64,000 nt of DNA from Myxococcota bacterium (GTDB lineage Bacteria > Myxococcota_A > UBA9160 > SZUA-336), in assembly GCA_965247115.1 (NCBI GenBank), contig CBDFGR010000002.1:896001-960000 (forward strand). Reading direction: 5' to 3'. Numbering within the stretch: the first letter of the stretch is position 1; every line of letters begins with the position of its first letter. Positions 1-64,000 of this stretch are shown piece after piece. The notes beneath the pieces were generated by a model. That model worked only from the letters and a program-made list of their open reading frames with translations. It had not been told where the DNA came from and did no database searches. A program made the position numbers and the translations under genes.

Positions 1-170
1 CGCCCACTTCCAGCGCCACGTGGTTGAACCCCACGGCCCGCGCTCTGATCCTTCCCATCGCGATGCCTCCTTGCGGACCCGACCGTAGGGTACCATCCAC
101 CACAGCCGGGTCTTGGTCGGATGTACGGGCTAGAGTCCCGACGGCCTGGCGGCACGGAGGGGGAAGCTCG

Positions 171-2012
171 GTGGCGAAAGAACGAGCAGGCGACGGCAGG
201 AAGAGGGAGAGCCGCTATACGCGCCGAGGAGCGCTCTTCATCCTAGCGGCCACTGGCGGCTTCATCGTCTTCGAGGTTCTGAGAGAGTGGCTGTTCCCGG
301 AGCTGACAAAGTGGGAGTCCCGCGCGGTCAGCATCGTACTCATGGTCGCGGTGAGCACACTCGCCGTCCTCTACCTCTCGCGCATCCTGGGGACCCAGGA
401 GCGCACTACAGCGCGCATCCTGCAACAGAATCTCGAACTCAGCCTGGCCGATGCGTCTTCGCAGGCAAGCAAGGAGCACGTTCGACGACTTCTGGAGCAG
501 ACCTCTGCCATCCCCTGGGAGGCCGACCCAGAGACCTGGATGTTCAACTACGTGGGACCCCAGGCCGTCAGGGTCTTCGGCTACCCACTCGAGGCCTGGT
601 ACGAGGAGGGCTTCTGGGAGCAGCACCTGCACCCTGACGATCGAGAGCGCGCGGTGGCCTTCTGTGCCGAGGGCATGAGGCGCAACGACAAGTTCGAGAT
701 GGAGTACAGGATGCTGAACTCGAAGGGCGAGATGGTCTGGCTTCACGATTTCTTCAGCGTGGAGTTCGAGGACGGGAAGCCGAAGTCCCTTCAGGGCTTC
801 ATGATGGATATCACCGAGCGCAAGCGGTCTGACGAGGAGCTGTCCGAGCGCCTGACCTTCGAGAAGCTGATCTCCGAGCTGTCCGCCTCGCTGATCGACC
901 TCCCCACCGACCAGTTCGACCCGACTCTGAACGCGATACTGCGCCGCGTGGGCGTGTTCATGGACGTGGATCGCTGCGGCGTCGCGCAGTTCGTCGAAGA
1001 CAAGACAGAAGTACGGATCACCCACATATGGACCGCGAAGGGGAGGCGCACGCCCCCGGGGAAGGCGCAGATGCGGGTCGATCTATCGTGGTTCGCGCGC
1101 CGCATGATCCAAGGCAAACATCTCACCTTCAACAGCTTGAGCGAACTCCCCGCGGAGGCAGGAGGGGAGCGCGTATACCTCGAACGCTTCGGGGTCCGTG
1201 CCGGTGTCGTCGTTCCGTTGGCCTCAGCAGAGGGCGTGATCGGGCTCTTCTCGGTCCAGATGTTGCGCGCGGAGCGAAGCTGGTCCGAGGAGGACCTGCG
1301 CCGACTACAGCTCGTCGGCGAGATCATCGGTAACGCCCTCCTACGTCAGCGCTCCGAAGCCACGCTGCGGGGGCTCAGCGGGCGGCTGATCCAGGCGCAA
1401 GAAGACGAGCGTACCCGCATCGCCCGCGAGCTTCACGACGATGTCGGCCAGCGGCTGGCGCTCCTCTCGCTGGATCTGCACAAGCTGGGCTCGAGCCCCA
1501 GCGATCCCGACCAGGTCTACCTTCGTAGCGCGGAGCTCGTGCGCCGCGTGAACGAGCTGTCGGGTGACGTGCAGAGCGTTGCCTACAACCTCCATCCGGC
1601 GCAGCTCGAGCATCTCGGCCTCGGACCTGCTGTCGAGGGCCTCTGCAAGGGACTGATTGCCAGACACGACCTGCGCATCAAGCTCGACCTGCACGAGTTG
1701 CCCGAGCTCTCGGATGCGGTCGCGCTGTGCCTGTACCGCATCACCCAGGAGGCCCTGCAGAACGTCGTCAAGCACAGCGGCGCAGACGCGGCGCGGGTCG
1801 AGCTATGGGAAGACGAGGACGCGATCATCCTGCGGATCTCCGACACCGGATCGGGCTTCGAGCCCGGCTCGCCGCAGGGGGGCGGCTTCGGCCTCGTCAG
1901 CATGCGGGAGCGGCTGCGGCTCGTCGACGGCCAGCTCACGATCGAGTCGTCGCCGGGGACCGGAACGCGCCTCGAGATCCGCGTGCCGACCACTCCCGCG
2001 GACGCCGGCTAG
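171..2012 (+). CDS. Membrane PAS/GAF sensor histidine kinase (NarX/UhpB-like, HisKA_3)
   Basis: Two N-terminal TM helices, PAS (LHPDDRERA...DITERK), GAF, H-box ERTRIARELHDD, QEALQNVVKHS and DTGSGF boxes; GTG at 171 after GGAGG. Confidence 0.9.
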   Translation: MAKERAGDGRKRESRYTRRGALFILAATGGFIVFEVLREWLFPELTKWESRAVSIVLMVAVSTLAVLYLSRILGTQERTTARILQQNLELSLADASSQASKEHVRRLLEQTSAIPWEADPETWMFNYVGPQAVRVFGYPLEAWYEEGFWEQHLHPDDRERAVAFCAEGMRRNDKFEMEYRMLNSKGEMVWLHDFFSVEFEDGKPKSLQGFMMDITERKRSDEELSERLTFEKLISELSASLIDLPTDQFDPTLNAILRRVGVFMDVDRCGVAQFVEDKTEVRITHIWTAKGRRTPPGKAQMRVDLSWFARRMIQGKHLTFNSLSELPAEAGGERVYLERFGVRAGVVVPLASAEGVIGLFSVQMLRAERSWSEEDLRRLQLVGEIIGNALLRQRSEATLRGLSGRLIQAQEDERTRIARELHDDVGQRLALLSLDLHKLGSSPSDPDQVYLRSAELVRRVNELSGDVQSVAYNLHPAQLEHLGLGPAVEGLCKGLIARHDLRIKLDLHELPELSDAVALCLYRITQEALQNVVKHSGADAARVELWEDEDAIILRISDTGSGFEPGSPQGGGFGLVSMRERLRLVDGQLTIESSPGTGTRLEIRVPTTPADAG

Positions 2013-2034
2013 CTGCTACGGGATCTGCCGCCGC

Positions 2035-2673
2035 CTAGGGACGTGTCCTGCCCCAGCCGTTCCAGTAGGTCACCTCGCGGGCGGGTCGCCGGTCCGCCGG
2101 ACGCAGGACCGCGTCGCGCACGTATCCGACCGGGAGCAGCACGGTCTGTGTCACGTCGTCGGGAATTCCGAGCACGTCGGCGGCTTCGCGCTCGTGCATC
2201 AGGTGTAGCGTGGTCCACGTCGCACCGAGCCCGCGGGCTCGAAGAGCCAGCATGAGCGACCAGGCCGCCGGAAGGATGGACCCGTAGAGGGCCACCTGCT
2301 GGGCGACGTTTCCCGCTTCCGCGCGCCCGTGGATGCACGCCAGAATGAGAGCGGGGAATTGGTGCAAGCGTTCCGCGAGACTGCGCTGCGCCGGCCGGAT
2401 CTCGCTCACGGACTCGCCGTCGCGGGCTGCAGCCTGAGCCTGCGTCGCGTAGGTCGCGAGCGCACGCCGGTACAGCTCCGCAATCGCGGCCTTGGGAGAG
2501 GGGTCGGTGATGACCATGAAGCGCCAGCTTTCGCGCTTCGCGCCGGTCGGTGCCTGTGTCGCGATGTCGATGCACTCCTCGATGATCTCTGCCTCCACGG
2601 CACGCTCGAGATCGAGGCGACGGCGCACCGACCGAGTCGTGGTGAGCACGTAATCGACTGCGTCGAGATCCAT
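2035..2673 (-). CDS. Nitroreductase family protein
   Basis: TTTRSVRRR, QAPTG..ESWRF, SILPAAWSLMLALRARGLGATWTT motifs. Confidence 0.88.
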   Translation of the reverse strand: MDLDAVDYVLTTTRSVRRRLDLERAVEAEIIEECIDIATQAPTGAKRESWRFMVITDPSPKAAIAELYRRALATYATQAQAAARDGESVSEIRPAQRSLAERLHQFPALILACIHGRAEAGNVAQQVALYGSILPAAWSLMLALRARGLGATWTTLHLMHEREAADVLGIPDDVTQTVLLPVGYVRDAVLRPADRRPAREVTYWNGWGRTRP

Positions 2674-2764
2674 CCGACTCTAGGATAGCGGGAAGTCGCG
2701 CTCCGCGCGCCACACGGTACCTGACTCACGCGGTATCATCCCCGCCGGAGACGGAGGGAGCTGC

Positions 2765-4060
2765 GTGATTCCGAGACTGGCAGCTACTGCGCCATTCTAT
2801 GGATGGCGCATCGTCGCCGCCATATTCGTCATGCTCGCCGTCTCTTCAGGGCTCGGCTTCTACAGCATGGCCGTGTTCCTCGAGGCGCTCACGACCCAGC
2901 AGGACTTCTCTGTAAGTGCCGTGTCGGGCGCGACAGCACTGCTGTTTGTCGTTAGCGGGATCAGCGGGGTCTTCATCGCCGGTCTGATCAGACGCTACGA
3001 CCCCCGACTGCCCATTGCAGTAGGAGCCCTGATCGCCTCGATTGCGCTGGTACTCATCGGTCGGGCTCAGGAACTGTGGCAGATCTACGCAGCTTACACA
3101 CTTTTCGGTGTTGGACAAGCGGCGTCGTCGCTGGTGCCAGGAACGACCCTCCTAACCCGCTGGTTCGTCCGCCGGCGCGCGGTCGCGATCTCGCTGGCCT
3201 CCACCGGACTCTCCGTTGGTGGTGTGGTGCTCACGCCGCTGGCGGCTGCCGGGATCCAAGAATACGGCATGGAGGTAACAACGCTCTGGATGGCCATCGC
3301 CTACCTGGTCGGGATCGTTCCCGTGACGGCCGTGGTCCTGCGCCCGTACCCTGCAACGCTGGGTCTGCTTCCCGACGGCGATCGGGCGTCGGGATTGGAG
3401 GAGTCATTCGAATCCTCCGGGACGAGGCTGCGACACGTGCTGTCGTCCCGCTTCTACGTGGCGATGACCGTCGGCTTCGCCTTCGTAATGGCGGCGCAGG
3501 TCGGTGGGATCGCCCATCAGTTCAAGCTCGTCGCTACGCGGGTCGATGCGACCTTCGCCGCCATCGCTGTGTCCGCGCTCGCGGCAACGAGCATCGTCGG
3601 ACGACTCACGGGCGGCTGGCTCGTGACCGTGATCTCCATGCGTGGCTTCACCGTTGCGATGACCCTGCTGCAGGCTGTAGCCCTCGTGATTCTGGGCCTG
3701 AGCCAAACTCCAGCTGCGCTACTCGCTGGCACGCTCGTCCTCGGCGTCACCATGGGCAACCTGCTGATGCTGCAGCCGCTGCTCCTGGCAGAAGCCTTCG
3801 GCGTTCGGGACTACAGCCGCATCTACGCCATCAGCTACCTCGTCTCGACCGTTGGACTCGCGGCCGGCCCCTGGGTCATGGGCCTGCTTCACGACGCTGC
3901 AGGCGGCTACACCGAGGCCTTCCTGATTGGTGGGCTCGTCTCGATCGTGGCGACGGTGTGCTTGCTGGCAGCGGGACCGCTCGCCGCCGCGCGCGGCGCT
4001 GAGTCAGTGCCAGCGGCTCGGCCGGTCGCGCAGGGCATCGGAGCCGAGCACGATACATAG
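2765..4060 (+). CDS. MFS transporter (OFA/MCT-like)
   Basis: About 12 hydrophobic segments; FYGWRIV start, RWFVRRR, AEAFGVRDYSRI. Confidence 0.88.
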   Translation: MIPRLAATAPFYGWRIVAAIFVMLAVSSGLGFYSMAVFLEALTTQQDFSVSAVSGATALLFVVSGISGVFIAGLIRRYDPRLPIAVGALIASIALVLIGRAQELWQIYAAYTLFGVGQAASSLVPGTTLLTRWFVRRRAVAISLASTGLSVGGVVLTPLAAAGIQEYGMEVTTLWMAIAYLVGIVPVTAVVLRPYPATLGLLPDGDRASGLEESFESSGTRLRHVLSSRFYVAMTVGFAFVMAAQVGGIAHQFKLVATRVDATFAAIAVSALAATSIVGRLTGGWLVTVISMRGFTVAMTLLQAVALVILGLSQTPAALLAGTLVLGVTMGNLLMLQPLLLAEAFGVRDYSRIYAISYLVSTVGLAAGPWVMGLLHDAAGGYTEAFLIGGLVSIVATVCLLAAGPLAAARGAESVPAARPVAQGIGAEHDT

Positions 4061-4888
4061 GGCCTCGAAGCGGTCCCTCGGCACGCCCTGCCACTCGAGA
4101 TCGTCCAGCGACTCCGTGAGTGGGACATCGTCTACGAGCGTCGCGAGGTGCTTGTAGAGGGCGACCTCCTCCCGCATCTCGGCGAGCACACCGGCGAGCC
4201 TGCTCGCGCCGCGTACCTTGACCTCCCACTTCTCCGCGTCGTCCGGAATCGCCTCGACCGAGCCGTAGTGCGAGAGCAGCGCGCTGGCCGTCTTCGCTCC
4301 GAAGCCGGGAAGACCCGGGATCCCGTCTGCATCGTCTCCGACGAGTGCGAGATAGTCGGGCACGCTCTCTGGCGCTACACCGCTGCGCGCGCGCACGCCC
4401 GCCTCGTCGAGCAGCCGCTCACGCACGCGATCCACCTGCACGACCTGCCCCCCCACGACGCACTGACCGAGATCCTTGTCTGGCGTCAGGATGCGAACCT
4501 GTTCGACCTCGTCACGCCAGCGGAGGGCGGCCGTCGCCAGCGCGTCGTCTGCCTCCCAGCGATCCATGGACCAGACGACGATTCCGAGCGCCTCTGCCGC
4601 TTCCTCGACGAGATCGAATTGTGCCCTCAGCGCCGGGTCCACGCCGTCACCCGTCTTGTAGCCTGCAAAGAGCTCATTGCGGAAGGACACGATCGGGTTG
4701 TCGAACGCGATCCCCAGGTGGGTCACGTCTTCTGCGGGATCCTCGAGGAGCCACAGCATGGACAGCGCGAAGCCCAGCGTGGCCTTGACATCCTGGCCGC
4801 CGGGGGAGACGTGCTCGGGCCGCTTCGAGTAGTGAGCGCGAAACAGCTCGTACGTGCCGTCGACCAGGTGCAGACGCGCGCAGCTCAA
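4004..4888 (-). CDS. 5'-3' exonuclease / flap endonuclease (Pol I N-terminal domain-like)
   Basis: HLVDGTYELFR, FAGYK, EADDALAT, DKDLGQ, ALVGD.ADGIPGLPGFGAKTA (H3TH). Confidence 0.93.
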   Translation of the reverse strand: MSCARLHLVDGTYELFRAHYSKRPEHVSPGGQDVKATLGFALSMLWLLEDPAEDVTHLGIAFDNPIVSFRNELFAGYKTGDGVDPALRAQFDLVEEAAEALGIVVWSMDRWEADDALATAALRWRDEVEQVRILTPDKDLGQCVVGGQVVQVDRVRERLLDEAGVRARSGVAPESVPDYLALVGDDADGIPGLPGFGAKTASALLSHYGSVEAIPDDAEKWEVKVRGASRLAGVLAEMREEVALYKHLATLVDDVPLTESLDDLEWQGVPRDRFEALCIVLGSDALRDRPSRWH

Positions 4889-4959
4889 TGGACCTTGACT
4901 CCCATTCCTGATCGGCTGAGTGCCGAGTATCGCCGGGTCGGACCAGCGGAGCTTCGCCC

Positions 4960-5472
4960 CTACTCTCCTCGGAAATCCGCGTCCGGGACGCTCTTGCGCA
5001 TCAGCTCGCGGATGGTCTGGCGCAGCTCCTCTGGTGTCGGGCGGCCGACGAAGTACCAGCCGTTGAAGATGCGGTCGATGGTCAGGTCCGGGAGCAGCGC
5101 AAAGGTAAAGGGAACCGGGAGGGGACCGTGACGCTTGTCTGTCGTCTCCCGTATCCCGAGCTCGTCTGTCAGGTGCAGCCCTTCGTCACTCAGAAAGGTG
5201 TAACGGGCTCCGAGACCAGCCTTGAAGGCGGCCTGGACTCGTGGGGGGTCGACGGATATGACGGCGATGCGGCAATAGGCGACATCCGTGGCTCGGTGGA
5301 GCTGGACCAGCTCCTGCAGTTGGACCTGTCATTTGGGTCACCAGGGGCCGCGATAGAACGCGAGGATGAGCGGCTGGCCGTTGGCGACCTCTTCGATCGA
5401 CACTTCTCGCTCCCGGTCGTCGACCAGGGTCATGGAGGGGAATTTCTGGCCTACTTCGTAGCGGAGTGGCAT
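4960..5472 (-). CDS. AhpC/TSA (redoxin, thioredoxin-fold) protein with two in-frame TGA codons; probable UxxU selenoprotein, 170 aa
   Basis: Manual translation: MPLRYEVGQKFPSMTLVDDREREVSIEEVANGQPLILAFYRGPW(TGA)PK(TGA)QVQLQELVQLHRATDVAYCRIAVISVDPPRVQAAFKAGLGARYTFLSDEG...IFNGWYFVGRPTPEELRQTIRELMRKSVPDADFRGE*. SD AGGAGG lies 7 nt upstream. The TGAs (5340-5338, 5331-5329) sit at the CxxC positions. Confidence 0.85.
5298..5314 (-). promoter_or_regulatory. Candidate bacterial SECIS hairpin
   Basis: mRNA GGAGCUG-GUC-CAGCUCC: 7-bp stem with a G-initiated loop 21 nt after the second UGA and 30 nt after the first. Confidence 0.55.
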
Positions 5473-5621
5473 GGCGCAACCTCCTGCGACGGGAACGGGG
5501 TCATACTAGAACGATCGACGTGCCGGGCATTCGGACATGGTTGGGGTCCTTGGCCCTGAGAGAATGTCTATCTTAGGACTCAAGGTGTGGCCCACGTCAA
5601 GCGGTGCGTGTCCGTGATGCC

Positions 5622-5655
5622 GTCAGCGCTCGGGGAAACGTCCCCGAGCGCCGAC
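5622..5655. terminator. GC-rich intergenic hairpin (terminator or REP-like) just past the LLM gene stop
   Basis: GCGCTCGGGGA-AACG-TCCCCGAGCGC, 11-bp perfect stem extended by GTC/GAC; no clear U-tract. Confidence 0.45.
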
Positions 5656-5664
5656 TCCCTGCCT

Positions 5665-6582
5665 CTACGTTTGTCTGGGGTCGTACTGGTCGAGCTGTGG
5701 GGGGATTTCTTTGAGGAAGCGCTGCATGTGGGTTCTGGTTTTTTGGAGGTCGGGGGTGTTTGTGTCGAGGATGAGGTCGGTGGCGCCGGCGTCCTTGTAG
5801 GCGCGGACGGTTTCGGTGATTTCTTTTTGGGTACCGCGGCAGGTGCGGCGGTCTTCTGGGGGGCGGGCGTTGGGGGTGTCGAGGAATTCGAGGACGACGC
5901 GGACGGCGATGGGGAGGTCGTCGGGGCGGTCGGCGTTGCGCAGGGCTTCTCGGAGCTGCTCGGTCTTCGGGGCGAGCTCGGCGGGAGAGAGGCTCAAGGG
6001 GTGCCAGCCGTCGCCAAGGCTGGTGACCCGGCGAAGTGCAGCTCGGCTGTTGCCACCGATCCAGACCGGGGGGTGTGGTTTCTGGGCGGGTTTTGGGGAA
6101 AAGGGCAAGTCGCGGAAGCGATAGCGCTGGCCCTGGAAGTCGGGGGTGCCGCCCGACCAGAGCTCGAGCAGCGCTTGCAGGGTCTCATCGGTGATGGCGC
6201 CGCGGGCCTCGTACGGGACGCCGAGAGCCTGGTACTCGTCGGGGGCTGCGCCGACACCTACTCCCAGCGTGACGCGGCCACGGGAGAGCTGGTCGATAGT
6301 GGCGAGGGTCTTTGCGAGCCTGGCTGGGTGGTGCCAGGGCAGGACGAGGACCGACGTGCCCAGTCGAACGCGGGTCGTGGCGGCGGCGATGATGGAGAGG
6401 ATGGTGAGGGCCTCGTGGTAGGGGCGCTGTCCCAGCCGCTCCGCAACATAGGAGGCGTGAAAGAGGTGCTCGCTCACCCACACGGAGTCGTAGCCCAGCT
6501 GCTCCGCGAGGCGGGCCAGCTCGAGCAGCTCGGCGGGGTCTTCGATGCCCTGGTTGTTCGGTACGCAGAATCCGAAGCGCAT
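5665..6582 (-). CDS. LLM-class (probably F420-dependent) oxidoreductase
   Basis: MRFG...AEQLGYDSVWVSEH, TTRVRLGTSVLVLP, GRVTLGVGVG, PKPAQKPHPPVWIGG. Confidence 0.92.
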   Translation of the reverse strand: MRFGFCVPNNQGIEDPAELLELARLAEQLGYDSVWVSEHLFHASYVAERLGQRPYHEALTILSIIAAATTRVRLGTSVLVLPWHHPARLAKTLATIDQLSRGRVTLGVGVGAAPDEYQALGVPYEARGAITDETLQALLELWSGGTPDFQGQRYRFRDLPFSPKPAQKPHPPVWIGGNSRAALRRVTSLGDGWHPLSLSPAELAPKTEQLREALRNADRPDDLPIAVRVVLEFLDTPNARPPEDRRTCRGTQKEITETVRAYKDAGATDLILDTNTPDLQKTRTHMQRFLKEIPPQLDQYDPRQT

Positions 6583-6636
6583 CGCTCCAGCCTACCATCT
6601 GGCCAGGAGTGGTAGATTCAACGCGACGGAGGTGCC

Positions 6637-7881
6637 ATGACCGCGCCACTCTCGCTAGCGAGCATCGACATCATCGGACCCGATACGTTCGCCGCCGATG
6701 GCTACCCGCACGAGGCATGGAAGCAGCTGCGCCGGGACGCGCCCGTTTTCTACTGGGACCGGGAGATCGGATGCAAGGCATTCTGGGCAATCACGAAGCA
6801 CGCGGACGTCGTCGCGATCTCGAAGCAGCCGCGACTGTTCCGCAACGGGCCCAGACTGGCCGTCTTTCCGGAGGGGCCACCAGCCGAAGAGCAGAACGAA
6901 CGCCCTCACCACCTGCTCAACATGGATCCGCCCGAACACGGCCGCTACCGAAGGGTGTCCAGCACCTGGTTCACACCGAGGGCCATCGAGAGCCGGCGTC
7001 CGGCGATCGAGGAGCTGTCGAAGCAGCTGCTCGACGAGCTGTCCTCCCGCAGCGAGGCCGACTTCGTCGGGGATTTCGTCGCACCGCTCACGCTCTCGGT
7101 CCTCGCCGACATGCTCGGCGTTCCTCGGGACGACTGGCGCGCGATGTTCGACTGGACAAACCAGATCGTCGGCTCGGCCGATCCGGAGTTCCGTCCCGAG
7201 GGCGCCGACTCGCAAGCGACTGCAGCCAAGGCCAGGGAGTCGCTGTTCCACTACTTCCTCGAGCTCGCCGAGCGGCGACGCGCCGAGCCGGGCGACGACA
7301 TGCTGAGCGTGCTCGCGAACGCCGAGGTCGGAGGCCGTCCCATCCCGACGTTCGAGCTGCTCTCGTACTGCCAGCTTCTGGTCGTCGCCGGCAACGAGAC
7401 CACGCGGAACGCGGCGAGCGGCGGCTTGCTCGCACTGATCGAGAACCCCGGAGAGCTCGACAAGCTCCGGCGCGATCCCTCGCTCACGAACTCCGCTGTC
7501 GAGGAGATCGTCCGTTGGACCTCGCCCGTCATCCAGTTCTGCCGCACGCCGGTCGAGGACGTCGAGATCCGCGGGCAGAAGATCCGAGCGGGCGAGTCCC
7601 TCTGCCTGCTCTACGCCTCGGCCAACCGCGATGAGGAGGTCTTCGACGCCCCCGACGAGTTCCGGGTCGAGCGCCAGCCGAACCCCCACGTGGGCTTCGG
7701 GATCGGCGAGCACTTCTGCCTTGGAGCCAACCTCGCGAGGCTCGAGCTCCGCGTCATCGTGCGGCAGCTGGCGGAGCGCCTCGTCGCGCTCGAGCTCGGG
7801 GGCCCCTTCGAGCGCATGCGCTCGAGCTTTCTCGGCGGCGTAAAACGGATGCCGATCCGCTACGAGCTCAAGGCCGGCTGA
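6637..7881 (+). CDS. Cytochrome P450 (CYP124/125-like)
   Basis: MDPPEH, AGNETT, EEIVRW (ExxR), FGIGEHFCLGANLAR heme motif. Confidence 0.95.
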   Translation: MTAPLSLASIDIIGPDTFAADGYPHEAWKQLRRDAPVFYWDREIGCKAFWAITKHADVVAISKQPRLFRNGPRLAVFPEGPPAEEQNERPHHLLNMDPPEHGRYRRVSSTWFTPRAIESRRPAIEELSKQLLDELSSRSEADFVGDFVAPLTLSVLADMLGVPRDDWRAMFDWTNQIVGSADPEFRPEGADSQATAAKARESLFHYFLELAERRRAEPGDDMLSVLANAEVGGRPIPTFELLSYCQLLVVAGNETTRNAASGGLLALIENPGELDKLRRDPSLTNSAVEEIVRWTSPVIQFCRTPVEDVEIRGQKIRAGESLCLLYASANRDEEVFDAPDEFRVERQPNPHVGFGIGEHFCLGANLARLELRVIVRQLAERLVALELGGPFERMRSSFLGGVKRMPIRYELKAG

Positions 7882-7896
7882 GGCGCGGCGAGCCCA

Positions 7897-7940
7897 AGGG
7901 ACCGCAAGCGGAACGCAGCTTGGGTGCAGCTGCGGTCCCT
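7897..7940. terminator. Inverted repeat between convergent genes
   Basis: AGGGACCGCA (7897-7906) / TGCGGTCCCT (7931-7940). Confidence 0.35.
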
Positions 7941-7952
7941 GGTGGAACGAAC

Positions 7953-8558
7953 CTACTGGCCTTCTTCGCCTCCGCGGGAGCCCCGCCCGCCTCCGTGCTT
8001 GTGACCGGCGTCTCCGCGCCGCTCCATCCGATGGCGGCGCGCCTGCCGGGCTTCCTGCCGTTCGGCGTCGCTGAGCGCGCCATCACCGTCGGAGTCGTGG
8101 CGCTCGAGCATGCGCTGTTCGCGCGCCCCGCGCGCCACCGTCCGCTCGTCCTCGCTCAGCTGGCCATCACCGTCGGAGTCGTACCTCTCGAGCGCGTGGG
8201 CGTGGCGGCGGTCCTTGCGGTCTTCCCTGGCGAGCTGCCGTTCGTCCCGGCTGAGCGTCCCATCTCCGTCGCTGTCGTACCTGTCCAGCACGTGCTGGCG
8301 GCGCAGTTCTCCGCGCGCCTGGCGCGCCGCCGCACGCTCGTCCGCGTCGAGCTCGCCGTCGCCGTTCGCATCGAAGCGCTCTAGGGCGCGTTCGTGCATC
8401 GACTCCTTTGCCGCCGAGCGCTCGGACTCATCGAGGCGACCGTCGCCGTCCAGATCGAACTCCTCCAGCAGCCGGGGCGGGCCGCCCTCGTCCGCGAGGG
8501 CCGGCAGGGCCCACATGCCAAGGGCAACAGTCACCGCTAACGTCCAGAGTGTCTTCAT
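7953..8558 (-). CDS. Secreted EF-hand (DxDGDG) repeat protein
   Basis: Signal peptide ending ALA-DE; five loops: DLDGDGRLDESE, DANGDGELDADE, DSDGDGTLSRDE, DSDGDGQLSEDE, DSDGDGALSDAE. Confidence 0.85.
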   Translation of the reverse strand: MKTLWTLAVTVALGMWALPALADEGGPPRLLEEFDLDGDGRLDESERSAAKESMHERALERFDANGDGELDADERAAARQARGELRRQHVLDRYDSDGDGTLSRDERQLAREDRKDRRHAHALERYDSDGDGQLSEDERTVARGAREQRMLERHDSDGDGALSDAERQEARQARRHRMERRGDAGHKHGGGRGSRGGEEGQ

Positions 8559-8642
8559 CAGTACCTCCGCAGCTCGTGTACCCGTGTAACCGGCAAGGAG
8601 CACTGCGGTTGCGGAGCCAACCTCTGCCGCCTGGCTGCTCGA

Positions 8643-8957
8643 CTACAGCTCGTCGCGGTACTTGAACACGTACGAGAGGCCATGCTTTGCGAAGGCACGG
8701 CAGGCCTTGTCCTTGAAGTCAATGGCCTTCTCCCACTCGTCGAGATCGTAGACGTCCCGCTCCGCGACGACGCGGATCTCGCGGACCACCCGCTCTTCGA
8801 GCCCCAGCTTCTCCCCGATCTCGCGATCGGATAGGCCTCGGGTACGCTCGGCGGCAGGCAAGTGCTCCTGGACGTTAACCTGGAAGGAATTGCTCAAGCG
8901 CAGGACCTCGTTCTTGTGCCGCTCGTAAATTTCGGGTTCGATGAAGAAGAAGCCCAT
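8643..8957 (-). CDS. Small hypothetical protein (104 aa) with HTH-like segment
   Basis: AGGAG SD, start MGFFFIEPEIY; LSDREIGEKLGLEERVVREIR; begins 13 bp after the preceding gene. Confidence 0.8.
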   Translation of the reverse strand: MGFFFIEPEIYERHKNEVLRLSNSFQVNVQEHLPAAERTRGLSDREIGEKLGLEERVVREIRVVAERDVYDLDEWEKAIDFKDKACRAFAKHGLSYVFKYRDEL

Positions 8958-8970
8958 CGATTTCTCCTGA

Positions 8971-9849
8971 TCACTTCTTGGTACGGTACTCGGCGCCAAC
9001 GGGACAGACGCGAACGCACTCGTAGCACTGGCCCTGGCTCTGTGCTGAATACGTCATGGACCACAGAGTGCGCGTGAAGAAACTGCTGTAGAGAATCATC
9101 TTGCGCTCCTCCGTATCCTCGGCGTTCAATGCCGCCTCGAGCCCCTTCTGGAAGCCGGGAATCCAGTAGGTGTGCACGCGAGACGTGCAGCGAGCCACGT
9201 CGTAGCTCCGTTCGGCAATCTGACCGTCCTCGATCTTGCCGCCAAGGCAGCCGCCCGACTTGATGGGGCACACGCGAAGACAGGGCGTGGTCCCCTCCGC
9301 TTCCCACATCTCCAGACACGGGGGCGCCGGGCAGGCTGGCGTGGCCTCGGGACCGTCCACGTCGAAGGGAAAGGTGGTCACGATCGCCGCATGGAAGAGC
9401 ATGCCGTACTCGCGATGGAGCACCGGTCCCGCGAGGCTACGCGATCCGCAGCCCGCCTGCCCCGCGGCGTACGCGATGCTCAGGAAGGGTCGGTTCCCCT
9501 TGTTCACACCGGGGGGAACGAACAGTGCGTAGTAGCCGAAGTGGCTCTCGATGAACTTCGCCATCCTGAGCCCGAGGGAGTTGATCCGGTCGCTCGTGCC
9601 CATGGTTTCCTGGTGCTCTGCGAGCGGGCTCACCCAATCCGCGGCTCGCGGCGGGTTCCCTCCGACGACGACCACGCTGCGCGCCCCCGGTAGAAGATCT
9701 CGCGGCCGAAAGCCCTCGGGCGCCTCCGTAAAGGCCTGCGCGTCGGCGACGCCGCAGACGAGCGCCCCACCGTCGAGAGCAAAGGCCTTCAGCTCCCTTG
9801 TGGCTCCGGTCGGATCGCTCTTCGCATCCGTGTGGGCGGCGCGTGTCAT
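8971..9849 (-). CDS. Epoxyqueuosine reductase (QueG)/reductive dehalogenase-like 4Fe-4S protein
   Basis: GVADA..F...P.DLLPGARSVVV, AAGQAGCG, HREYG, CPAPPC..PC..VCP..GGC, RC and CYECVRVCPVG; ATGA overlap with the upstream gene. Confidence 0.8.
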   Translation of the reverse strand: MTRAAHTDAKSDPTGATRELKAFALDGGALVCGVADAQAFTEAPEGFRPRDLLPGARSVVVVGGNPPRAADWVSPLAEHQETMGTSDRINSLGLRMAKFIESHFGYYALFVPPGVNKGNRPFLSIAYAAGQAGCGSRSLAGPVLHREYGMLFHAAIVTTFPFDVDGPEATPACPAPPCLEMWEAEGTTPCLRVCPIKSGGCLGGKIEDGQIAERSYDVARCTSRVHTYWIPGFQKGLEAALNAEDTEERKMILYSSFFTRTLWSMTYSAQSQGQCYECVRVCPVGAEYRTKK

Positions 9850-10605
9850 TTCAGGCGGCGATGCTCCCGTCCCACCGGGCACACGCGCATGCACTCGAAA
9901 CACTGGGCGACGCTCTCCTTGTAGTGGCCCACCGCGGAGAGGGACTGGGTGAAGAAGTCCGAGTAGATCATGGCCTTGCGCCGGGCCGGGTCCTCGTCGC
10001 TCGTGATCTGAACGAGCGCCTTCTGCACGCTCCCCACGCCAAAGTTCATGGCGCGCGCGGTGCAGCGTTCCCGATCGTAGTAGGAGTAGGAGATACCGCC
10101 GTCGTCACCGAGCGCCCCGTCGAGGCAACCACCCTCGTCCTTCGGACACGACGCCAGGCACGGCGTCGTCCCGAGCTCGCGGTACATCTGCACGCAGGGC
10201 GGCGAGGGAACGCGTCCCGAGTCCCGCCAGTACCGCCGCCAGCATCATGCTCATGGGGGGCGTATGGCCCCCCGTCGGGAGCGAAGGCGCCTGGAGCGCT
10301 CCGTACCCGTACTCGCTCTCGATGAAGTCGCACATCACGTGGATCGCGACGTTCTCGCGGAAGTCGTAGCCCGTGATCTCCATCACGCGGTGGTCCGAGC
10401 ACTTCCATGCCCCTGCGGTCGGCCCCTGGTTGCCCGCTACCAGAACGCTCCTCGCCCCGGGCAGCACGTCACCGGGGCGATGCCCTTCCGGGACGAATTC
10501 GTTGAACGCGTCTGCCGGCGCCACGCCGATGACCAGGGCGCCGGCCTTTCGACCCACGTCCTTGATGCGCTCAGTGACGGCTGCCGTGTCGACCATCTCG
10601 GACAC
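9846..10605 (-). pseudogene. QueG/RdhA-like paralogue broken by an internal deletion and frameshift near 10200
   Basis: N-half (...AGLGTRSLA) and C-half (PPCVQMYRELGTTPC...CFECMRVCPVG) are in different frames; about 35 aa present in the neighbouring paralogue are missing. Confidence 0.75.
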
Positions 10606-10626
10606 CGCCCATCTTACCGCCTCCCG

Positions 10627-11622
10627 CTAGAGATGGAGCGGCCAGATTGCGTTCAGCACCAGACCGAGGGCGAAGAGCCCTCCCGCCTGACGGGTCAGCA
10701 CGAACGCGGCGCTGACGTACCAGAGCGGCCAGACCGAGTAGTTCTCGGGTGGCGTATCGGGCTTTGGCCGGTCGTAGAAACGGAGCGTCTTCCGCAGCCG
10801 CGGTGCGGCCGCGAGCACGAGCAGCGTCCAGATTCCAAGGGTACCGGCCAGGACCAGAGCGATCACTCCGGCGAAGAAGCCAAGCATGAGGCCCTGATTC
10901 ACACGTCTGGAGAGGGGATCACCCAGCAGGACCGGGAGCGTATGGATCCCCTTCTCCCCGTCGAGCTCGATCTTGTCGATGTGCTTGCCGAACAACACGG
11001 TCGTGACGAGCAGTCCGTAAGGGAGCGAGGCTGCCCAGACCCAGCCGGGAAGTTGCCCGGCTGTCACGAAGTACGTGCCCGCGATCATGAGCGGACCCCA
11101 GATGACGAACACCGAGGGCTCGCCCAGACCGTGGTGCTTTAGGCGCAGCGGCGGTGCCACGTAGAAGACACTGAGAAAGAAGCCCGCCAGCGCAAAGGCG
11201 GCGGCCTCCCAGCCGCGCAGCCAGGTCAGTCCCAGCGCCACCCCGACTCCCGCCACGTTCACGACCGCGATCGCCAGAAGAAGCTGAGCTTTCGAGATCC
11301 AACCGGAGAGGACCGGATGTGGGGCGTACAGGGCCCGAGCGTAGTCCGGGGTGTCGACTCCGGACTCCATGTCGAAGTAGTCGTTCATCAGGTTGTTGCA
11401 GGCATGCGCCAGCAGCAGCCCGAGCGCGGCAAGGCACCATGGCAGCAGCTCCGCGTTGCCAGCGGGGATCGCGAGCAGCCCCCCGATCGCGCTCGCGAAG
11501 AACGTCATGGGGAAGACCGACGCCCGCGTCATGATGATCCACTTGGAGACCGTGTCGGCCTCCACCCCCTCGGGCAGATTGGTCGTCTGGAAAGCCGTGA
11601 TCCAGTTCGAGGTCAGAGCCAT
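10627..11622 (-). CDS. menA: UbiA-family prenyltransferase, MenA-like
   Basis: NNLMNDYFD..SGVD, FYVAPPLRLKHHGLGE, KHIDKIELDGEKGIHTLPV; many TM segments. Confidence 0.8.
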   Translation of the reverse strand: MALTSNWITAFQTTNLPEGVEADTVSKWIIMTRASVFPMTFFASAIGGLLAIPAGNAELLPWCLAALGLLLAHACNNLMNDYFDMESGVDTPDYARALYAPHPVLSGWISKAQLLLAIAVVNVAGVGVALGLTWLRGWEAAAFALAGFFLSVFYVAPPLRLKHHGLGEPSVFVIWGPLMIAGTYFVTAGQLPGWVWAASLPYGLLVTTVLFGKHIDKIELDGEKGIHTLPVLLGDPLSRRVNQGLMLGFFAGVIALVLAGTLGIWTLLVLAAAPRLRKTLRFYDRPKPDTPPENYSVWPLWYVSAAFVLTRQAGGLFALGLVLNAIWPLHL

Positions 11623-11637
11623 CGTGCGCCTCTCCCC

Positions 11638-13077
11638 CTAATCCCAGACAGGTGGCTTGCGACCGATCCAGGGCCGGGCGCGCTCCAGCTGTCCGGCAAC
11701 GCGGTACAGGAGCCCCTCGTCCCCGAAGCGCCCTGTGAACATCACTCCGAGTGGAAGCCCGGCGCTGCTCTGACACAACGGCAGCGAGACGGACGGTTGT
11801 CCGGTGGCGTTGAAGATCGGCGTGAACGGCAGGTATTCGAGCATCGGTCGAAAGGCACGCTCGAAATCTCCCTCGTTCGTGTCGAACGTCCCCAGCTTTA
11901 CGGGTGGCAACGCGAGTGTGGGCGTGAGCCAGGCGTCGACGTCCTCGAAGAAGGCCGCGATCTGACGAGACAGCCGCTGGATCATCGAGATCGCGAGCTG
12001 GAAGTCGGAGCCGGAGATCTGCTTACCCCGCTCGTAGAGGCCCCACGACAGTGGCTCGAAGAGCTCCGGCGAGGGCGTGCGGCCGAGGGCTCGCGCGGCG
12101 CCGTCGATCCCTGCGGCGTTTCCCACCGCCCAGATGTCCAGAAAAGCCTGCTCGAACGCGTCCACCGAGAACTCCGGCTTGCGTTCCTCTACCTCGTGTC
12201 CGAGCTCGCTGCAGAGCCGCGCGACGTCCCCTGCCGCGGCCGAGCACTCCGAATCGATCTGCCCGCCGCGCAGGTTGCCTGTCCAGCACGCGATGCGGAG
12301 TCGGCCGGGGTCGCGCGAGACCTCTTCCAGATAGGGACGCTCGGGCGGGGGCGCCCAGTACGGATCCCCGACATCGGGACCCGCCGTGCAGTCGAGGACT
12401 GCGGCGCTGTCACGCACCGTGCGGGTGACTACGTGTTCGCAGCCCAGGCCGCCGAGCGAGTCGCCGAGCAGCGGCCCCAGCGGATTCCGCGCCCGCGTTG
12501 GCTTCATCCCGACGAGCCCGCAGCACGAGGCGGGAATCCGGATCGAGCCTCCACCGTCGTTCGCGTGGGCGAGCGGAACGATCCCGGCCGCGACGGCGGC
12601 TGCCGAGCCACCGCTCGATCCACCGGTGGAGTGGTTTGTGTCCCACGGGTTCCGCGCAGCTCCGTAGAGCTGCGGCTCGGTCGTCGGCATGGTTCCTAGC
12701 TCTGGGACGTTGGTCTTGCCGAGCGGGATCAGACCGGCGCGCTTGTAGCGGACGACGAGCTCGGCATCCTGCGCGGCGACGGAGCCCTGCATGAAGCGAC
12801 TTCCGAGCGTCGTGGGAACGCCCTCGTGATCACCCAGGATGTCCTTGAGCAGGAACGGAACGCCCTGGTACGGTCCGCCAGCGCGGGCTGCTGGCTGACT
12901 GGCCGCCCGTTCGCGCGCCAGCTCGTACATTGGTGTGACGACGGCGTTCAGAACGGGATTGTGTCTCCCGATTCGCTCGATCGCTTCTTCCACGAGCTCT
13001 GACGCGCTGACCTCGCCGCGGGAAACGAGCTCTGCCAGGCCCAGCCCGTCGTAGGATGCGAATTCCGAAAACCCCAT
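11638..13077 (-). CDS. Amidase signature family enzyme
   Basis: [49 protein letters not shown]. Confidence 0.95.
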
Positions 13078-13139
13078 GCGCACCTCCTCCGCGCCAGTCT
13101 GAGCCGAAGGGCGCAAGCCTTCAAGCAGCTTTGGCAACC

Positions 13140-13439
13140 GTGACTCCCCGCTGGCCCGCTCCCGCGTATCGCGTCTACCTGACGCTCGGGGCGAGCTCGG
13201 CGTTCTTCTTCTCGACCTACAGCACGCTCTCGGCCATCTACCGCATCCAGCAGGCGGGCCTCGACCCGCTCCAGCTCGTGCTGGTGGGAACCGCGTTCGA
13301 GCTGAGCACCTTCCTCTTCGAAGTGCCGACCGGAGTCGTGGCCGACACCATCAGCCGTCGCCGCTCGGTGATCATCCTGATCATGCCCGCCGTCGTGCTC
13401 TATGCGTGGGGAGCCCGGCGATCGGCTGACCGGCGGTAG
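13140..13439 (+). pseudogene. Internally deleted MFS transporter (TetA(P)-like)
   Basis: AYRVYL...GLDPLQLVLVGT.FE...FEVPTGVVAD.ISRRRSVII is joined directly to a C-terminal-type tail; only about 99 codons. Confidence 0.7.
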
Positions 13440-13472
13440 GCCTCGCACGACTCGGGTGATACGATCGCGCGG

Positions 13473-14105
13473 ATGTCGGCGCCGATCGAACAGAGGCTGA
13501 ACCGCTGGCTGAGTGAGGAGCACGGGATCGAGGAGCCCCGTCGCGTCGTGCGCGCCAGTAGCGAGCGTATCCTGGTCTCCAAGGTCGCGCCCCACTTCGC
13601 GTTGGACCTGTTCCAGCTGGTTGAGCTCACGCCCGAGCTGTTCGAGGAGGCACACGTGATCGAGGCCTGCGCAGCTCGGGCTCGACGTGCCGATCCCGCA
13701 ACTCCGCGCAGCGAGAACTGGCGTTCCGCCCTGCACACGCTGCTCTCCCAGCTCGGAACGCTACGGGGGTTGCCCGACGACCGCCTCGCTGAGATACGCG
13801 TGGGGATCGACTCCGTCTTTGCGGTTCTGGAGTCCGTGCTCTGGACGCACCCGCGGCTCGCCGACCGCTACGTGCCGAACGAAGGAGAGATCGCGGCGTA
13901 CCGCGAGTGTGTCACCCGCCTCGATCGCGACCACGGTCTCTTCACGCGTACTTATGGCCAGTTCGAGGGTCGCAGGGTCGAGAACCACTGCCCAGGTGCC
14001 GCGCTCGCGCGCACGCTCCTGGCGCACGCGTGGCGCGCTTGTACGGGCACGCCGGTCCCAGACTCTGGCTCCGAGCACGCGCATACCGAGCCCGCCTGCA
14101 CGTGA
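13473..14105 (+). CDS. Hypothetical protein
   Basis: Host-like codon usage; GTGA overlap with the next gene; no family recognised. Confidence 0.65.
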   Translation: MSAPIEQRLNRWLSEEHGIEEPRRVVRASSERILVSKVAPHFALDLFQLVELTPELFEEAHVIEACAARARRADPATPRSENWRSALHTLLSQLGTLRGLPDDRLAEIRVGIDSVFAVLESVLWTHPRLADRYVPNEGEIAAYRECVTRLDRDHGLFTRTYGQFEGRRVENHCPGAALARTLLAHAWRACTGTPVPDSGSEHAHTEPACT

Positions 14106-15355
14106 CCGAGCGGTTGCCGGCAGCAGACAGCGAGTCACCCGCTGGAAGCCCGGAGGGTGCGCTCTCCGACCTCGTCATTCTCGAGTGCGTCGGAGGTGTC
14201 GCCGGGGCATTCTGCGGCAAGGCGTTTGCCGACCTGGGCGCCGACGTGATCAAGGTCGAACCGCCCGATGGCGACCCGAGTCGCCGCGACGGCCCGTTCC
14301 CGAACGACGAGCCGCACCCGGAAAAGAGTGGCCGCTTCTTGTACCTGAACGCGAACAAACGAGGCATCACGCTGAACCTCGAGTCCCCGCGGGGACGCGA
14401 CGTTCTGCGCGAGCTAACGCGCTCGGTCGACGCCCTCATCATCGATTGGGCGCCAAAGGCGCTACACGAGGCTGGGCTCGAGTGGGAGCGCCTGCACGAG
14501 GGGAACCCTCGCCTCGTGCAGAGCTGCATCAGCCCGTACGGGCTGACCGGCCCGTACTGCGACTACAAGGGTACGAACCTGACCGCGTACCACGTTGGAG
14601 GGCTGGGCCGCGAGACGCCCTACAACCAGGTGACCGACCTGGAGGCCGAGCCTCCCCTCCTCGGTGGCGGGTTTCAGGCGGAGTTCCTCACGGGCTGGAC
14701 GGCAGCGACGACGTTGCTCGCGGCACTGTGCGCGCGAGATCTGACCGGCACAGGTCAGCTCGCCGACGTGGGGGCGATGGAGTCCGTGGCCAACCTGCTG
14801 AGGGTGACGCTCGCGGCAGCGAGCTACACCGGACGCAACCCGACGCGCGAGAAGGCGGGCTTCGGCTGGGTGCAGCCGTGCAAGGATGGCCATGTGTCGC
14901 TCTCCCCCTTCACGCTCGACCACTGGTTCGCGCGCTTCAAGCAGATGGCGGGCAAGCCCGACTGGGCGGAGGAGGAGGTGTTCGGAAGCCTGCGCAGCCG
15001 GTTGGAGAACGCCGACGTGCTGGAGACGCTGTCAGAGCAGTGGCTCGCCGACCGCTCGCGGAGCGAGGTCTACGAGCTGGCGCTCGAGCACAAAGTCCCC
15101 GGCTTTCCGGTCCAGAGCATGCGGGAGGTGGTGGAGTCCGAGCAGCTGCGTGCGCGCGAGTTCTTTGTCGAGGTCGACCACCCACTTGCCGGTCGCGTGG
15201 AGCAGCCCGGCCCACCTGCCCGCTACTCGAAGACTCCCTGGCAGATTCGGCGTCCGGCACCGCTGCTTGGACAGCACACGCGGGAGGTGCTGTGTGCTGC
15301 ACTGGGGTATACCGGAGCAGACGTGGTTGCACTCCGGCGGACGGGGATCGTGTGA
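14102..15355 (+). CDS. Class III CoA-transferase (CaiB/BaiF), BbsE-like subunit
   Basis: ADLGADVIKVEPP.GD, YLNANKRGITLNL, ISPYGLTGPY, APLLGQHT. Confidence 0.9.
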   Translation: MTERLPAADSESPAGSPEGALSDLVILECVGGVAGAFCGKAFADLGADVIKVEPPDGDPSRRDGPFPNDEPHPEKSGRFLYLNANKRGITLNLESPRGRDVLRELTRSVDALIIDWAPKALHEAGLEWERLHEGNPRLVQSCISPYGLTGPYCDYKGTNLTAYHVGGLGRETPYNQVTDLEAEPPLLGGGFQAEFLTGWTAATTLLAALCARDLTGTGQLADVGAMESVANLLRVTLAAASYTGRNPTREKAGFGWVQPCKDGHVSLSPFTLDHWFARFKQMAGKPDWAEEEVFGSLRSRLENADVLETLSEQWLADRSRSEVYELALEHKVPGFPVQSMREVVESEQLRAREFFVEVDHPLAGRVEQPGPPARYSKTPWQIRRPAPLLGQHTREVLCAALGYTGADVVALRRTGIV

Positions 15356-16566
15356 TGCCACAGCCTCTGGAGGGAGTGCGTGTTGCGGACTTCGGCTGGA
15401 TCCTGGCCGTGCCTCACGCCACCGCATGGCTCGGTTGCCTCGGAGCCGAGGTGATCCACATCGAGTCCATGGCGCGCCCCGACGTGGTTCGCATGTTCCC
15501 CGGCTCGGGGCCAGACGGCCAGGACGGCATTAATCGGAGCGGCGCCTTCAACGGGCTCTCCTACAGCAAGAAGAGTGTCACGCTGGACCTCTCCACCGCG
15601 CGCGGCGTCGAGCTGGCGAAGCAGCTCGTTGCGCGCTGCGACTTGGTGACGGAGAACTTCACGCCCGGTGTGATGAAGCGACTGGGCCTCGACTACGAAC
15701 AGCTGCGGGAGATCAAGCCCGACCTGGTCATGCTCTCCGGCTCCCCTCTCGGACAGACGGGTCCGCAGCGGCGGGCCACCGGCTGGGGGCCGAATACCCA
15801 GGCCTTCGCGGGCCTCCCCTACCTGACGGGCTACGTCGACGGTCCGCCCGTGGGCCTCGGCGGCTTCTATCCGGACTTCATGGTCGGCGTGTCCATGGTC
15901 TTCTCGCTTCTGGCGGCGCTGCGCCACCGCGCCCGCACGGGCGAGGGACAGCACATCGAGCTCGCCATGGCAGAGACGGTCGCCTCGATGATCCCCGACG
16001 CGCTGCTCGATTACACCATGAACGGTCGCGAGCCGACCCGCAGCGGGAACCGTCATCCCGGCATGGCACCTCACGGCGTCTATCCCTGCAAGGGCGAGGA
16101 TAAGTGGGTGGCGATTGCCGTGGCGAACGACGCGGAATGGCAGACGTTGCGCCGTGTACTCGGAGACCCGGAGTGGACCCGAGGCCCAGAGCTCGACGAC
16201 ACCTTTGGCCGGCTTCACCACCAGGAGCAGATCGACGCGGGACTCTCGGAATGGACCCGAGAACGGAGCCACTACAACGTGATGCACGAGCTACAGGCCG
16301 AGGGCATTGCAGCGGCGCCCTGCCTCGACGCACGGGAGCTGGCCGAAGATCCGCAGCTGCGGGCGCGGGGGCTGCTCGTGCAGATCGACCACCCCGAGGT
16401 AGGCGCGCGCGCGGTTGCGGGGCTGCCGGGCCGGTATAGCGACATGGAGTACGCCTACGCTCCAGCGCCGCTGCTGGGCCAGCACAACCACGAGGTGCTC
16501 TGCGGACTCCTCGGGATCCCTGCCGAAGAGCTCGAGGAGCTAACCGAGCAGCAGGTCGTGTTCTGA
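15355..16566 (+). CDS. Class III CoA-transferase, BbsF-like subunit
   Basis: PLEGVRVADF, KKSVTLDL, ENFTPGVMKRLGLDY, YPDF; TGATG coupling. Confidence 0.92.
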   Translation: MPQPLEGVRVADFGWILAVPHATAWLGCLGAEVIHIESMARPDVVRMFPGSGPDGQDGINRSGAFNGLSYSKKSVTLDLSTARGVELAKQLVARCDLVTENFTPGVMKRLGLDYEQLREIKPDLVMLSGSPLGQTGPQRRATGWGPNTQAFAGLPYLTGYVDGPPVGLGGFYPDFMVGVSMVFSLLAALRHRARTGEGQHIELAMAETVASMIPDALLDYTMNGREPTRSGNRHPGMAPHGVYPCKGEDKWVAIAVANDAEWQTLRRVLGDPEWTRGPELDDTFGRLHHQEQIDAGLSEWTRERSHYNVMHELQAEGIAAAPCLDARELAEDPQLRARGLLVQIDHPEVGARAVAGLPGRYSDMEYAYAPAPLLGQHNHEVLCGLLGIPAEELEELTEQQVVF

Positions 16567-16585
16567 GCAGAGTGCTCGCGCCGGC

Positions 16586-17347
16586 TCAGGAGATGCTGCG
16601 CCCTCCGTCGACGTCGAGACAGACGCCCGTCAGGAACTCGGCGTCGTCCGAGGCGAGGAACGCGATCGCCGCTGCGACGTCGCGAGGCTCCGCCAGGCGT
16701 CCCATGGGGATACCGCGGATGAGCGCGGCTCGCGCGCGCTCGGTCAGCGTTTCCGCGCCCGTCGCCCCCTTCATGAAGTTCGTCTCCGCAGCGACGGGAT
16801 TGACCGCGTTCACACGAATCTCGGGCGCGAGCTCGACTGCAAGACCGCGCGTGAGTGTAACCACCGCAGCCTTGGTCGCATTGTAGGCGGTCACGTTCGG
16901 GCGCGGTGCCACGGCACCGATCGACGCCGTGTTCACGATCACGCCAGCTCCGCGAGCCTTCATCACCGGAATCGCGTACTTCGCCCCCAGGTAGACGCCC
17001 TTCACGTTCACCGCGAACACCCGGTCGAACTCCTGCTCAGGTAGCTCTTCGAGCGGCATTCCCAGGTGTGAGAAGCCAGCGTTGTTCACGAGCACGTCCA
17101 GACCATCGAAGCGCCGGACGCTGACATCCACCATGGCAGCCACATCCTCGGAGCGCGAGACGTCGGTGCGGGCGAAGAGTGCACGTCCCCCGTCCGATTC
17201 GATCGCCGCCACGACTTCCTTGCCACCCGCCTCGTCGATGTCGGCCACCACGACCGCCGCCCCCTCGATAGCGAAGCGCCTGGCGATCGCCGCACCGAAG
17301 CCCGAGGCGGCTCCGGTGACGACCGCGACCTTGGACTGAAATCTCAT
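16586..17347 (-). CDS. Short-chain dehydrogenase/reductase
   Basis: TGAASGFG, VNNAG, YNATK. Confidence 0.93.
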   Translation of the reverse strand: MRFQSKVAVVTGAASGFGAAIARRFAIEGAAVVVADIDEAGGKEVVAAIESDGGRALFARTDVSRSEDVAAMVDVSVRRFDGLDVLVNNAGFSHLGMPLEELPEQEFDRVFAVNVKGVYLGAKYAIPVMKARGAGVIVNTASIGAVAPRPNVTAYNATKAAVVTLTRGLAVELAPEIRVNAVNPVAAETNFMKGATGAETLTERARAALIRGIPMGRLAEPRDVAAAIAFLASDDAEFLTGVCLDVDGGRSIS

Positions 17348-17781
17348 CGGGGATCTCGGATCGTCACGGTACCCTGGGCGATCCCGACAAGCCGCCCCTC
17401 GTTCGTCACGTCGATCCTCACGACCGCCATCCTGCGGGTCATGGAGATCACGCTGGCGTCCGCAGCGATGGTTCCCGTGCTCACTGGGGCGAGCAGGTTG
17501 ATCTTGAACTCGGTTGTTGCGGCCCATTGCCCCTTCTTCATGAGCGGGTAGCAGACACAGCCGAGTACGTGATCGCAGACCGCCGAGAGCACACCGCCGT
17601 GGATATTCCCGAAGCCCGTCTGCAGCTCCTCGAAGACGTCCATCTCCACGCGCATCGTGCCGGGGCCGACGTCGACGATGTCGAGGCCGAGATACTTCGG
17701 GAGGCCCGTGACCCGACCAGCGGACTTCAGAAAGGCTTCGGCGATCTTCGCATCGTAGCGGTCCTCAAAGCCCTGACCCAT
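17344..17781 (-). CDS. PaaI-family hotdog thioesterase
   Basis: GNIHGGVLSAVCD, TTEFKINLLAPV. Confidence 0.88.
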   Translation of the reverse strand: MGQGFEDRYDAKIAEAFLKSAGRVTGLPKYLGLDIVDVGPGTMRVEMDVFEELQTGFGNIHGGVLSAVCDHVLGCVCYPLMKKGQWAATTEFKINLLAPVSTGTIAADASVISMTRRMAVVRIDVTNEGRLVGIAQGTVTIRDPR

Positions 17782-17863
17782 TCGATCCTCCTGGGGCGCC
17801 GGGGCGCCGGGACGTTCACGATACCACCACCGGAAGCGCGAGGTGATAGCATGCACTGCGGCG

Positions 17864-18700
17864 ATGACGACGGAGTCGAAAGAAACCGGGCCTCGGCGCA
17901 GCCTGCCTCCCGTAGAGGAGCGTGAGTGGAGGCACGTGCTGTGGGATGTCTCCACAGCGGGCGTGCTCTCGATCGTGCTGAACCGCCCTGAGCGACTGAA
18001 CGCGCTCAACTTCCGCCTGCTGCGAGAGGTGCACCAGCTGATCCAGCACGCCCGGAGCGCGCAGGAGATCCGGGTGATCGCGATCCGCGGCACCGGTACG
18101 CGCTCGTTCTGCTCCGGCGACGACCTGAAGGGCATGGAAGGGGAGCCGGGCGTCGACAGCTCCGCGACCGTGCATCACCCGCTGCTGTCGGCGATTCGCG
18201 AGCTTCCGAAGCCCGTCGTCGCCCTGATCCGCGGCTGGGCGCTGGGCCACGGCTTCGAGCTGGCGAACGCGTGCGACCTGCGCCTGTGTGCAGACGACAT
18301 CGAGGTGGGCGACCACCGGACGACCCGCGCGATCGCACTGAATGGCGGAAGCTCGTGGTTCGTCCCGCGCCTCGTCGGGTACGGACGCGCGCTGGAGCTG
18401 CTCATGACGGGCCGACACCTGAAGGCGCAAGAGGCTCTCGAGTGGGGCTGGGCCACCCGCGTCTGGCCCGTGGACGAGTTCGACAAGTGCGCGGCCGAAT
18501 ACGTCGAGATGCTGGCGCGGCTCCCAACCATCACGGCCGGCGTCTACAAGGACGCGATCGAGTTCTCGGCAAATCACAGCCTGCGCGATTCGCTGGCCCA
18601 CGAGCTCGAGGTCGGCGAGCGCAGCCGGAACACGGAGGACGCGCGGGAAGGCTTCGCGTCCTTCCACGAGAAACGGACCCCCAGCTTCAAGGGCCGTTGA
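17864..18700 (+). CDS. Enoyl-CoA hydratase/isomerase family protein
   Basis: LNRPERLNAL, FCSGDDL, ELANACDLR, EKRTPSFKGR. Confidence 0.9.
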   Translation: MTTESKETGPRRSLPPVEEREWRHVLWDVSTAGVLSIVLNRPERLNALNFRLLREVHQLIQHARSAQEIRVIAIRGTGTRSFCSGDDLKGMEGEPGVDSSATVHHPLLSAIRELPKPVVALIRGWALGHGFELANACDLRLCADDIEVGDHRTTRAIALNGGSSWFVPRLVGYGRALELLMTGRHLKAQEALEWGWATRVWPVDEFDKCAAEYVEMLARLPTITAGVYKDAIEFSANHSLRDSLAHELEVGERSRNTEDAREGFASFHEKRTPSFKGR

Positions 18701-19899
18701 GCGCGGACGCACTCGCCGATCTCGTCGTCCTCGACCTAGCCCAGGACGTGGCTGGTCCGTATTGCGCAAAGCTGTTTGCGGACTTTGGCGCAACGGTGAT
18801 CAAGCTGGAGCCCGCGGGCGGCGATCGGGCGCGCGCCCTGCCTCCGCTCAAGGAGGGGGCGCCCGAGGGCGAGGCAAGCGGCGTCTTTGCTTACCTGAAC
18901 GCGAACAAGCGGAGCGCCACGCTGAACGTCGAGACGCCTGCGGCGGGGGACATGTTGCGCCGGCTGGTCGCGAAAGCGGACGTGATAGTCGAGAGCTTCC
19001 CGCCGGGCTGGCTCGACGAGCTCGGCCTCGGCTACGCCGAGCTCCAGGCGCTCCAGCCGGAGCTCGTGATGACGTCGCTCTCGTGGTTCGGGCAGTCGGG
19101 CCCGTATCGCGACTTCGCCGCAAACGACCGCATCATCCACGCGCTGACCGGCGTGGTGCAAGGGATGGGAACCCCTGAAGGCCCTCCGCTCCTCCCGAGC
19201 GGCTACGGGAACCAGTTCGTGGCAGGCACGACGGGGTTCATCGGCAGCATGGGCGCGCTGCACGGACGTCTTGCCGGTCAGGGCGGAAGGCACGTCGATC
19301 AGAGCATCTTCGAGGCCGCGCTCTGCTTCACGGAAGTGGGCGGGGTTGCGGCACAACACAGACAGCTGCGACCGCGGCGACTGGGGATCAACCGCTTCCC
19401 TCCCACGTTCCCTGGCGGCATCTATCCCTGCAAGGACGGCTGGATCGGGATTACAGCGCTAACCCCACCGCAGTGGAAGGCCTTCTGCGTGCTGGTCGAG
19501 CTCCCCGAGCTGGACAGCATGGAGTACGCGACGTCGATCAAGCGGGTCCTCGCGGCAGACACCCTCGAGGCGCGCTTCGGTCCGCGGCTACTCGAGCGCA
19601 GCGCCGACGAATGGCTCGAGCGGGGACAGGCCACCCGGATCCCCTTCGCGCCCGTGCCGACCATGGCGGATCTTCTCCGCCTGCCGAATTTTCGCGAGCG
19701 CGGCGCCTTCGCACCCATCACCCACCCGGACCTCGGCACGTTCGAGGTCCCGACGACACCCTTCCACCTGCTGCGCACCCCCGCGCGGGCCGGGGGCCCC
19801 GTCGCACGACTGGGCCAACACACGACCGAGATCTACCGCGAGCTTCTCCGCGTCGACGAGCCCGAGCTCGCAGAGCTCCGCAGACACGGAGCGGTCTAA
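18697..19899 (+). CDS. Class III CoA-transferase, BbsE-like subunit
   Basis: LADLVVLDL, ADFGATVIKLEP, YLNANKRS; TTGA overlap. Confidence 0.88.
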   Translation: MSADALADLVVLDLAQDVAGPYCAKLFADFGATVIKLEPAGGDRARALPPLKEGAPEGEASGVFAYLNANKRSATLNVETPAAGDMLRRLVAKADVIVESFPPGWLDELGLGYAELQALQPELVMTSLSWFGQSGPYRDFAANDRIIHALTGVVQGMGTPEGPPLLPSGYGNQFVAGTTGFIGSMGALHGRLAGQGGRHVDQSIFEAALCFTEVGGVAAQHRQLRPRRLGINRFPPTFPGGIYPCKDGWIGITALTPPQWKAFCVLVELPELDSMEYATSIKRVLAADTLEARFGPRLLERSADEWLERGQATRIPFAPVPTMADLLRLPNFRERGAFAPITHPDLGTFEVPTTPFHLLRTPARAGGPVARLGQHTTEIYRELLRVDEPELAELRRHGAV

Positions 19900-19901
19900 C
19901 C

Positions 19902-21152
19902 ATGACCCGAACGCGGAACGTGGATCGGTTTCTCGACGGTGTGCGGGTCATCGATTTGTCGATGGGGTGGTCCGGGCCGCTGGCGGCGCGGCATCTCGCG
20001 GACATGGGGGCGCAGGTGATCAAGGTCGAGGCCTGTCAGCACCTCGACTGGTGGCGAGGCTGGGAAGGGACGCCCGCCGGTGACGAGTTCGAGGAGTCCG
20101 TGGCCTTCAACACCGCGAACCGGAACAAGCTCGGGATCACGCTCGACCTGACCTCCGAGCTCGGGGTCGCGCTGCTGAAGCGACTGGTCGAGCTCGCAGA
20201 CATCGTGCTGGAGAACAACGCCGCAGGCGTTCTGCCGAGACTCGGACTCGACTACGCGAGCCTGCGCGCGAGAAACCCCGAGCTCATCATGGCGTCGATG
20301 CCAGCCTTCGGGGGCGAGGGGCCCTGGCGCGAGTATCGCGCGTACGGCTCGACGGTGGAGCAGGCCTCGGGTATTCCTCATCTGAACGGCGCGCCTGACG
20401 GACCTCCGACCATGCAGCACGTGGCGCTCGGGGATCCTGTCGCCGGACTGAACGCGGCCTCGGCGCTGCTCGTCGCACTCTGGCACAAAAGACGAACTGG
20501 AGAGGGCCAGCGAATCGATCTCTCCCAGGTCGAGTGCCTGTTCCCCTTGGCCGCGCACGGGCTTCTCGAGCAGTCGCTCAACGGGCGGGCCTTCCAGCGC
20601 CCTGGCAACGAGCTACCCGGTCAAGCTCCATACGGCGTGTACCCCTGCAAGGGCGACGATCGCTGGGTCGCCGTGACCGTGAGCGACGACGCAGCCTGGC
20701 TCGCCCTGTGTACCGCCATCGAACGTCCTGACCTTGCGGACGACCCGAGCCTTCGCGCCAGCGCAGGTCGCGACGCCGCACGCAGCCGCGTCGACGAGGC
20801 TCTCTCCACCTGGACTCGCGAGCACGACCCGGAGACCGTCATGTCCCGGTTTCAGGCAGTGGGGGTCCCGGCCGCCGCCGTTCGCTACACCGGAGAGATG
20901 CTCGCGGACCCGCAGCTGCGCGCTCGAGGCTTCTGGCAGACTCTCGAGCGTGACTTCGTGGGCCCCCTTCCGCATCCGGCAGCGCCGTACCGCTTCCGCG
21001 CAGAGCCGCTTCCCGTGAGCACCCCGGCACCGACGCTCGGCCAGCACAGCCGGCAGGTGCTGACGGAGCTGCTCGGACTGGAGCCCGCGGAGCTCGACGC
21101 GCTCGAAGCCCAGGGAGTCATCGGAACGCGACCTGCGCGCAAGGCGACCTAG
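19902..21152 (+). CDS. Class III CoA-transferase, BbsF-like subunit
   Basis: LDGVRVIDLS..WSGP, NRNKLGITLDL, LGDPVAG. Confidence 0.9.
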   Translation: MTRTRNVDRFLDGVRVIDLSMGWSGPLAARHLADMGAQVIKVEACQHLDWWRGWEGTPAGDEFEESVAFNTANRNKLGITLDLTSELGVALLKRLVELADIVLENNAAGVLPRLGLDYASLRARNPELIMASMPAFGGEGPWREYRAYGSTVEQASGIPHLNGAPDGPPTMQHVALGDPVAGLNAASALLVALWHKRRTGEGQRIDLSQVECLFPLAAHGLLEQSLNGRAFQRPGNELPGQAPYGVYPCKGDDRWVAVTVSDDAAWLALCTAIERPDLADDPSLRASAGRDAARSRVDEALSTWTREHDPETVMSRFQAVGVPAAAVRYTGEMLADPQLRARGFWQTLERDFVGPLPHPAAPYRFRAEPLPVSTPAPTLGQHSRQVLTELLGLEPAELDALEAQGVIGTRPARKAT

Positions 21153-21161
21153 GCGATAGAC

Positions 21162-21230
21162 ATGCGCCTCGGCATCAAGACGGCTCCACAGCGCACGAGC
21201 TGCGACGAGCTGCGACTCGTACTCTGGTAG
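21162..21230 (+). pseudogene. 22-codon remnant resembling an LLM/F420 oxidoreductase N-terminus
   Basis: MRLGIKTAPQRTSCDELRLVLW*. Confidence 0.45.
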
Positions 21231-21254
21231 GCTCGAATCCGGGGAGGAACAAGG

Positions 21255-22337
21255 ATGGGCGCCACACAGCTGCACGCCGAGATCGACCCGGACGAGCTCC
21301 GGGCGTATTCGTTCAACGTCTGGAACTTCAAGCAGGGCGAGGTCGTCTCGCTCATGATCCACCTGGGCGACCGTCTCGGTCTGTACCGGGCCCTGGAGGG
21401 CGCGGGCCCGCTCACCGCGGCCGGGCTGGCCGAGCGCACCGGACTCCAGGAGCGTTGGCTACTGGAGTGGCTGCGAAACCAGACGGCCGCGCGCCTGCTG
21501 CGCTACCACGAGGGCGACCGCTTCGAGCTCACGCCAACCGGGGCCGCAGTGCTCGCAGACGAGGAGAGCCGTGCCTTCTCGGCCGGGGCGTTCTCCGAGC
21601 CGACAGGGTCCGGTGTCGTCGACCGGCTGGTCGAGGCGTTCCAGACCGGGATCGGGCTCACGTATCAGGAGCTGGGCCCGAACGCGGCCCATCGCACGGA
21701 GCGCATGCTCGGCCCCTGGGTGCGGCATTCGCTCGTGCCAGAGATCATCCCCGCGCTTCCCGGCGTATCGGCCCGGCTCTCGGCGGGCGGCGTGGCCGCC
21801 GACGTGGGCTGCGGCGCGGGGGTGGCACTGCTCGCCATGGCCGAAGCGTTCCCGAGCGCCGAGTTCCACGGCTACGATCCGAGCGCGCACGCAATCGAGC
21901 GCGCCCGGAGCAACGTAGCCGAGCGCGGCCTGGAGAACGTGCGGCTCCAGGTTGCCGGCGGCGAGGACCTGCCGCGCGAGCCGACCTACGACTTCCTGAT
22001 CACCTTCGACTGCATGCACGACATGACCCGGCCGACCCAGGTCACGGCCGCGATCCGGCGGGCCCTGCGGCCGGACGGGACCTGGCTGATCAAGGACATC
22101 CGGAGCAAGCCGCGTTTCGAGGACAACCTGCGCAACCCGCTACTCGCCATGTTCTACGGCTTCTCCGTGTCGGCCTGCATGTCCTCGGCGCTATCAGAGC
22201 CGGGCGGCGAGGGGCTCGGGACACTGGGCTTCAACCCCGAGGTGGCGGAGAAGATGGTTCGCACAGCGGGCTTCACGCACTTTGTCATGCACGACTTCGA
22301 CGACCCGGGGAATCTCTACTACGAGGTCCGGCCCTAG
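21255..22337 (+). CDS. Class I SAM methyltransferase with N-terminal wHTH (Rv2258c-like)
   Basis: GDRLGLYRAL, ERWLLEWL, DVGCGAG, FDCMHDM. Confidence 0.9.
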   Translation: MGATQLHAEIDPDELRAYSFNVWNFKQGEVVSLMIHLGDRLGLYRALEGAGPLTAAGLAERTGLQERWLLEWLRNQTAARLLRYHEGDRFELTPTGAAVLADEESRAFSAGAFSEPTGSGVVDRLVEAFQTGIGLTYQELGPNAAHRTERMLGPWVRHSLVPEIIPALPGVSARLSAGGVAADVGCGAGVALLAMAEAFPSAEFHGYDPSAHAIERARSNVAERGLENVRLQVAGGEDLPREPTYDFLITFDCMHDMTRPTQVTAAIRRALRPDGTWLIKDIRSKPRFEDNLRNPLLAMFYGFSVSACMSSALSEPGGEGLGTLGFNPEVAEKMVRTAGFTHFVMHDFDDPGNLYYEVRP

Positions 22338-22349
22338 TCGGAGGGGCGG

Positions 22350-23345
22350 CTAGAACGCGAACTCGTCGGCGGTGAAGGCGTCCAGAGTTGCCTGGAGCTC
22401 GCCGGGGTCTTCGGAGATCGGGGCGATGATGTGCACGTGGATCCCGCCGGCGGCGTACTCCCGGATCCGATCCTGGCAGTACGCCTTGCTCCCGATGATG
22501 CAGATCTGATCGATCAGCTCGTCGGTCAGCGCGCGCGTGGTTCGCTCGCGGGATCGCTCCGCCCAGCCCTCCTCGATCTCCTTCGCCACGTCGTCGTAAC
22601 CCGCCCAGACCAGGAGTTTGTTGTAGACCGGGTTGGCGTAGTAGGGCGCGTGGTGCTTGCGGAAGAGATTGCGCGCGCGGTCGACGTCGTCGGTGACGCA
22701 GACCTGGTGTCGGTCCGCGACCTCGACTTCGGCGGGGTCCTTGCCCGCGCGTCGGGCACCGGCCGCGACGTGCTCCATCATCATGGGCAGCGCGTCGTGC
22801 GGGAACAGGTTGACGATGACGCCGTCGCCGACCCCCGCCGCGGCCTCGAGCATCTTGCCGCGCAGCGCCGCGACGTAGATGGGAACGGGTGGATCGAGTC
22901 CCGGCATGCGGAAGCCGTGGCTGGAGATGGTCTTGCCGTCGAAGTTCGTCTTCTCGCCGGCCAGCATCTGGCGGGTGAGCTCCACCGTCTCGCTCACCCG
23001 CGTCAGCGGCAGGCGCACCTCGACGCCGCTCCAGCCCCCCATGATCATCTGGCTGGAGGAGCCGAGCCCCAGAATGAAGCGGCCGGCGGCGAAGTGCTGG
23101 ATGCTGCCGCACGTCGCGGCGAGCACCGCGGACGAGCGCGTGTAGACCGGGACGATCGCGGTGCCGATCCGGACCCGGTTCGTCCGCTCGGCGACGGCCG
23201 GGACCAGCGTCAAGGAGTCGACGCCGCCGCTGTCAGCGAACCACACGTCATCGTACCCGCGACTCTCGGCGTAGTCGGCCAGGTCGAGGATCTGCTGGAC
23301 GTTGGGACTCGATAGGGTGAGACCGGTTCGCTGGCGTGGAGGCAT
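22350..23345 (-). CDS. LLM-class (F420-dependent) oxidoreductase
   Basis: AESRGYDDVW, IGTAIVPVYTR, GRFILGLGSS, PIYVAALRGKM. Confidence 0.9.
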   Translation of the reverse strand: MPPRQRTGLTLSSPNVQQILDLADYAESRGYDDVWFADSGGVDSLTLVPAVAERTNRVRIGTAIVPVYTRSSAVLAATCGSIQHFAAGRFILGLGSSSQMIMGGWSGVEVRLPLTRVSETVELTRQMLAGEKTNFDGKTISSHGFRMPGLDPPVPIYVAALRGKMLEAAAGVGDGVIVNLFPHDALPMMMEHVAAGARRAGKDPAEVEVADRHQVCVTDDVDRARNLFRKHHAPYYANPVYNKLLVWAGYDDVAKEIEEGWAERSRERTTRALTDELIDQICIIGSKAYCQDRIREYAAGGIHVHIIAPISEDPGELQATLDAFTADEFAF

Positions 23346-23532
23346 GCGCCCGATCATACGGGTCGGGCGCCTCTCGCACCAAGTAGGTCCGACGGACGCG
23401 GAACTGCAGCTCCAGAAGCCGCCCCGCGGTGTCCGGGTCTTGAAACACGCGGGGGTGACGCGAGCGCCGAGCGACTTGCACGTCGCGTGACCGGCGGGGA
23501 CAATGGCCACTTCTCGAATAGGAGGACCTTGG

Positions 23533-23964
23533 ATGAGCGACTCATCGCGCACAAGCGGCTGCGCCTGCGGCGCAGTACAGATCGAGATTAGTGGCGAGCC
23601 CACGGCCATCGCCTACTGCCACTGCGACTCGTGCCGCAGCTGGCTCGGGGCGCCGATCCACGTTGCCAGCCTCTGGTCGACGCCGAACGTGCGCGTCGTG
23701 AAGGGGGAGGAGCGGCTTGGACTGTACAAGCGGACCGAGGCGAGTCACCGGCAGTTCTGCACGTCGTGCGGCACACCTGTGCTCGTCAGGCACCCGGCCA
23801 TCGATCTGACCGATGTGCCCGCAGGCTCGATCGAGGGTCTGGCCGACAAGCCGACGCTGCACGTCAACTACGGCGAGAAGGTTCTCTCAGTCCGCGACGG
23901 TCTGCCCAAGTTCAAGGACTTCCCCAAGGACTTCGGCGGCTCGGGCGACACCCTGCCCGAGTAG
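23533..23964 (+). CDS. GFA/CENP-V family protein
   Basis: GCACGAV, CHCDSCR, RQFCTSCG. Confidence 0.9.
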   Translation: MSDSSRTSGCACGAVQIEISGEPTAIAYCHCDSCRSWLGAPIHVASLWSTPNVRVVKGEERLGLYKRTEASHRQFCTSCGTPVLVRHPAIDLTDVPAGSIEGLADKPTLHVNYGEKVLSVRDGLPKFKDFPKDFGGSGDTLPE

Positions 23965-24003
23965 GGCGAAGCGCGTCGCCGACGACGCAGCGGATCGGTT
24001 CCA

Positions 24004-25458
24004 TCAGACCTGCATGGCCGCGAGCTCTTGCTCGGCCTCCTTCTCGAGGATCGTTCCCTTGAAGAAGTCGGGATTTGGCGCGGCGTAGAGCTGCAGCGCG
24101 TGACCGAAGGCGAAGCGGCGGAAGTCCTCGGGAGTGATCAGCTCCTTCTCCACCAGCTCGTACGCTTCCGCCGCGGACTCCGTCATGTCCGTGACGTCCC
24201 AGTGCCCTAGATCGAAGCTCATGATCGCGCGCAGCTGGGACCCGAAGGGATTGAGCTTGCGGTCGAACGCGATCGCCGCGTGCGGGTCGTCTGCCTCGCA
24301 GCCAAAGTAGAAGTGCGAAATGAAGAGGTCCCGAATATCTTCGGCGCTCTCAATCTCCATCGGCGCGAAGTCGTCTCGCAGCGACGGATCGAGCTCCACC
24401 GGCCCTACCGCCAGGCCTCCTTCGAGCTGGTCGAGCTTGCTCCGGGTCGCCTCGTCTCCGTAGCGTTCGAACAGCTCGCGCGCGAGTGCGAGATCCAGGT
24501 TCGCAGGATCCAGGTTCTCCTGGCTGGCCAGGCTGCGCTTGTTCCAGCGTCCCAGAATGTCGGCGTAGAGGCGCGAGCCATTCACGACGCCTCCTTCGAG
24601 GAACGCCACGCGCAGCTTCGGGAAGCGTCGCGTGACGCCACCCATCAGGAGCGACTTGCACAGGACCTCGCCGGCGGCGGCGAAATGGCCCATGTGGTTG
24701 TACATGTAGGTGGAGATCGAGCGGCGATCGTCGAAGCCCATGCCGGACGAGTGCGCGGCGACCGCAAAGCCGAGCTCCTCGCACTTCGCCCAGAAGGGGT
24801 CGTAGTCGTACTCGCTGTCGATCGCGTAGCTATCGAGCCAGGTCACGCGCCGTGCGAGCTCGGGGTACTTCTCTGCGATCCCGGGCACCGGACGTCTCAC
24901 ATAGGCGGGAATCATCGCGACCTTCAACCCGAGGGCCTTGGCGTGCTCGAGCTCCCTCATCCCTTCCTCCGGGGTGTTCAGCGGGACCGCCGCGGCCACT
25001 GTCATGCGGTCGCCGTACTCGGCGTAGGAGGCGGCGGTAAACTCGTTGAAGGCGTGGCAGGCCAGGCGACGAAACTCTTCGTCCCTGATGTGGGGGAAGC
25101 CCAGACCTACCGTCGGGTAGAGCACCGCGAAGTCGAGCCCGAGCTCGTCCATCCGCTCGTGGTAGAGCTTCGGCAGCATCGAGGTGGCCCGGTCCAGCGT
25201 GTTCTTGGTCGGTAGCGCCCACCATGGGGGGCGTGTGGTGCGGTCGCGACGCCGCTCGTCCCAGCTCATCTGGTACCAGTCCTTGCGCCCACTGCGCGCG
25301 CCTCCACCGAAGCGTTCCACGGCCGCGCTGCCCCCAGCCTCCTTCAGGTAGTCGAGAAAGACCGGCGTGAACTCCACGATATGGGAGTCGCCGTCGATCA
25401 GGGGATGGTTCAGTCTGGCCCGAAGCTCGGCCGCCCGCGATGAGACTCCGTTCGCCAT
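24004..25458 (-). CDS. Amidohydrolase family protein
   Basis: IDGDSH, LYPTVGL, YDPFWAKC.ELG...AAHS, FLEGG, YFGCEADD. Confidence 0.88.
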   Translation of the reverse strand: MANGVSSRAAELRARLNHPLIDGDSHIVEFTPVFLDYLKEAGGSAAVERFGGGARSGRKDWYQMSWDERRRDRTTRPPWWALPTKNTLDRATSMLPKLYHERMDELGLDFAVLYPTVGLGFPHIRDEEFRRLACHAFNEFTAASYAEYGDRMTVAAAVPLNTPEEGMRELEHAKALGLKVAMIPAYVRRPVPGIAEKYPELARRVTWLDSYAIDSEYDYDPFWAKCEELGFAVAAHSSGMGFDDRRSISTYMYNHMGHFAAAGEVLCKSLLMGGVTRRFPKLRVAFLEGGVVNGSRLYADILGRWNKRSLASQENLDPANLDLALARELFERYGDEATRSKLDQLEGGLAVGPVELDPSLRDDFAPMEIESAEDIRDLFISHFYFGCEADDPHAAIAFDRKLNPFGSQLRAIMSFDLGHWDVTDMTESAAEAYELVEKELITPEDFRRFAFGHALQLYAAPNPDFFKGTILEKEAEQELAAMQV

Positions 25459-25524
25459 CTTCACTCCTCCCGCTGGTTGGAGCCACACTATACTCTGTGC
25501 CGAGTCGATTCCGAGGAGAGAGAC

Positions 25525-26112
25525 GTGACCCTAGCCAGCGAGAGGAACGCTGCAATCGCGGGAACGGTGGCCCGAATTCGTCGCCTGGAGAAGGACCCCG
25601 GCATCACCCGCACCGGAGTAGAAGCGATCCGGGAGGCGCTCCTGGAGCTCGCCGCGCGGGAAGAGCTCTTCCCCCCGGAGACCTTCCTGCACTCCGACCC
25701 GGCGACGGCACCGAGCTTGCGCCTCTATCGCCTGTCCGAGGACCCGGATCATCGCTTTGCGCTCTACGCCAACGTCTCGGGCGGGGTCGTCGTCGACAGC
25801 CCACCCCACAACCACGCGACCTGGGCGGTCGTCGTCGGCATGCGCGGGGAGGAGACCAACCGTTTCTACAAGCGAACGGACGACGGGGGTATCGAGCAGG
25901 TCGGTGAGGTGTGCGTGAGCCGCGGGACCGGGGTGGCGATGCTCCCGGACGACCTGCATTCCATCCACATCCGAGGCGACGAGCCCGTGCTGAACTTCCA
26001 CATGTACGGGCGTGGCCTGGAGCAGCTGCACGAGCGACGCTACTTCGACGCGACGGATCGCTCCTGGCTCCCGTTCCCTGCGCTCCGAGAGATCTCCGAC
26101 CTGGACACGTGA
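25525..26112 (+). CDS. Cysteine/3-mercaptopropionate dioxygenase-like cupin
   Basis: SPPHNHATWAVVVG..GEE.N, DDLHSI, HMYG. Confidence 0.82.
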   Translation: MTLASERNAAIAGTVARIRRLEKDPGITRTGVEAIREALLELAAREELFPPETFLHSDPATAPSLRLYRLSEDPDHRFALYANVSGGVVVDSPPHNHATWAVVVGMRGEETNRFYKRTDDGGIEQVGEVCVSRGTGVAMLPDDLHSIHIRGDEPVLNFHMYGRGLEQLHERRYFDATDRSWLPFPALREISDLDT

Positions 26113-26115
26113 TCC

Positions 26116-27720
26116 GTGCCGGATTGGGTCAGCCCGCGGCAGCTCGAGCAGTGGCTCCGCGACGGGGACGAGCTCGCCCTGCTCGACGTCCGTGAGCAGG
26201 GGGCGTTCGCCACGGGTCACCTGCTGCTGGCCGCGTGCCTACCGCTGAGCCGACTGGAGCTCGAGGTGGATCGGCTCGTCCCCCGCCGGGGCACGAGGAT
26301 CGCGCTGTGCGACGCGGGCGAGGCGGGCTGCGAGCTCGCCCGCACGGCGGCCGGGCGACTCGTCGAGCTGGGCTTTCGGGAGCCCCACGTTCTGGAACGC
26401 GGCACGGGGGGCTGGCGAAACGCCGGCCACGAGCTCTACACGGGCATCAACGTTCCCAGCAAGGCCTTCGGGGAGCTCGTGGAGCAGCGCTGCGACACCC
26501 CGAAGCTCAGTGCGACCGAGCTCCGAGCGCGCCTGGACCGGGGCGAGAAGATCGCGATCCTCGACTCCCGGCCGCTGGACGAGTACCGGCGCATGTGCAT
26601 CCCGGGGGGAATCGACGTTCCCGGTGCCGAGCTGGTGTATCGCGTTTACGACCTCGTGCCCGATCCGGAGACGCTGGTAGTGGTGAACTGCGCGGGCCGG
26701 ACACGCAGCATCATCGGAGCTCAGTCTCTCATCAATGCGGGCGTGGAGCGGCGCATCGCCGCGCTGGAAAACGGCACGATGGGATGGAGGCTCGCGGGGT
26801 ACGAGCTAGAGCACGGCCAGGAACGGCGCGCTCCCGAGCCGTCCGACGCCGGCTTGCGCAGCGCGCGCAGCGCCGCCCAACGCGTGGCGCGAGCGCTCGG
26901 AGTCAACACCATCGAGCGTGGCGAGCTGGACCGCATGCTCGGCGAGACGGAGCAGCGCACGCTGTACGTGCTCGACGTGCGCTCACCGGAGGAGTTCGAG
27001 GGCGGCCACCTGCCAAGCTCGCGCAGCGCCCCCGGTGGCCAGCTCGTCCAGGCCACGGACGAGTACGTCGCCACGCGCAACGCGCGCATCGTGCTCGTCG
27101 ACGACACGGAAGTGCGTGCCACGATGACCGCGTCGTGGCTGCTCCAGCTCGGCTGGCGCGACGTATGGGTGCTTCGAAACGCGCTCGCAGGTGTCGAGCT
27201 CACGCGCGATGACGCGAAGACTGCCCCGCCCTCGCGCCGGGTGGCGGAGACGCTCTCGCCGGCAGAGCTCCACCGCGCAATCGAGGGCGGCGAGCCGTTC
27301 GTCGTGGTCGACCTCGCTAGCAGCGAGGAGTTTCGCGCGGCCCACGTTCCTGGGGCGTGGTGGGGAGTGCGCGCGCGGCTGCGGAGCTGTCTGGAACGCC
27401 TTCCGACGGCGGAGGGCCTGGTCCTGACCTCGCCCGACGAGAGGCTCGCGCAGCTCGCCGCAGGAGATCTCGGCGAGCACGACAACGTCCGGGTGCTCGC
27501 CGGGGGCACGAACGCCTGGCAGGCCGCAGACCTGCCGACCGAGCAGGGACTGGAGAGGGCAGCAACCGAGGTCGACGACGTGTGGTTTCGACCCTACCAG
27601 CAGCGAGGTGCGATCGAACGCTGGATGCGGGAGTACCTGACCTGGGAGGTGGGTTTGGTCGAGCAGCTGGAGCGCGACGCCGAGGCACCCTTTCGCCCGC
27701 ACGTGCAGGTGCTCCGTTGA
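26116..27720 (+). CDS. Four-domain rhodanese-related sulfurtransferase
   Basis: LLDVRE..F..GH, NVPSKAFGE, VNCAGRTRSIIG, PGGQLVQATD, YLTWEVGLV. Confidence 0.9.
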   Translation: MPDWVSPRQLEQWLRDGDELALLDVREQGAFATGHLLLAACLPLSRLELEVDRLVPRRGTRIALCDAGEAGCELARTAAGRLVELGFREPHVLERGTGGWRNAGHELYTGINVPSKAFGELVEQRCDTPKLSATELRARLDRGEKIAILDSRPLDEYRRMCIPGGIDVPGAELVYRVYDLVPDPETLVVVNCAGRTRSIIGAQSLINAGVERRIAALENGTMGWRLAGYELEHGQERRAPEPSDAGLRSARSAAQRVARALGVNTIERGELDRMLGETEQRTLYVLDVRSPEEFEGGHLPSSRSAPGGQLVQATDEYVATRNARIVLVDDTEVRATMTASWLLQLGWRDVWVLRNALAGVELTRDDAKTAPPSRRVAETLSPAELHRAIEGGEPFVVVDLASSEEFRAAHVPGAWWGVRARLRSCLERLPTAEGLVLTSPDERLAQLAAGDLGEHDNVRVLAGGTNAWQAADLPTEQGLERAATEVDDVWFRPYQQRGAIERWMREYLTWEVGLVEQLERDAEAPFRPHVQVLR

Positions 27721-27775
27721 GTTGGGGTAGGATGGTTCGCAACCAGGCTGCGGAGCACACAGAGGAGCCCCCATC

Positions 27776-29023
27776 ATGACGATGAATGTGAACCCCATCC
27801 CGACGCTGGACGACCGGGTCAACCAGATTCGAATGGCCACGGCGGCGATCGTCAACACCGACATCCTCCCGAACGAGGGCAAGCTCTGGGCCGGGCGTCG
27901 GGGTGAGGCGACCAAGGAGGCCCGCCAACAGGCGCGTGAGCTCCGGCAGCAGATCCAGGACAAGGTCAAGAAGTCGGGACTGTGGGCGCCGCATCTCCCG
28001 GAGGAGTACGGCGGCATGGGCCTCGATTTCCTGCCCCACGCCTACATGAACGAGGTCCTGGCGTACAGCGTGGGCGCCGCGTCGCTTTTCGGTGTGGTGG
28101 CTCCGAATTCCGGCAACCAAAAGATCCTGGTCAAGTACGGCACGAAGGAGCAGAAGAAGAAGTGGCTGCTCCCCCTCGTCGAGGGCACCATGCAGTCGGG
28201 CTTCTCGATGACCGAGCCGGAGAACGCAGGCTCGGACCCGCGCTCGATCCAGACGACGGCCAAGCGCGAGGGCGACGAATGGGTGATCAACGGCCACAAG
28301 TGGTTCACGTCGAACGGGTTTGCCGCGGACTTCCTGATCGTGATGTGCCGGACCGAGGAGGCGAGCACCCGGGGCGAGGTGAACGCCAAGATGACGCAGA
28401 TCATCGTCCCGACCGATACGCCCGGGCTCAACATCGTGCGCGGCGTGGAGGTTTGGGGGCGATCGAGCGACCACTGCGAGATCATCTACGACAACGTGCG
28501 CGTGCCGGCCGAGAACCAGCTCGGCGCCACCGGCTCAGGCCACGCGGCCGCGCAGGATCGCCTGGGAGCCGGGCGCGTCTACCACTGCATGAACTCCGTC
28601 GGCCAGATGTGGCGAGCCTTCAACCTGATGCTGGAGCGCACCATGACCCGGGAGGTGCATGGCGGGCTACTCGAGACCAAGCAGTTCATCCAGGGCTTCA
28701 TCGCCGACTCCTACATCGACATCCAGACAGCGCGCCTGATGACGATCCACTGCGCCGAAAAGATCGACAGCGGGATCGATCCCAGAACCGACATCTCCGC
28801 GCTCAAGATCTACGTGCCGGAGGCGTATCACCGGGTAGTCGACCGCGCCATACAGGTCTGGGGCGCGGCGGGTGTCTCCGGAGATTTGCCGCTGGCTGGG
28901 ATGTACATGGGAGCGCGAACGCTCCGGATCGCGGATGGGCCGGACGAGGTGCACAAGATCCTGATCGCGAAGAACATCCTCAGGCAGTACCACGCCGGCG
29001 AATCTCTGGATTTCGGCAACTGA
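27776..29023 (+). CDS. Acyl-CoA dehydrogenase
   Basis: FSMTEP..GSD, INGHKWF, QVWGAAG, RIADGPDEVH. Confidence 0.95.
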   Translation: MTMNVNPIPTLDDRVNQIRMATAAIVNTDILPNEGKLWAGRRGEATKEARQQARELRQQIQDKVKKSGLWAPHLPEEYGGMGLDFLPHAYMNEVLAYSVGAASLFGVVAPNSGNQKILVKYGTKEQKKKWLLPLVEGTMQSGFSMTEPENAGSDPRSIQTTAKREGDEWVINGHKWFTSNGFAADFLIVMCRTEEASTRGEVNAKMTQIIVPTDTPGLNIVRGVEVWGRSSDHCEIIYDNVRVPAENQLGATGSGHAAAQDRLGAGRVYHCMNSVGQMWRAFNLMLERTMTREVHGGLLETKQFIQGFIADSYIDIQTARLMTIHCAEKIDSGIDPRTDISALKIYVPEAYHRVVDRAIQVWGAAGVSGDLPLAGMYMGARTLRIADGPDEVHKILIAKNILRQYHAGESLDFGN

Positions 29024-29026
29024 TCC

Positions 29027-29692
29027 ATGGACGTCTACGAGGCTCTCTACACGACGCGCGCCATGCGGCGCGTGAAGCCCGACCCCGTGCCCGCGAACGT
29101 GCAGCGTCGCATCCTGGACGCAGCCATCCGCGCTCCCACCGGCGGGAACGCCCAGAGCTGGCGCTTCCTCCTGGTGGATGCCCCGGAGGTCAAGGGACGG
29201 CTGGGACCGATCTACCGAGCCTGTCTCGAGCAGCTCTTCGACAACGTGTACAAGGCGCAGATCGAGGCGGCGGAGGCTGACCCGACCAAGCCCGCCAGCG
29301 TCGAGTTTCGCAAGATGGTTCGATCGGCCAGGTACCTCGCGCAGAACTTCGAGAAGTGCCCGCTCTTGCTGTTCGCGTTCTCGAAGTTCGACAGCAGCGG
29401 AGGCTCGATCTTTCCCGCCGTGTGGAGCGCGATGCTCGCGGCTCGCGCCGAAGGTGTGGGAAGCGCGTTGACCAGCCTGCTCGCGCTGCGGAGCGATGAG
29501 ACCCAAGAGGTCCTGGGTGTGCCCGAGACTGAGGATTGGCAGATGGTCTGCTGTGTGACCATGGGCTACCCGACGGGTCGCTGGGACGTGGCTCCGCGCA
29601 AGCCTGCGGACAGTGTCGCCTTCCGCAACCAGTGGGGAGGCAACCTGGAGCTCGAGATCCCCGAACCGCTGTGGCCGGCAGATCACGCTTGA
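29027..29692 (+). CDS. Nitroreductase family protein
   Basis: TTRAMRR, APTGGNAQSWRF, SIFPAVWSAMLAARAEGVG. Confidence 0.9.
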   Translation: MDVYEALYTTRAMRRVKPDPVPANVQRRILDAAIRAPTGGNAQSWRFLLVDAPEVKGRLGPIYRACLEQLFDNVYKAQIEAAEADPTKPASVEFRKMVRSARYLAQNFEKCPLLLFAFSKFDSSGGSIFPAVWSAMLAARAEGVGSALTSLLALRSDETQEVLGVPETEDWQMVCCVTMGYPTGRWDVAPRKPADSVAFRNQWGGNLELEIPEPLWPADHA

Positions 29693-29720
29693 AACTCGAA
29701 CCGGACTGGACCGAGGCGAG

Positions 29721-30299
29721 CTACCGTGGCTCGCGGCCCATTGAGTAGAACTCGTCGTTGGGACGCATGGAAATAAAGTTGGCCATGCGGTTGCTCAGGG
29801 CGAAGAACGCGGTGATCCCGGCGATGTCCCAGATGTCTTCGTCGCTGAAGCCGTGCTCGCGCAAGGTCTGAAAGTCGTGATCGCCGATGGATCGGGCGTC
29901 CTTTGAAACCTTCATGGCGAAGGTCAGCATGGCTTTCTCGCGCTCGCTGATATCGGCCTTGAGGTAGTTCGTCGCGACCTGATCGGCGGCGAGGGGGTTC
30001 TTGGCGCGGATGCGCAGGATGGCCCCGTGGGCGACCACGCAGTAGAGGCAGTCGTTGTCGCTGGACGTGGCGACGACGATCATCTCGCGCTCCGCCTTGG
30101 AAAGGCCGCTTTCCTTCTCCATCAATGCGTCGTGATAGGCAAAGAAGGCACGGAACTCCTCCGGGCGATGAGCCAGGGTCAAAAACACATTGGGCACGAA
30201 GCCGGACTTCTCCTCTACGGCGAGAATCCTCTCCACGATGTCTCCTGGCAGGTCATCCATGTCCGGCACGGGGTAGCGGCTGATTGGCGCTGCACTCAC
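29721..30299 (-). CDS. Peroxidase-related enzyme (AhpD/CMD-like)
   Basis: EKSGFVPNVF.TLAHRPEEF, EREMIVV..S..N.CLYCVVAHG. Confidence 0.92.
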   Translation of the reverse strand: MSAAPISRYPVPDMDDLPGDIVERILAVEEKSGFVPNVFLTLAHRPEEFRAFFAYHDALMEKESGLSKAEREMIVVATSSDNDCLYCVVAHGAILRIRAKNPLAADQVATNYLKADISEREKAMLTFAMKVSKDARSIGDHDFQTLREHGFSDEDIWDIAGITAFFALSNRMANFISMRPNDEFYSMGREPR

Positions 30300-30461
30300 T
30301 TCCAGGGTCCCCTCATCGTTTCGAACAGTGGAGCTTGCTCCGAGCGTACAACGGCTCGGGGGACGGTGGCCAGGTCCGCCGAGGTTTGACGTGGAGTTTC
30401 TCTCCGGATGCTCCGGATCCGGAGCGCCCCAGGAGCTAGACTGGCCGCCTGGAGCAAATGA

Positions 30462-31223
30462 ATGGCCGATCTGCAGCAGTCGTGTGTCCTCATCACCGGC
30501 GCCACCTCCGGCTTCGGAGAGGCAACAGCCCGGCTCTTTGGCAGCGCCGGGGCGCGCGTCGTCATCTCCGGCCGCAGGAGCGATCGGCTCGAGAAGCTCG
30601 CAGCTGAGCTCGGGGGCAAAGCCCACGCCGTACCACTCGACGTGCGCGACCGAGCTGCCGTGTTCCGTGCGGTGGAGGAGCTGCCGCCAGAGTTCGCGGA
30701 GATCAGCATCCTCGTGAACAACGCGGGCCTCGCGGTCGGCCTCGGCCCGGCCCAGGACGTCGATCTGGACGACTGGGAGGCAATGGTCGACACCAACATC
30801 AAGGGTCTGCTGTACTGCTCGCGCGCGGTCCTGCCCGGCATGGTGGCGCGAGACCACGGACACATCATCAATCTGGGGTCGGTGGCTGGAACCTATCCCT
30901 ACCCCGGGGGGAACGTCTACGGCGCAAGCAAGGCCTTCGTCCGCCACTTTTCGCTCGAGCTGCGCGCGGACCTCTTGGGGCACAACGTGCGCGTGACGAG
31001 CATCGAGCCCGGACTGGCCGAGACCGAGTTCTCGCTCGTCCGCTTCAAGGGGGATGCCGAAAAAGCGAAAGCGGTCTACTCCGGAGTGCAGTCCATCACT
31101 CCAGAGGATGTCGCTGCGACGATCCACTTCGTCGCGACCCTGCCGCCCCACGTCAACGTGAACTCGATCGAGCTCATGGCGACGATGCAGGCCTTCTCGT
31201 CCTTCGCGATCCACCGCACCTGA
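30462..31223 (+). CDS. SDR, YdfG-like NADP-dependent 3-hydroxy acid dehydrogenase
   Basis: TGATSGFG, NNAGLA.G, YPGGNVYGASKAFV, TEFSLVRF. Confidence 0.9.
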   Translation: MADLQQSCVLITGATSGFGEATARLFGSAGARVVISGRRSDRLEKLAAELGGKAHAVPLDVRDRAAVFRAVEELPPEFAEISILVNNAGLAVGLGPAQDVDLDDWEAMVDTNIKGLLYCSRAVLPGMVARDHGHIINLGSVAGTYPYPGGNVYGASKAFVRHFSLELRADLLGHNVRVTSIEPGLAETEFSLVRFKGDAEKAKAVYSGVQSITPEDVAATIHFVATLPPHVNVNSIELMATMQAFSSFAIHRT

Positions 31224-31254
31224 GCGGGGGCTGGACCGTTTTGGAGGAGCGCTT

Positions 31255-31683
31255 CTACTTCGGCTTGTCGCGGCGCACCCAGCGACTCGTGCTGCTGACG
31301 TCCTCGATCGGCTCGCCGGATTCCTGCCAGCCCCCGAAGCCCGGCTCCAGGTGCGCCACGTCCGCAAAGCCCATGTCCTGGAGCGCCTTGGCCGCCAGCG
31401 CGGAGCGCCCGCCGGCCGCACAGAAGAGAATGGTGCGCCGACCCTGCTGAAACCAGTCGCGGAAGTAGGGGCTGGCCGGGTCGGCCCAGAACTCCAGCAT
31501 GCCGCGCGGTACGTGCTTCGAGCCCGGGATGGTGCCCAGATCCACGCGTTCCTGCAGCTCCCGGATGTCGGCAAGCAGGACGTCGGCGTCGCCCCTGAGC
31601 TCCTTCGACAGCCTCTCGACACTCAGGTTCTCGATCTCCGCCTTCGCCGCATCCACGGCATCGAAGATGGGCTTGATGGCCAC
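31255..31683 (-). CDS. Single-domain rhodanese
   Basis: DIRE, VPRGMLEFWADP, FCAAGGRSALA. Confidence 0.88.
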   Translation of the reverse strand: MAIKPIFDAVDAAKAEIENLSVERLSKELRGDADVLLADIRELQERVDLGTIPGSKHVPRGMLEFWADPASPYFRDWFQQGRRTILFCAAGGRSALAAKALQDMGFADVAHLEPGFGGWQESGEPIEDVSSTSRWVRRDKPK

Positions 31684-31747
31684 GATGGCTCCTCCCCGCT
31701 GTTCCCCGTCGGATGCTGTCACACGGAGGCCGCGCCGGGCAAGCCGA

Positions 31748-32545
31748 TCAGGCCCGACCCGTGACCAGGAACTGCGGCAAGATCGCCAGATAGGTCTGCT
31801 CGACGATGGCCTTCTCGATATCTGCCGCGAGGGCTTCGAGCTCCGTCTCGTCGACACGTCCCGAGGCACGCGCGTAGGTGCGCATGTTTGCGAGTACGGG
31901 ACGCATGTGACCCTCGGTATCCGCGTTCGCGCGGATTTGGATTCCGACCTCTCGAAAACCCGCCCGGCGGAACAGACCGTACAGGCTCCTACCGATCAGC
32001 GGGGTCTTGAACGCCACGGCTGCGGCCGACATCAAGCGCGAGAGGCGCTCCTGTCCGACGGGTTGGAGGACCAGCATGCCCCAGTCGCTGTCCGTGACGT
32101 GCGCGATCCCGTCGGGGCGCAGCACGCGCTGGAACTCCTGCACGGTGACAGCGGGATCGTCCACATACTCGAGCACGTTCTTGCAGACCACGCGGTCCAC
32201 GGAGTCGTCATCGAGCGGCATCCGGCCCTGCTCGACGCGCTGCGCGCTCACCTGCTCGCCCACTCCCTCGGCATCCGCCCGGGCGCGAGTCCGCGTCAGG
32301 AACTCGGAGTTGATGTCGAGCGCGTGGACGCGCCCGCCTCGGCCCACGCGCCTGGCCAGCTCGACAGAGAGATGGCCCGGGCCGCAGCCATAGTCGACGA
32401 CGGAGAGGCCCTCCGCGATCTGCGCTGGCGCGAGCAGGGGTTCCAGCTCCTTGCGCCACACGAACATCCGCTCGTATGCCTCCAACCGCTCGGGCTCCAC
32501 GTAGAGCCAGTGGTCGCGGTAGTAGGTCTCGGTTCTCGTAGCCAC
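31748..32545 (-). CDS. Class I SAM methyltransferase
   Basis: VVDYGCGPG, SVDRVVCKNVLEY, RVLRPDG. Confidence 0.88.
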   Translation of the reverse strand: MATRTETYYRDHWLYVEPERLEAYERMFVWRKELEPLLAPAQIAEGLSVVDYGCGPGHLSVELARRVGRGGRVHALDINSEFLTRTRARADAEGVGEQVSAQRVEQGRMPLDDDSVDRVVCKNVLEYVDDPAVTVQEFQRVLRPDGIAHVTDSDWGMLVLQPVGQERLSRLMSAAAVAFKTPLIGRSLYGLFRRAGFREVGIQIRANADTEGHMRPVLANMRTYARASGRVDETELEALAADIEKAIVEQTYLAILPQFLVTGRA

Positions 32546-32678
32546 GCGTAGCACTCCTCAGGACATCATAAGCGGACGGCCGGCCTGGATGGCAAGCGCG
32601 CGAGTTGCGCATCGCTGAGCGCTAAAGACCGCGGCGGGAACGGTCGAAGCAACCCCGGAGGAGCGCGCAGGAGCTGCA

Positions 32679-33005
32679 ATGTCGCCGTCTCGCCTCCACT
32701 ATCGTAGACCTCCGGGCCGCAAGGGTATTGAGCTCCGGGTCGAGCTCGGAGGCCGCAGCGAGCGCTTCCTCGTGATCGACCTCTCCGGAACCGGCATGCG
32801 CGTACGAGGCGAGCGACTCCTCCCGCTCGGCGAGCGGCTGCCCTTACTGCTCCGCATCCAGGACGCGGAGATTCGCGCAACTGGCGAGCTCGTGTGGTGC
32901 GACGAACGGGACGTGCTGTACAACGACTACACGATGGGGATTCAGTTCTACGTACACGACGGGTACGGGCGCACCACGCTCGAGCGCTACCTCGCTACGT
33001 TCTGA
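32679..33005 (+). CDS. PilZ domain protein
   Basis: RRPPGR, DLSGTG (D/NxSxxG), GELVW, MGIQF. Confidence 0.75.
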   Translation: MSPSRLHYRRPPGRKGIELRVELGGRSERFLVIDLSGTGMRVRGERLLPLGERLPLLLRIQDAEIRATGELVWCDERDVLYNDYTMGIQFYVHDGYGRTTLERYLATF

Positions 33006-33126
33006 GGATCGCGAAGCGCCTCCCATCATCCCCCTGGCTAGATTTTTGACTCAATCCGCTGCTCGAGCCTGAAGGCCACCCGGGTCTGGTCTACTCTCGT
33101 GCCGTTCAAAAACGGAGGGACGCGGG

Positions 33127-34428
33127 ATGAGTCAGGTCATGGGTCGGGCGAGCGCGTTCGTAGGCTCGGCTGTGCTCCTGTGGATGCTGAGCGCGCCAGT
33201 CGCGGCCGAGGACACGGGAACGATCGAGGAGATCGTGGCGATCCTACGCGACGAGGGTCTGATCGACGAGGCGACACAGCAGAAGCTGCTGGTCAAGCAC
33301 GCGAGCGAGCAGAAGAAGAAAACCAGCGGTGTGCTGGGGGGTCTCGAGTGGAACGCCGACCTGCGGATGCGCCACGAGGCGTTCTGGTACGACGGCGACG
33401 CGACCGGCACGCCGGAGCCGGACAACCGCTACCGCTTCCGCTACCGCGCGCGGATTGGCTTCCAGAAGCAGCTCGGAGACCGGATCCGAGTGGGCATGCG
33501 CCTTGCCTCGGGCGTGGGCTCGAACCGCGGTACGAACACGAGCTTCGGCGAGCAGCCTGACTTTCGGCCGGACGATATCTTCATCGACCGGGCCTGGGTC
33601 GAGCTGCGGCTCGGGGATGGTCCCGTCAACACCCGCCTGGTGCTCGGAAAGGTGGCCAACCCGTTCCTCTGGAGGGTCGGCCTCGATCGCCTGATGTGGG
33701 ACCCGGACGTCACCCCGGAGGGCGGCTACCTCCAGGCCCGCAGGAGCTTCGGCGAACGCGCCGAGCTCTGGGCCACCCTCGGCGCGTTCATCGTGAAGGA
33801 GAACAGTGGGGCCATAGGCTCGAAGTTCGACCCGAAAGTCTTCGCGCTGCAGCTGGGCGCGAGCCACTCCATCACTGATGCGCTCGAGATCGGGGGTCGG
33901 GTCACCGGGTACGAGTGGCGCTCGCTCGACCGTCCCTTCATCAATCGCGCCAAGCTCTTCGGCAATCTCGAATCTGGCTTCGACAGCAAGGCGAGAATCG
34001 GCGAGCTCAGCGCCTACGCACGCTTCACGGCCGCGGACGCCTGGCCCGTACTGCTCCACGGCAGCCTCGAGCGCAACTTCACGGCGGACTCGGCGCTGAT
34101 CGGCGGCGTGCCAACGGACGCAGAGGACATCGCCTGGGGAGCGGGGTTCGAGATCGGAGACGCCACAAAGAACGCCAAGCTCGGCTTCACGCTCTTTCGC
34201 GTGGAGGCGAACGCGATCGTCGCCAACCTCGCGGACAGCGACCTGCTCGACGGCCAGACCAACCGCGAGGGCTTCGTCGCGTATGCCTCGCGGAAGCTCG
34301 GCCCGCATGTGGAGCTGCGACTGACGTTCTACGAAGCCGAGGAGATCCGGAGCTCGAGTCCCTTCGTGGGATCGCTGCCCGGTGGGGACCGTCGGCGCCT
34401 GCAGTCGGATCTGCTCGTGAACTTCTGA
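33127..34428 (+). CDS. Putative outer-membrane porin (Porin_5-like)
   Basis: Signal peptide, DLRMRHE, RYRFRYRARIG, C-terminal Phe. Confidence 0.8.
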   Translation: MSQVMGRASAFVGSAVLLWMLSAPVAAEDTGTIEEIVAILRDEGLIDEATQQKLLVKHASEQKKKTSGVLGGLEWNADLRMRHEAFWYDGDATGTPEPDNRYRFRYRARIGFQKQLGDRIRVGMRLASGVGSNRGTNTSFGEQPDFRPDDIFIDRAWVELRLGDGPVNTRLVLGKVANPFLWRVGLDRLMWDPDVTPEGGYLQARRSFGERAELWATLGAFIVKENSGAIGSKFDPKVFALQLGASHSITDALEIGGRVTGYEWRSLDRPFINRAKLFGNLESGFDSKARIGELSAYARFTAADAWPVLLHGSLERNFTADSALIGGVPTDAEDIAWGAGFEIGDATKNAKLGFTLFRVEANAIVANLADSDLLDGQTNREGFVAYASRKLGPHVELRLTFYEAEEIRSSSPFVGSLPGGDRRRLQSDLLVNF

Positions 34429-34448
34429 GCAGCCACCGTCAGACGAGC

Positions 34449-35093
34449 TCAGGCGGCGCGCCGATAGACGACCACGTTCCAGACGCCGGAACGCTGCCGC
34501 GAGGCGCACGAGAGTCCGTTCCGCCTCACGACCGCGTCGACGTCTTCGCTCTTGTGGAGGAAGACCCGGAAGGGATTGCGTCGCAGCCGAAAGATCGCGT
34601 TGATGAGCGGGCGCGCCAGCTTCAAGTACCAGGTGCGACGGGGAAAGACGAGCCCGTACGAGAAGCGCGCGCGCGCCGAGGACAGACCCACCAGGGCATC
34701 CATGTCGGGGTAGCAGCAAATCACGCGATCGAGGGTGACGACGTCTGCCGCGTCGAGCTCCGCCGCGAGCTCGACGAAGTCTCCGTGATGGTAGCGCGCA
34801 CGCTCGGCATAGCCTCTGCGCATCGCCTCCTGCTCGACCACTTCCAGGTAGGCGGTGGACGCGTCCACATCGGTGACTCGCGTCACGCCCGCTTCCACGA
34901 GCCCGTGCTGGATCGCCCCGACTCCGCCGCCCATGTCGAGGAGCGACTTCCCGTCGACACCCGCGGTCTCGAGCCCGGCGAGCAGCACCCGCGTGGCCCT
35001 CGTAGGGCCCTTGCGTTGGTACGAGCGCAGCTCCCGGGCTGCCGCTCTCTTACCGAAGAGCGACTCGATCCCCTGACACTGGCAGCACTTCAC
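34449..35093 (-). CDS. SAM methyltransferase (BchM-like fold) with Cys-rich N-terminus
   Basis: LLDMGGGVG, DVVTLDRVICCYPD. Confidence 0.82.
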   Translation of the reverse strand: MKCCQCQGIESLFGKRAAARELRSYQRKGPTRATRVLLAGLETAGVDGKSLLDMGGGVGAIQHGLVEAGVTRVTDVDASTAYLEVVEQEAMRRGYAERARYHHGDFVELAAELDAADVVTLDRVICCYPDMDALVGLSSARARFSYGLVFPRRTWYLKLARPLINAIFRLRRNPFRVFLHKSEDVDAVVRRNGLSCASRQRSGVWNVVVYRRAA

Positions 35094-35183
35094 GCGGTCC
35101 GATTATAGAAGGCGGGCCGGCGTGGCGGTACCTTCGCGCCACGATCCGCAAGGGGTACAATCGGAGAGCAGAAGAAGATTGAC

Positions 35184-35258
35184 GTGGTGACGATGGCGCG
35201 CTTCGCGGATCCGGAAAGCAACGTGATCGGGCTCGTCAAGGCGGAGCAGGGGCTTTGA
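35184..35258 (+). pseudogene. Remnant resembling a VOC/glyoxalase C-terminus
   Basis: VVTMARFADPESNVIGLVKAEQGL* matches the F.DPEGN.IGL motif. Confidence 0.4.
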
Positions 35259-35746
35259 GGAGACTGAGCATTCTCTGCGCCTTGCTCACGCTGGTCGTCC
35301 CAGCAGCCTCTTCACGCGCACACAGCGTAAAGGAGCTCGTGCAAGCGACCCGTGCGCCACGAGAGACCCTGGCACAGCGGCTCGTGCGCCAGCTGGAGAG
35401 GATCGAGGTGGAGCGCGCCCTTCTGGCTCCGAGCCGCGAGCAGCGAGTCCGCGAGGCGGAGCTGAGCCTGCGGGGCACGGGCCAGGACCTCGAACGCTAT
35501 CGACGACGCGCCCTTGCCGAAGACGCAAGGGAGGCGCTCGTCGAGGATCTGGAGCTGTCATGGCTGACCGGCGCCGCGCCTCGCGGCAAGACGGCGCGGA
35601 TCCTGCGCCGCGTCGAGCTCAGGCGAAGCATCGATCGGGTCCTGCAACGCGTTGCCCTCGAGCGCCGCGTCCAGGCGCTCGAGCGCGGCCGACCGAGGGG
35701 GTTCAGGCCATACTCGCCGAAGCCGGCGCTCCGCCTGGGACGCTAA
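35255..35746 (+). CDS. Hypothetical secreted helical protein
   Basis: Signal-peptide-like N-terminus; Arg/Glu-rich helical body. Confidence 0.55.
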   Translation: MRRLSILCALLTLVVPAASSRAHSVKELVQATRAPRETLAQRLVRQLERIEVERALLAPSREQRVREAELSLRGTGQDLERYRRRALAEDAREALVEDLELSWLTGAAPRGKTARILRRVELRRSIDRVLQRVALERRVQALERGRPRGFRPYSPKPALRLGR

Positions 35747-35756
35747 GGCGAACGCG

Positions 35757-36947
35757 TCAGCGCGGGGTCTCAGTCGCAGCCCGGTCTTCCGCACCCGTGC
35801 CCCTGCCCACCCGATCGAGTGCGAGTGTGAGCGGGAGGATGACCAGGATCGCTGTAGCGCAGCACACGACCAGGAACCAGGCAAGGGGCGGAAAAGATCC
35901 CCACGCGACGAGCACCCCCCCTATCCCGGGGCCTAGCCCGTAGCCGAGGAGGACGACGCCCCCGGTGGCCGCGGCAACACGCCCTTGTGTATCGATCGCG
36001 GCGGCCGTTCCCAGCAGGAACGGCAGGACGAACAGGTAAGCGGTGTTGTAGAGAAGCTCTGCCCCGACGTAGGCAATCGGGCCTGTCGCGTGGCCAAGGA
36101 TGACTCCGGCCACGCAGATCATGGACATTCCCAGCGTGAGCGGCAGCGTGCGTCCGAAGCGGGTACCGGCCCAGGCCGCGAGGGCCGCACCGGAGATACC
36201 GGCGACCGTCGTGGCGGCGAGCACGCGGCCGATCGCGTCGATGCCGAGCCCAACATGACTTCCGATGCGCTCCACGAAGGTCCAGATCGCCCCCTCGCCC
36301 ACCGAGAGCACCAACGCCGAGAGCAGTACCGCGAGCGCGGGACCGCGCGGCACGCTGCCACCGAGGATCTCGCTGGGCATCCCGGCGGGTACGGAGCGCG
36401 GCAGCAGGACCAACAATGGTACGCAGAGCAGCGCGGCTCCACCCAGCGCTGCGAAGGCGCCGCGCTGCGACCAGAGCTCGATGGCGTAGGGCAGCCCGAC
36501 GAAGAGGCCAGCTGCGGCAAGAGCGCCGAGCACGGTCACTCGGGCGTAGAGGCGATCCGGATCAACGGAGGAGGCGATCACGGCGTTCGCCGTGGCGAAG
36601 ACGCAGCCCTCGCCGAGTCCGGCAACGACCCTCAGCATCACCAGCCAGGCGAAGCTCTCGGGGAGCGCGGAGAGCAGTTGTGCGCCCGCCAGGACGGCGA
36701 CCGAGACGAGAGCGACGCCGCGCCGAGAGATGCTGCCCACCCGGGGTGCCAGCAAGAGCGACGCCAGCGCCATGGCACCGATCTCGACCGAGCCGAGGAG
36801 GCCCGCCTGCCTCGTGTCGAAGCCGATTCCATCGATCACGGCTCCCACAAGGAGTGGAAGCGAGTTCGAGCCGAGCAAGCCTACCCACGACGCCGCTGCG
36901 GCGGCCCAGAGGAGGGTTCGGGGATCTCGGGTCTTGGACATCTGCAT
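35757..36947 (-). CDS. MFS transporter
   Basis: About 12 TM; LRVVAGLGEG, AIWTFVERIG, IDTQGR. Confidence 0.85.
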   Translation of the reverse strand: MQMSKTRDPRTLLWAAAAASWVGLLGSNSLPLLVGAVIDGIGFDTRQAGLLGSVEIGAMALASLLLAPRVGSISRRGVALVSVAVLAGAQLLSALPESFAWLVMLRVVAGLGEGCVFATANAVIASSVDPDRLYARVTVLGALAAAGLFVGLPYAIELWSQRGAFAALGGAALLCVPLLVLLPRSVPAGMPSEILGGSVPRGPALAVLLSALVLSVGEGAIWTFVERIGSHVGLGIDAIGRVLAATTVAGISGAALAAWAGTRFGRTLPLTLGMSMICVAGVILGHATGPIAYVGAELLYNTAYLFVLPFLLGTAAAIDTQGRVAAATGGVVLLGYGLGPGIGGVLVAWGSFPPLAWFLVVCCATAILVILPLTLALDRVGRGTGAEDRAATETPR

Positions 36948-37080
36948 GGGCGCACGTTCGAGCACGTGTTCGCAACCGGCGAAGCGGATCGCCTCGCGAT
37001 CGATCAGCGACCGTCGAACAGGAGAGCCGATGCATCCATGGTAGGTTCCTCCTGCAAACGAACCCGTCGAGGCTGAGTGT

Positions 37081-39570
37081 ATGGGTGCCGCGCGCGGAGC
37101 GTCAATTTCCCGGAACCATGCGGACGTCCTCTCCGGGCTGCGCGTGCTGGATCTGTGCACACCACGAGCGGAGCTGGCTGGGCGCGTGCTGGCGGACCTC
37201 GGTGCAGAGGTGCTCAAGATCGAGCCGCCAGAGGGATCTCCTTCGCGGCGCATACCACCTTTTGAAGGCGATCGCGCCGACGACGTCGAGGCATCGCTCT
37301 ACTGGATCGCCGTGGCACTGGGGAAGCGCAGTGCGATCGTGGATTTCACGGTGGGCGAGGAGAGGAGCCATCTCGTCGAGCTGGCAGCGTGTGCGGACGT
37401 CGTTCTCGAGTCTTTCGATCCGGGAACCATGGATGCGCTCGGCCTCGGCTGGGAGGCCTTGCAGACGCGGAACCCGCGTCTGATCTACGCCTCGGTCACG
37501 CCCTACGGTCAGGACGGCCCAAAGGCGCACTGGCCAGCCTCAGAGCTCGTGATCGAGGCCGCGGGCGGGCGCATCGCCCTCCAGGGGGATCGCGATCGCA
37601 CCCCGCTACCCATCGGGTTTCCGCAGGCTGCCTTTCATGCGGGTGTGCAGGTCGCAGCCGACGTGGTCATCGCGCTGAACGAGCGCGAGCACTCCGGCAA
37701 GGGCCAGCGACTCGACACGTCCATGCAGGAGGTGATGATCTGGACGTTGATGGGTCCGGGCTGGTATCCCGCCGCGCTCGGTGTGAATCCTCCCGGCGCC
37801 GGCGAGGATCGTCGGAACGTGGAGCTCCCCCGGGCGCAGCGCCTCTTTCCCAGACTGTGCGAGTGCGCGGACGGGTACATCGTGGCGCTCTTGGGGCCGA
37901 GTTTGCCCGGAATCCGCGGAGTCATCCCCGAGCTGTTCACGAGACTCGCGGACCAGGGCGAGCTCGATCCGCGGCTCCGCAACATCGATTGGGCCAACTG
38001 GGCCGCGGCGTTCCACGCGGACGAGATCAGCGACGAGGAGGCGGGACTCGCGCTCGCGCAGGCACGGCGCTGGATCCGCACCAGGACCAAGCGCGAGCTC
38101 CTGCAGTGGAGCGTGGAGAGGGATCTGCTGCTTGCGCCCGTGCACACGACGCGAGACCTGCTGGACGAGCCGCAGCTCGTGGCGCGCGAGTTCTTCCAGG
38201 AGGTCGCGGGCCGCGTGCACCCCGCCGCGCCGGTCCGGCTATCCCGCACCCCGATCCGACTGGACCGAGCTGCGCCGCAGCTCGGCGCAGATCAGAAGAC
38301 CGTCGACCTCTGGCTCGGGCGCCCCCCAGCAGGCAGCAGGGCGGAGCCGCTCGAGCAGCGAGCGGGCGAGGCCTTTGCGGGGCTGCGCGTCGCCGATCTG
38401 AGCTGGGTCGTGGCGGGACCCACCATCGGCAAGGCGCTCGCCGACCACGGCGCGACCGTCGTTCGCGTGGAGTCCTCGGAGCGGGTGGACCTGGCCCGAC
38501 GACTGCCTCCGTTCAAAGATGGTGAGCCGGGGAAGAATCGCAGCTTCTGGGCGGACACCTACAACACGTCCAAGCTGAGCGCGGCGGTGAATCTCGGTGT
38601 CGCGCCCGGACGCGAGCTCGCCCGGCGCATCATCGATTGGGCCGACGTGGTCATCGAGTCCTTCTCGCCAGGTACGATGCAGAAGCACGGACTCGACTAT
38701 GAGGCCCTGACCCGGGAGCGAGACGACCTGATCATGCTCAGCACCTGCCTGCTGGGCCAGACCGGACCGCGGGCGACCTATGCCGGGTACGGTGGGCAAG
38801 GAGCCGCCTTCGCCGGTCTGCACTCCGTTACCGGCTGGGCGGATCGCGCTCCGTGCGGCCCGTTCGGTCCCTACACCGACGTGATCGCGCCAAAGTACGG
38901 CATCGCGGCACTCGGCGCGGCCATCCTGGAGCGTCGGCGCAGCGGCCTGGGGCAACACATCGATCTGTCCCAGGTCGAGGCATCGATCCACTTCATCGAG
39001 CCGCTCCTGCTGGACGAGACCACGAACGGCCGAACCGCCACGGCCGCCGCGATGGACTCGGCCAGGGCATGCCCGCACGGCATCTACCCCACGCTGGAGA
39101 CGGAAAGGTACGTCGCGATCGCCGTGGAGACCCGCCGGCAGTGGCGTGCGCTCCGCGAGCTGGCGCCCCTCGACGCGTTCTCGGCGGAGCATTACGACAA
39201 GCTGGCAGCCCGGCTCAGCGCGCGGGACGAGATCGACCGGGCTCTGCTCCATTGGTGTGAGGGCCAGCCGCATCGCGGACTCGAGTCCCTGCTGGTCGAG
39301 GCGGGCGTACCGGCCTCCGTCGTTCAGCGGCCGCTGGACCTGCACGAGGATGCGCAGCTCGCGCACCGCGGCTTCCACGTGACCCTCGACCACGCCGAGC
39401 TGGGACCGATGCTGCTCGACGCGTTCCCGACGCGGTTCTCCGCCAAGCCAAGGATGCTGCACACAGCCGCGCCCTGTCTCGGACAGCACACGGACTACGT
39501 TCTGCGCGAGCTTCTCGGCCTGACGCCTGTGGAGATCCAGCGGTACGCGGACGCCAGGGCCTTGGACTGA
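37081..39570 (+). CDS. Fused two-domain class III CoA-transferase
   Basis: Two CaiB repeats: LSGLRVLDL...ADLGAEVLKIEPP and FAGLRVADLSW..AGP...PYTD. Confidence 0.9.
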   Translation: MGAARGASISRNHADVLSGLRVLDLCTPRAELAGRVLADLGAEVLKIEPPEGSPSRRIPPFEGDRADDVEASLYWIAVALGKRSAIVDFTVGEERSHLVELAACADVVLESFDPGTMDALGLGWEALQTRNPRLIYASVTPYGQDGPKAHWPASELVIEAAGGRIALQGDRDRTPLPIGFPQAAFHAGVQVAADVVIALNEREHSGKGQRLDTSMQEVMIWTLMGPGWYPAALGVNPPGAGEDRRNVELPRAQRLFPRLCECADGYIVALLGPSLPGIRGVIPELFTRLADQGELDPRLRNIDWANWAAAFHADEISDEEAGLALAQARRWIRTRTKRELLQWSVERDLLLAPVHTTRDLLDEPQLVAREFFQEVAGRVHPAAPVRLSRTPIRLDRAAPQLGADQKTVDLWLGRPPAGSRAEPLEQRAGEAFAGLRVADLSWVVAGPTIGKALADHGATVVRVESSERVDLARRLPPFKDGEPGKNRSFWADTYNTSKLSAAVNLGVAPGRELARRIIDWADVVIESFSPGTMQKHGLDYEALTRERDDLIMLSTCLLGQTGPRATYAGYGGQGAAFAGLHSVTGWADRAPCGPFGPYTDVIAPKYGIAALGAAILERRRSGLGQHIDLSQVEASIHFIEPLLLDETTNGRTATAAAMDSARACPHGIYPTLETERYVAIAVETRRQWRALRELAPLDAFSAEHYDKLAARLSARDEIDRALLHWCEGQPHRGLESLLVEAGVPASVVQRPLDLHEDAQLAHRGFHVTLDHAELGPMLLDAFPTRFSAKPRMLHTAAPCLGQHTDYVLRELLGLTPVEIQRYADARALD

Positions 39571-39660
39571 GCGAGACTCTCAAGCGAGCTCGCGTCGGGC
39601 AGTACGTCCTCCCGGATGCCGGTACCGATCGTTGTCGGGGTTCTCCTATGCTCGAGGCCG

Positions 39661-40476
39661 CTACGAAAGGTCGGGCTTGTCCTTTGCGACCGAGAGGTTC
39701 CAGCTGGGAGTCCGCTTCTCCAGGAAGGAGACGACGCCCTCACGCGCGTCCGCCTGGTCTCCGGCCCACGCCAAGAGGGGTCCTTCGCGTTTCCCCATCT
39801 CTTCGACCGACGCGTTGATGCCTTCCCACAGGAGCCTCTTGCTGATCGCGACAGAGACGGGGGCCGTGTTGAGCGCGATGTCGCGGGCACGCTTCAGAGC
39901 CATGGGCAGCACGTCTTCCGCCGGAAGCGCCTTGGTGGCGAGGCCGAGCTCGGCCGCCTCGGAGCCGAGGATCATGCGACCCGACAGGAGCAGGTCGGCC
40001 GCGTTCGACAGGCCCGCAACCCGGGCCACGATCGCGTGTGATGATAGCTCCGCGATGATGCCACGCCGGACGAACGCGAACTGGATCTTGGCCTTCTCCG
40101 CCACGTAGCGAATGTCACAGGTCATGGGGTACGTGATCCCCACCCCGACCGCATGTCCGTTGATCGCGGCAATCACCGGCTTGTCGATCTGCCACGGCAA
40201 GATCAGTCGGCGCTCTCCCGCAGCTGGCTGCTCTCTGCGGCTCTCGCGTCCTCCAAACGTTTCGCCACCCCCACCGAGATCGGCTCCGGCACAGAACGCT
40301 CTCCCGGCACCGGTGACCACGACCGCGCGCACGTCGTCGTTGTCGTTGCATGCGTGGAGCGCGCCGCTGAGCTCCGCGGCCATCTGCCCGTTCCATGCGT
40401 TCATCCGCTCGGGCCGATTGAGAGTGATCGTCGCGACCTGGTCCTTCACGTCGAAGAGAATCGCCTCGTAGTCCAT
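39661..40476 (-). CDS. Enoyl-CoA hydratase/isomerase family protein
   Basis: TLNRPERMNA, AFCAGADL, KPVIAAINGHAVG. Confidence 0.92.
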   Translation of the reverse strand: MDYEAILFDVKDQVATITLNRPERMNAWNGQMAAELSGALHACNDNDDVRAVVVTGAGRAFCAGADLGGGGETFGGRESRREQPAAGERRLILPWQIDKPVIAAINGHAVGVGITYPMTCDIRYVAEKAKIQFAFVRRGIIAELSSHAIVARVAGLSNAADLLLSGRMILGSEAAELGLATKALPAEDVLPMALKRARDIALNTAPVSVAISKRLLWEGINASVEEMGKREGPLLAWAGDQADAREGVVSFLEKRTPSWNLSVAKDKPDLS

Positions 40477-40503
40477 CGCTTCCTCCCCGCGGTGGGTGAG
40501 CTC

Positions 40504-41136
40504 TCAGCGCTCTCCCATCATCGCGGCCACCGTCTCCTTCACGCCCCAGTCGGCGAGCTCGGCCGCCGTGAGCCAGCGCATCCCACCGCCGGGGAGACGC
40601 GACGCACGGGCCGGACCCTGGCTGAGTGGACGTTGCGTCTCGTTGAATCCACCGCGCCACAGCACCCGCCCCGTCGGCGCGCTCCGCAGGGTGAGCTGGA
40701 AGGCAACACTCGCGGTCTGAGAAGCAGAGACCGAGCGCCCAGCCCGGTCTCTGTAGCGGGAGACGTGACCGAGCAGCAGCGCGGTCGCCTCGAATTCCTC
40801 CGCAGCCACGCGCGCGGCGACTCCTAGATCGTTGGCGGCGTCATCGCCACGGACGGTCAGCACCCGAGCGAACACGTCGGCGGCCACGACGTTGCTCCCC
40901 CTTGCCGCGAGATCCGCGGAGACCAGCTCCTGGATCGTGACTGCCGGACTCCGCGCGTCCTGGGACGCCTCGACGAGGTCTGGACCTTCCGAGAACGGCA
41001 GCATCGCAATGCGCTGGAGCAGCTCCCCCGGTGGTGCCGCGTTCTGTTGCTCGACGACGGGCTCGGCCAGCCCACAGCCCGACAGCAGAAGAGCAGCGGC
41101 TACTACGCGGGTGATGAAGGGGAGCACACAACGCAT
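40504..41136 (-). CDS. Lipoprotein (CsgG/GNA1162-like fold)
   Basis: LLSGC lipobox; RIAMLPF, ASVAFQLTL..TGRVLW. Confidence 0.7.
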   Translation of the reverse strand: MRCVLPFITRVVAAALLLSGCGLAEPVVEQQNAAPPGELLQRIAMLPFSEGPDLVEASQDARSPAVTIQELVSADLAARGSNVVAADVFARVLTVRGDDAANDLGVAARVAAEEFEATALLLGHVSRYRDRAGRSVSASQTASVAFQLTLRSAPTGRVLWRGGFNETQRPLSQGPARASRLPGGGMRWLTAAELADWGVKETVAAMMGER

Positions 41137-41262
41137 GTCAGCTTGCCTCCGAGCGCTTGGTCCGGAGCGTTCCTGTTGCTGCAGTCCCGTCTCGCAACGC
41201 CGACCAGGAGCGGCCGCAGAAGAGGGAAGCGCTCGCGTCCATCATACAGGAGGAACATTGCC

Positions 41263-42447
41263 CTACTCTCCTATCGTGATCTCCAGCTGTCGCTTGATCA
41301 CGTAGTCGCGCTTGCGACGCGCCTCTTGGGCGAGCACCGTTTCGAGCGTCCGGACGCGCAGCTCCCTCAGGAGCTCCGCCATGCGTTCCTGCGCCTCGAC
41401 GCTGTCGCTGCTGATCTTCTCGAACGTGACCCGGCGATCGATCGTGCGCGTTCCGCCCGCCTCTCCGCTCACGGTGATGCGGAGCAGGTTCTCGCCGGGG
41501 TTCAGCGAGATGTAGCCGTCGAAGGTCCCGTCGGGGAACAGGCGAATGGCCCGAGCGGACTGGCTCGTCGACAGGTTGTCGATCCTCACGCCCGCGAGCC
41601 TGGTAAGACTCATATGAGGAACGAAGTCGACGATCCCACCGGGATCCTCGATGATGAGCAGCTCTCCGCCGTTGGCCTTGGCCATGTCCAGGAACACCTT
41701 CGGACGGGACGCGACCTCGGGACCCAGAGCGAACGAATAGATGCGAATCTTCGAGCTCGCTGCGTGCTGAGAGGCGCGGACGGCAGCCTTGGCCGCGGAG
41801 GTCGGGGGCGCCGGGCGGTTGGGCAGCCCATCGGAGAGAAAGATGATCGAGCGATGCCGGTTCTCGCCGTTCCCGGGAGCCTGCTCGAACACCTTGATCG
41901 CTGCGATGATGGCGCCGTAGAAGTATGTCCCACCGGGCCCGGGCCTGGTGGGCAAGGCGTCGAGGGCATGGAGGAGCTCGCTGGTGGGAGTTCCGATGCG
42001 GGCCAGAACCCGCTCCGTACGGTCGAAGGTGATGAGACCCATGCGCGTCGAGTCGGGATCGAGCCGCTCGATCAGCCGCCGGGCGGCGATGAGCTGAGCC
42101 GATGCGATGGTGTCGTCCGGATCGGAGACGACCTCCAGGGACCGTCCCCCTCCCATGGCAATGCGAACGGTCCGCCCGATCTTGCCGTCCCCGTCCACGT
42201 CTGCACCCGACGGCTCGAAGGTACTCGCCGTGCGATCGAGAACGATCACGACGTCGTGGCTGCCGCGCTGGCCCGTGCCCGCCCAGCCGCGAACCTCGAC
42301 CAGTCCCACCGGCTCGCGGACGATCTGCCGCTGTCTCGGAGATTCGAGATCGGCCCAGATGGCCTCCCCGTACGCGCTTGGTGCGGTCAGGCAGAGGCAA
42401 GGAATCAGGGCAAGAGATACAGCGAGAGCGGCGCGCTTCACGAGCAT
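41263..42447 (-). CDS. Secreted VWA-domain protein
   Basis: Signal peptide; MIDAS-like DRTAS, GGTYF, IFLSDGLP; inserted DVDGDG loop. Confidence 0.85.
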   Translation of the reverse strand: MLVKRAALAVSLALIPCLCLTAPSAYGEAIWADLESPRQRQIVREPVGLVEVRGWAGTGQRGSHDVVIVLDRTASTFEPSGADVDGDGKIGRTVRIAMGGGRSLEVVSDPDDTIASAQLIAARRLIERLDPDSTRMGLITFDRTERVLARIGTPTSELLHALDALPTRPGPGGTYFYGAIIAAIKVFEQAPGNGENRHRSIIFLSDGLPNRPAPPTSAAKAAVRASQHAASSKIRIYSFALGPEVASRPKVFLDMAKANGGELLIIEDPGGIVDFVPHMSLTRLAGVRIDNLSTSQSARAIRLFPDGTFDGYISLNPGENLLRITVSGEAGGTRTIDRRVTFEKISSDSVEAQERMAELLRELRVRTLETVLAQEARRKRDYVIKRQLEITIGE

Positions 42448-42524
42448 TGGGGGCGATCGATTGTAACAAAGGCGCCGATGCCACCCCTATAATGCTTCGC
42501 GATCGGAGGTCGGGAGGCTCGCAC

Positions 42525-43646
42525 ATGTCAGCTGGTGGATCCCGGAGCTTGCGCGGTGTGATCGCGCTTCTGCTCGCAACGCTGGCCTCGGCCACCGTTG
42601 CCGGCCTCGCGGTCTACCTGAGCGCCAGCAGCGAGCTACGCGCCGCCTCGGACGACAAGTACCTGGCGCTGATGCATGTGCGGCGCGACGCCTTGAGCGA
42701 GTACCTCCGCTCAGTCCTGGAGGAGACCCGGTTCTGGAACAAGAACCGGGTCATGCGCAGCGCGCTCATCGAGTTCGCCGCCGCCTGGAAGGAGCTCTCC
42801 GAGCCCGAAACCACGCTTCAGAGGCTCTACATCGATGACAACCCGTTTCCGGAGGGCGAGAAAGACAACCTGGAGTCCGCAACCGATGGATCGGTGTACA
42901 GCGAGGTCCACTCCCGCTACCACTACTGGTTGCGCAGTTTCCTGCTTCACCGCGGCGTCTACGACGTCTTCCTGTTCGATCCGAGTGGAAACCTGGTCTA
43001 CACCTCTTTCAAGGAGCGCGACTTCGCCACGAACCTCGTGACCGGCGAGTGGAAGGACACGGACCTGGGAAGAGCCTTCCGAAAGGCCAGGGAGAATCCC
43101 TACCCGAGCTACGTCGCCTTCTTCGACTTCTCGCCCTATGGACCGAGTCACGGCGCCCCGGCGAGCTTCTTCGCGAGCGCGGTCCTCGACGACGCCGGTA
43201 CTCTGCTCGGGGTGCTGGCTTTCCAGATCCCGGCGGATCGGATCAATGAGATCATGCAGGTCACGGCCGGCATGGGCGAGAGCGGGGAGACCTACGCGGT
43301 GGGCACGGACCTCTTGATGCGCAGCGACTCTCGCTTCTCGGAGGAGCCGACCACGCTGAAGACGCGCGTGGACACGCGCACGGTCTCCCTGGCGCTCGAC
43401 GGCGAGAGCGGAATGGACGTCGTGGCTGACTATCGCGGTGTGCCCGTCTTCTCCGCCTATGGGCCGCTCGATTTCGAGGGTGTGCGGTGGGCGGTGATGG
43501 CCGAGATCGACGAGGCCGAGGTGCAGCAGCCGGTGGCACGAATCCGCAACTGGGTACTGCTCGCTTCGATCATCGGCGCTCCCCTGGCGACGCTGCTCGG
43601 GCTGGTCGGAATCAGGGCCGCAGGCCGTAGGGGCGGCGAGCAATGA
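42525..43646 (+). CDS. Stand-alone periplasmic Cache-domain protein (MCP-like sensor, no output domain)
   Basis: TM - YDVFLFD..GNLVY..KERDF.TNL, GMGESGETY.VG, DYRGVPV.SAY, WAVMAEID - TM, then a stop. Confidence 0.82.
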   Translation: MSAGGSRSLRGVIALLLATLASATVAGLAVYLSASSELRAASDDKYLALMHVRRDALSEYLRSVLEETRFWNKNRVMRSALIEFAAAWKELSEPETTLQRLYIDDNPFPEGEKDNLESATDGSVYSEVHSRYHYWLRSFLLHRGVYDVFLFDPSGNLVYTSFKERDFATNLVTGEWKDTDLGRAFRKARENPYPSYVAFFDFSPYGPSHGAPASFFASAVLDDAGTLLGVLAFQIPADRINEIMQVTAGMGESGETYAVGTDLLMRSDSRFSEEPTTLKTRVDTRTVSLALDGESGMDVVADYRGVPVFSAYGPLDFEGVRWAVMAEIDEAEVQQPVARIRNWVLLASIIGAPLATLLGLVGIRAAGRRGGEQ

Positions 43647-44734
43647 GGGGCTGGAACATCGCGCTTGCAGCGGCGCTCGTGCTGACGTGCGGCGAGTCGA
43701 CCGAGCCCGGACCCCCGCCGCGGGTCGCGACCGCGCTGGTCGTGGAGGAGTCGATTCCCCTCTCCCATGAGTTCGAGGGTCGAACACTGCCCTACGAGCG
43801 TGTCGAGCTGCGCGCAGCAGTCGAGGGTCAGCTCCTGTCGGTCGAGGTTGCAGACGGGAGTAAGGTCAGGGCTGGGGACATCCTGTTCGTGATCGAGTCC
43901 GAGGCATACGAGACCGCTGTCGCACGCGCTGATCGAGAGCTGCAGCAGAGCGAGGCGTCGCTGGCGAGTGCGCGCGCGAACCTCGCGCTCCTCCAAGAGC
44001 GCTTCGAAGCAGGAGAGATGAGCCGAGAAAACTACGAGCGCGAGGAAGCCGAGGTGGAGCAGTCGCGCGTCCTGGCGGAGGCTCGTGGTAACGCCCTGAC
44101 GCGCGCGCAGTCCGCTCTCGCCAGTACGAGGCTCACGGCGCCGCTGAGTGGTCGCGTCCAGCTCGGCGCGAGCGAGGTGGGCTCGAGCGTCGACTCGGAT
44201 AGCGGGGTGCTGGCGACGATCACCCGATTGCACCCGATGCGAGCTCGTTTCATGGTCGATCGGCCCGAGGTTCTCGACGACACCGAGCACGGCACCGCTC
44301 CAAGGGACAAGCACGATCCCCTTGCGACACTCGAGCTCAGGCTCTCGGATGGCACGCTCTATCCGTTCGCGGGTAGGCTCGAGTCCACCGAAGACGCGGG
44401 TTCGGGGAACGTGGAAGTTCTGGCGTTGTTCCCCAATACGGAGGGCACGTTGCTCCCCGATCAGCCGGTGAACATCACCCTTCTCGTGCCCGGCTCTGCC
44501 AGGCCACGGCTCCTCGTGCCGACCAGCGCGATTCACAGCAGCTGGAGGGGAAGCTTCGCGCTCATCGTAGATGCGGAGAATCGAGTCGAGCGGCGCAGAA
44601 TCGAGACCGGAGCGCTGATCCGGTCCCGCCAGATCGTGGAGCACGGACTCGCTGCCGGGGAGCAGGTGGTGCTGGAAGCTGAGGAGGGTATTCGTCCGGG
44701 CATGGAGGTAAATCCGGGGGCAAGCGAGAGCTAG
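43643..44734 (+). CDS. RND-type membrane fusion protein (AcrA/HlyD-like)
   Basis: VELRAAVEG, G..LF.IE, coiled-coil hairpin, APLSGRV, LLVPTSAI, GL.AGEQVV. Confidence 0.85.
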   Translation: MRGWNIALAAALVLTCGESTEPGPPPRVATALVVEESIPLSHEFEGRTLPYERVELRAAVEGQLLSVEVADGSKVRAGDILFVIESEAYETAVARADRELQQSEASLASARANLALLQERFEAGEMSRENYEREEAEVEQSRVLAEARGNALTRAQSALASTRLTAPLSGRVQLGASEVGSSVDSDSGVLATITRLHPMRARFMVDRPEVLDDTEHGTAPRDKHDPLATLELRLSDGTLYPFAGRLESTEDAGSGNVEVLALFPNTEGTLLPDQPVNITLLVPGSARPRLLVPTSAIHSSWRGSFALIVDAENRVERRRIETGALIRSRQIVEHGLAAGEQVVLEAEEGIRPGMEVNPGASES

Positions 44735-44737
44735 CGG

Positions 44738-45859
44738 ATGAGAACACGCTCCGAGCCTCCCGAGTTCCAGCCCGGTCACCCAGCGCACGAGGTGTTCTGG
44801 GAGCTGACCCACCTCTATCAGACGGAAGAAATTGGCCTGTGCATGCTGGATCGCGAGCTGCGGTACGTCCGCATCAACAATCTGCTGGCGCGTACACATA
44901 GGGTCTCCGTCGAAGACCACCTCGGGCGCACGCTTCGGGAAGTCAGTCGGTACGTGGCGGACGCGCTGGAGCCCCTGCTGCGCAAGGTGATCGAGACGGG
45001 CGAGCCCCTGCCGCACTTCGAGCTGCAAAGTAGCTGGCCGGGACCCGAGGAGCGGCGATGGTGGCTGTCAAACTATCGGCCGCTCAGGTCGCAGTCGGGA
45101 GAGGTGGTCGGAGTCAGCGGCGTGGTGCGAGAGATCACGGACCTCAAGCGTGCGGAAGACGCTCTTCGCGCCAGCGAGGCGGCTCTGCGCGCCAGCGAGG
45201 CGGATCTTCGCGAGCTGGCAGGGAGGCTATTGCAGGCCCAGGAAGAGGAGCGCAGCCGATTGGCACGCGAGCTCCACGACGACCTGAGCCAGCGACTGGC
45301 CGTGCTCGCAATCGAGGCGGGCAAGCTAGAGCACGAGCTGGACAGCGACGCCACTATGGGTAGGGCACGCGCTCGCGGGCTCCGCGACCAGATCGCGAGC
45401 ATTTCCCAGGACGTGCACGCGATCTCACGACAGCTCCACCCGTCGATCCTAGAGGACCTGGGCCTGACCAGCGCCATCGAATCGGAGTGCTCCCGCTACG
45501 CGCACCATGAGGGCATCTCGATCCAATACGAGCACCACGACATCCCACCAGAACTGCCGAAAGAGGTCGCATTGAGTCTGTATCGAATTGCACAGGAGAG
45601 CCTGAGGAACATCGCCAAGCACGCCCAGACGAACGTGGCTCGCATCTCGCTCGTGCGAGTAGATGGCGAGGTCCTGCTCAGCATCGAGGACGACGGGATG
45701 GGCTTCGAGCCGACGGAGGCCGAGAGCAAGGCGGGAGTGGGTCTGGCCAGCATGGCGGAGCGGGCCCGCCTGATGCATGGAGACCTGACGATTCGCGCCG
45801 CGTCCGGTAGGGGCACGCACGTCTCTGTACGCGTACCCCTGCCAGAGGCCAGCGCATGA
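44738..45859 (+). CDS. Cytoplasmic PAS histidine kinase (HisKA_3)
   Basis: LDRELRYVRIN PAS, ERSRLARELHDD, QESLRNIAKHA, DDGMGF. Confidence 0.92.
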   Translation: MRTRSEPPEFQPGHPAHEVFWELTHLYQTEEIGLCMLDRELRYVRINNLLARTHRVSVEDHLGRTLREVSRYVADALEPLLRKVIETGEPLPHFELQSSWPGPEERRWWLSNYRPLRSQSGEVVGVSGVVREITDLKRAEDALRASEAALRASEADLRELAGRLLQAQEEERSRLARELHDDLSQRLAVLAIEAGKLEHELDSDATMGRARARGLRDQIASISQDVHAISRQLHPSILEDLGLTSAIESECSRYAHHEGISIQYEHHDIPPELPKEVALSLYRIAQESLRNIAKHAQTNVARISLVRVDGEVLLSIEDDGMGFEPTEAESKAGVGLASMAERARLMHGDLTIRAASGRGTHVSVRVPLPEASA

Positions 45860-46497
45860 CGCGCGCACGTGTGCTGCTCGCTGACGATCATCGGATCGTC
45901 GCCGATGGCCTGCGGGGTCTGCTCGAGCCGGAGTTCGAGCTGGTCGGAAGCGTCGAGGACGGTCGCGCCATGGTGGCCACAGCAAACGAGCTGAATCCGG
46001 ACGTCGTCGTGGCGGACATCTCGATGCCTCTGCTCAATGGCATCGAGGCCGCGCAGCAGCTCAGGAAGTCAGGCTCCAAGGCCAAGGTCATCTTCCTCAC
46101 GATGCACCCCGACGTCATGTACGCGATGAGGGCGTTCGACGCGGGCGCGGCGGGCTTCGTCCTGAAGCACTCCGCCGCCTCCGAGCTCGTGAACGCGATC
46201 CGAGAGGTCCTGGAAGGACGGACGTACATCACGCCGCTCCTGGCGAAGGAGCTTATCGAAGCGTACAGCGAGCGGGAGCAGCGCAACGCCGATCCGCTGA
46301 ACAGGCTGACTCCCCGACAGCGCGAAGTCCTTCAGCTCCTGGCCGAGGGCCGCTCCGCGAAAGAGATCGCCGCTGTCCTGAACGTCTCGCGCAGAACGGC
46401 CGAGTTCCACAAGTACCGCATGATGGAGGAGCTCGGCATCCGCACCAGCGCCGAGCTCATCCAGTTCGCCATCCGCCACGGAGTCATCTCGGTCTAG
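45856..46497 (+). CDS. NarL/LuxR-family response regulator
   Basis: LADDH, DISMP, K, LTPRQREVLQLLAEG HTH; ATGA overlap. Confidence 0.95.
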   Translation: MTRARVLLADDHRIVADGLRGLLEPEFELVGSVEDGRAMVATANELNPDVVVADISMPLLNGIEAAQQLRKSGSKAKVIFLTMHPDVMYAMRAFDAGAAGFVLKHSAASELVNAIREVLEGRTYITPLLAKELIEAYSEREQRNADPLNRLTPRQREVLQLLAEGRSAKEIAAVLNVSRRTAEFHKYRMMEELGIRTSAELIQFAIRHGVISV

Positions 46498-46562
46498 GGC
46501 CGTACCCCCAACCGAGATCTCTCTGGTATCGCGGCCGCTAACCCCACTCGCAGAGCGATCAT

Positions 46563-47258
46563 CTAGGGCGAAGCGCGCGCCCCTCCAGGCACCTCCAACG
46601 GATCGAGCAACCCGCCGCGTCGCCAACCCTCTCTGAGCAGCCACGTGCGTGCGGCGGCAACGGACCGAGGCCGCGGACGACCCTCTTTGCGGGCAGCGGT
46701 GCCTCTTCTCCAGCCATCAAACCAGCGCCCCGATGAGGCGGGATCCAGCTCCCGAAGCGCCCTCCGCCGATGGCGGGCCGCGTTGAGCAGTACGTACCGG
46801 ATCACATTCCGGACCTCGCGCGGCGTCTTCAGCACGCGCATGTGGTAGCGATCCGCCAGCAGCCCACCGCGCCACCCGAACGCGCTCCGCATCGCCCAGA
46901 CCATCCTCCTGCTGAGAGATTTCATCCCCCGACCGAGCGCATGGCGATCCTTCGCCTCGACGATGAGGTGGGCGTGATCCCGCAAGAGCGCATAGTGCAC
47001 CACCCGAAACTCCCCCCTCTCGCACCCCCGCGCCAGCGTCTCCTCGAACGCCCGAACAAAGCCTGGAGCCCGCAACGACGGGGCACCGTCGCGCACCCGC
47101 AGCGTCACGTGACACGGATGCCTCGACGCGAGACTCCGCCGACTTCGATGGCGGACCAGCGGATTCGCCCCAGGCTTGCGTCCCGCCCCTTCGCGCCGCC
47201 CGCCATGACGCGCCAGAGGCCGTAGACTAAGCGAGAGCTGTCGATCTGACTGCTTCAT
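46563..47258 (-). mobile_element. REP-associated tyrosine transposase (RAYT)/IS200-IS605 HUH Y1 transposase
   Basis: HVTLR, HYALLRDHAHLIVE (HUH), DRYH, NVIRYVLLN (catalytic Tyr). Confidence 0.85.
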
Positions 47259-47276
47259 GTATTCACCAACTGGTGT

Positions 47277-47305
47277 AGATTAGGGCTTTCTACTTATTTT
47301 GTCAA
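47277..47305 (-). promoter_or_regulatory. Near-consensus sigma70 promoter for the RAYT gene
   Basis: TTGACA-17 nt-TAATCT on the minus strand, 18 nt before the ATG at 47258. Confidence 0.7.
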
Positions 47306-47309
47306 GGGG

Positions 47310-47884
47310 TGGTCCGGTCCTGGCACATGGTTTACAGAAGTCCGGGAACATCGTTGACACCTGGGAGATGCCCTGGATGGAAACGAATAAAGAAGATCAA
47401 AGGGGGAATTTCGTGATGGAGTTCCTGAGCGGACAGTGGTCGATGACCGAGCTCTGCGAGCGCTACCGCGTGAGTCGTCCGACCGGGTACAAGTGGCTCC
47501 ACCGGGCCAACGAGGACCTTGCGGGACTCCGCCATCGGTCTCGAGCGCCCACACGCCGTCCCCACCGCACGCCGGCGTCCATAGGTAACAGAGCAGACCG
47601 GGAACATGGGCAACAGTCGGGTTTAGGGTGATGACGAATTTTCGGCGAGAGGAGAGGACATGCCCCCTCGAGGGTCGGTACATCGGAATCGACGAGACGG
47701 AGGACGAGATCTGGTCGGACTACTTCAGAGACGTCTTGCTCGGTCGCTATCACGAGGAAGAGCGGACGTCTTCGGGTAAAAACCGGGCTCCTGCGAGCCC
47801 GTGTCTCGAAGCCAAAGACATCAAGGGAACAGAGAAAGAAAAACACAGAGTGTCACCCATGTTGCCGGTCTAACCGTCAGTACA
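47310..47884 (+). mobile_element. IS481-family transposase remnant (N- and C-terminal fragments, core deleted)
   Basis: 47368 MPWMET...SMTELCERYRVSRPTGYKW..RSRAP; C-terminal GRYIGIDETEDEIW..YF..LLG; end motifs at 47342, 47598 and inverted at 47851. Confidence 0.75.
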
Positions 47885-48022
47885 GGCCTGGTAGATGGTT
47901 GGCATTTCAGACCCGGAACCGCTGTAAGAAGACGACAGAGTCAGTCCGGTTCGGTGGATCGAGTTAGAGCAACGGTGGTGCACAACTACCGCGGCTTCGC
48001 TCACGGTCTCCTTCGGAGTCTT

Positions 48023-49990
48023 TCAAGCGGCGCCTCGGGTTTGGAGGGTTACGAAGTGGCGGTAGGAGCCGTTTGGGTGAGACATGAGCTGCGCGTGGGA
48101 GCCTGATTCGAGGATGCGGCCGGAGTCGAGGAAGATGATCTGGTCGGCCTGTCGGATTGTCGAGAGGCGGTGCGCGATGACGACGACGGCGCGGTGCAGG
48201 CTCGCGTCTCGCAGCGTGGCGACCAGCTGACGCTCGGTGTCGGGATCGAGGGCCGAGGTCGGCTCATCCAGGATCAGCACCGACGCGTCGCGAACGAGCG
48301 CGCGGGCGATCGAGAGGCGCTGCCTCTGCCCGACCGAGAGCTTCCCCCCTGCCCGTCCGAGCCTGGTCTGGTAACCCTCCGGGAGCTGGCGAATGAACTC
48401 GTGTGCACCAGCGGCTTCGGCTGCGCGCCGGACCTCGGCGTCGCTGGCAGCCGGACTTCCGGTTCGGATGTTCTCCTCCACCGTTGCGTCGAAAAGTACC
48501 GTCTCCTGGAACACGAAGGACACCTGCGAGCGGATCGAGTCGCGCGTTGCGCCCTGGAGATCCGCCCCATCCGCTAGCACCCGACCACGTGTCGGCTCGA
48601 CGAAGCGAGGAATCAGGTAGGCAAACGTTGTCTTGCCCGCACCAGCGGGTCCGACCAGGGCGGTGACCTTGCCGACCGGAACCTCGAGATCGATCCCCCG
48701 CAGCGCCGCAGTGCCGTCCGGATAGTCGAAGCCGACGCCCTCGAACGTGATGCTCCGGCGAATGCGCGAGAGCGTCGACGAGCCGGGCGGGTCCTGTTCG
48801 CCGGGCAGGTCCATCAGAAAGAAGACCCGACTGAGCCCGGGCGCTTCTGCCTGGATCCGGATCCACAGGCGCCCGAGGGCGCCGGAGTAGCCCGCGAGCT
48901 GGAAGTAGTACGTGATCAGCAGGGCGAAGTCCCCCGGGCTCAGCTGCCCACCGATCACGAGGTCCGAGACGCGGAAAAACACGACTCCCCCCAACAGAAA
49001 AGTCCCGCCGAGCACGGCCGCAAGGATCCCGATGACGACCAGCACCACCCCGCGGTACTCGGTAAAGGAGCGCCAGCTGTCCCGGTCGAAGCGGCGCCGC
49101 TCGCGGGCGTTTCCGCCGAGGCTCTGCACGGCCAGGATATTGCTCATGCCCTCTTCGATGGTGGCGGTCGCCTGCGAGCCCGCTGTCCGGCTCTGCTGCA
49201 CGCGCTGACGGATCGAGCCGGTGAACGGGGCCGTCACGAGCAACGCGACCGGCAGAACGGCCAGAGCGGTCCACCAGATCTCGGGATGCGCGCCGAAGGT
49301 CAGCCGCAAAACGAGGACCGTGACTGCGAAGTTCACCACGGTCACGATCGGGGTGAGCAGGATCTGGTAGGACAGTCCTGTGATCGACGGGGTGTCGTAC
49401 ATGACCCGATAGATCGCGTCCCCGACGCGCTCGTCGTCGAAGGAAGTCATGGGCAGGCGCTGGATTCGCTCGTAGAGTCGCGAGCGGTAGTGGTGGTTGA
49501 GCGCCTGCGTGAGCCTCATGGTGAACAGGAAGTCGACAAGCCCGAACAGACCGCCGGCGTAGCTCCAGCCAGCGTTCGCGCTGTTCTCCGTGTTCGTTGC
49601 GGTATCGCGTCCCGCCGCGAGGTCCGCGCTGACGCGGTCGCGCTGAGCCGCGCTCGTACCGAAGGCGCCGACCAGCACGATCAGACCGAGCTGGATGCCG
49701 GCCATCCAGGCGAGCAGGTCGAGCGTGGACGCTCCGTAGAGCGGAGCGAGGAGCGGCTCGATGAAGGGTGGGTGAGGAGTCGTCGGCTGATCCAGGGGCA
49801 CCTTCAGGACAACGTGGTCCACGATGATCTTGACCGGCCAGGCCAGCAGGATGGACACCAGCAGGCTGAGCGAGGTCAGCACGGCCTTGGCCGCGAAACG
49901 CGGGAAGAAGGGCCGGACGTACTGGAAGGCGCGCCTGAAGAGCTGGGTGGCTTCCCGGTTCGAGATGCGCGCGGCGCCTTGCGGGCTCAT
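48023..49990 (-). CDS. ABC exporter, fused TMD-NBD
   Basis: GPAGAGKT, LSVGQRQR, ILDEPT, AHRL. Confidence 0.93.
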   Translation of the reverse strand: MSPQGAARISNREATQLFRRAFQYVRPFFPRFAAKAVLTSLSLLVSILLAWPVKIIVDHVVLKVPLDQPTTPHPPFIEPLLAPLYGASTLDLLAWMAGIQLGLIVLVGAFGTSAAQRDRVSADLAAGRDTATNTENSANAGWSYAGGLFGLVDFLFTMRLTQALNHHYRSRLYERIQRLPMTSFDDERVGDAIYRVMYDTPSITGLSYQILLTPIVTVVNFAVTVLVLRLTFGAHPEIWWTALAVLPVALLVTAPFTGSIRQRVQQSRTAGSQATATIEEGMSNILAVQSLGGNARERRRFDRDSWRSFTEYRGVVLVVIGILAAVLGGTFLLGGVVFFRVSDLVIGGQLSPGDFALLITYYFQLAGYSGALGRLWIRIQAEAPGLSRVFFLMDLPGEQDPPGSSTLSRIRRSITFEGVGFDYPDGTAALRGIDLEVPVGKVTALVGPAGAGKTTFAYLIPRFVEPTRGRVLADGADLQGATRDSIRSQVSFVFQETVLFDATVEENIRTGSPAASDAEVRRAAEAAGAHEFIRQLPEGYQTRLGRAGGKLSVGQRQRLSIARALVRDASVLILDEPTSALDPDTERQLVATLRDASLHRAVVVIAHRLSTIRQADQIIFLDSGRILESGSHAQLMSHPNGSYRHFVTLQTRGAA

Positions 49991-51933
49991 GCGCTCTCCT
50001 CGAGCTCGACGAGCCTTCGGTACGCACCCCCCTGTCGCTCCACCAGCACGCCGTGCGAGCCCCACTCCACGATCTGGCCCTCCCGCATGTAGGCGATCTG
50101 GTGGGCGCGCCGGATCGTCGAGAGGCGGTGCGTGACCAGGAAGATCGCGCGATCCCGTCCCCACTCCTCCAGGTTACGGAGCACGCGGAGCTCGGTCTCC
50201 GCGTCGAGCGAGGCGGTGGGCTCATCGAGGATGAGGATCGGCGTGTCCTTCAGAACGGCACGCGCGATCGAGATGCGCTGCCGCTGCCCCGTCGAGAGCT
50301 TCGTGCCGCGCTCGCCCAGAAGGGCGTCGTACCCGTCTGGCAGAGCATCGACGAACTCGTCCACGCATGCAACGCGGCCCGCCTCTCGCACCAGCGCATC
50401 ACTGGCCTCGGGCACGGCGTAGCGGATGTTCTCGCGGATGGTGGTCCCGAAGAGCAGGTTCTCCTGCAGCGCGATGCCGATGTTCGCGCGCAGACTCGCG
50501 AGCTTGAGCTCGCGCAGGTCGATGCCGTCGATCTCGATCCGCCCCTCGTCGGGATCGAAGAGGCGGAGCAAGAGCGAGACGAGCGTGGTCTTGCCGGAGC
50601 CAGTGGGTCCGACGATGGCGGTGATCTCGCCGCGCCGCGCGCGCAGGTCGACCTTCTCGAGGACGGGCCGGCCCGTCTCGTAGGCAAAGCTCACACCGCT
50701 GAAGCGAATCTCAGAGGAGAGCGGCTCGAGCTCGCGAGTATCTTCCGCGTCCTCGACCTCTGGCTCGATGTCGAGCACCTCGAAGACGCGATCCAGACCG
50801 ACGGCAACGTCCTGGACCTTCGCCCAGAGCCCGAACAGGCTCTCGACACCTTGCGTCGAGTAGCCCGCGAGCGCCTTGGCCCCGTTGAAGAGTCCGAGGC
50901 TCCAGGCGCTCACCCCAACGGCAGCCAGCACGCGTGTCGAGTAGACGGGCGTGTCCGCCTGGGAGAGCCAGGCCGCCCACGAGCAGACGGCGAGGAGAAC
51001 CCCCCCGGCAATGAAGAACATGAGCACGCCGAATACCCCGTCGAGCCTGCGCGCGCGGAAGGCACGCTCGAAGGCGTGGAGCGAGTCGGACTCGAAGCGG
51101 CGCTGCTCGGCCCGCTCCGCCCCGTACGCCTTGATCACTTTCACTCCCACCAGAGTCTCCTGGATGCGTGACGTCACGGCGCTGTTGGCCTCGCGGGCCC
51201 GCCGGAAGAGTCGACGCAGCGGGTTCGAGAAGCGATAGCCGAGCGCGAACGCGGGAAGGAAGGCCAGGAGCAGTAGCAAGCCCAACCAGGGTGCGAGCAG
51301 CGTGACGACACCGGCCGCCACCACGAACCGAAACAGCTGGTAGATCGGGCGCAGCAGCAGCATGGCGATCACGTTCGTCACCATCGCGCTGTCCTGGTAG
51401 ACGCGATAGATCGAATCCCCGACCCGGGAGTCCGCGTGGAAGCGGAGAGACAGGGTCTGAAAGCGATCCAAGAGCCGCAGACGCAGCACCTGGTTGATGC
51501 GCTGCAGGATCCAGACCTGGTAGTAGACGAGACCCGCGACCAACGGGAAGCCCGCGGCGAAGGCGAGGAAGAGCCCCCAGAACCAGCGGGTTCGAATCGC
51601 CGCCCGAGTCTCCGGACCGAGGCTCTCGACTCCCACCACCGTTCCGGGATCGAGCTGCAGCAGGGTTGCGGTCCAGGGGCTGATCGCTTCTCCGGCCAGT
51701 GTCCCGTTCCAGAGCGCGTCAAAGAACGGAAACAGCAGCGAGACACCACCCAGGGTGAGCGCTCCGGTCGCGCTCGCAAAGAATGCCAGGTGCCACTTGA
51801 CGCTGACGAGCAGCGGGAACGTCCGAGCAAAGATCTGCATGACCACGCCGAAGTCGAGAGAGTCCTCGCGCTCCGATCGTTCGTGCGTGGCGTCGGGGGT
51901 GTGGACCAACGAACGTCCCCTCGTGGCGGGCAT
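49987..51933 (-). CDS. ABC exporter, fused TMD-NBD (probable heterodimer partner)
   Basis: GPTGSGKT, LSTGQRQR, ILDEPT, THRL; ATGA overlap; start uncertain. Confidence 0.92.
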   Translation of the reverse strand: MPATRGRSLVHTPDATHERSEREDSLDFGVVMQIFARTFPLLVSVKWHLAFFASATGALTLGGVSLLFPFFDALWNGTLAGEAISPWTATLLQLDPGTVVGVESLGPETRAAIRTRWFWGLFLAFAAGFPLVAGLVYYQVWILQRINQVLRLRLLDRFQTLSLRFHADSRVGDSIYRVYQDSAMVTNVIAMLLLRPIYQLFRFVVAAGVVTLLAPWLGLLLLLAFLPAFALGYRFSNPLRRLFRRAREANSAVTSRIQETLVGVKVIKAYGAERAEQRRFESDSLHAFERAFRARRLDGVFGVLMFFIAGGVLLAVCSWAAWLSQADTPVYSTRVLAAVGVSAWSLGLFNGAKALAGYSTQGVESLFGLWAKVQDVAVGLDRVFEVLDIEPEVEDAEDTRELEPLSSEIRFSGVSFAYETGRPVLEKVDLRARRGEITAIVGPTGSGKTTLVSLLLRLFDPDEGRIEIDGIDLRELKLASLRANIGIALQENLLFGTTIRENIRYAVPEASDALVREAGRVACVDEFVDALPDGYDALLGERGTKLSTGQRQRISIARAVLKDTPILILDEPTASLDAETELRVLRNLEEWGRDRAIFLVTHRLSTIRRAHQIAYMREGQIVEWGSHGVLVERQGGAYRRLVELEESA

Positions 51934-52065
51934 CCCCGTACGCGCCTCTGCGTCACCCTACCATAGGCCGGCTGGGCGGCCGGAAAAGGAGCTGGAGTTC
52001 GGCTCGCAGGCCTGCCTATGCTGCGTCATATCGCCCGCGAGCCGCGGGCAAAGCAGGAGGGACAC

Positions 52066-52452
52066 ATGCCGAATCCGACCCCCGACGAACGGCCCCCGGT
52101 TGCGATCGGTCACGTGAGGCACGCAGCAAAGAACGTCGCGGAGACCTGCGACTATCTCGTGAAGCTCGGCCTCCGCCACATTCACCAGACCGACAACTTT
52201 GCCGTCCTCGAGCTCCGCGGCGGCACCCACGTGGTGCTGACCGGTACGGAGGAAGCCGTTCCCCGGGGGAGCCAGGCGTCCTTCGATCTGATCGTCGACA
52301 ACATCGAGACGGCCCGGAAGGAGTACGACGCGTTGGGGCTCTCGCCCTCGGAGATCCAGTCTGGTCGGATCCACAGCTCCTTCACGCTTGTAGACCCGAG
52401 CGGCTACTCGATCACGATCAACTCGACGCACGCCGGAGACCGACCGATCTAG
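52066..52452 (+). CDS. VOC/glyoxalase family protein
   Basis: AIGHV, AVLELRGGTH, DPSGY; AGGAGG SD. Confidence 0.85.
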   Translation: MPNPTPDERPPVAIGHVRHAAKNVAETCDYLVKLGLRHIHQTDNFAVLELRGGTHVVLTGTEEAVPRGSQASFDLIVDNIETARKEYDALGLSPSEIQSGRIHSSFTLVDPSGYSITINSTHAGDRPI

Positions 52453-52459
52453 CGCTCAC

Positions 52460-52524
52460 CGATCTGGCTGCTTCAGCTCGATTTGGCTGCTTCAGCTCGA
52501 TTTGGCTGCTTCAGCTCGACCTGG
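52460..52524. repeat. 19-bp tandem repeat, about 3.4 copies
   Basis: CGATYTGGCTGCTTCAGCT x3 plus CGACCTGG. Confidence 0.9.
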
Positions 52525-52545
52525 GGAGTGTCGATAGCGAGGTCG

Positions 52546-53061
52546 ATGACCTACAAGACCCGACGCACGCTGGCGGGCCTGCCGCTGATCCACGTCGCCA
52601 CAGGACGGGTCGAGGACGGGAAGTATCGGCGCGGGATCGCGCGTGGCTGGATCGCGGTCGGAGATGTGTCCTTCGGCGTGCTGCTCTCCATCGGAGGCGC
52701 CGCCTTCGGCGGGGTCGCTCTGGGCGGACTCGGGGTCGGCGTGCTGTCGATCGGTGGGCTCGCGCTGGGAGGCTACGCACTGGGTGGCGCTGCTCTGGCA
52801 GTGGCTGCCTGTGGCGGCGGGGCCATCGGCTGGCAAGCCGCCCTGGGAGGTCTCGCGGTGGCGCGGGAGTACGCCGTCGGCGGGCTGGCGATTGCGGCTC
52901 ACGCGAATGACGCGATCGCCCAGGCCTTCTTCGACGGGAGCCGCTTCTTCAGCGCGGCGGACTTCGTCATGTCGTTCTCACCACTGCTCTTGCTCTGCTT
53001 CGCTCCAGGCGTCTCGCGCTTCCTGATGCGGGGCAGGCAACGGAGGCAGCCGAGCAGCTAG
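52546..53061 (+). CDS. Gly-rich membrane protein
   Basis: GLPLIHVA...ARGWIAVGD.SFG followed by GG.A.G repeats. Confidence 0.75.
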   Translation: MTYKTRRTLAGLPLIHVATGRVEDGKYRRGIARGWIAVGDVSFGVLLSIGGAAFGGVALGGLGVGVLSIGGLALGGYALGGAALAVAACGGGAIGWQAALGGLAVAREYAVGGLAIAAHANDAIAQAFFDGSRFFSAADFVMSFSPLLLLCFAPGVSRFLMRGRQRRQPSS

Positions 53062-53442
53062 CGTGCGCCGTCCGCCGCCAGGCGAACGGCCCGCTCGCAC
53101 ATGGCTCGCGCGCCAGCGCTCGATCTCGTTCTCCATCTGGCTCGTAACGCTACCACTCGGGCGCGCAGCGGTGGGCGTAACTTCTCGCTCCGGGAAGGCG
53201 TACTGGGTGTGGAGCAGTCGGCAGCTGACGGCTGCCCCCGGCGGTGGGGTCCGGGTCGCTTGGAGGGAAGGGCCGGATCCTGCCGCCCCCGGTTTCGAGC
53301 CCTTTCGCGGCGTGTTCGCCCGCTCTACCGCCTGCTTGCCGCCTGTTGATCCCCGCTGCACCCTCGTGACGGCCCCGTGCTCAAGAGATCCGCCTGTCCC
53401 GCCGAATCCACCAGGGTCACAGACAGGCGCGCGGAGGCGATC

Positions 53443-53853
53443 ATGGGAGCACACGGGACATGGCGACGGGCTTGCCGGTCGCTGCCGGTCGGCCTGGCAG
53501 CCCTAGGGCTGTCGGGCTGCATCTACATGGCGCCTCCCAACACCGCCTTTCGATCTCCGGTCGTCACGACGGCGCCGAGCGCGCCTGCAGATGGCTATCG
53601 CCACACGGAGCGCGGTAGTCCGGACATGATCTACGACAGTCGCCTCGGGCTCTACGTGGTACTGGGCTACCCGGACCACTTCCACGATGGCGAGCGCTAC
53701 TACCGCAGGTTCGACGGACGCTGGCAGCGCAGCGCGCAGCTGCACCGGGGCTGGGCAGAGGTTCGGCTCGGCGACGTCCCGCAGGCCCTGCTTGCCGGAT
53801 CGTCCCGCGATCGCTCCCAACCTCCCGCTTCCCCGGCCAACCTCGACTACTGA
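53443..53853 (+). CDS. Hypothetical lipoprotein
   Basis: LSGC lipobox; YDSRLGLYVV.GYP...YYR..GRW. Confidence 0.7.
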   Translation: MGAHGTWRRACRSLPVGLAALGLSGCIYMAPPNTAFRSPVVTTAPSAPADGYRHTERGSPDMIYDSRLGLYVVLGYPDHFHDGERYYRRFDGRWQRSAQLHRGWAEVRLGDVPQALLAGSSRDRSQPPASPANLDY

Positions 53854-53943
53854 TTCCGACCCGCTCCCTGCCCCCGCATCTGCAGCCGCACGTACCCCAC
53901 GCTCTGGTATGCTGCGCGCGGGGGGCTGACGGAGGAGCACAGC

Positions 53944-54837
53944 ATGGATCTGCTTGACGGCCGCGTGGCGATCGTAACCGGCGCAGGCCGCGGAATCGGG
54001 GCCTCACTCGCACGGATCATGGCGGCGGAAGGCTGTGCCGTCGTGGTCAACGACCTCGGCGGACAGGTCGACGGAACCGGCTCAGACAAGGCACCCGCGC
54101 AGACCGTCGTCGACGAGATCGTCGCCGCGGGTGGGACTGCCGTCGCGAACTTCGACGACGTGAGCGATCACAAGGCTGCGGAGAAGATCATCCAGTGCTC
54201 GCTGGACGAGTTCGGGCAGCTCGACGTGCTCGTGAACGTGGCAGGGATCCTGCGCGATCGCATGATCTTCAACATGAGCGAGGAGGAGTGGGATGCGGTC
54301 ATCAACGTCCACCTCAAGGGTACGTTCAACACGTCCAAGTTCGCCGCCATCCAGTGGCGCAAGGAGCGCAAGGGCCACTACCGCCTGATCAACTTCACGT
54401 CCGGATCGGGTCTCTTCGGAGCTCCGGGACAGCCGAACTACGCAGCGGCCAAGCTCGGGATCGTGGGCCTCACCTACTCCTGCGCGAACTCCCTCGGGCC
54501 GTACGGTGTCACGGCGAACGCGATCGGACCGGGCGCCGCCACGCGCATGACCGCCACCGTTCCGGAGCAACGCCGTCGAGGCTTCACGCAGGATCCCGAC
54601 GACCCAGAACGCTCTGCCGATCGGGTGGCTCCCCCCGTCGTGTACATGGCGAGCACGAAGTCGGACTGGCTCAACGGGCGGGTCATCGGCGCCAGCGGCT
54701 TTCGCATGACGCTCTACAGCAACTACGAGGGCATCCGGGAGGTCTCGTCAACCCAGCCGTTCGCGCTCGACGAGGCCTTCGAGCAGATCGAACGCTCGTT
54801 CAAGCCCGTCGTCGAGGGCACGACGCGGTGGGGCTAG
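53944..54837 (+). CDS. SDR (MFE-2/3-hydroxyacyl-CoA dehydrogenase-like)
   Basis: TGAGRGIG, VVVNDLG, AGILRDR, NYAAAK. Confidence 0.93.
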   Translation: MDLLDGRVAIVTGAGRGIGASLARIMAAEGCAVVVNDLGGQVDGTGSDKAPAQTVVDEIVAAGGTAVANFDDVSDHKAAEKIIQCSLDEFGQLDVLVNVAGILRDRMIFNMSEEEWDAVINVHLKGTFNTSKFAAIQWRKERKGHYRLINFTSGSGLFGAPGQPNYAAAKLGIVGLTYSCANSLGPYGVTANAIGPGAATRMTATVPEQRRRGFTQDPDDPERSADRVAPPVVYMASTKSDWLNGRVIGASGFRMTLYSNYEGIREVSSTQPFALDEAFEQIERSFKPVVEGTTRWG

Positions 54838-54841
54838 GCGC

Positions 54842-55396
54842 GTGAGACTGTCGAAGCCGCGGGTAGAGCCGGTCGATGCTGCGGACGTCGAGGGAGAGAG
54901 CAAGGAGCTGCTCGCGCGCGTACAGCGCGAGGATGGAGTCCCGCGCATCTTCCGCACGCTGGTCAGGCATCCGAAGCTCCTCAAGCGTTGGATGGTGTTC
55001 GGAAACCACATACTCGCCAAGTCGACGTTGCCCCCCCGCGAACGCGAGCTCTTGATCCTGCGCATCGGCTGGCTGTGCAAGGCCGAGTACGAGTTCGGAC
55101 AGCACGTGCGCATCGGCCGAAGCGCGGGCTTGAGCGACGAGGAGATCGAACGCATCGGAGTGGGACCGGACGCGCCGGGCTGGAGCTCCGCGGACGCCAC
55201 ACTCCTGCGTGCAGTGGACGAGCTTCACGCCGACGCGTTCATCAGCGACGCCACGTGGCAGGAGCTTGCGCAGCGCTACGAGGTGCCGCAGCTGATGGAC
55301 GTGGTCTTCACCGTCGGCCAGTACAACATGCTCGGCATGGCGTTGAACAGCCTGGGCGTGCAGCCGGAGTCTCCAGTAGACGGCTTTCCGAGGTGA
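54842..55396 (+). CDS. Carboxymuconolactone decarboxylase (AhpD-like) family protein
   Basis: IFRTL.RHP, RERELLILR, EYEFGQH, VGQYN. Confidence 0.88.
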   Translation: MRLSKPRVEPVDAADVEGESKELLARVQREDGVPRIFRTLVRHPKLLKRWMVFGNHILAKSTLPPRERELLILRIGWLCKAEYEFGQHVRIGRSAGLSDEEIERIGVGPDAPGWSSADATLLRAVDELHADAFISDATWQELAQRYEVPQLMDVVFTVGQYNMLGMALNSLGVQPESPVDGFPR

Positions 55397-56268
55397 GCCG
55401 CGGCAGACTGCGAAGCGGCGCTCTCGTGGCGGGCCTTGTCGCGGGCCTCGGCTGTGGTGGAGGCGATGGGGGAACCACTGGCTCCGCCGATGAGGAGTAC
55501 CTGGGCCGCATGGCGGTCGAGCACGCCGAGGACGCACCCGTCGCTAGCAGAGCAGCCAGGACAGAGCCGGCGTCTGCCGTACGCGGAGCTCAGGTCAGGT
55601 ACGCCACGATCGACGGTGCGCCGGTGACAGGCTATCTGGCTCGGCCGGAAGCAAGCGCGGGCCCCCGGGCAGGGATCGTCGTCATCCACGAGTGGTGGGG
55701 CCTGAACGACAACGTGCGCGCGATGGCGGAGCGCCTGGCCGCCGAAGGGTACGCGGCTCTCGCCGTCGATCTGTATCAGGGGGAGTCCGGCGACACGCCG
55801 GAGCGCGCGCGCGAGCTTGCGAGCGCGGCCATGGGAAGGGTGCCGACTCTTCAGGACAATCTTCGCCAGGCGATCGCCCACCTGGAGGGGCAGGTCGGGG
55901 CGAGCCGGATCGGCACGATCGGCTGGTGCTTCGGGGGCGGCTGGTCCCTCGCGGCGGCACTGCAGAACCCGGAGCAGGTGGACGCGACCGTGATCTACTA
56001 CGGGCGGCTCGTCACCGACCCGGAGCAGCTGCAGGTATTGCGCGCGCCCATCCTGGGCCTGTTTGGCGCGGAGGACCGGGGCATTCCCGTCGAGACGGTA
56101 CGCGAGTTCGAGTCCGCGCTACTGGCACTGAACAAGCAAGCGACGGTGTACATCTACGAGGGCGCCAACCACGCGTTCGCGAATCCCTCCGGAACCGCCT
56201 ACCAGGCGGAGGCCGCCGAGGATGCCTGGCAGCACACCCTCCACTTCTTCCGGGAGCACCTGAGCTAG
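55393..56268 (+). CDS. Dienelactone hydrolase family protein (possible lipoprotein)
   Basis: IHEWWGLN, GWCFGG, ED, HAFAN; AGLGC. Confidence 0.9.
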   Translation: MSRGRLRSGALVAGLVAGLGCGGGDGGTTGSADEEYLGRMAVEHAEDAPVASRAARTEPASAVRGAQVRYATIDGAPVTGYLARPEASAGPRAGIVVIHEWWGLNDNVRAMAERLAAEGYAALAVDLYQGESGDTPERARELASAAMGRVPTLQDNLRQAIAHLEGQVGASRIGTIGWCFGGGWSLAAALQNPEQVDATVIYYGRLVTDPEQLQVLRAPILGLFGAEDRGIPVETVREFESALLALNKQATVYIYEGANHAFANPSGTAYQAEAAEDAWQHTLHFFREHLS

Positions 56269-56300
56269 GTCACTCGAGTCGGAGGCTGACTTCTCCCGGC

Positions 56301-57383
56301 TCAGCGGAAGTCGATGACCTGGCGCGCGACCTCGCCCAGCTTCAGGGTATCCATTGCCTCGTTGATGTCGTCGAGCTTGATGTGCGTCGAGATCAGGTCG
56401 TCGAGCCTCAGCTTGCCCGCCAGGTAGAACTCGATGAGACGGGGCATGTCGATGCGGAAGCGGTTGGAGCCCATCCCCGAGCCCGTGAGCTTGCGTTCGC
56501 TCAGGAGCTCGATCCCGTTGACCTCGACCTTGGTTCCCGCCGGGATCATGCCGATCACCACAGCCAGTCCACCAGCGCTCAGCATCCCCCATGCCTGCTC
56601 AGCAGTCTGCTTGAGCCCGATCGCCTCGAAAGCGTAGTCGACGCCACCGGCCGTCATCTCCTTGACCTGCTCGACCACGTCGCCCTCACTCGCGTTCACC
56701 ACGTCGGTGGCGCCGAACTTCCGGGCCAGCTCGAGCTTGGACGCAATGCGGTCGACCGCAATGATGCGACCAGCGCCGGCAATCTCCGCGCCGTTGATTG
56801 CGGACAGCCCCACGCCACCACAGCCGATCACGGCTACCTTCGTCCCGGGTTCCACCTGCGCCGTGCGCAGAGCCGCGCCTGCGCCCGTCGTCACGCCGCA
56901 GCCGATCAGGGCAGCCCGGTCGAGCGGCATGTCGTCGCGGATCTTCACGATCGCGTTCTCGTGCACGAGCATCTGCTCGGCAAAGGACGAGAGGTGGGCG
57001 AACTGGCTGATTGCCTCGCCGTCTTTCGAGAGCCGGGGAGGCTCATCCTCGGCGCGGTCGGTGCCTCGGCCCCCGCAGCGATTCGGGTGTCCGCTCAGGC
57101 AGTGGTGGCACTGACCGCAGAAAACCGAGAGACATGTAATGACGTGATCACCGGGCTGTGCGTACGTTGCGTCCGGTCCCACCTCCTCGACGATGCCCGC
57201 CGACTCGTGGCCCAGCACCACAGGCAGGCGGGCTCGGAACGAGCCTTCCACAAAGTGCAGGTCGCTGTGGCAGACGCCCGCTGCCGCCGTACGGATCACG
57301 ACCTCGCGGCCCTTTGGCTTGCTGATCTGGATGTCCTCGATCTCTTGAGGCGTTCCGATCTCCCGCAGTACCGCTGCTCTCAT
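56301..57383 (-). CDS. Zn-dependent alcohol dehydrogenase (class III-like)
   Basis: GVCHSD, GHE, CGQCHHC..C, GCGGVG. Confidence 0.94.
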   Translation of the reverse strand: MRAAVLREIGTPQEIEDIQISKPKGREVVIRTAAAGVCHSDLHFVEGSFRARLPVVLGHESAGIVEEVGPDATYAQPGDHVITCLSVFCGQCHHCLSGHPNRCGGRGTDRAEDEPPRLSKDGEAISQFAHLSSFAEQMLVHENAIVKIRDDMPLDRAALIGCGVTTGAGAALRTAQVEPGTKVAVIGCGGVGLSAINGAEIAGAGRIIAVDRIASKLELARKFGATDVVNASEGDVVEQVKEMTAGGVDYAFEAIGLKQTAEQAWGMLSAGGLAVVIGMIPAGTKVEVNGIELLSERKLTGSGMGSNRFRIDMPRLIEFYLAGKLRLDDLISTHIKLDDINEAMDTLKLGEVARQVIDFR

Positions 57384-57416
57384 GCGCGACCCTCCTCTTG
57401 GGCTCGATGCAGCCTA

Positions 57417-58706
57417 TCACGAGGACGAAGGACCGGACCGTGTTGCAAACGTCCCGGCGAGCACTCCTCGAAAGCGATGATCGAGCGCGAGCACCGCGAT
57501 CCCACCCCCGATGCAGATCACCCCGTAGAGGACCTGCGCGAGCTGCACGCCCATGGACGCCGCAAGCAGCCCTGCGGCAGCCGCGCCGGCGGTCATGAAC
57601 GCGCGATCCAGCGAAAGAAAGCTCAGCACGCGTCCCCGCAGCTGCTCTGGCGCCGACTGCAGCATGAGCGAGCGGCTGAGCGAGAAGTAGCTGGTCTGGG
57701 CAGCGCCGACGAGGATGATGAGGAGCAGCGGCACGAGTAGGCCGGAGCGCCCCGGCAGGTAGGTCGCAGCAGAGAAGCCGATCAGGAGCACGCCGAAGCC
57801 CGTCACGATCGTGGGTAGGATCACGCCGAGCTTGCTCGGCTCGCGGAACGCGATTCCGAGCGCTGCAACGACAGCGCCGACCCCCGTGAGCGCGGACATG
57901 AAGCCGTAGCCCTCGCTGCCGATCTCGAGCACCTGGTCCGCGAAGAGCGGCAGGAACACCTGCATGTACGACATGCCGAACGCGAAGTAGACGGCCGAGA
58001 GTAAGAGCACGCCGCGAATTGCGGGATCGTAGAAGGCGAAGCGCGCTCCCTCTCCCAGGCCGCGCAGCATGGCGCCAGCACCGGAGCTCGAGGGCCGCTC
58101 GTGCGTGGGGACGTCGAGCAGGTAGGTCGACACGACGGCCCCGATGTAGATCACCGCAATGCACGAGAACGCCCCGCCCGCTCCCAGCCAGGCATACGCG
58201 AGGCCGCCGAGCGTCGCTCCGGCGATGCGCATGATGCTCTGCGTCCCGCTCATGAGTGCAAGCGCGTTCGTGACCCGGTAGGAGGGGACGGCACTCGGAA
58301 TCAGGGACTGACGCGCGGGCTGGTCGAAGGCCATCGTCGTTCCGCGAAGGAACGCGTAAACATAGATGTGCCACAGCTCTAGCAGTCCGGCGACGATCAC
58401 GGCCGCGAAGGCAAAGTTGAGCAGGAGCACGGCCGACTTGTCGAGGAGCAGGATGCGACGCCTGTCGAACCAGTCGCTGATGACGCCCGCCCACACGCCG
58501 AACAGGAGCTGCGGAAGGGTGCGGACGGCGATCACCGCGCCCAGGTGAACCTCGGAGCCGTCAGTGATGTCGAGGATCAGGAACGGACGGGCGATCTGCT
58601 CCATCCAGAGCGCACCTGCGTGGCTGATCTGTCCCAGCCAGAGGTAGCGGAAGTTCCGGATGCGCAGCGTCGAGAAGATCCCATCGCGGCGTGCCTCGCC
58701 CTCCAG
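57417..58706 (-). CDS. MFS transporter (MFS_3/EntS-like); start uncertain, possibly CTG at 58706
   Basis: In-frame FSTLRIRNFRYLWLGQ upstream of the ORF-track ATG (58604); DWFDRR, AFDQPARQSLIP, LRGRVLS. Confidence 0.8.
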   Translation of the reverse strand: MEGEARRDGIFSTLRIRNFRYLWLGQISHAGALWMEQIARPFLILDITDGSEVHLGAVIAVRTLPQLLFGVWAGVISDWFDRRRILLLDKSAVLLLNFAFAAVIVAGLLELWHIYVYAFLRGTTMAFDQPARQSLIPSAVPSYRVTNALALMSGTQSIMRIAGATLGGLAYAWLGAGGAFSCIAVIYIGAVVSTYLLDVPTHERPSSSGAGAMLRGLGEGARFAFYDPAIRGVLLLSAVYFAFGMSYMQVFLPLFADQVLEIGSEGYGFMSALTGVGAVVAALGIAFREPSKLGVILPTIVTGFGVLLIGFSAATYLPGRSGLLVPLLLIILVGAAQTSYFSLSRSLMLQSAPEQLRGRVLSFLSLDRAFMTAGAAAAGLLAASMGVQLAQVLYGVICIGGGIAVLALDHRFRGVLAGTFATRSGPSSS

Positions 58707-58816
58707 GCTAGGCTCCGTGCTCGATCGCGAACTCGAGGGCGCACGGGTAGTACGTCACCGTCTCGGCAGTCTACAGGAGCAAGCACGATTCGCGTCGGCG
58801 TGTCACCCTTGCGCCG

Positions 58817-60061
58817 ATGCTGGAGCGATTCCGGCGCTACTGGCGCGAGAACGAGCGGCTGTTGATGATCACCGTGTCGACGGTCCTCGTCATGTCGGGG
58901 CAGGGGATCATCACGCCCGTGCTGCCGCTGTTCGCCGCAGAGTTCGGGGCCGGCGTCGCCACGGTCGGTTTGACGCTCTCGATCTTCGGGCTGGCGCGTC
59001 TGCTGCTCAACGTTCCGCTCGGCTTGCTCTCGGATCGTTACGGTCGGCGCCTCTTGCTCGCCGGCGGACCACTCGTGAGCGGCATGGGCATGATCGGCTC
59101 GGGCCTCGCACCCGACATCCCCCAGCTGCTGGGCTGGCGCTTCCTCGCCGGCGCGGGCTCCGCCATGTACATGACCGGGGCGGCGATCTACCTCGCAGAC
59201 ATCTCGACACCCGCGAACCGCGGCCACTTCGTCGCGACCAATCAGGGTGCGTTGCTGGTAGGCGTCTCGTTCGGACCCGCGATCGGCGGGCTGGTCGCAG
59301 ACGCCTACGGGCTGCGCGCGCCGTTCTTGCTCGTCGGACTGGCGACCCTGGTGGCCTCGCTCTACGGCTACCTGCGCTTACCCGAGACCCGACCCGCACG
59401 TGTCGTCGAGGAAGACATGGGTGGTCAAGCACGCAGCAGCGCTGAGGCCTGGGCGAGCAAGCTGGGAGCGTCGGATTTCTTCGCAGTCTCCGCGGTCACG
59501 GCCTCTGTCTTCCTCACCCGCGCGGGAGGACGCATGACGCTCATGCCACTCTTTGCGTCGGCGAGCTTCGGTTACTCCGCCGGCGAGCTCGGAATCGTTT
59601 TCGCCATGATGGCGCTCATCAACCTGCTCGGGCTCGCCCCCGCCGCACTGCTGATAGATCGCGTCGGACGAAAGTGGGCGATTGTGCCCAGCGGGTTGGT
59701 CGTCGCCCTGGGACTCGGTCTGATGGCGGGGGCCGCGAGCAACCTGCAGTTCCTGCTGGCCGCCCTGCTCGTCGCACTTGGCACTACGTTCTGGGGGCCC
59801 GCTCCGGCCACCTACGCAGCGGACATCGCCGCCCCCGAGCTGCGCGGACTGGCGCTCGGACTCAACCGCTCTGCCGGCGACGCCGGCATGGTGCTGGGGC
59901 CCGTCTTGCTGGGAGCTCTTGCAGACGCGACATCCATCGGCTGGGCCCTCGCCACGAACGCGCTGATCGTTCTACTGGCGTGCTCGGCCTTCGGGCTTCG
60001 CGCAAGTGAGACGTTGAAGGGGAAGGCGCCGGCGGCGGCGGACAGGGGCCGTACGGCCTGA
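58817..60061 (+). CDS. MFS transporter (DHA1-like)
   Basis: GLLSDRYGRR, RFLAGAG, GPAIGG, DRVGRK. Confidence 0.9.
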   Translation: MLERFRRYWRENERLLMITVSTVLVMSGQGIITPVLPLFAAEFGAGVATVGLTLSIFGLARLLLNVPLGLLSDRYGRRLLLAGGPLVSGMGMIGSGLAPDIPQLLGWRFLAGAGSAMYMTGAAIYLADISTPANRGHFVATNQGALLVGVSFGPAIGGLVADAYGLRAPFLLVGLATLVASLYGYLRLPETRPARVVEEDMGGQARSSAEAWASKLGASDFFAVSAVTASVFLTRAGGRMTLMPLFASASFGYSAGELGIVFAMMALINLLGLAPAALLIDRVGRKWAIVPSGLVVALGLGLMAGAASNLQFLLAALLVALGTTFWGPAPATYAADIAAPELRGLALGLNRSAGDAGMVLGPVLLGALADATSIGWALATNALIVLLACSAFGLRASETLKGKAPAAADRGRTA

Positions 60062-60114
60062 AGAAGCCGAATCCGATTCCGGCCCCCTCCAGAATCCCGC
60101 CTAGGCACCCGCAA

Positions 60115-60223
60115 GCGCCGCGGAACGCGGCGCGCGCAGCGAAGGCCGTAGGCCTTCGCGAAGGTGGGTAGCCGCGGCCGCCCGCGGCCGGGTCCCACAG
60201 GACCTCCGGGTCCCACAAAACCT
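60115..60223. repeat. Cluster of REP-like palindromes and an 18-bp direct repeat
   Basis: GCGCCGCG-GAA-CGCGGCGC; GCGAAGGCC-GTA-GGCCTTCGC; GTA-GCCGCGG-CCGC-CCGCGGC; CCGGGTCCCACA x2. Confidence 0.55.
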
Positions 60224-60257
60224 GACGGGGACGAGAGAAGTGGACTAGAATATTCGC

Positions 60258-61328
60258 ATGAGACGGCGCCCGGACCCGCTGCGGGGGCTGATCTTCGTTC
60301 TCGCAGCACTGCCCCTCCTCGGCTGCGTTACCAAGCGCGAGCTGGCCTACTCGCCAGAGCAGCTGCGCTCGGAGGTGCACGCCCGGGTCCCTGAGCTTCC
60401 GGAGACCGAGATCATCGTTCCCTACGAGCTGGATCCAGCACTCGTGGAGAGGGCCCGCAAGGCAGTCCGCGGCCGCTACGACACAGAGGACAAGGCCCTG
60501 GCACTGGCTCGGTCACTGAGCAATCCGTTCTGGTTCGGACTCCGCTACGAGTGGGCGAGCAGCGGCTCCGCCGCCGAGACCATCGATAAGGGCGCCGGGA
60601 ACTGTCTGGGCCTGAGCTCGGTCTACATCGGGCTGGCGCGCGGTCTCGGGCTCGAGGCCTACTACATCGACGCCACCAGGAAGCTGGAGCGCCACCTGGA
60701 CGGGGACGTGGTCGTCTCTGCGGGGCACATCGGCGTAGCGGTGAACACGGCCAGGGGCTCGACCCTGGTCGACTTCACCGGCGAGGTCGGGGCGTACGCG
60801 ATGTTCCGGCGCATCGACGACCTGGAGGCGCTCGCGCACCTGTACAACAACCGCGGCTACGAGGTGATTCACCTGGCAACCTCCCAAGGGCAGCCCATCC
60901 CCTGGGAGGACGCGCGCAGCTACTTCAGTCTGGCCACGCAGGTAAAGCCGGACTTCGCGCGCGCCTGGAACAACCTGGGCATCGCGTACGGCCGCCTCGG
61001 CAGCAAGGAAGAGGCCGAGCGGACCTACCAGACTGCGCTTGTCAGTGATCCGCGTCTCTCGGCTGCGCATCTCAATCTCGGCAACCTGCATCTAGGGGCC
61101 GGCGAACTCGAAGCAGCGCTGGTCTCGCTGGAGGCGGCAGCCCAGCTCGACCGGCGCAATCCCTTTGTCCACTACCTGAAAGGCGTGGCACTGCTCCGAA
61201 GCGGAGCGCTGGCCGACGCCGAGAAGTCGCTGGCCCGGTCGCTCCGCCTGAAGCGCGACTTTGCAGACGCACGAGCGCTCCTCGACGATGTCCGTCGCGA
61301 GCGCGCCGAGCGCGCGCTCACGAACTAG
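60258..61328 (+). CDS. Lipoprotein with transglutaminase-like domain and TPRs
   Basis: LLGC lipobox; GNCLGLS (Cys), GHI (His), VDF (Asp); AWNNLG and AHLNLG TPRs. Confidence 0.85.
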   Translation: MRRRPDPLRGLIFVLAALPLLGCVTKRELAYSPEQLRSEVHARVPELPETEIIVPYELDPALVERARKAVRGRYDTEDKALALARSLSNPFWFGLRYEWASSGSAAETIDKGAGNCLGLSSVYIGLARGLGLEAYYIDATRKLERHLDGDVVVSAGHIGVAVNTARGSTLVDFTGEVGAYAMFRRIDDLEALAHLYNNRGYEVIHLATSQGQPIPWEDARSYFSLATQVKPDFARAWNNLGIAYGRLGSKEEAERTYQTALVSDPRLSAAHLNLGNLHLGAGELEAALVSLEAAAQLDRRNPFVHYLKGVALLRSGALADAEKSLARSLRLKRDFADARALLDDVRRERAERALTN

Positions 61329-61343
61329 GCAGCTCGTCCCCCC

Positions 61344-62465
61344 TTGCCAGTCATCGACGGGGACAGCCACTTCATCGAGCCGCTCGACCTGTTCGAACGC
61401 TACGTGGAGCCCGGGTTCCGCGAGCGCGCGGTGCGCTTTGCCCCGGACGCGCAGAGCGAGGGCCGCCGCGCCATGTTCGTCGACGGGCGCCCCGTCGCAC
61501 TCGGCGACCTGGAGATGCTGCTGGCTGCCGTCGTCGGCTACGGACAGAAGGAGACCGGCCAGGATCTGGGCACTTTCGACCGGTACCTGGTCGAGAGCGA
61601 GCGCTGGCAGGATATGGATGCGCGGGTCGCGTTTCTCGAAGCGGAGGGCTTCGATGCCCAGGTGATCTATCCCAGCCTGGGCCTGTTCTGGGAGAGTGCG
61701 GTATCGGATCCAGTTCTCGCGGCTGCCCTCTGCCGCGCGTACAACACGTGGGCGCACGAGCTCTGCGCTGCACATCGCGATCGCCTCCATCCCGCCGCGC
61801 ACATTTCGCTCAGAGACGCGGCGCTGGCCGTGACCGAGCTGGAGCGCGTCGCCAGGCTGGGCTACCGCACCATCTTCGTTGGCGCCGCGCCAGTCGACGG
61901 CAAGAGCTTCGGCCACCCGGATCTCGACCCCATCTGGGCGGCCGCGGCGGCGCTGGATCTCGGCGTGGCCATCCACCTGACGGGCCACCCGCACTACACC
62001 GGACACCAGTGGTATCGCGATCGCAACCCGGGCTTCATGTTCGTGACCATGAACGTGATCCAGGACCCGCGCATGGCGCTCACCACGCTCGTGTACGATG
62101 GCGCGCTCGAACGCTTCCCCGACCTGCGCGTCGCGACCATCGAGGCCATGGTCGGCTGGGTGGGTGAGTGGCTCGAGCGCCTCGACTATCGCTTCGCCTA
62201 CATGGGCGAAACGTCGGGGATGAAGCGACCCGCGAGCGAGTACTTTGCGCGCAACATCTGGGTGTGCGGGGATCCCGAGGAGAGGATGTTCCCCTACATG
62301 GTACGCTTCGCCGGCGACGAGAAGTTCTTTATCGGCTCTGACTACCCCCATGCGGAGGGGTTCGTGGCCCCCCTGGCAAAGGCACGAAAGGTGCTCGAGG
62401 AGTTGCCCATGACATCGGTGGAGAAGATCATCGGAGCGAACGCCGCGGCGTTCTACCGTCTGTAG
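61344..62465 (+). CDS. Amidohydrolase family protein
   Basis: IDGDSHF.EP, IYPSLGL, AYN.W, IGSDYPH. Confidence 0.9.
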   Translation: MPVIDGDSHFIEPLDLFERYVEPGFRERAVRFAPDAQSEGRRAMFVDGRPVALGDLEMLLAAVVGYGQKETGQDLGTFDRYLVESERWQDMDARVAFLEAEGFDAQVIYPSLGLFWESAVSDPVLAAALCRAYNTWAHELCAAHRDRLHPAAHISLRDAALAVTELERVARLGYRTIFVGAAPVDGKSFGHPDLDPIWAAAAALDLGVAIHLTGHPHYTGHQWYRDRNPGFMFVTMNVIQDPRMALTTLVYDGALERFPDLRVATIEAMVGWVGEWLERLDYRFAYMGETSGMKRPASEYFARNIWVCGDPEERMFPYMVRFAGDEKFFIGSDYPHAEGFVAPLAKARKVLEELPMTSVEKIIGANAAAFYRL

Positions 62466-62477
62466 GAAGGAGTCGGC

Positions 62478-62969
62478 ATGTCGGACACCAGTTTGGAACA
62501 GCGCCTGCAAGTGCTTGAGGACATCGAGGCAATCCGGGAGCTCAAGGCACGGTACTGCGCGTACTGCGACGACAGCTACGACCCCGAGGGGATCGCCTCC
62601 CTCTTCGTCGACGACGCCGTCTGGGACGGCGGCGTGCTGGGTCGTTGCGAGGGACAGGACAAGATTCGAAGCTTCTTCAAGAACGCTTCGAGCGCAATCA
62701 GCTTCGCGATCCACCACGTGTGCAACCCGCTGATCGAGGTCGACGGCGATCGGGCGACGGGTCAGTGGTACCTGTTCCAGCCTTGTACGTACGCCGATGG
62801 TAACCGCGCGATCTGGATGATGGCGCGCTACCGCGATGAGTATGTCAGGGAAGCAGGCGGCTGGAAGTTCAGGAACGTGAAGATCGACCTGTCTTTTTCC
62901 ACGCCTTTCCACGAGGGCTGGGCAAAGACGCGCCTCGCGCCGCTCCGGAGCGAGAACGCGCAGACCTGA
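62478..62969 (+). CDS. SnoaL/NTF2-like protein (BaiE/LinA-like)
   Basis: LEDIEAIRELKARYC..CD, HHVCNPLIEVDGD.ATG.W, Y.DEYVR..GWK. Confidence 0.88.
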   Translation: MSDTSLEQRLQVLEDIEAIRELKARYCAYCDDSYDPEGIASLFVDDAVWDGGVLGRCEGQDKIRSFFKNASSAISFAIHHVCNPLIEVDGDRATGQWYLFQPCTYADGNRAIWMMARYRDEYVREAGGWKFRNVKIDLSFSTPFHEGWAKTRLAPLRSENAQT

Positions 62970-62980
62970 GGAGATCAGAC

Positions 62981-63451
62981 ATGGCGAGCAAAGCTTTCGA
63001 AGAGCGCGTCCGCGTGCTCGAGGACATCGAGGCGATCAAGGCACTGAAGGCGTCCTATTGCTTCCTCACGGATGATGGAGAGGTCGATCGTCTGGCCGAG
63101 CTCTTCACCGCGGACGCGGTGTGGGACGGCGGCGTGATAGGGCGCTTCGAGGGACGCGCGGCGATCCGCGAGTTCTTCGTCGACCTGCCCAAGCTAATCA
63201 GCTTCGCGCTTCACCTGGTCATGAATCCCCGCATCGAGGTGCACGGCGACCACGCGACGGGACAGTGGTACCTGGTCGAGCCCAACACCACCGCTGGCAG
63301 GGAGATGGCCGTCTGGGGCGCCGGGCGCTACGACGAGGAGTACGTGCGCGTGGACGGGCAGTGGAAGTTCCAGCGCGTCGTCCTCGAGCCCGTGTTCTGG
63401 ACCCCGTTCGACAAGGGCTGGGCGGAGCGTCGCTCGATCCTGGAGCGCTAG
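62981..63451 (+). CDS. SnoaL/NTF2-like protein (paralogue)
   Basis: LEDIEAIKALKASYC..TD, HLVMNP.IEV.GD.ATGQWY. Confidence 0.88.
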   Translation: MASKAFEERVRVLEDIEAIKALKASYCFLTDDGEVDRLAELFTADAVWDGGVIGRFEGRAAIREFFVDLPKLISFALHLVMNPRIEVHGDHATGQWYLVEPNTTAGREMAVWGAGRYDEEYVRVDGQWKFQRVVLEPVFWTPFDKGWAERRSILER

Positions 63452-63458
63452 CCGCGGC

Positions 63459-64000
63459 GTGGGACGCACGATCGACGCCGACAGTCACTTCATGGAGCCG
63501 CTCGACCTCTGGGCGCGCTACATCGACCCGGCCTACCGCTCTCGGTGTCTCGAGATCCGATACGACGAGCGCGCGGGTCTGCAGGTCGGGATCGAGGGTC
63601 GGACCCTGCCCCCTGGTCGGGCGCGTTCGACCCTCCAGGGCTTCGCCATCGGCGTGGCCTACGGTCAGAAGGAGCGAGGGGGTTCCATGGGGAGCTTCGA
63701 AGCCTCCGCGGTGCTCGACGGCTCACTCGAGGACATGGACGAGCGAATCCGCTTCCTGGACCGCGAGGGCTTCGACTGCCAGATCATCTTTCCGACCCTC
63801 GGTCTCGTGTGGGAAGGGCTCGTCGAGGAGCCCGAGCTCGCGGCCGCGCACTGCCGCGCCTACAACCGCTGGGCCCTCGAGACCTGTGCCGCGTATCCGC
63901 GGCTGCATCCGCTAGGCCACGTTTCGCTACGCAATCCTCCGCAGGCCGTGAAGGAGATCGAGCACCTGGCCGCGCAGGACGTGCGAGCGGTCTTCGTAGC
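63459..64000 (+). CDS. Amidohydrolase family protein, partial (runs off window)
   Basis: GTG GRTIDADSHFMEPLDLW...IFPTLGL.WE...CRAYNRW; paralogue of 61344..62465; not in the ORF track. Confidence 0.85.
   Translation, partial: MGRTIDADSHFMEPLDLWARYIDPAYRSRCLEIRYDERAGLQVGIEGRTLPPGRARSTLQGFAIGVAYGQKERGGSMGSFEASAVLDGSLEDMDERIRFLDREGFDCQIIFPTLGLVWEGLVEEPELAAAHCRAYNRWALETCAAYPRLHPLGHVSLRNPPQAVKEIEHLAAQDVRAVFV

Follow-up and report, generated by a model that had tools for sequence, protein, structure and literature searches.

A widely conserved redox-protein gene with two in-frame UGA codons, a predicted double-selenocysteine (U-P-K-U) site and one SECIS-like hairpin in a Myxococcota bacterium

Sites in which two selenocysteine (Sec) residues stand in a U-x-x-U arrangement are rare, and those of bacteria are, in the literature that we searched, predicted rather than measured. 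For SelL, a 2007 study is said to have found an intramolecular diselenide bond. In vertebrate SelL a single SECIS serves both Sec residues, according to the accessible part of the source (PMC3316567). Closer to the gene analysed here are the Prx-like thiol:disulfide oxidoreductases of Pfam family PF00578, with UxxC or UxxU sites and one or two Sec, which appear as predicted selenoproteins in the available sections of two papers (PMC13188914, PMC9312934); a marine ‘Prx-like 2’ family with UxxU members has been on record since 2008 (PMC2398784, as excerpted). A similar arrangement occurs in the UXXU subunits of group 4 [NiFeSe] hydrogenases, where two UGAs lie three codons apart, one- and two-Sec forms make up a mosaic and, in the portion of the paper at hand, one downstream SECIS is proposed for both UGAs (PMC13582414).

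The small redox-protein gene described below looks broken but is intact and widely conserved, and its kind is already catalogued: since UxxC and UxxU proteins of PF00578 and marine UxxU proteins are on record in the accessible parts of the papers just cited, the ‘undescribed’ of the original prediction has to be given up, and what we add is a probable error in the assembled selB gene, a covarying SECIS, a negative search for tRNA-ReC and a suggested Asp/Glu ancestry of the second site. Compared by domain and motif description with the catalogued Prx-like group (reference WP_010940744.1), the protein shares a PF00578 score above cut-off, a W-U-P-x-(C/U) motif and a UGA followed by a hairpin; it differs in belonging to a separate branch, distinct from the U-P-[F/Y/H/P]-C paralogues that the same genomes carry, and in this branch UxxU is the majority form, the C-terminal motifs (HGPLPVP and NGWY-GRPT) are its own and the sulfur relatives are C-P-K-[D/E] rather than CxxC. 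In the literature searched, mostly outside subscription journals, we saw neither this branch nor the CPK[D/E] family described, and nothing relevant came up on CPKE or CxxD/CxxE redoxins; a term search of the accessible text of PMC12013277 gave no passage, and six subfamily motifs were absent from four GOS text supplements of PMC2398784, files whose format (protein or DNA, line breaks) may hide matches. Members of the branch may already be held in BSepDB, which is given as having 57,630 entries (PMC13326102, in extract).

The gene lies on the minus strand of a 64,000-nucleotide stretch of contig CBDFGR010000002.1 (‘the window’; Table 1). Working from its start downwards, the frame opens with an ATG at 5472–5470 and closes with a TAG after 170 residues; the only stops between the two are the TGAs at codons 45 and 48, read-through of which gives a U-P-K-U site in the context RGPWUPKU. 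The position, the AGGAGG and the count of exactly two TGAs were all as originally predicted, with the strand, left unstated there, now assigned; read on the plus strand, the same interval gives a meaningless frame. Calling of open reading frames with table 11 leaves the gene out of its list. The Pfam model AhpC-TSA (PF00578) scores 67.3 bits against a cut-off of 26 over residues 7–129, thus spanning both TGAs, and no NCBIfam model reaches its cut-off, the best being BCP (34.8 against 140) and SelL-related (NF040769; 34.1 against 120). The likeness to SelL and its relatives thus consists of a thioredoxin fold, two Sec two residues apart and one SECIS, the last as inferred here; besides the low NF040769 score, the difference lies in the element itself, placed in the 3′-UTR in vertebrate SelL and in-frame, as a bacterial SECIS, here. 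As the N-terminus lacks a leader, we take the protein to be cytoplasmic.

Table 1. Features of the two-UGA gene and its surroundings (window coordinates)
Feature	Position	Strand	Basis
Two-UGA AhpC/TSA-domain (thioredoxin-fold) gene, 170 residues	4960..5472	-	Pfam, homologues, model
Shine-Dalgarno-like AGGAGG	5480..5485	-	Sequence; 7 nt ahead of ATG
TGA codon 45, predicted Sec, attacking motif position	5338..5340	-	TGA in 83/83 loci
TGA codon 48, predicted second Sec	5329..5331	-	TGA 67/83, TGC/TGT 16/83
SECIS-like hairpin, codons 53–59, 7-bp stem, loop GUC at 5307–5305	5298..5314	-	Fold, covariation, published model
Upstream neighbour, F420-dependent LLM-class oxidoreductase (TIGR03619)	5665..6582	-	No conserved partner
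Downstream neighbour, 5′–3′ exonuclease-like protein	4004..4888	-	No conserved partner

Both TGAs recur in relatives at 59–94% identity, and the pair is therefore more than chance; among 40 related genomes there are three full-length matches (94, 86 and 67% identity), each with two TGAs. A metagenome scan with C-terminal patterns outside the active site confirmed 251 loci, the best 80 of which we tabulated together with 5 genome loci, that of the source included. Amongst the 83 of these that cover the site, TGA-x-x-TGA is found in 67 (66 UPKU, 1 UGKU), TGA-x-x-TGY in 16 (12 UPKC, 4 UAKC) and Cys at codon 45 in none; the loci are kin, in part near-duplicates, and such counts and their P-values overstate independence. 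Two of the 83 (L082 and L085) carry an extra TAA at codon 54, within the SECIS stem, representing either a dead allele or a read error. Whole-genome searches with the family alignment yield 29 countable loci (10 UPKU, 3 UPKC and 16 CPK[D/E]), a count that overlaps in part with the other genomes and excludes one locus that does not span the site and two that come from unpublished genomes.

The sequence downstream of the TGAs is under purifying selection. By the Nei-Gojobori method, dN/dS against the nearest relative, a congener, is 0.036 before the TGAs and 0.088 after them; after the TGAs it is 0.076–0.191 against ten relatives, with a median of 0.22 over 1955 pairs among 76 sequences. With both TGAs shared and the downstream sequence far from neutral, the original preference for recoding over two nonsense mutations is borne out. 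The distribution is patchy, most genomes searched being without a match: scanning the contigs of genomes with the single protein gave only 3 loci, a phylum-wide search with it (E 1e-30) 3 of 301 genomes, and an alignment search at 1e-25 15 of 225 genomes in the class and 18 of 401 in the phylum of G041. Records from Myxococcota, Acidobacteriota and SAR324 figure among the named carriers or near relatives. Here lies a blind spot of annotation: all 120 of the homologues listed (of 293) in the protein database are fragments devoid of the active site, because their starts fall after the second TGA, in many cases one codon past it.

Below the two UGAs we see a hairpin, a feature absent from the original prediction. 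Its loop is located 30 nt past UGA45 and 21 nt past UGA48; the bacterial SECIS model, in the accessible part of PMC13188914, has the loop 16–37 nt after the UGA, a range into which both distances fall, and the hairpin agrees with the remaining constraints of that model for both UGAs. As a 21-mer it folds at −11.5 kcal/mol (z −3.04 against shuffles, for a segment picked after inspection), the whole 60-nt region being no more stable than its shuffles (z −0.70). Across 75 distinct sequences, 91.2% of 525 cells are paired and 38 are changed on both sides, values for pairing and double change that none of 500 shuffles matches, though relatedness of the sequences alone can beat shuffles; slid controls pair at 24–56%. 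Two synonymous stem positions are C-G in 66 of the 75 and T-A in the other 9, with no mismatch, and the codon of Phe58 is TTC in 64/64 sequences as against 610/769 at other Phe codons. The mean energy of the 21-mer is −9.2 kcal/mol in 13 TGA loci versus −3.5 in 15 Cys loci (a further Cys locus, gapped, was excluded); the Cys relatives retain between 1 and 6 of the 7 stem pairs, their amino acids being similar. UPKC members of the core clade (see below) carry the same hairpin, so the second UGA does not bring an element of its own with it, and from the spacing we infer that the single hairpin serves both. A candidate nearer to UGA45 (codons 49–52) was rejected, having a stem of 3–5 bp only, a loop too near that UGA and little covariation.

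With respect to the active site, the sulfur relatives have a Cys aligned to codon 45, as the original prediction held; its second half, a Cys counterpart for codon 48, does not stand, this position being Asp or Glu (CPKE, CPKD or CPRD) in 90 of the 104 site-covering proteins among the best 150 library representatives, a result that does bear out the proposed link to a CPKE-type redoxin subfamily. The other 14 comprise 12 scattered strings and 2 distant matches with CxxC. Asp/Glu likewise occupies position 48 in all 16 non-TGA whole-genome loci counted, and neither there nor in the metagenome or library was a CxxC member of the subfamily found. Codon 48 does align with Cys in the UxxC members: amongst the 13 TGA whole-genome loci it is replaced by Cys in 3 and by Asp/Glu in none, and a U-x-x-D/E form is absent from these 13 and from the 83 site-covering loci (best 80 of 251 plus 5). 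What appears distinctive, as judged from the alignments, is the single-Cys, CPK[D/E] nature of the sulfur relatives, such that the second Sec would sit at an Asp/Glu position. These C-P-[K/R]-[D/E] redoxins resemble our protein at 30–52% identity over most of the length, in the C-terminal motifs (GW/Y..GRP among them), in an invariant Arg41 and in the scaffold, forming one clade with it against other Prx-like proteins; here, unlike there, Cys45 has given way to Sec and Asp/Glu48 to Sec or Cys, and a covarying SECIS hairpin is present. Queried with one sulfur relative, the ESM Atlas gives clusters that bear the names AhpC/TSA or redoxin domain protein, most commonly from Actinomycetota. One CPRD-type relative (P0128) is apparently fused to a cold-shock domain, which may be an artefact of gene calling.

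A quick, subsampled tree (34 of 79 Sec rows, 22 of 29 CPK[D/E] rows, both motif ends masked), rooted on 25 Prx-like paralogues, recovers the subfamily as one clade (SH-aLRT 94) with the CPK[D/E] forms basal. In the same tree a core clade of 25 UxxU and 5 UxxC rows has a support of 98; within it UxxC rows are nested at two or more points, and four other UxxC rows group with the CPK[D/E] forms. An earlier tree with two long-branch outgroups placed the root inside the UxxU clade; as the root moved with the choice of outgroup, a CPK[D/E]-first order of events is no more than a suggestion. Another Prx-like gene of the source genome (L011; G000:C2:1339235-1339606, minus strand) contains a single in-frame TGA (W-U-P-Y-C) and encodes a hydrophobic leader, and UxxC paralogues akin to it are found in many of the 40 relatives.

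An AlphaFold model, computed from 94 sequences with Cys in place of Sec (pLDDT 94.2), positions the motif at the start of a helix (residues 46–62). Among solved structures the folds of BCP/PrxQ and AhpE come nearest (Z 21.6, rmsd 2.4 Å over 154 residues; TM 0.83), and identity to the solved structures found did not exceed about 20%. On this model the protein would share the peroxiredoxin-type thioredoxin fold with these enzymes (PDB 5epf, 3hjp, 5id2). Against this likeness, Arg41 takes the place of the Pro of their PxxxTxxC motif in the alignment, U45 that of the Thr and U48 that of the peroxidatic Cys, and Pro121 is aligned with the Arg (of 5epf and 2cx3) that we take to be the catalytic one of peroxiredoxins. 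From the form of the motif in the excerpt of PMC13188914, PxxxTxx(C/U), RGPWUPKU departs by an Arg for the Pro and a Sec for the Thr. The catalytic set of the peroxiredoxins is thus, to judge by the aligned residues, absent, and a thioredoxin-type arrangement present in its place.

The gene is real and both of its UGAs are read as Sec: of this we are confident, though short of certain, the conservation of the TGAs, the decoding machinery (below) and the hairpin all pointing to the very probable recoding that had been predicted. As to mechanism, our preferred reading, to which we give a probability of about 0.75, is a U-P-K-U thioredoxin-fold redox protein in which one hairpin is shared in decoding, U45 attacks and U48 resolves. 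SelB, bound to the single hairpin of codons 53–59, would deliver Sec-tRNA to UGA45 first and then serve UGA48, three codons on, before the ribosome melts the hairpin. In the finished protein U45, placed where the active-site helix begins, would be the attacking selenolate, like Cys45 of the single-Cys CPK[D/E] relatives; U48 would resolve the intermediate to an intramolecular Se–Se bond—the role of Cys48 in UxxC members—and that bond would be re-reduced by a dithiol or small thiol of the cell. The protein would then act as a thioredoxin-type thiol:disulfide oxidoreductase built on a peroxiredoxin-like scaffold, rather than as a classical peroxiredoxin.

The resolving, diselenide-forming role of U48 is, taken by itself, a somewhat less secure though still probable part of this scheme; what suggests it is that, wherever U45 is present, the residue exchanged with U48 is Cys, an exchange seen in at least two places within the UxxU clade, as expected of a resolving residue. 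The chemistry of the family would not require a diselenide, since its sulfur majority is without any resolving residue; with sulfur relatives that lack a resolving Cys, the ‘diselenide oxidoreductase’ of the original prediction is better kept as a reading of the sequence. The same relatives give rise to the next-best, if unlikely, alternative, in which both UGAs are again Sec but the U48 selenolate replaces the Asp/Glu carboxylate, tuning or deprotonating U45 or binding substrate in a mono-selenol cycle completed by an outside thiol. Sec is ionised at neutral pH, which suits such a stand-in, as do the prevalence of Asp/Glu at position 48 (90/104 of the best 150 library proteins; 16/16 non-TGA genome loci), the lack of a CxxC member among those found and the basal place of CPK[D/E] under paralogue outgroups. 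The last of these shifted with the outgroup, and U48 swaps with Cys (16/83 loci; 3/13 TGA loci) and never with Asp/Glu, the tabulated loci holding no U-x-x-D/E form; moreover, two selenols three residues apart at the start of a helix would be expected to oxidise to Se–Se.

The machinery for Sec is in place, as the original prediction implied it should be: the source genome (98% complete) carries selA, selB, selC and selD, the last with an in-frame TGA of its own, and ARAGORN finds one tRNA-Sec with a UCA anticodon among its 52 tRNAs. A further alternative, an improbable one, is that a SECIS-dependent tRNA-ReC (SelC*) inserts Cys at one UGA or at both, giving UxxC, CxxU or CxxC. The idea draws on the UXXU hydrogenases, metal-ligand proteins unrelated to ours, where tRNA-ReC is frequent (in about 56% of UxxU-hydrogenase genomes) and UGA may be Cys, as the accessible part of PMC13582414 has it. 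The source genome appears to differ: with one UCA tRNA, one selB and one cysS above cut-off, it yielded no second SelC-like gene to nhmmer, the Rfam tRNA-Sec model or ARAGORN, and no Cys-decoding UGA tRNA to a search by general, rather than tRNA-ReC-specific, tRNA models. Co-occurrence with selA does not discriminate, being found in all 11 genomes with the TGA form but also in 14 of 15 with the CPK[D/E] form; in those 14, each with selA, CPK[D/E] remains Cys-only.

In the assembled source genome, selB has one extra base that shifts its frame (G000:C2:1657173; L045, about 1447–1449), whereas the gene is intact in a congener (G002). The base is missing from four of four public sequencing runs, drawn from four studies, and the frameshift is therefore probably an assembly error; the contig of one run shows just 2 other differences across 1808 bases. 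Contigs drop rare variants, so a minority allele of selB is compatible with the run data, and on the contigs of the four runs we reject loss of selB in the source strain. No RNA run is among those listed as matching this stretch. Of the two copies of an elongation-factor-like GTPase, the one at G000:C1:65500-66666 (L046), probably EF-Tu, has an internal TAA that is possibly another assembly error. A multi-copy element, roughly 1 kb long and probably an insertion sequence, occupies G000:C2:760742-761746 as well as about 30 other places spread over all three contigs; one copy ends about 80 bases before the tRNA-Sec gene.

A shade less probable again is that recoding is efficient at the first UGA alone, with termination prevailing at UGA48, which would then limit yield or act as a selenium-dependent throttle. 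That one hairpin must serve two codons speaks for it, as does the fact that tandem bacterial Sec insertion is no more than a possibility in the excerpt of PMC13582414; against it, the 122 codons past UGA48 are under strong purifying selection, which argues that full-length product is made, and TGA48 is retained over wide divergence in 67 of the 83 loci (best 80 of 251 plus 5). Some throttling at UGA48 would be compatible with our preferred double-Sec reading, and is not exclusive of it. Finally, a pseudogene, a sequencing artefact or a code with TGA as Trp or Gly, for which the frameshifted selB of the assembly might be cited, is refuted to the point of near-negligible odds by conservation, low dN/dS and the absence of the extra selB base from all four runs, and by TGA being an ordinary stop in this genome (ending 848 of 1626 long high-GC3 frames, and standing directly after residue 170 in 31 of 68 homologues) with Trp44 and Trp139 encoded by TGG in 74/74 sequences.

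The surroundings of the gene offer little guidance: when the neighbourhoods of 85 loci were clustered, the largest group held 8 loci, and there was neither a family-wide partner nor a conserved hint of a substrate. In 8 metagenome loci (L101, L107, L111, L116, L117, L120, L122 and L134) the UPKU gene directly follows, on the same strand, a rhodanese–NfuA fusion, a possible link to sulfur or Fe–S handling in that subclade.

What we have, then, is a small (170 aa), soluble and widespread UxxU case with natural one-Sec and no-Sec counterparts, one that makes two questions testable: whether a single bacterial SECIS can direct Sec insertion at two UGAs spaced three codons apart, and what the protein gains from a second Sec rather than a Cys or a carboxylate. 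We also put forward, as a tentative conjecture that we rate as doubtful, that the double Sec is ancestral and stable, the second having arisen at the Asp/Glu of a single-Cys enzyme. If true, U48 would be either a selenolate in place of a carboxylate or a resolving step that the scaffold never had; CPK[D/E], UPKC and UPKU would be a natural three-state series on one fold, with both UGAs of the last served by one 17-nt hairpin.
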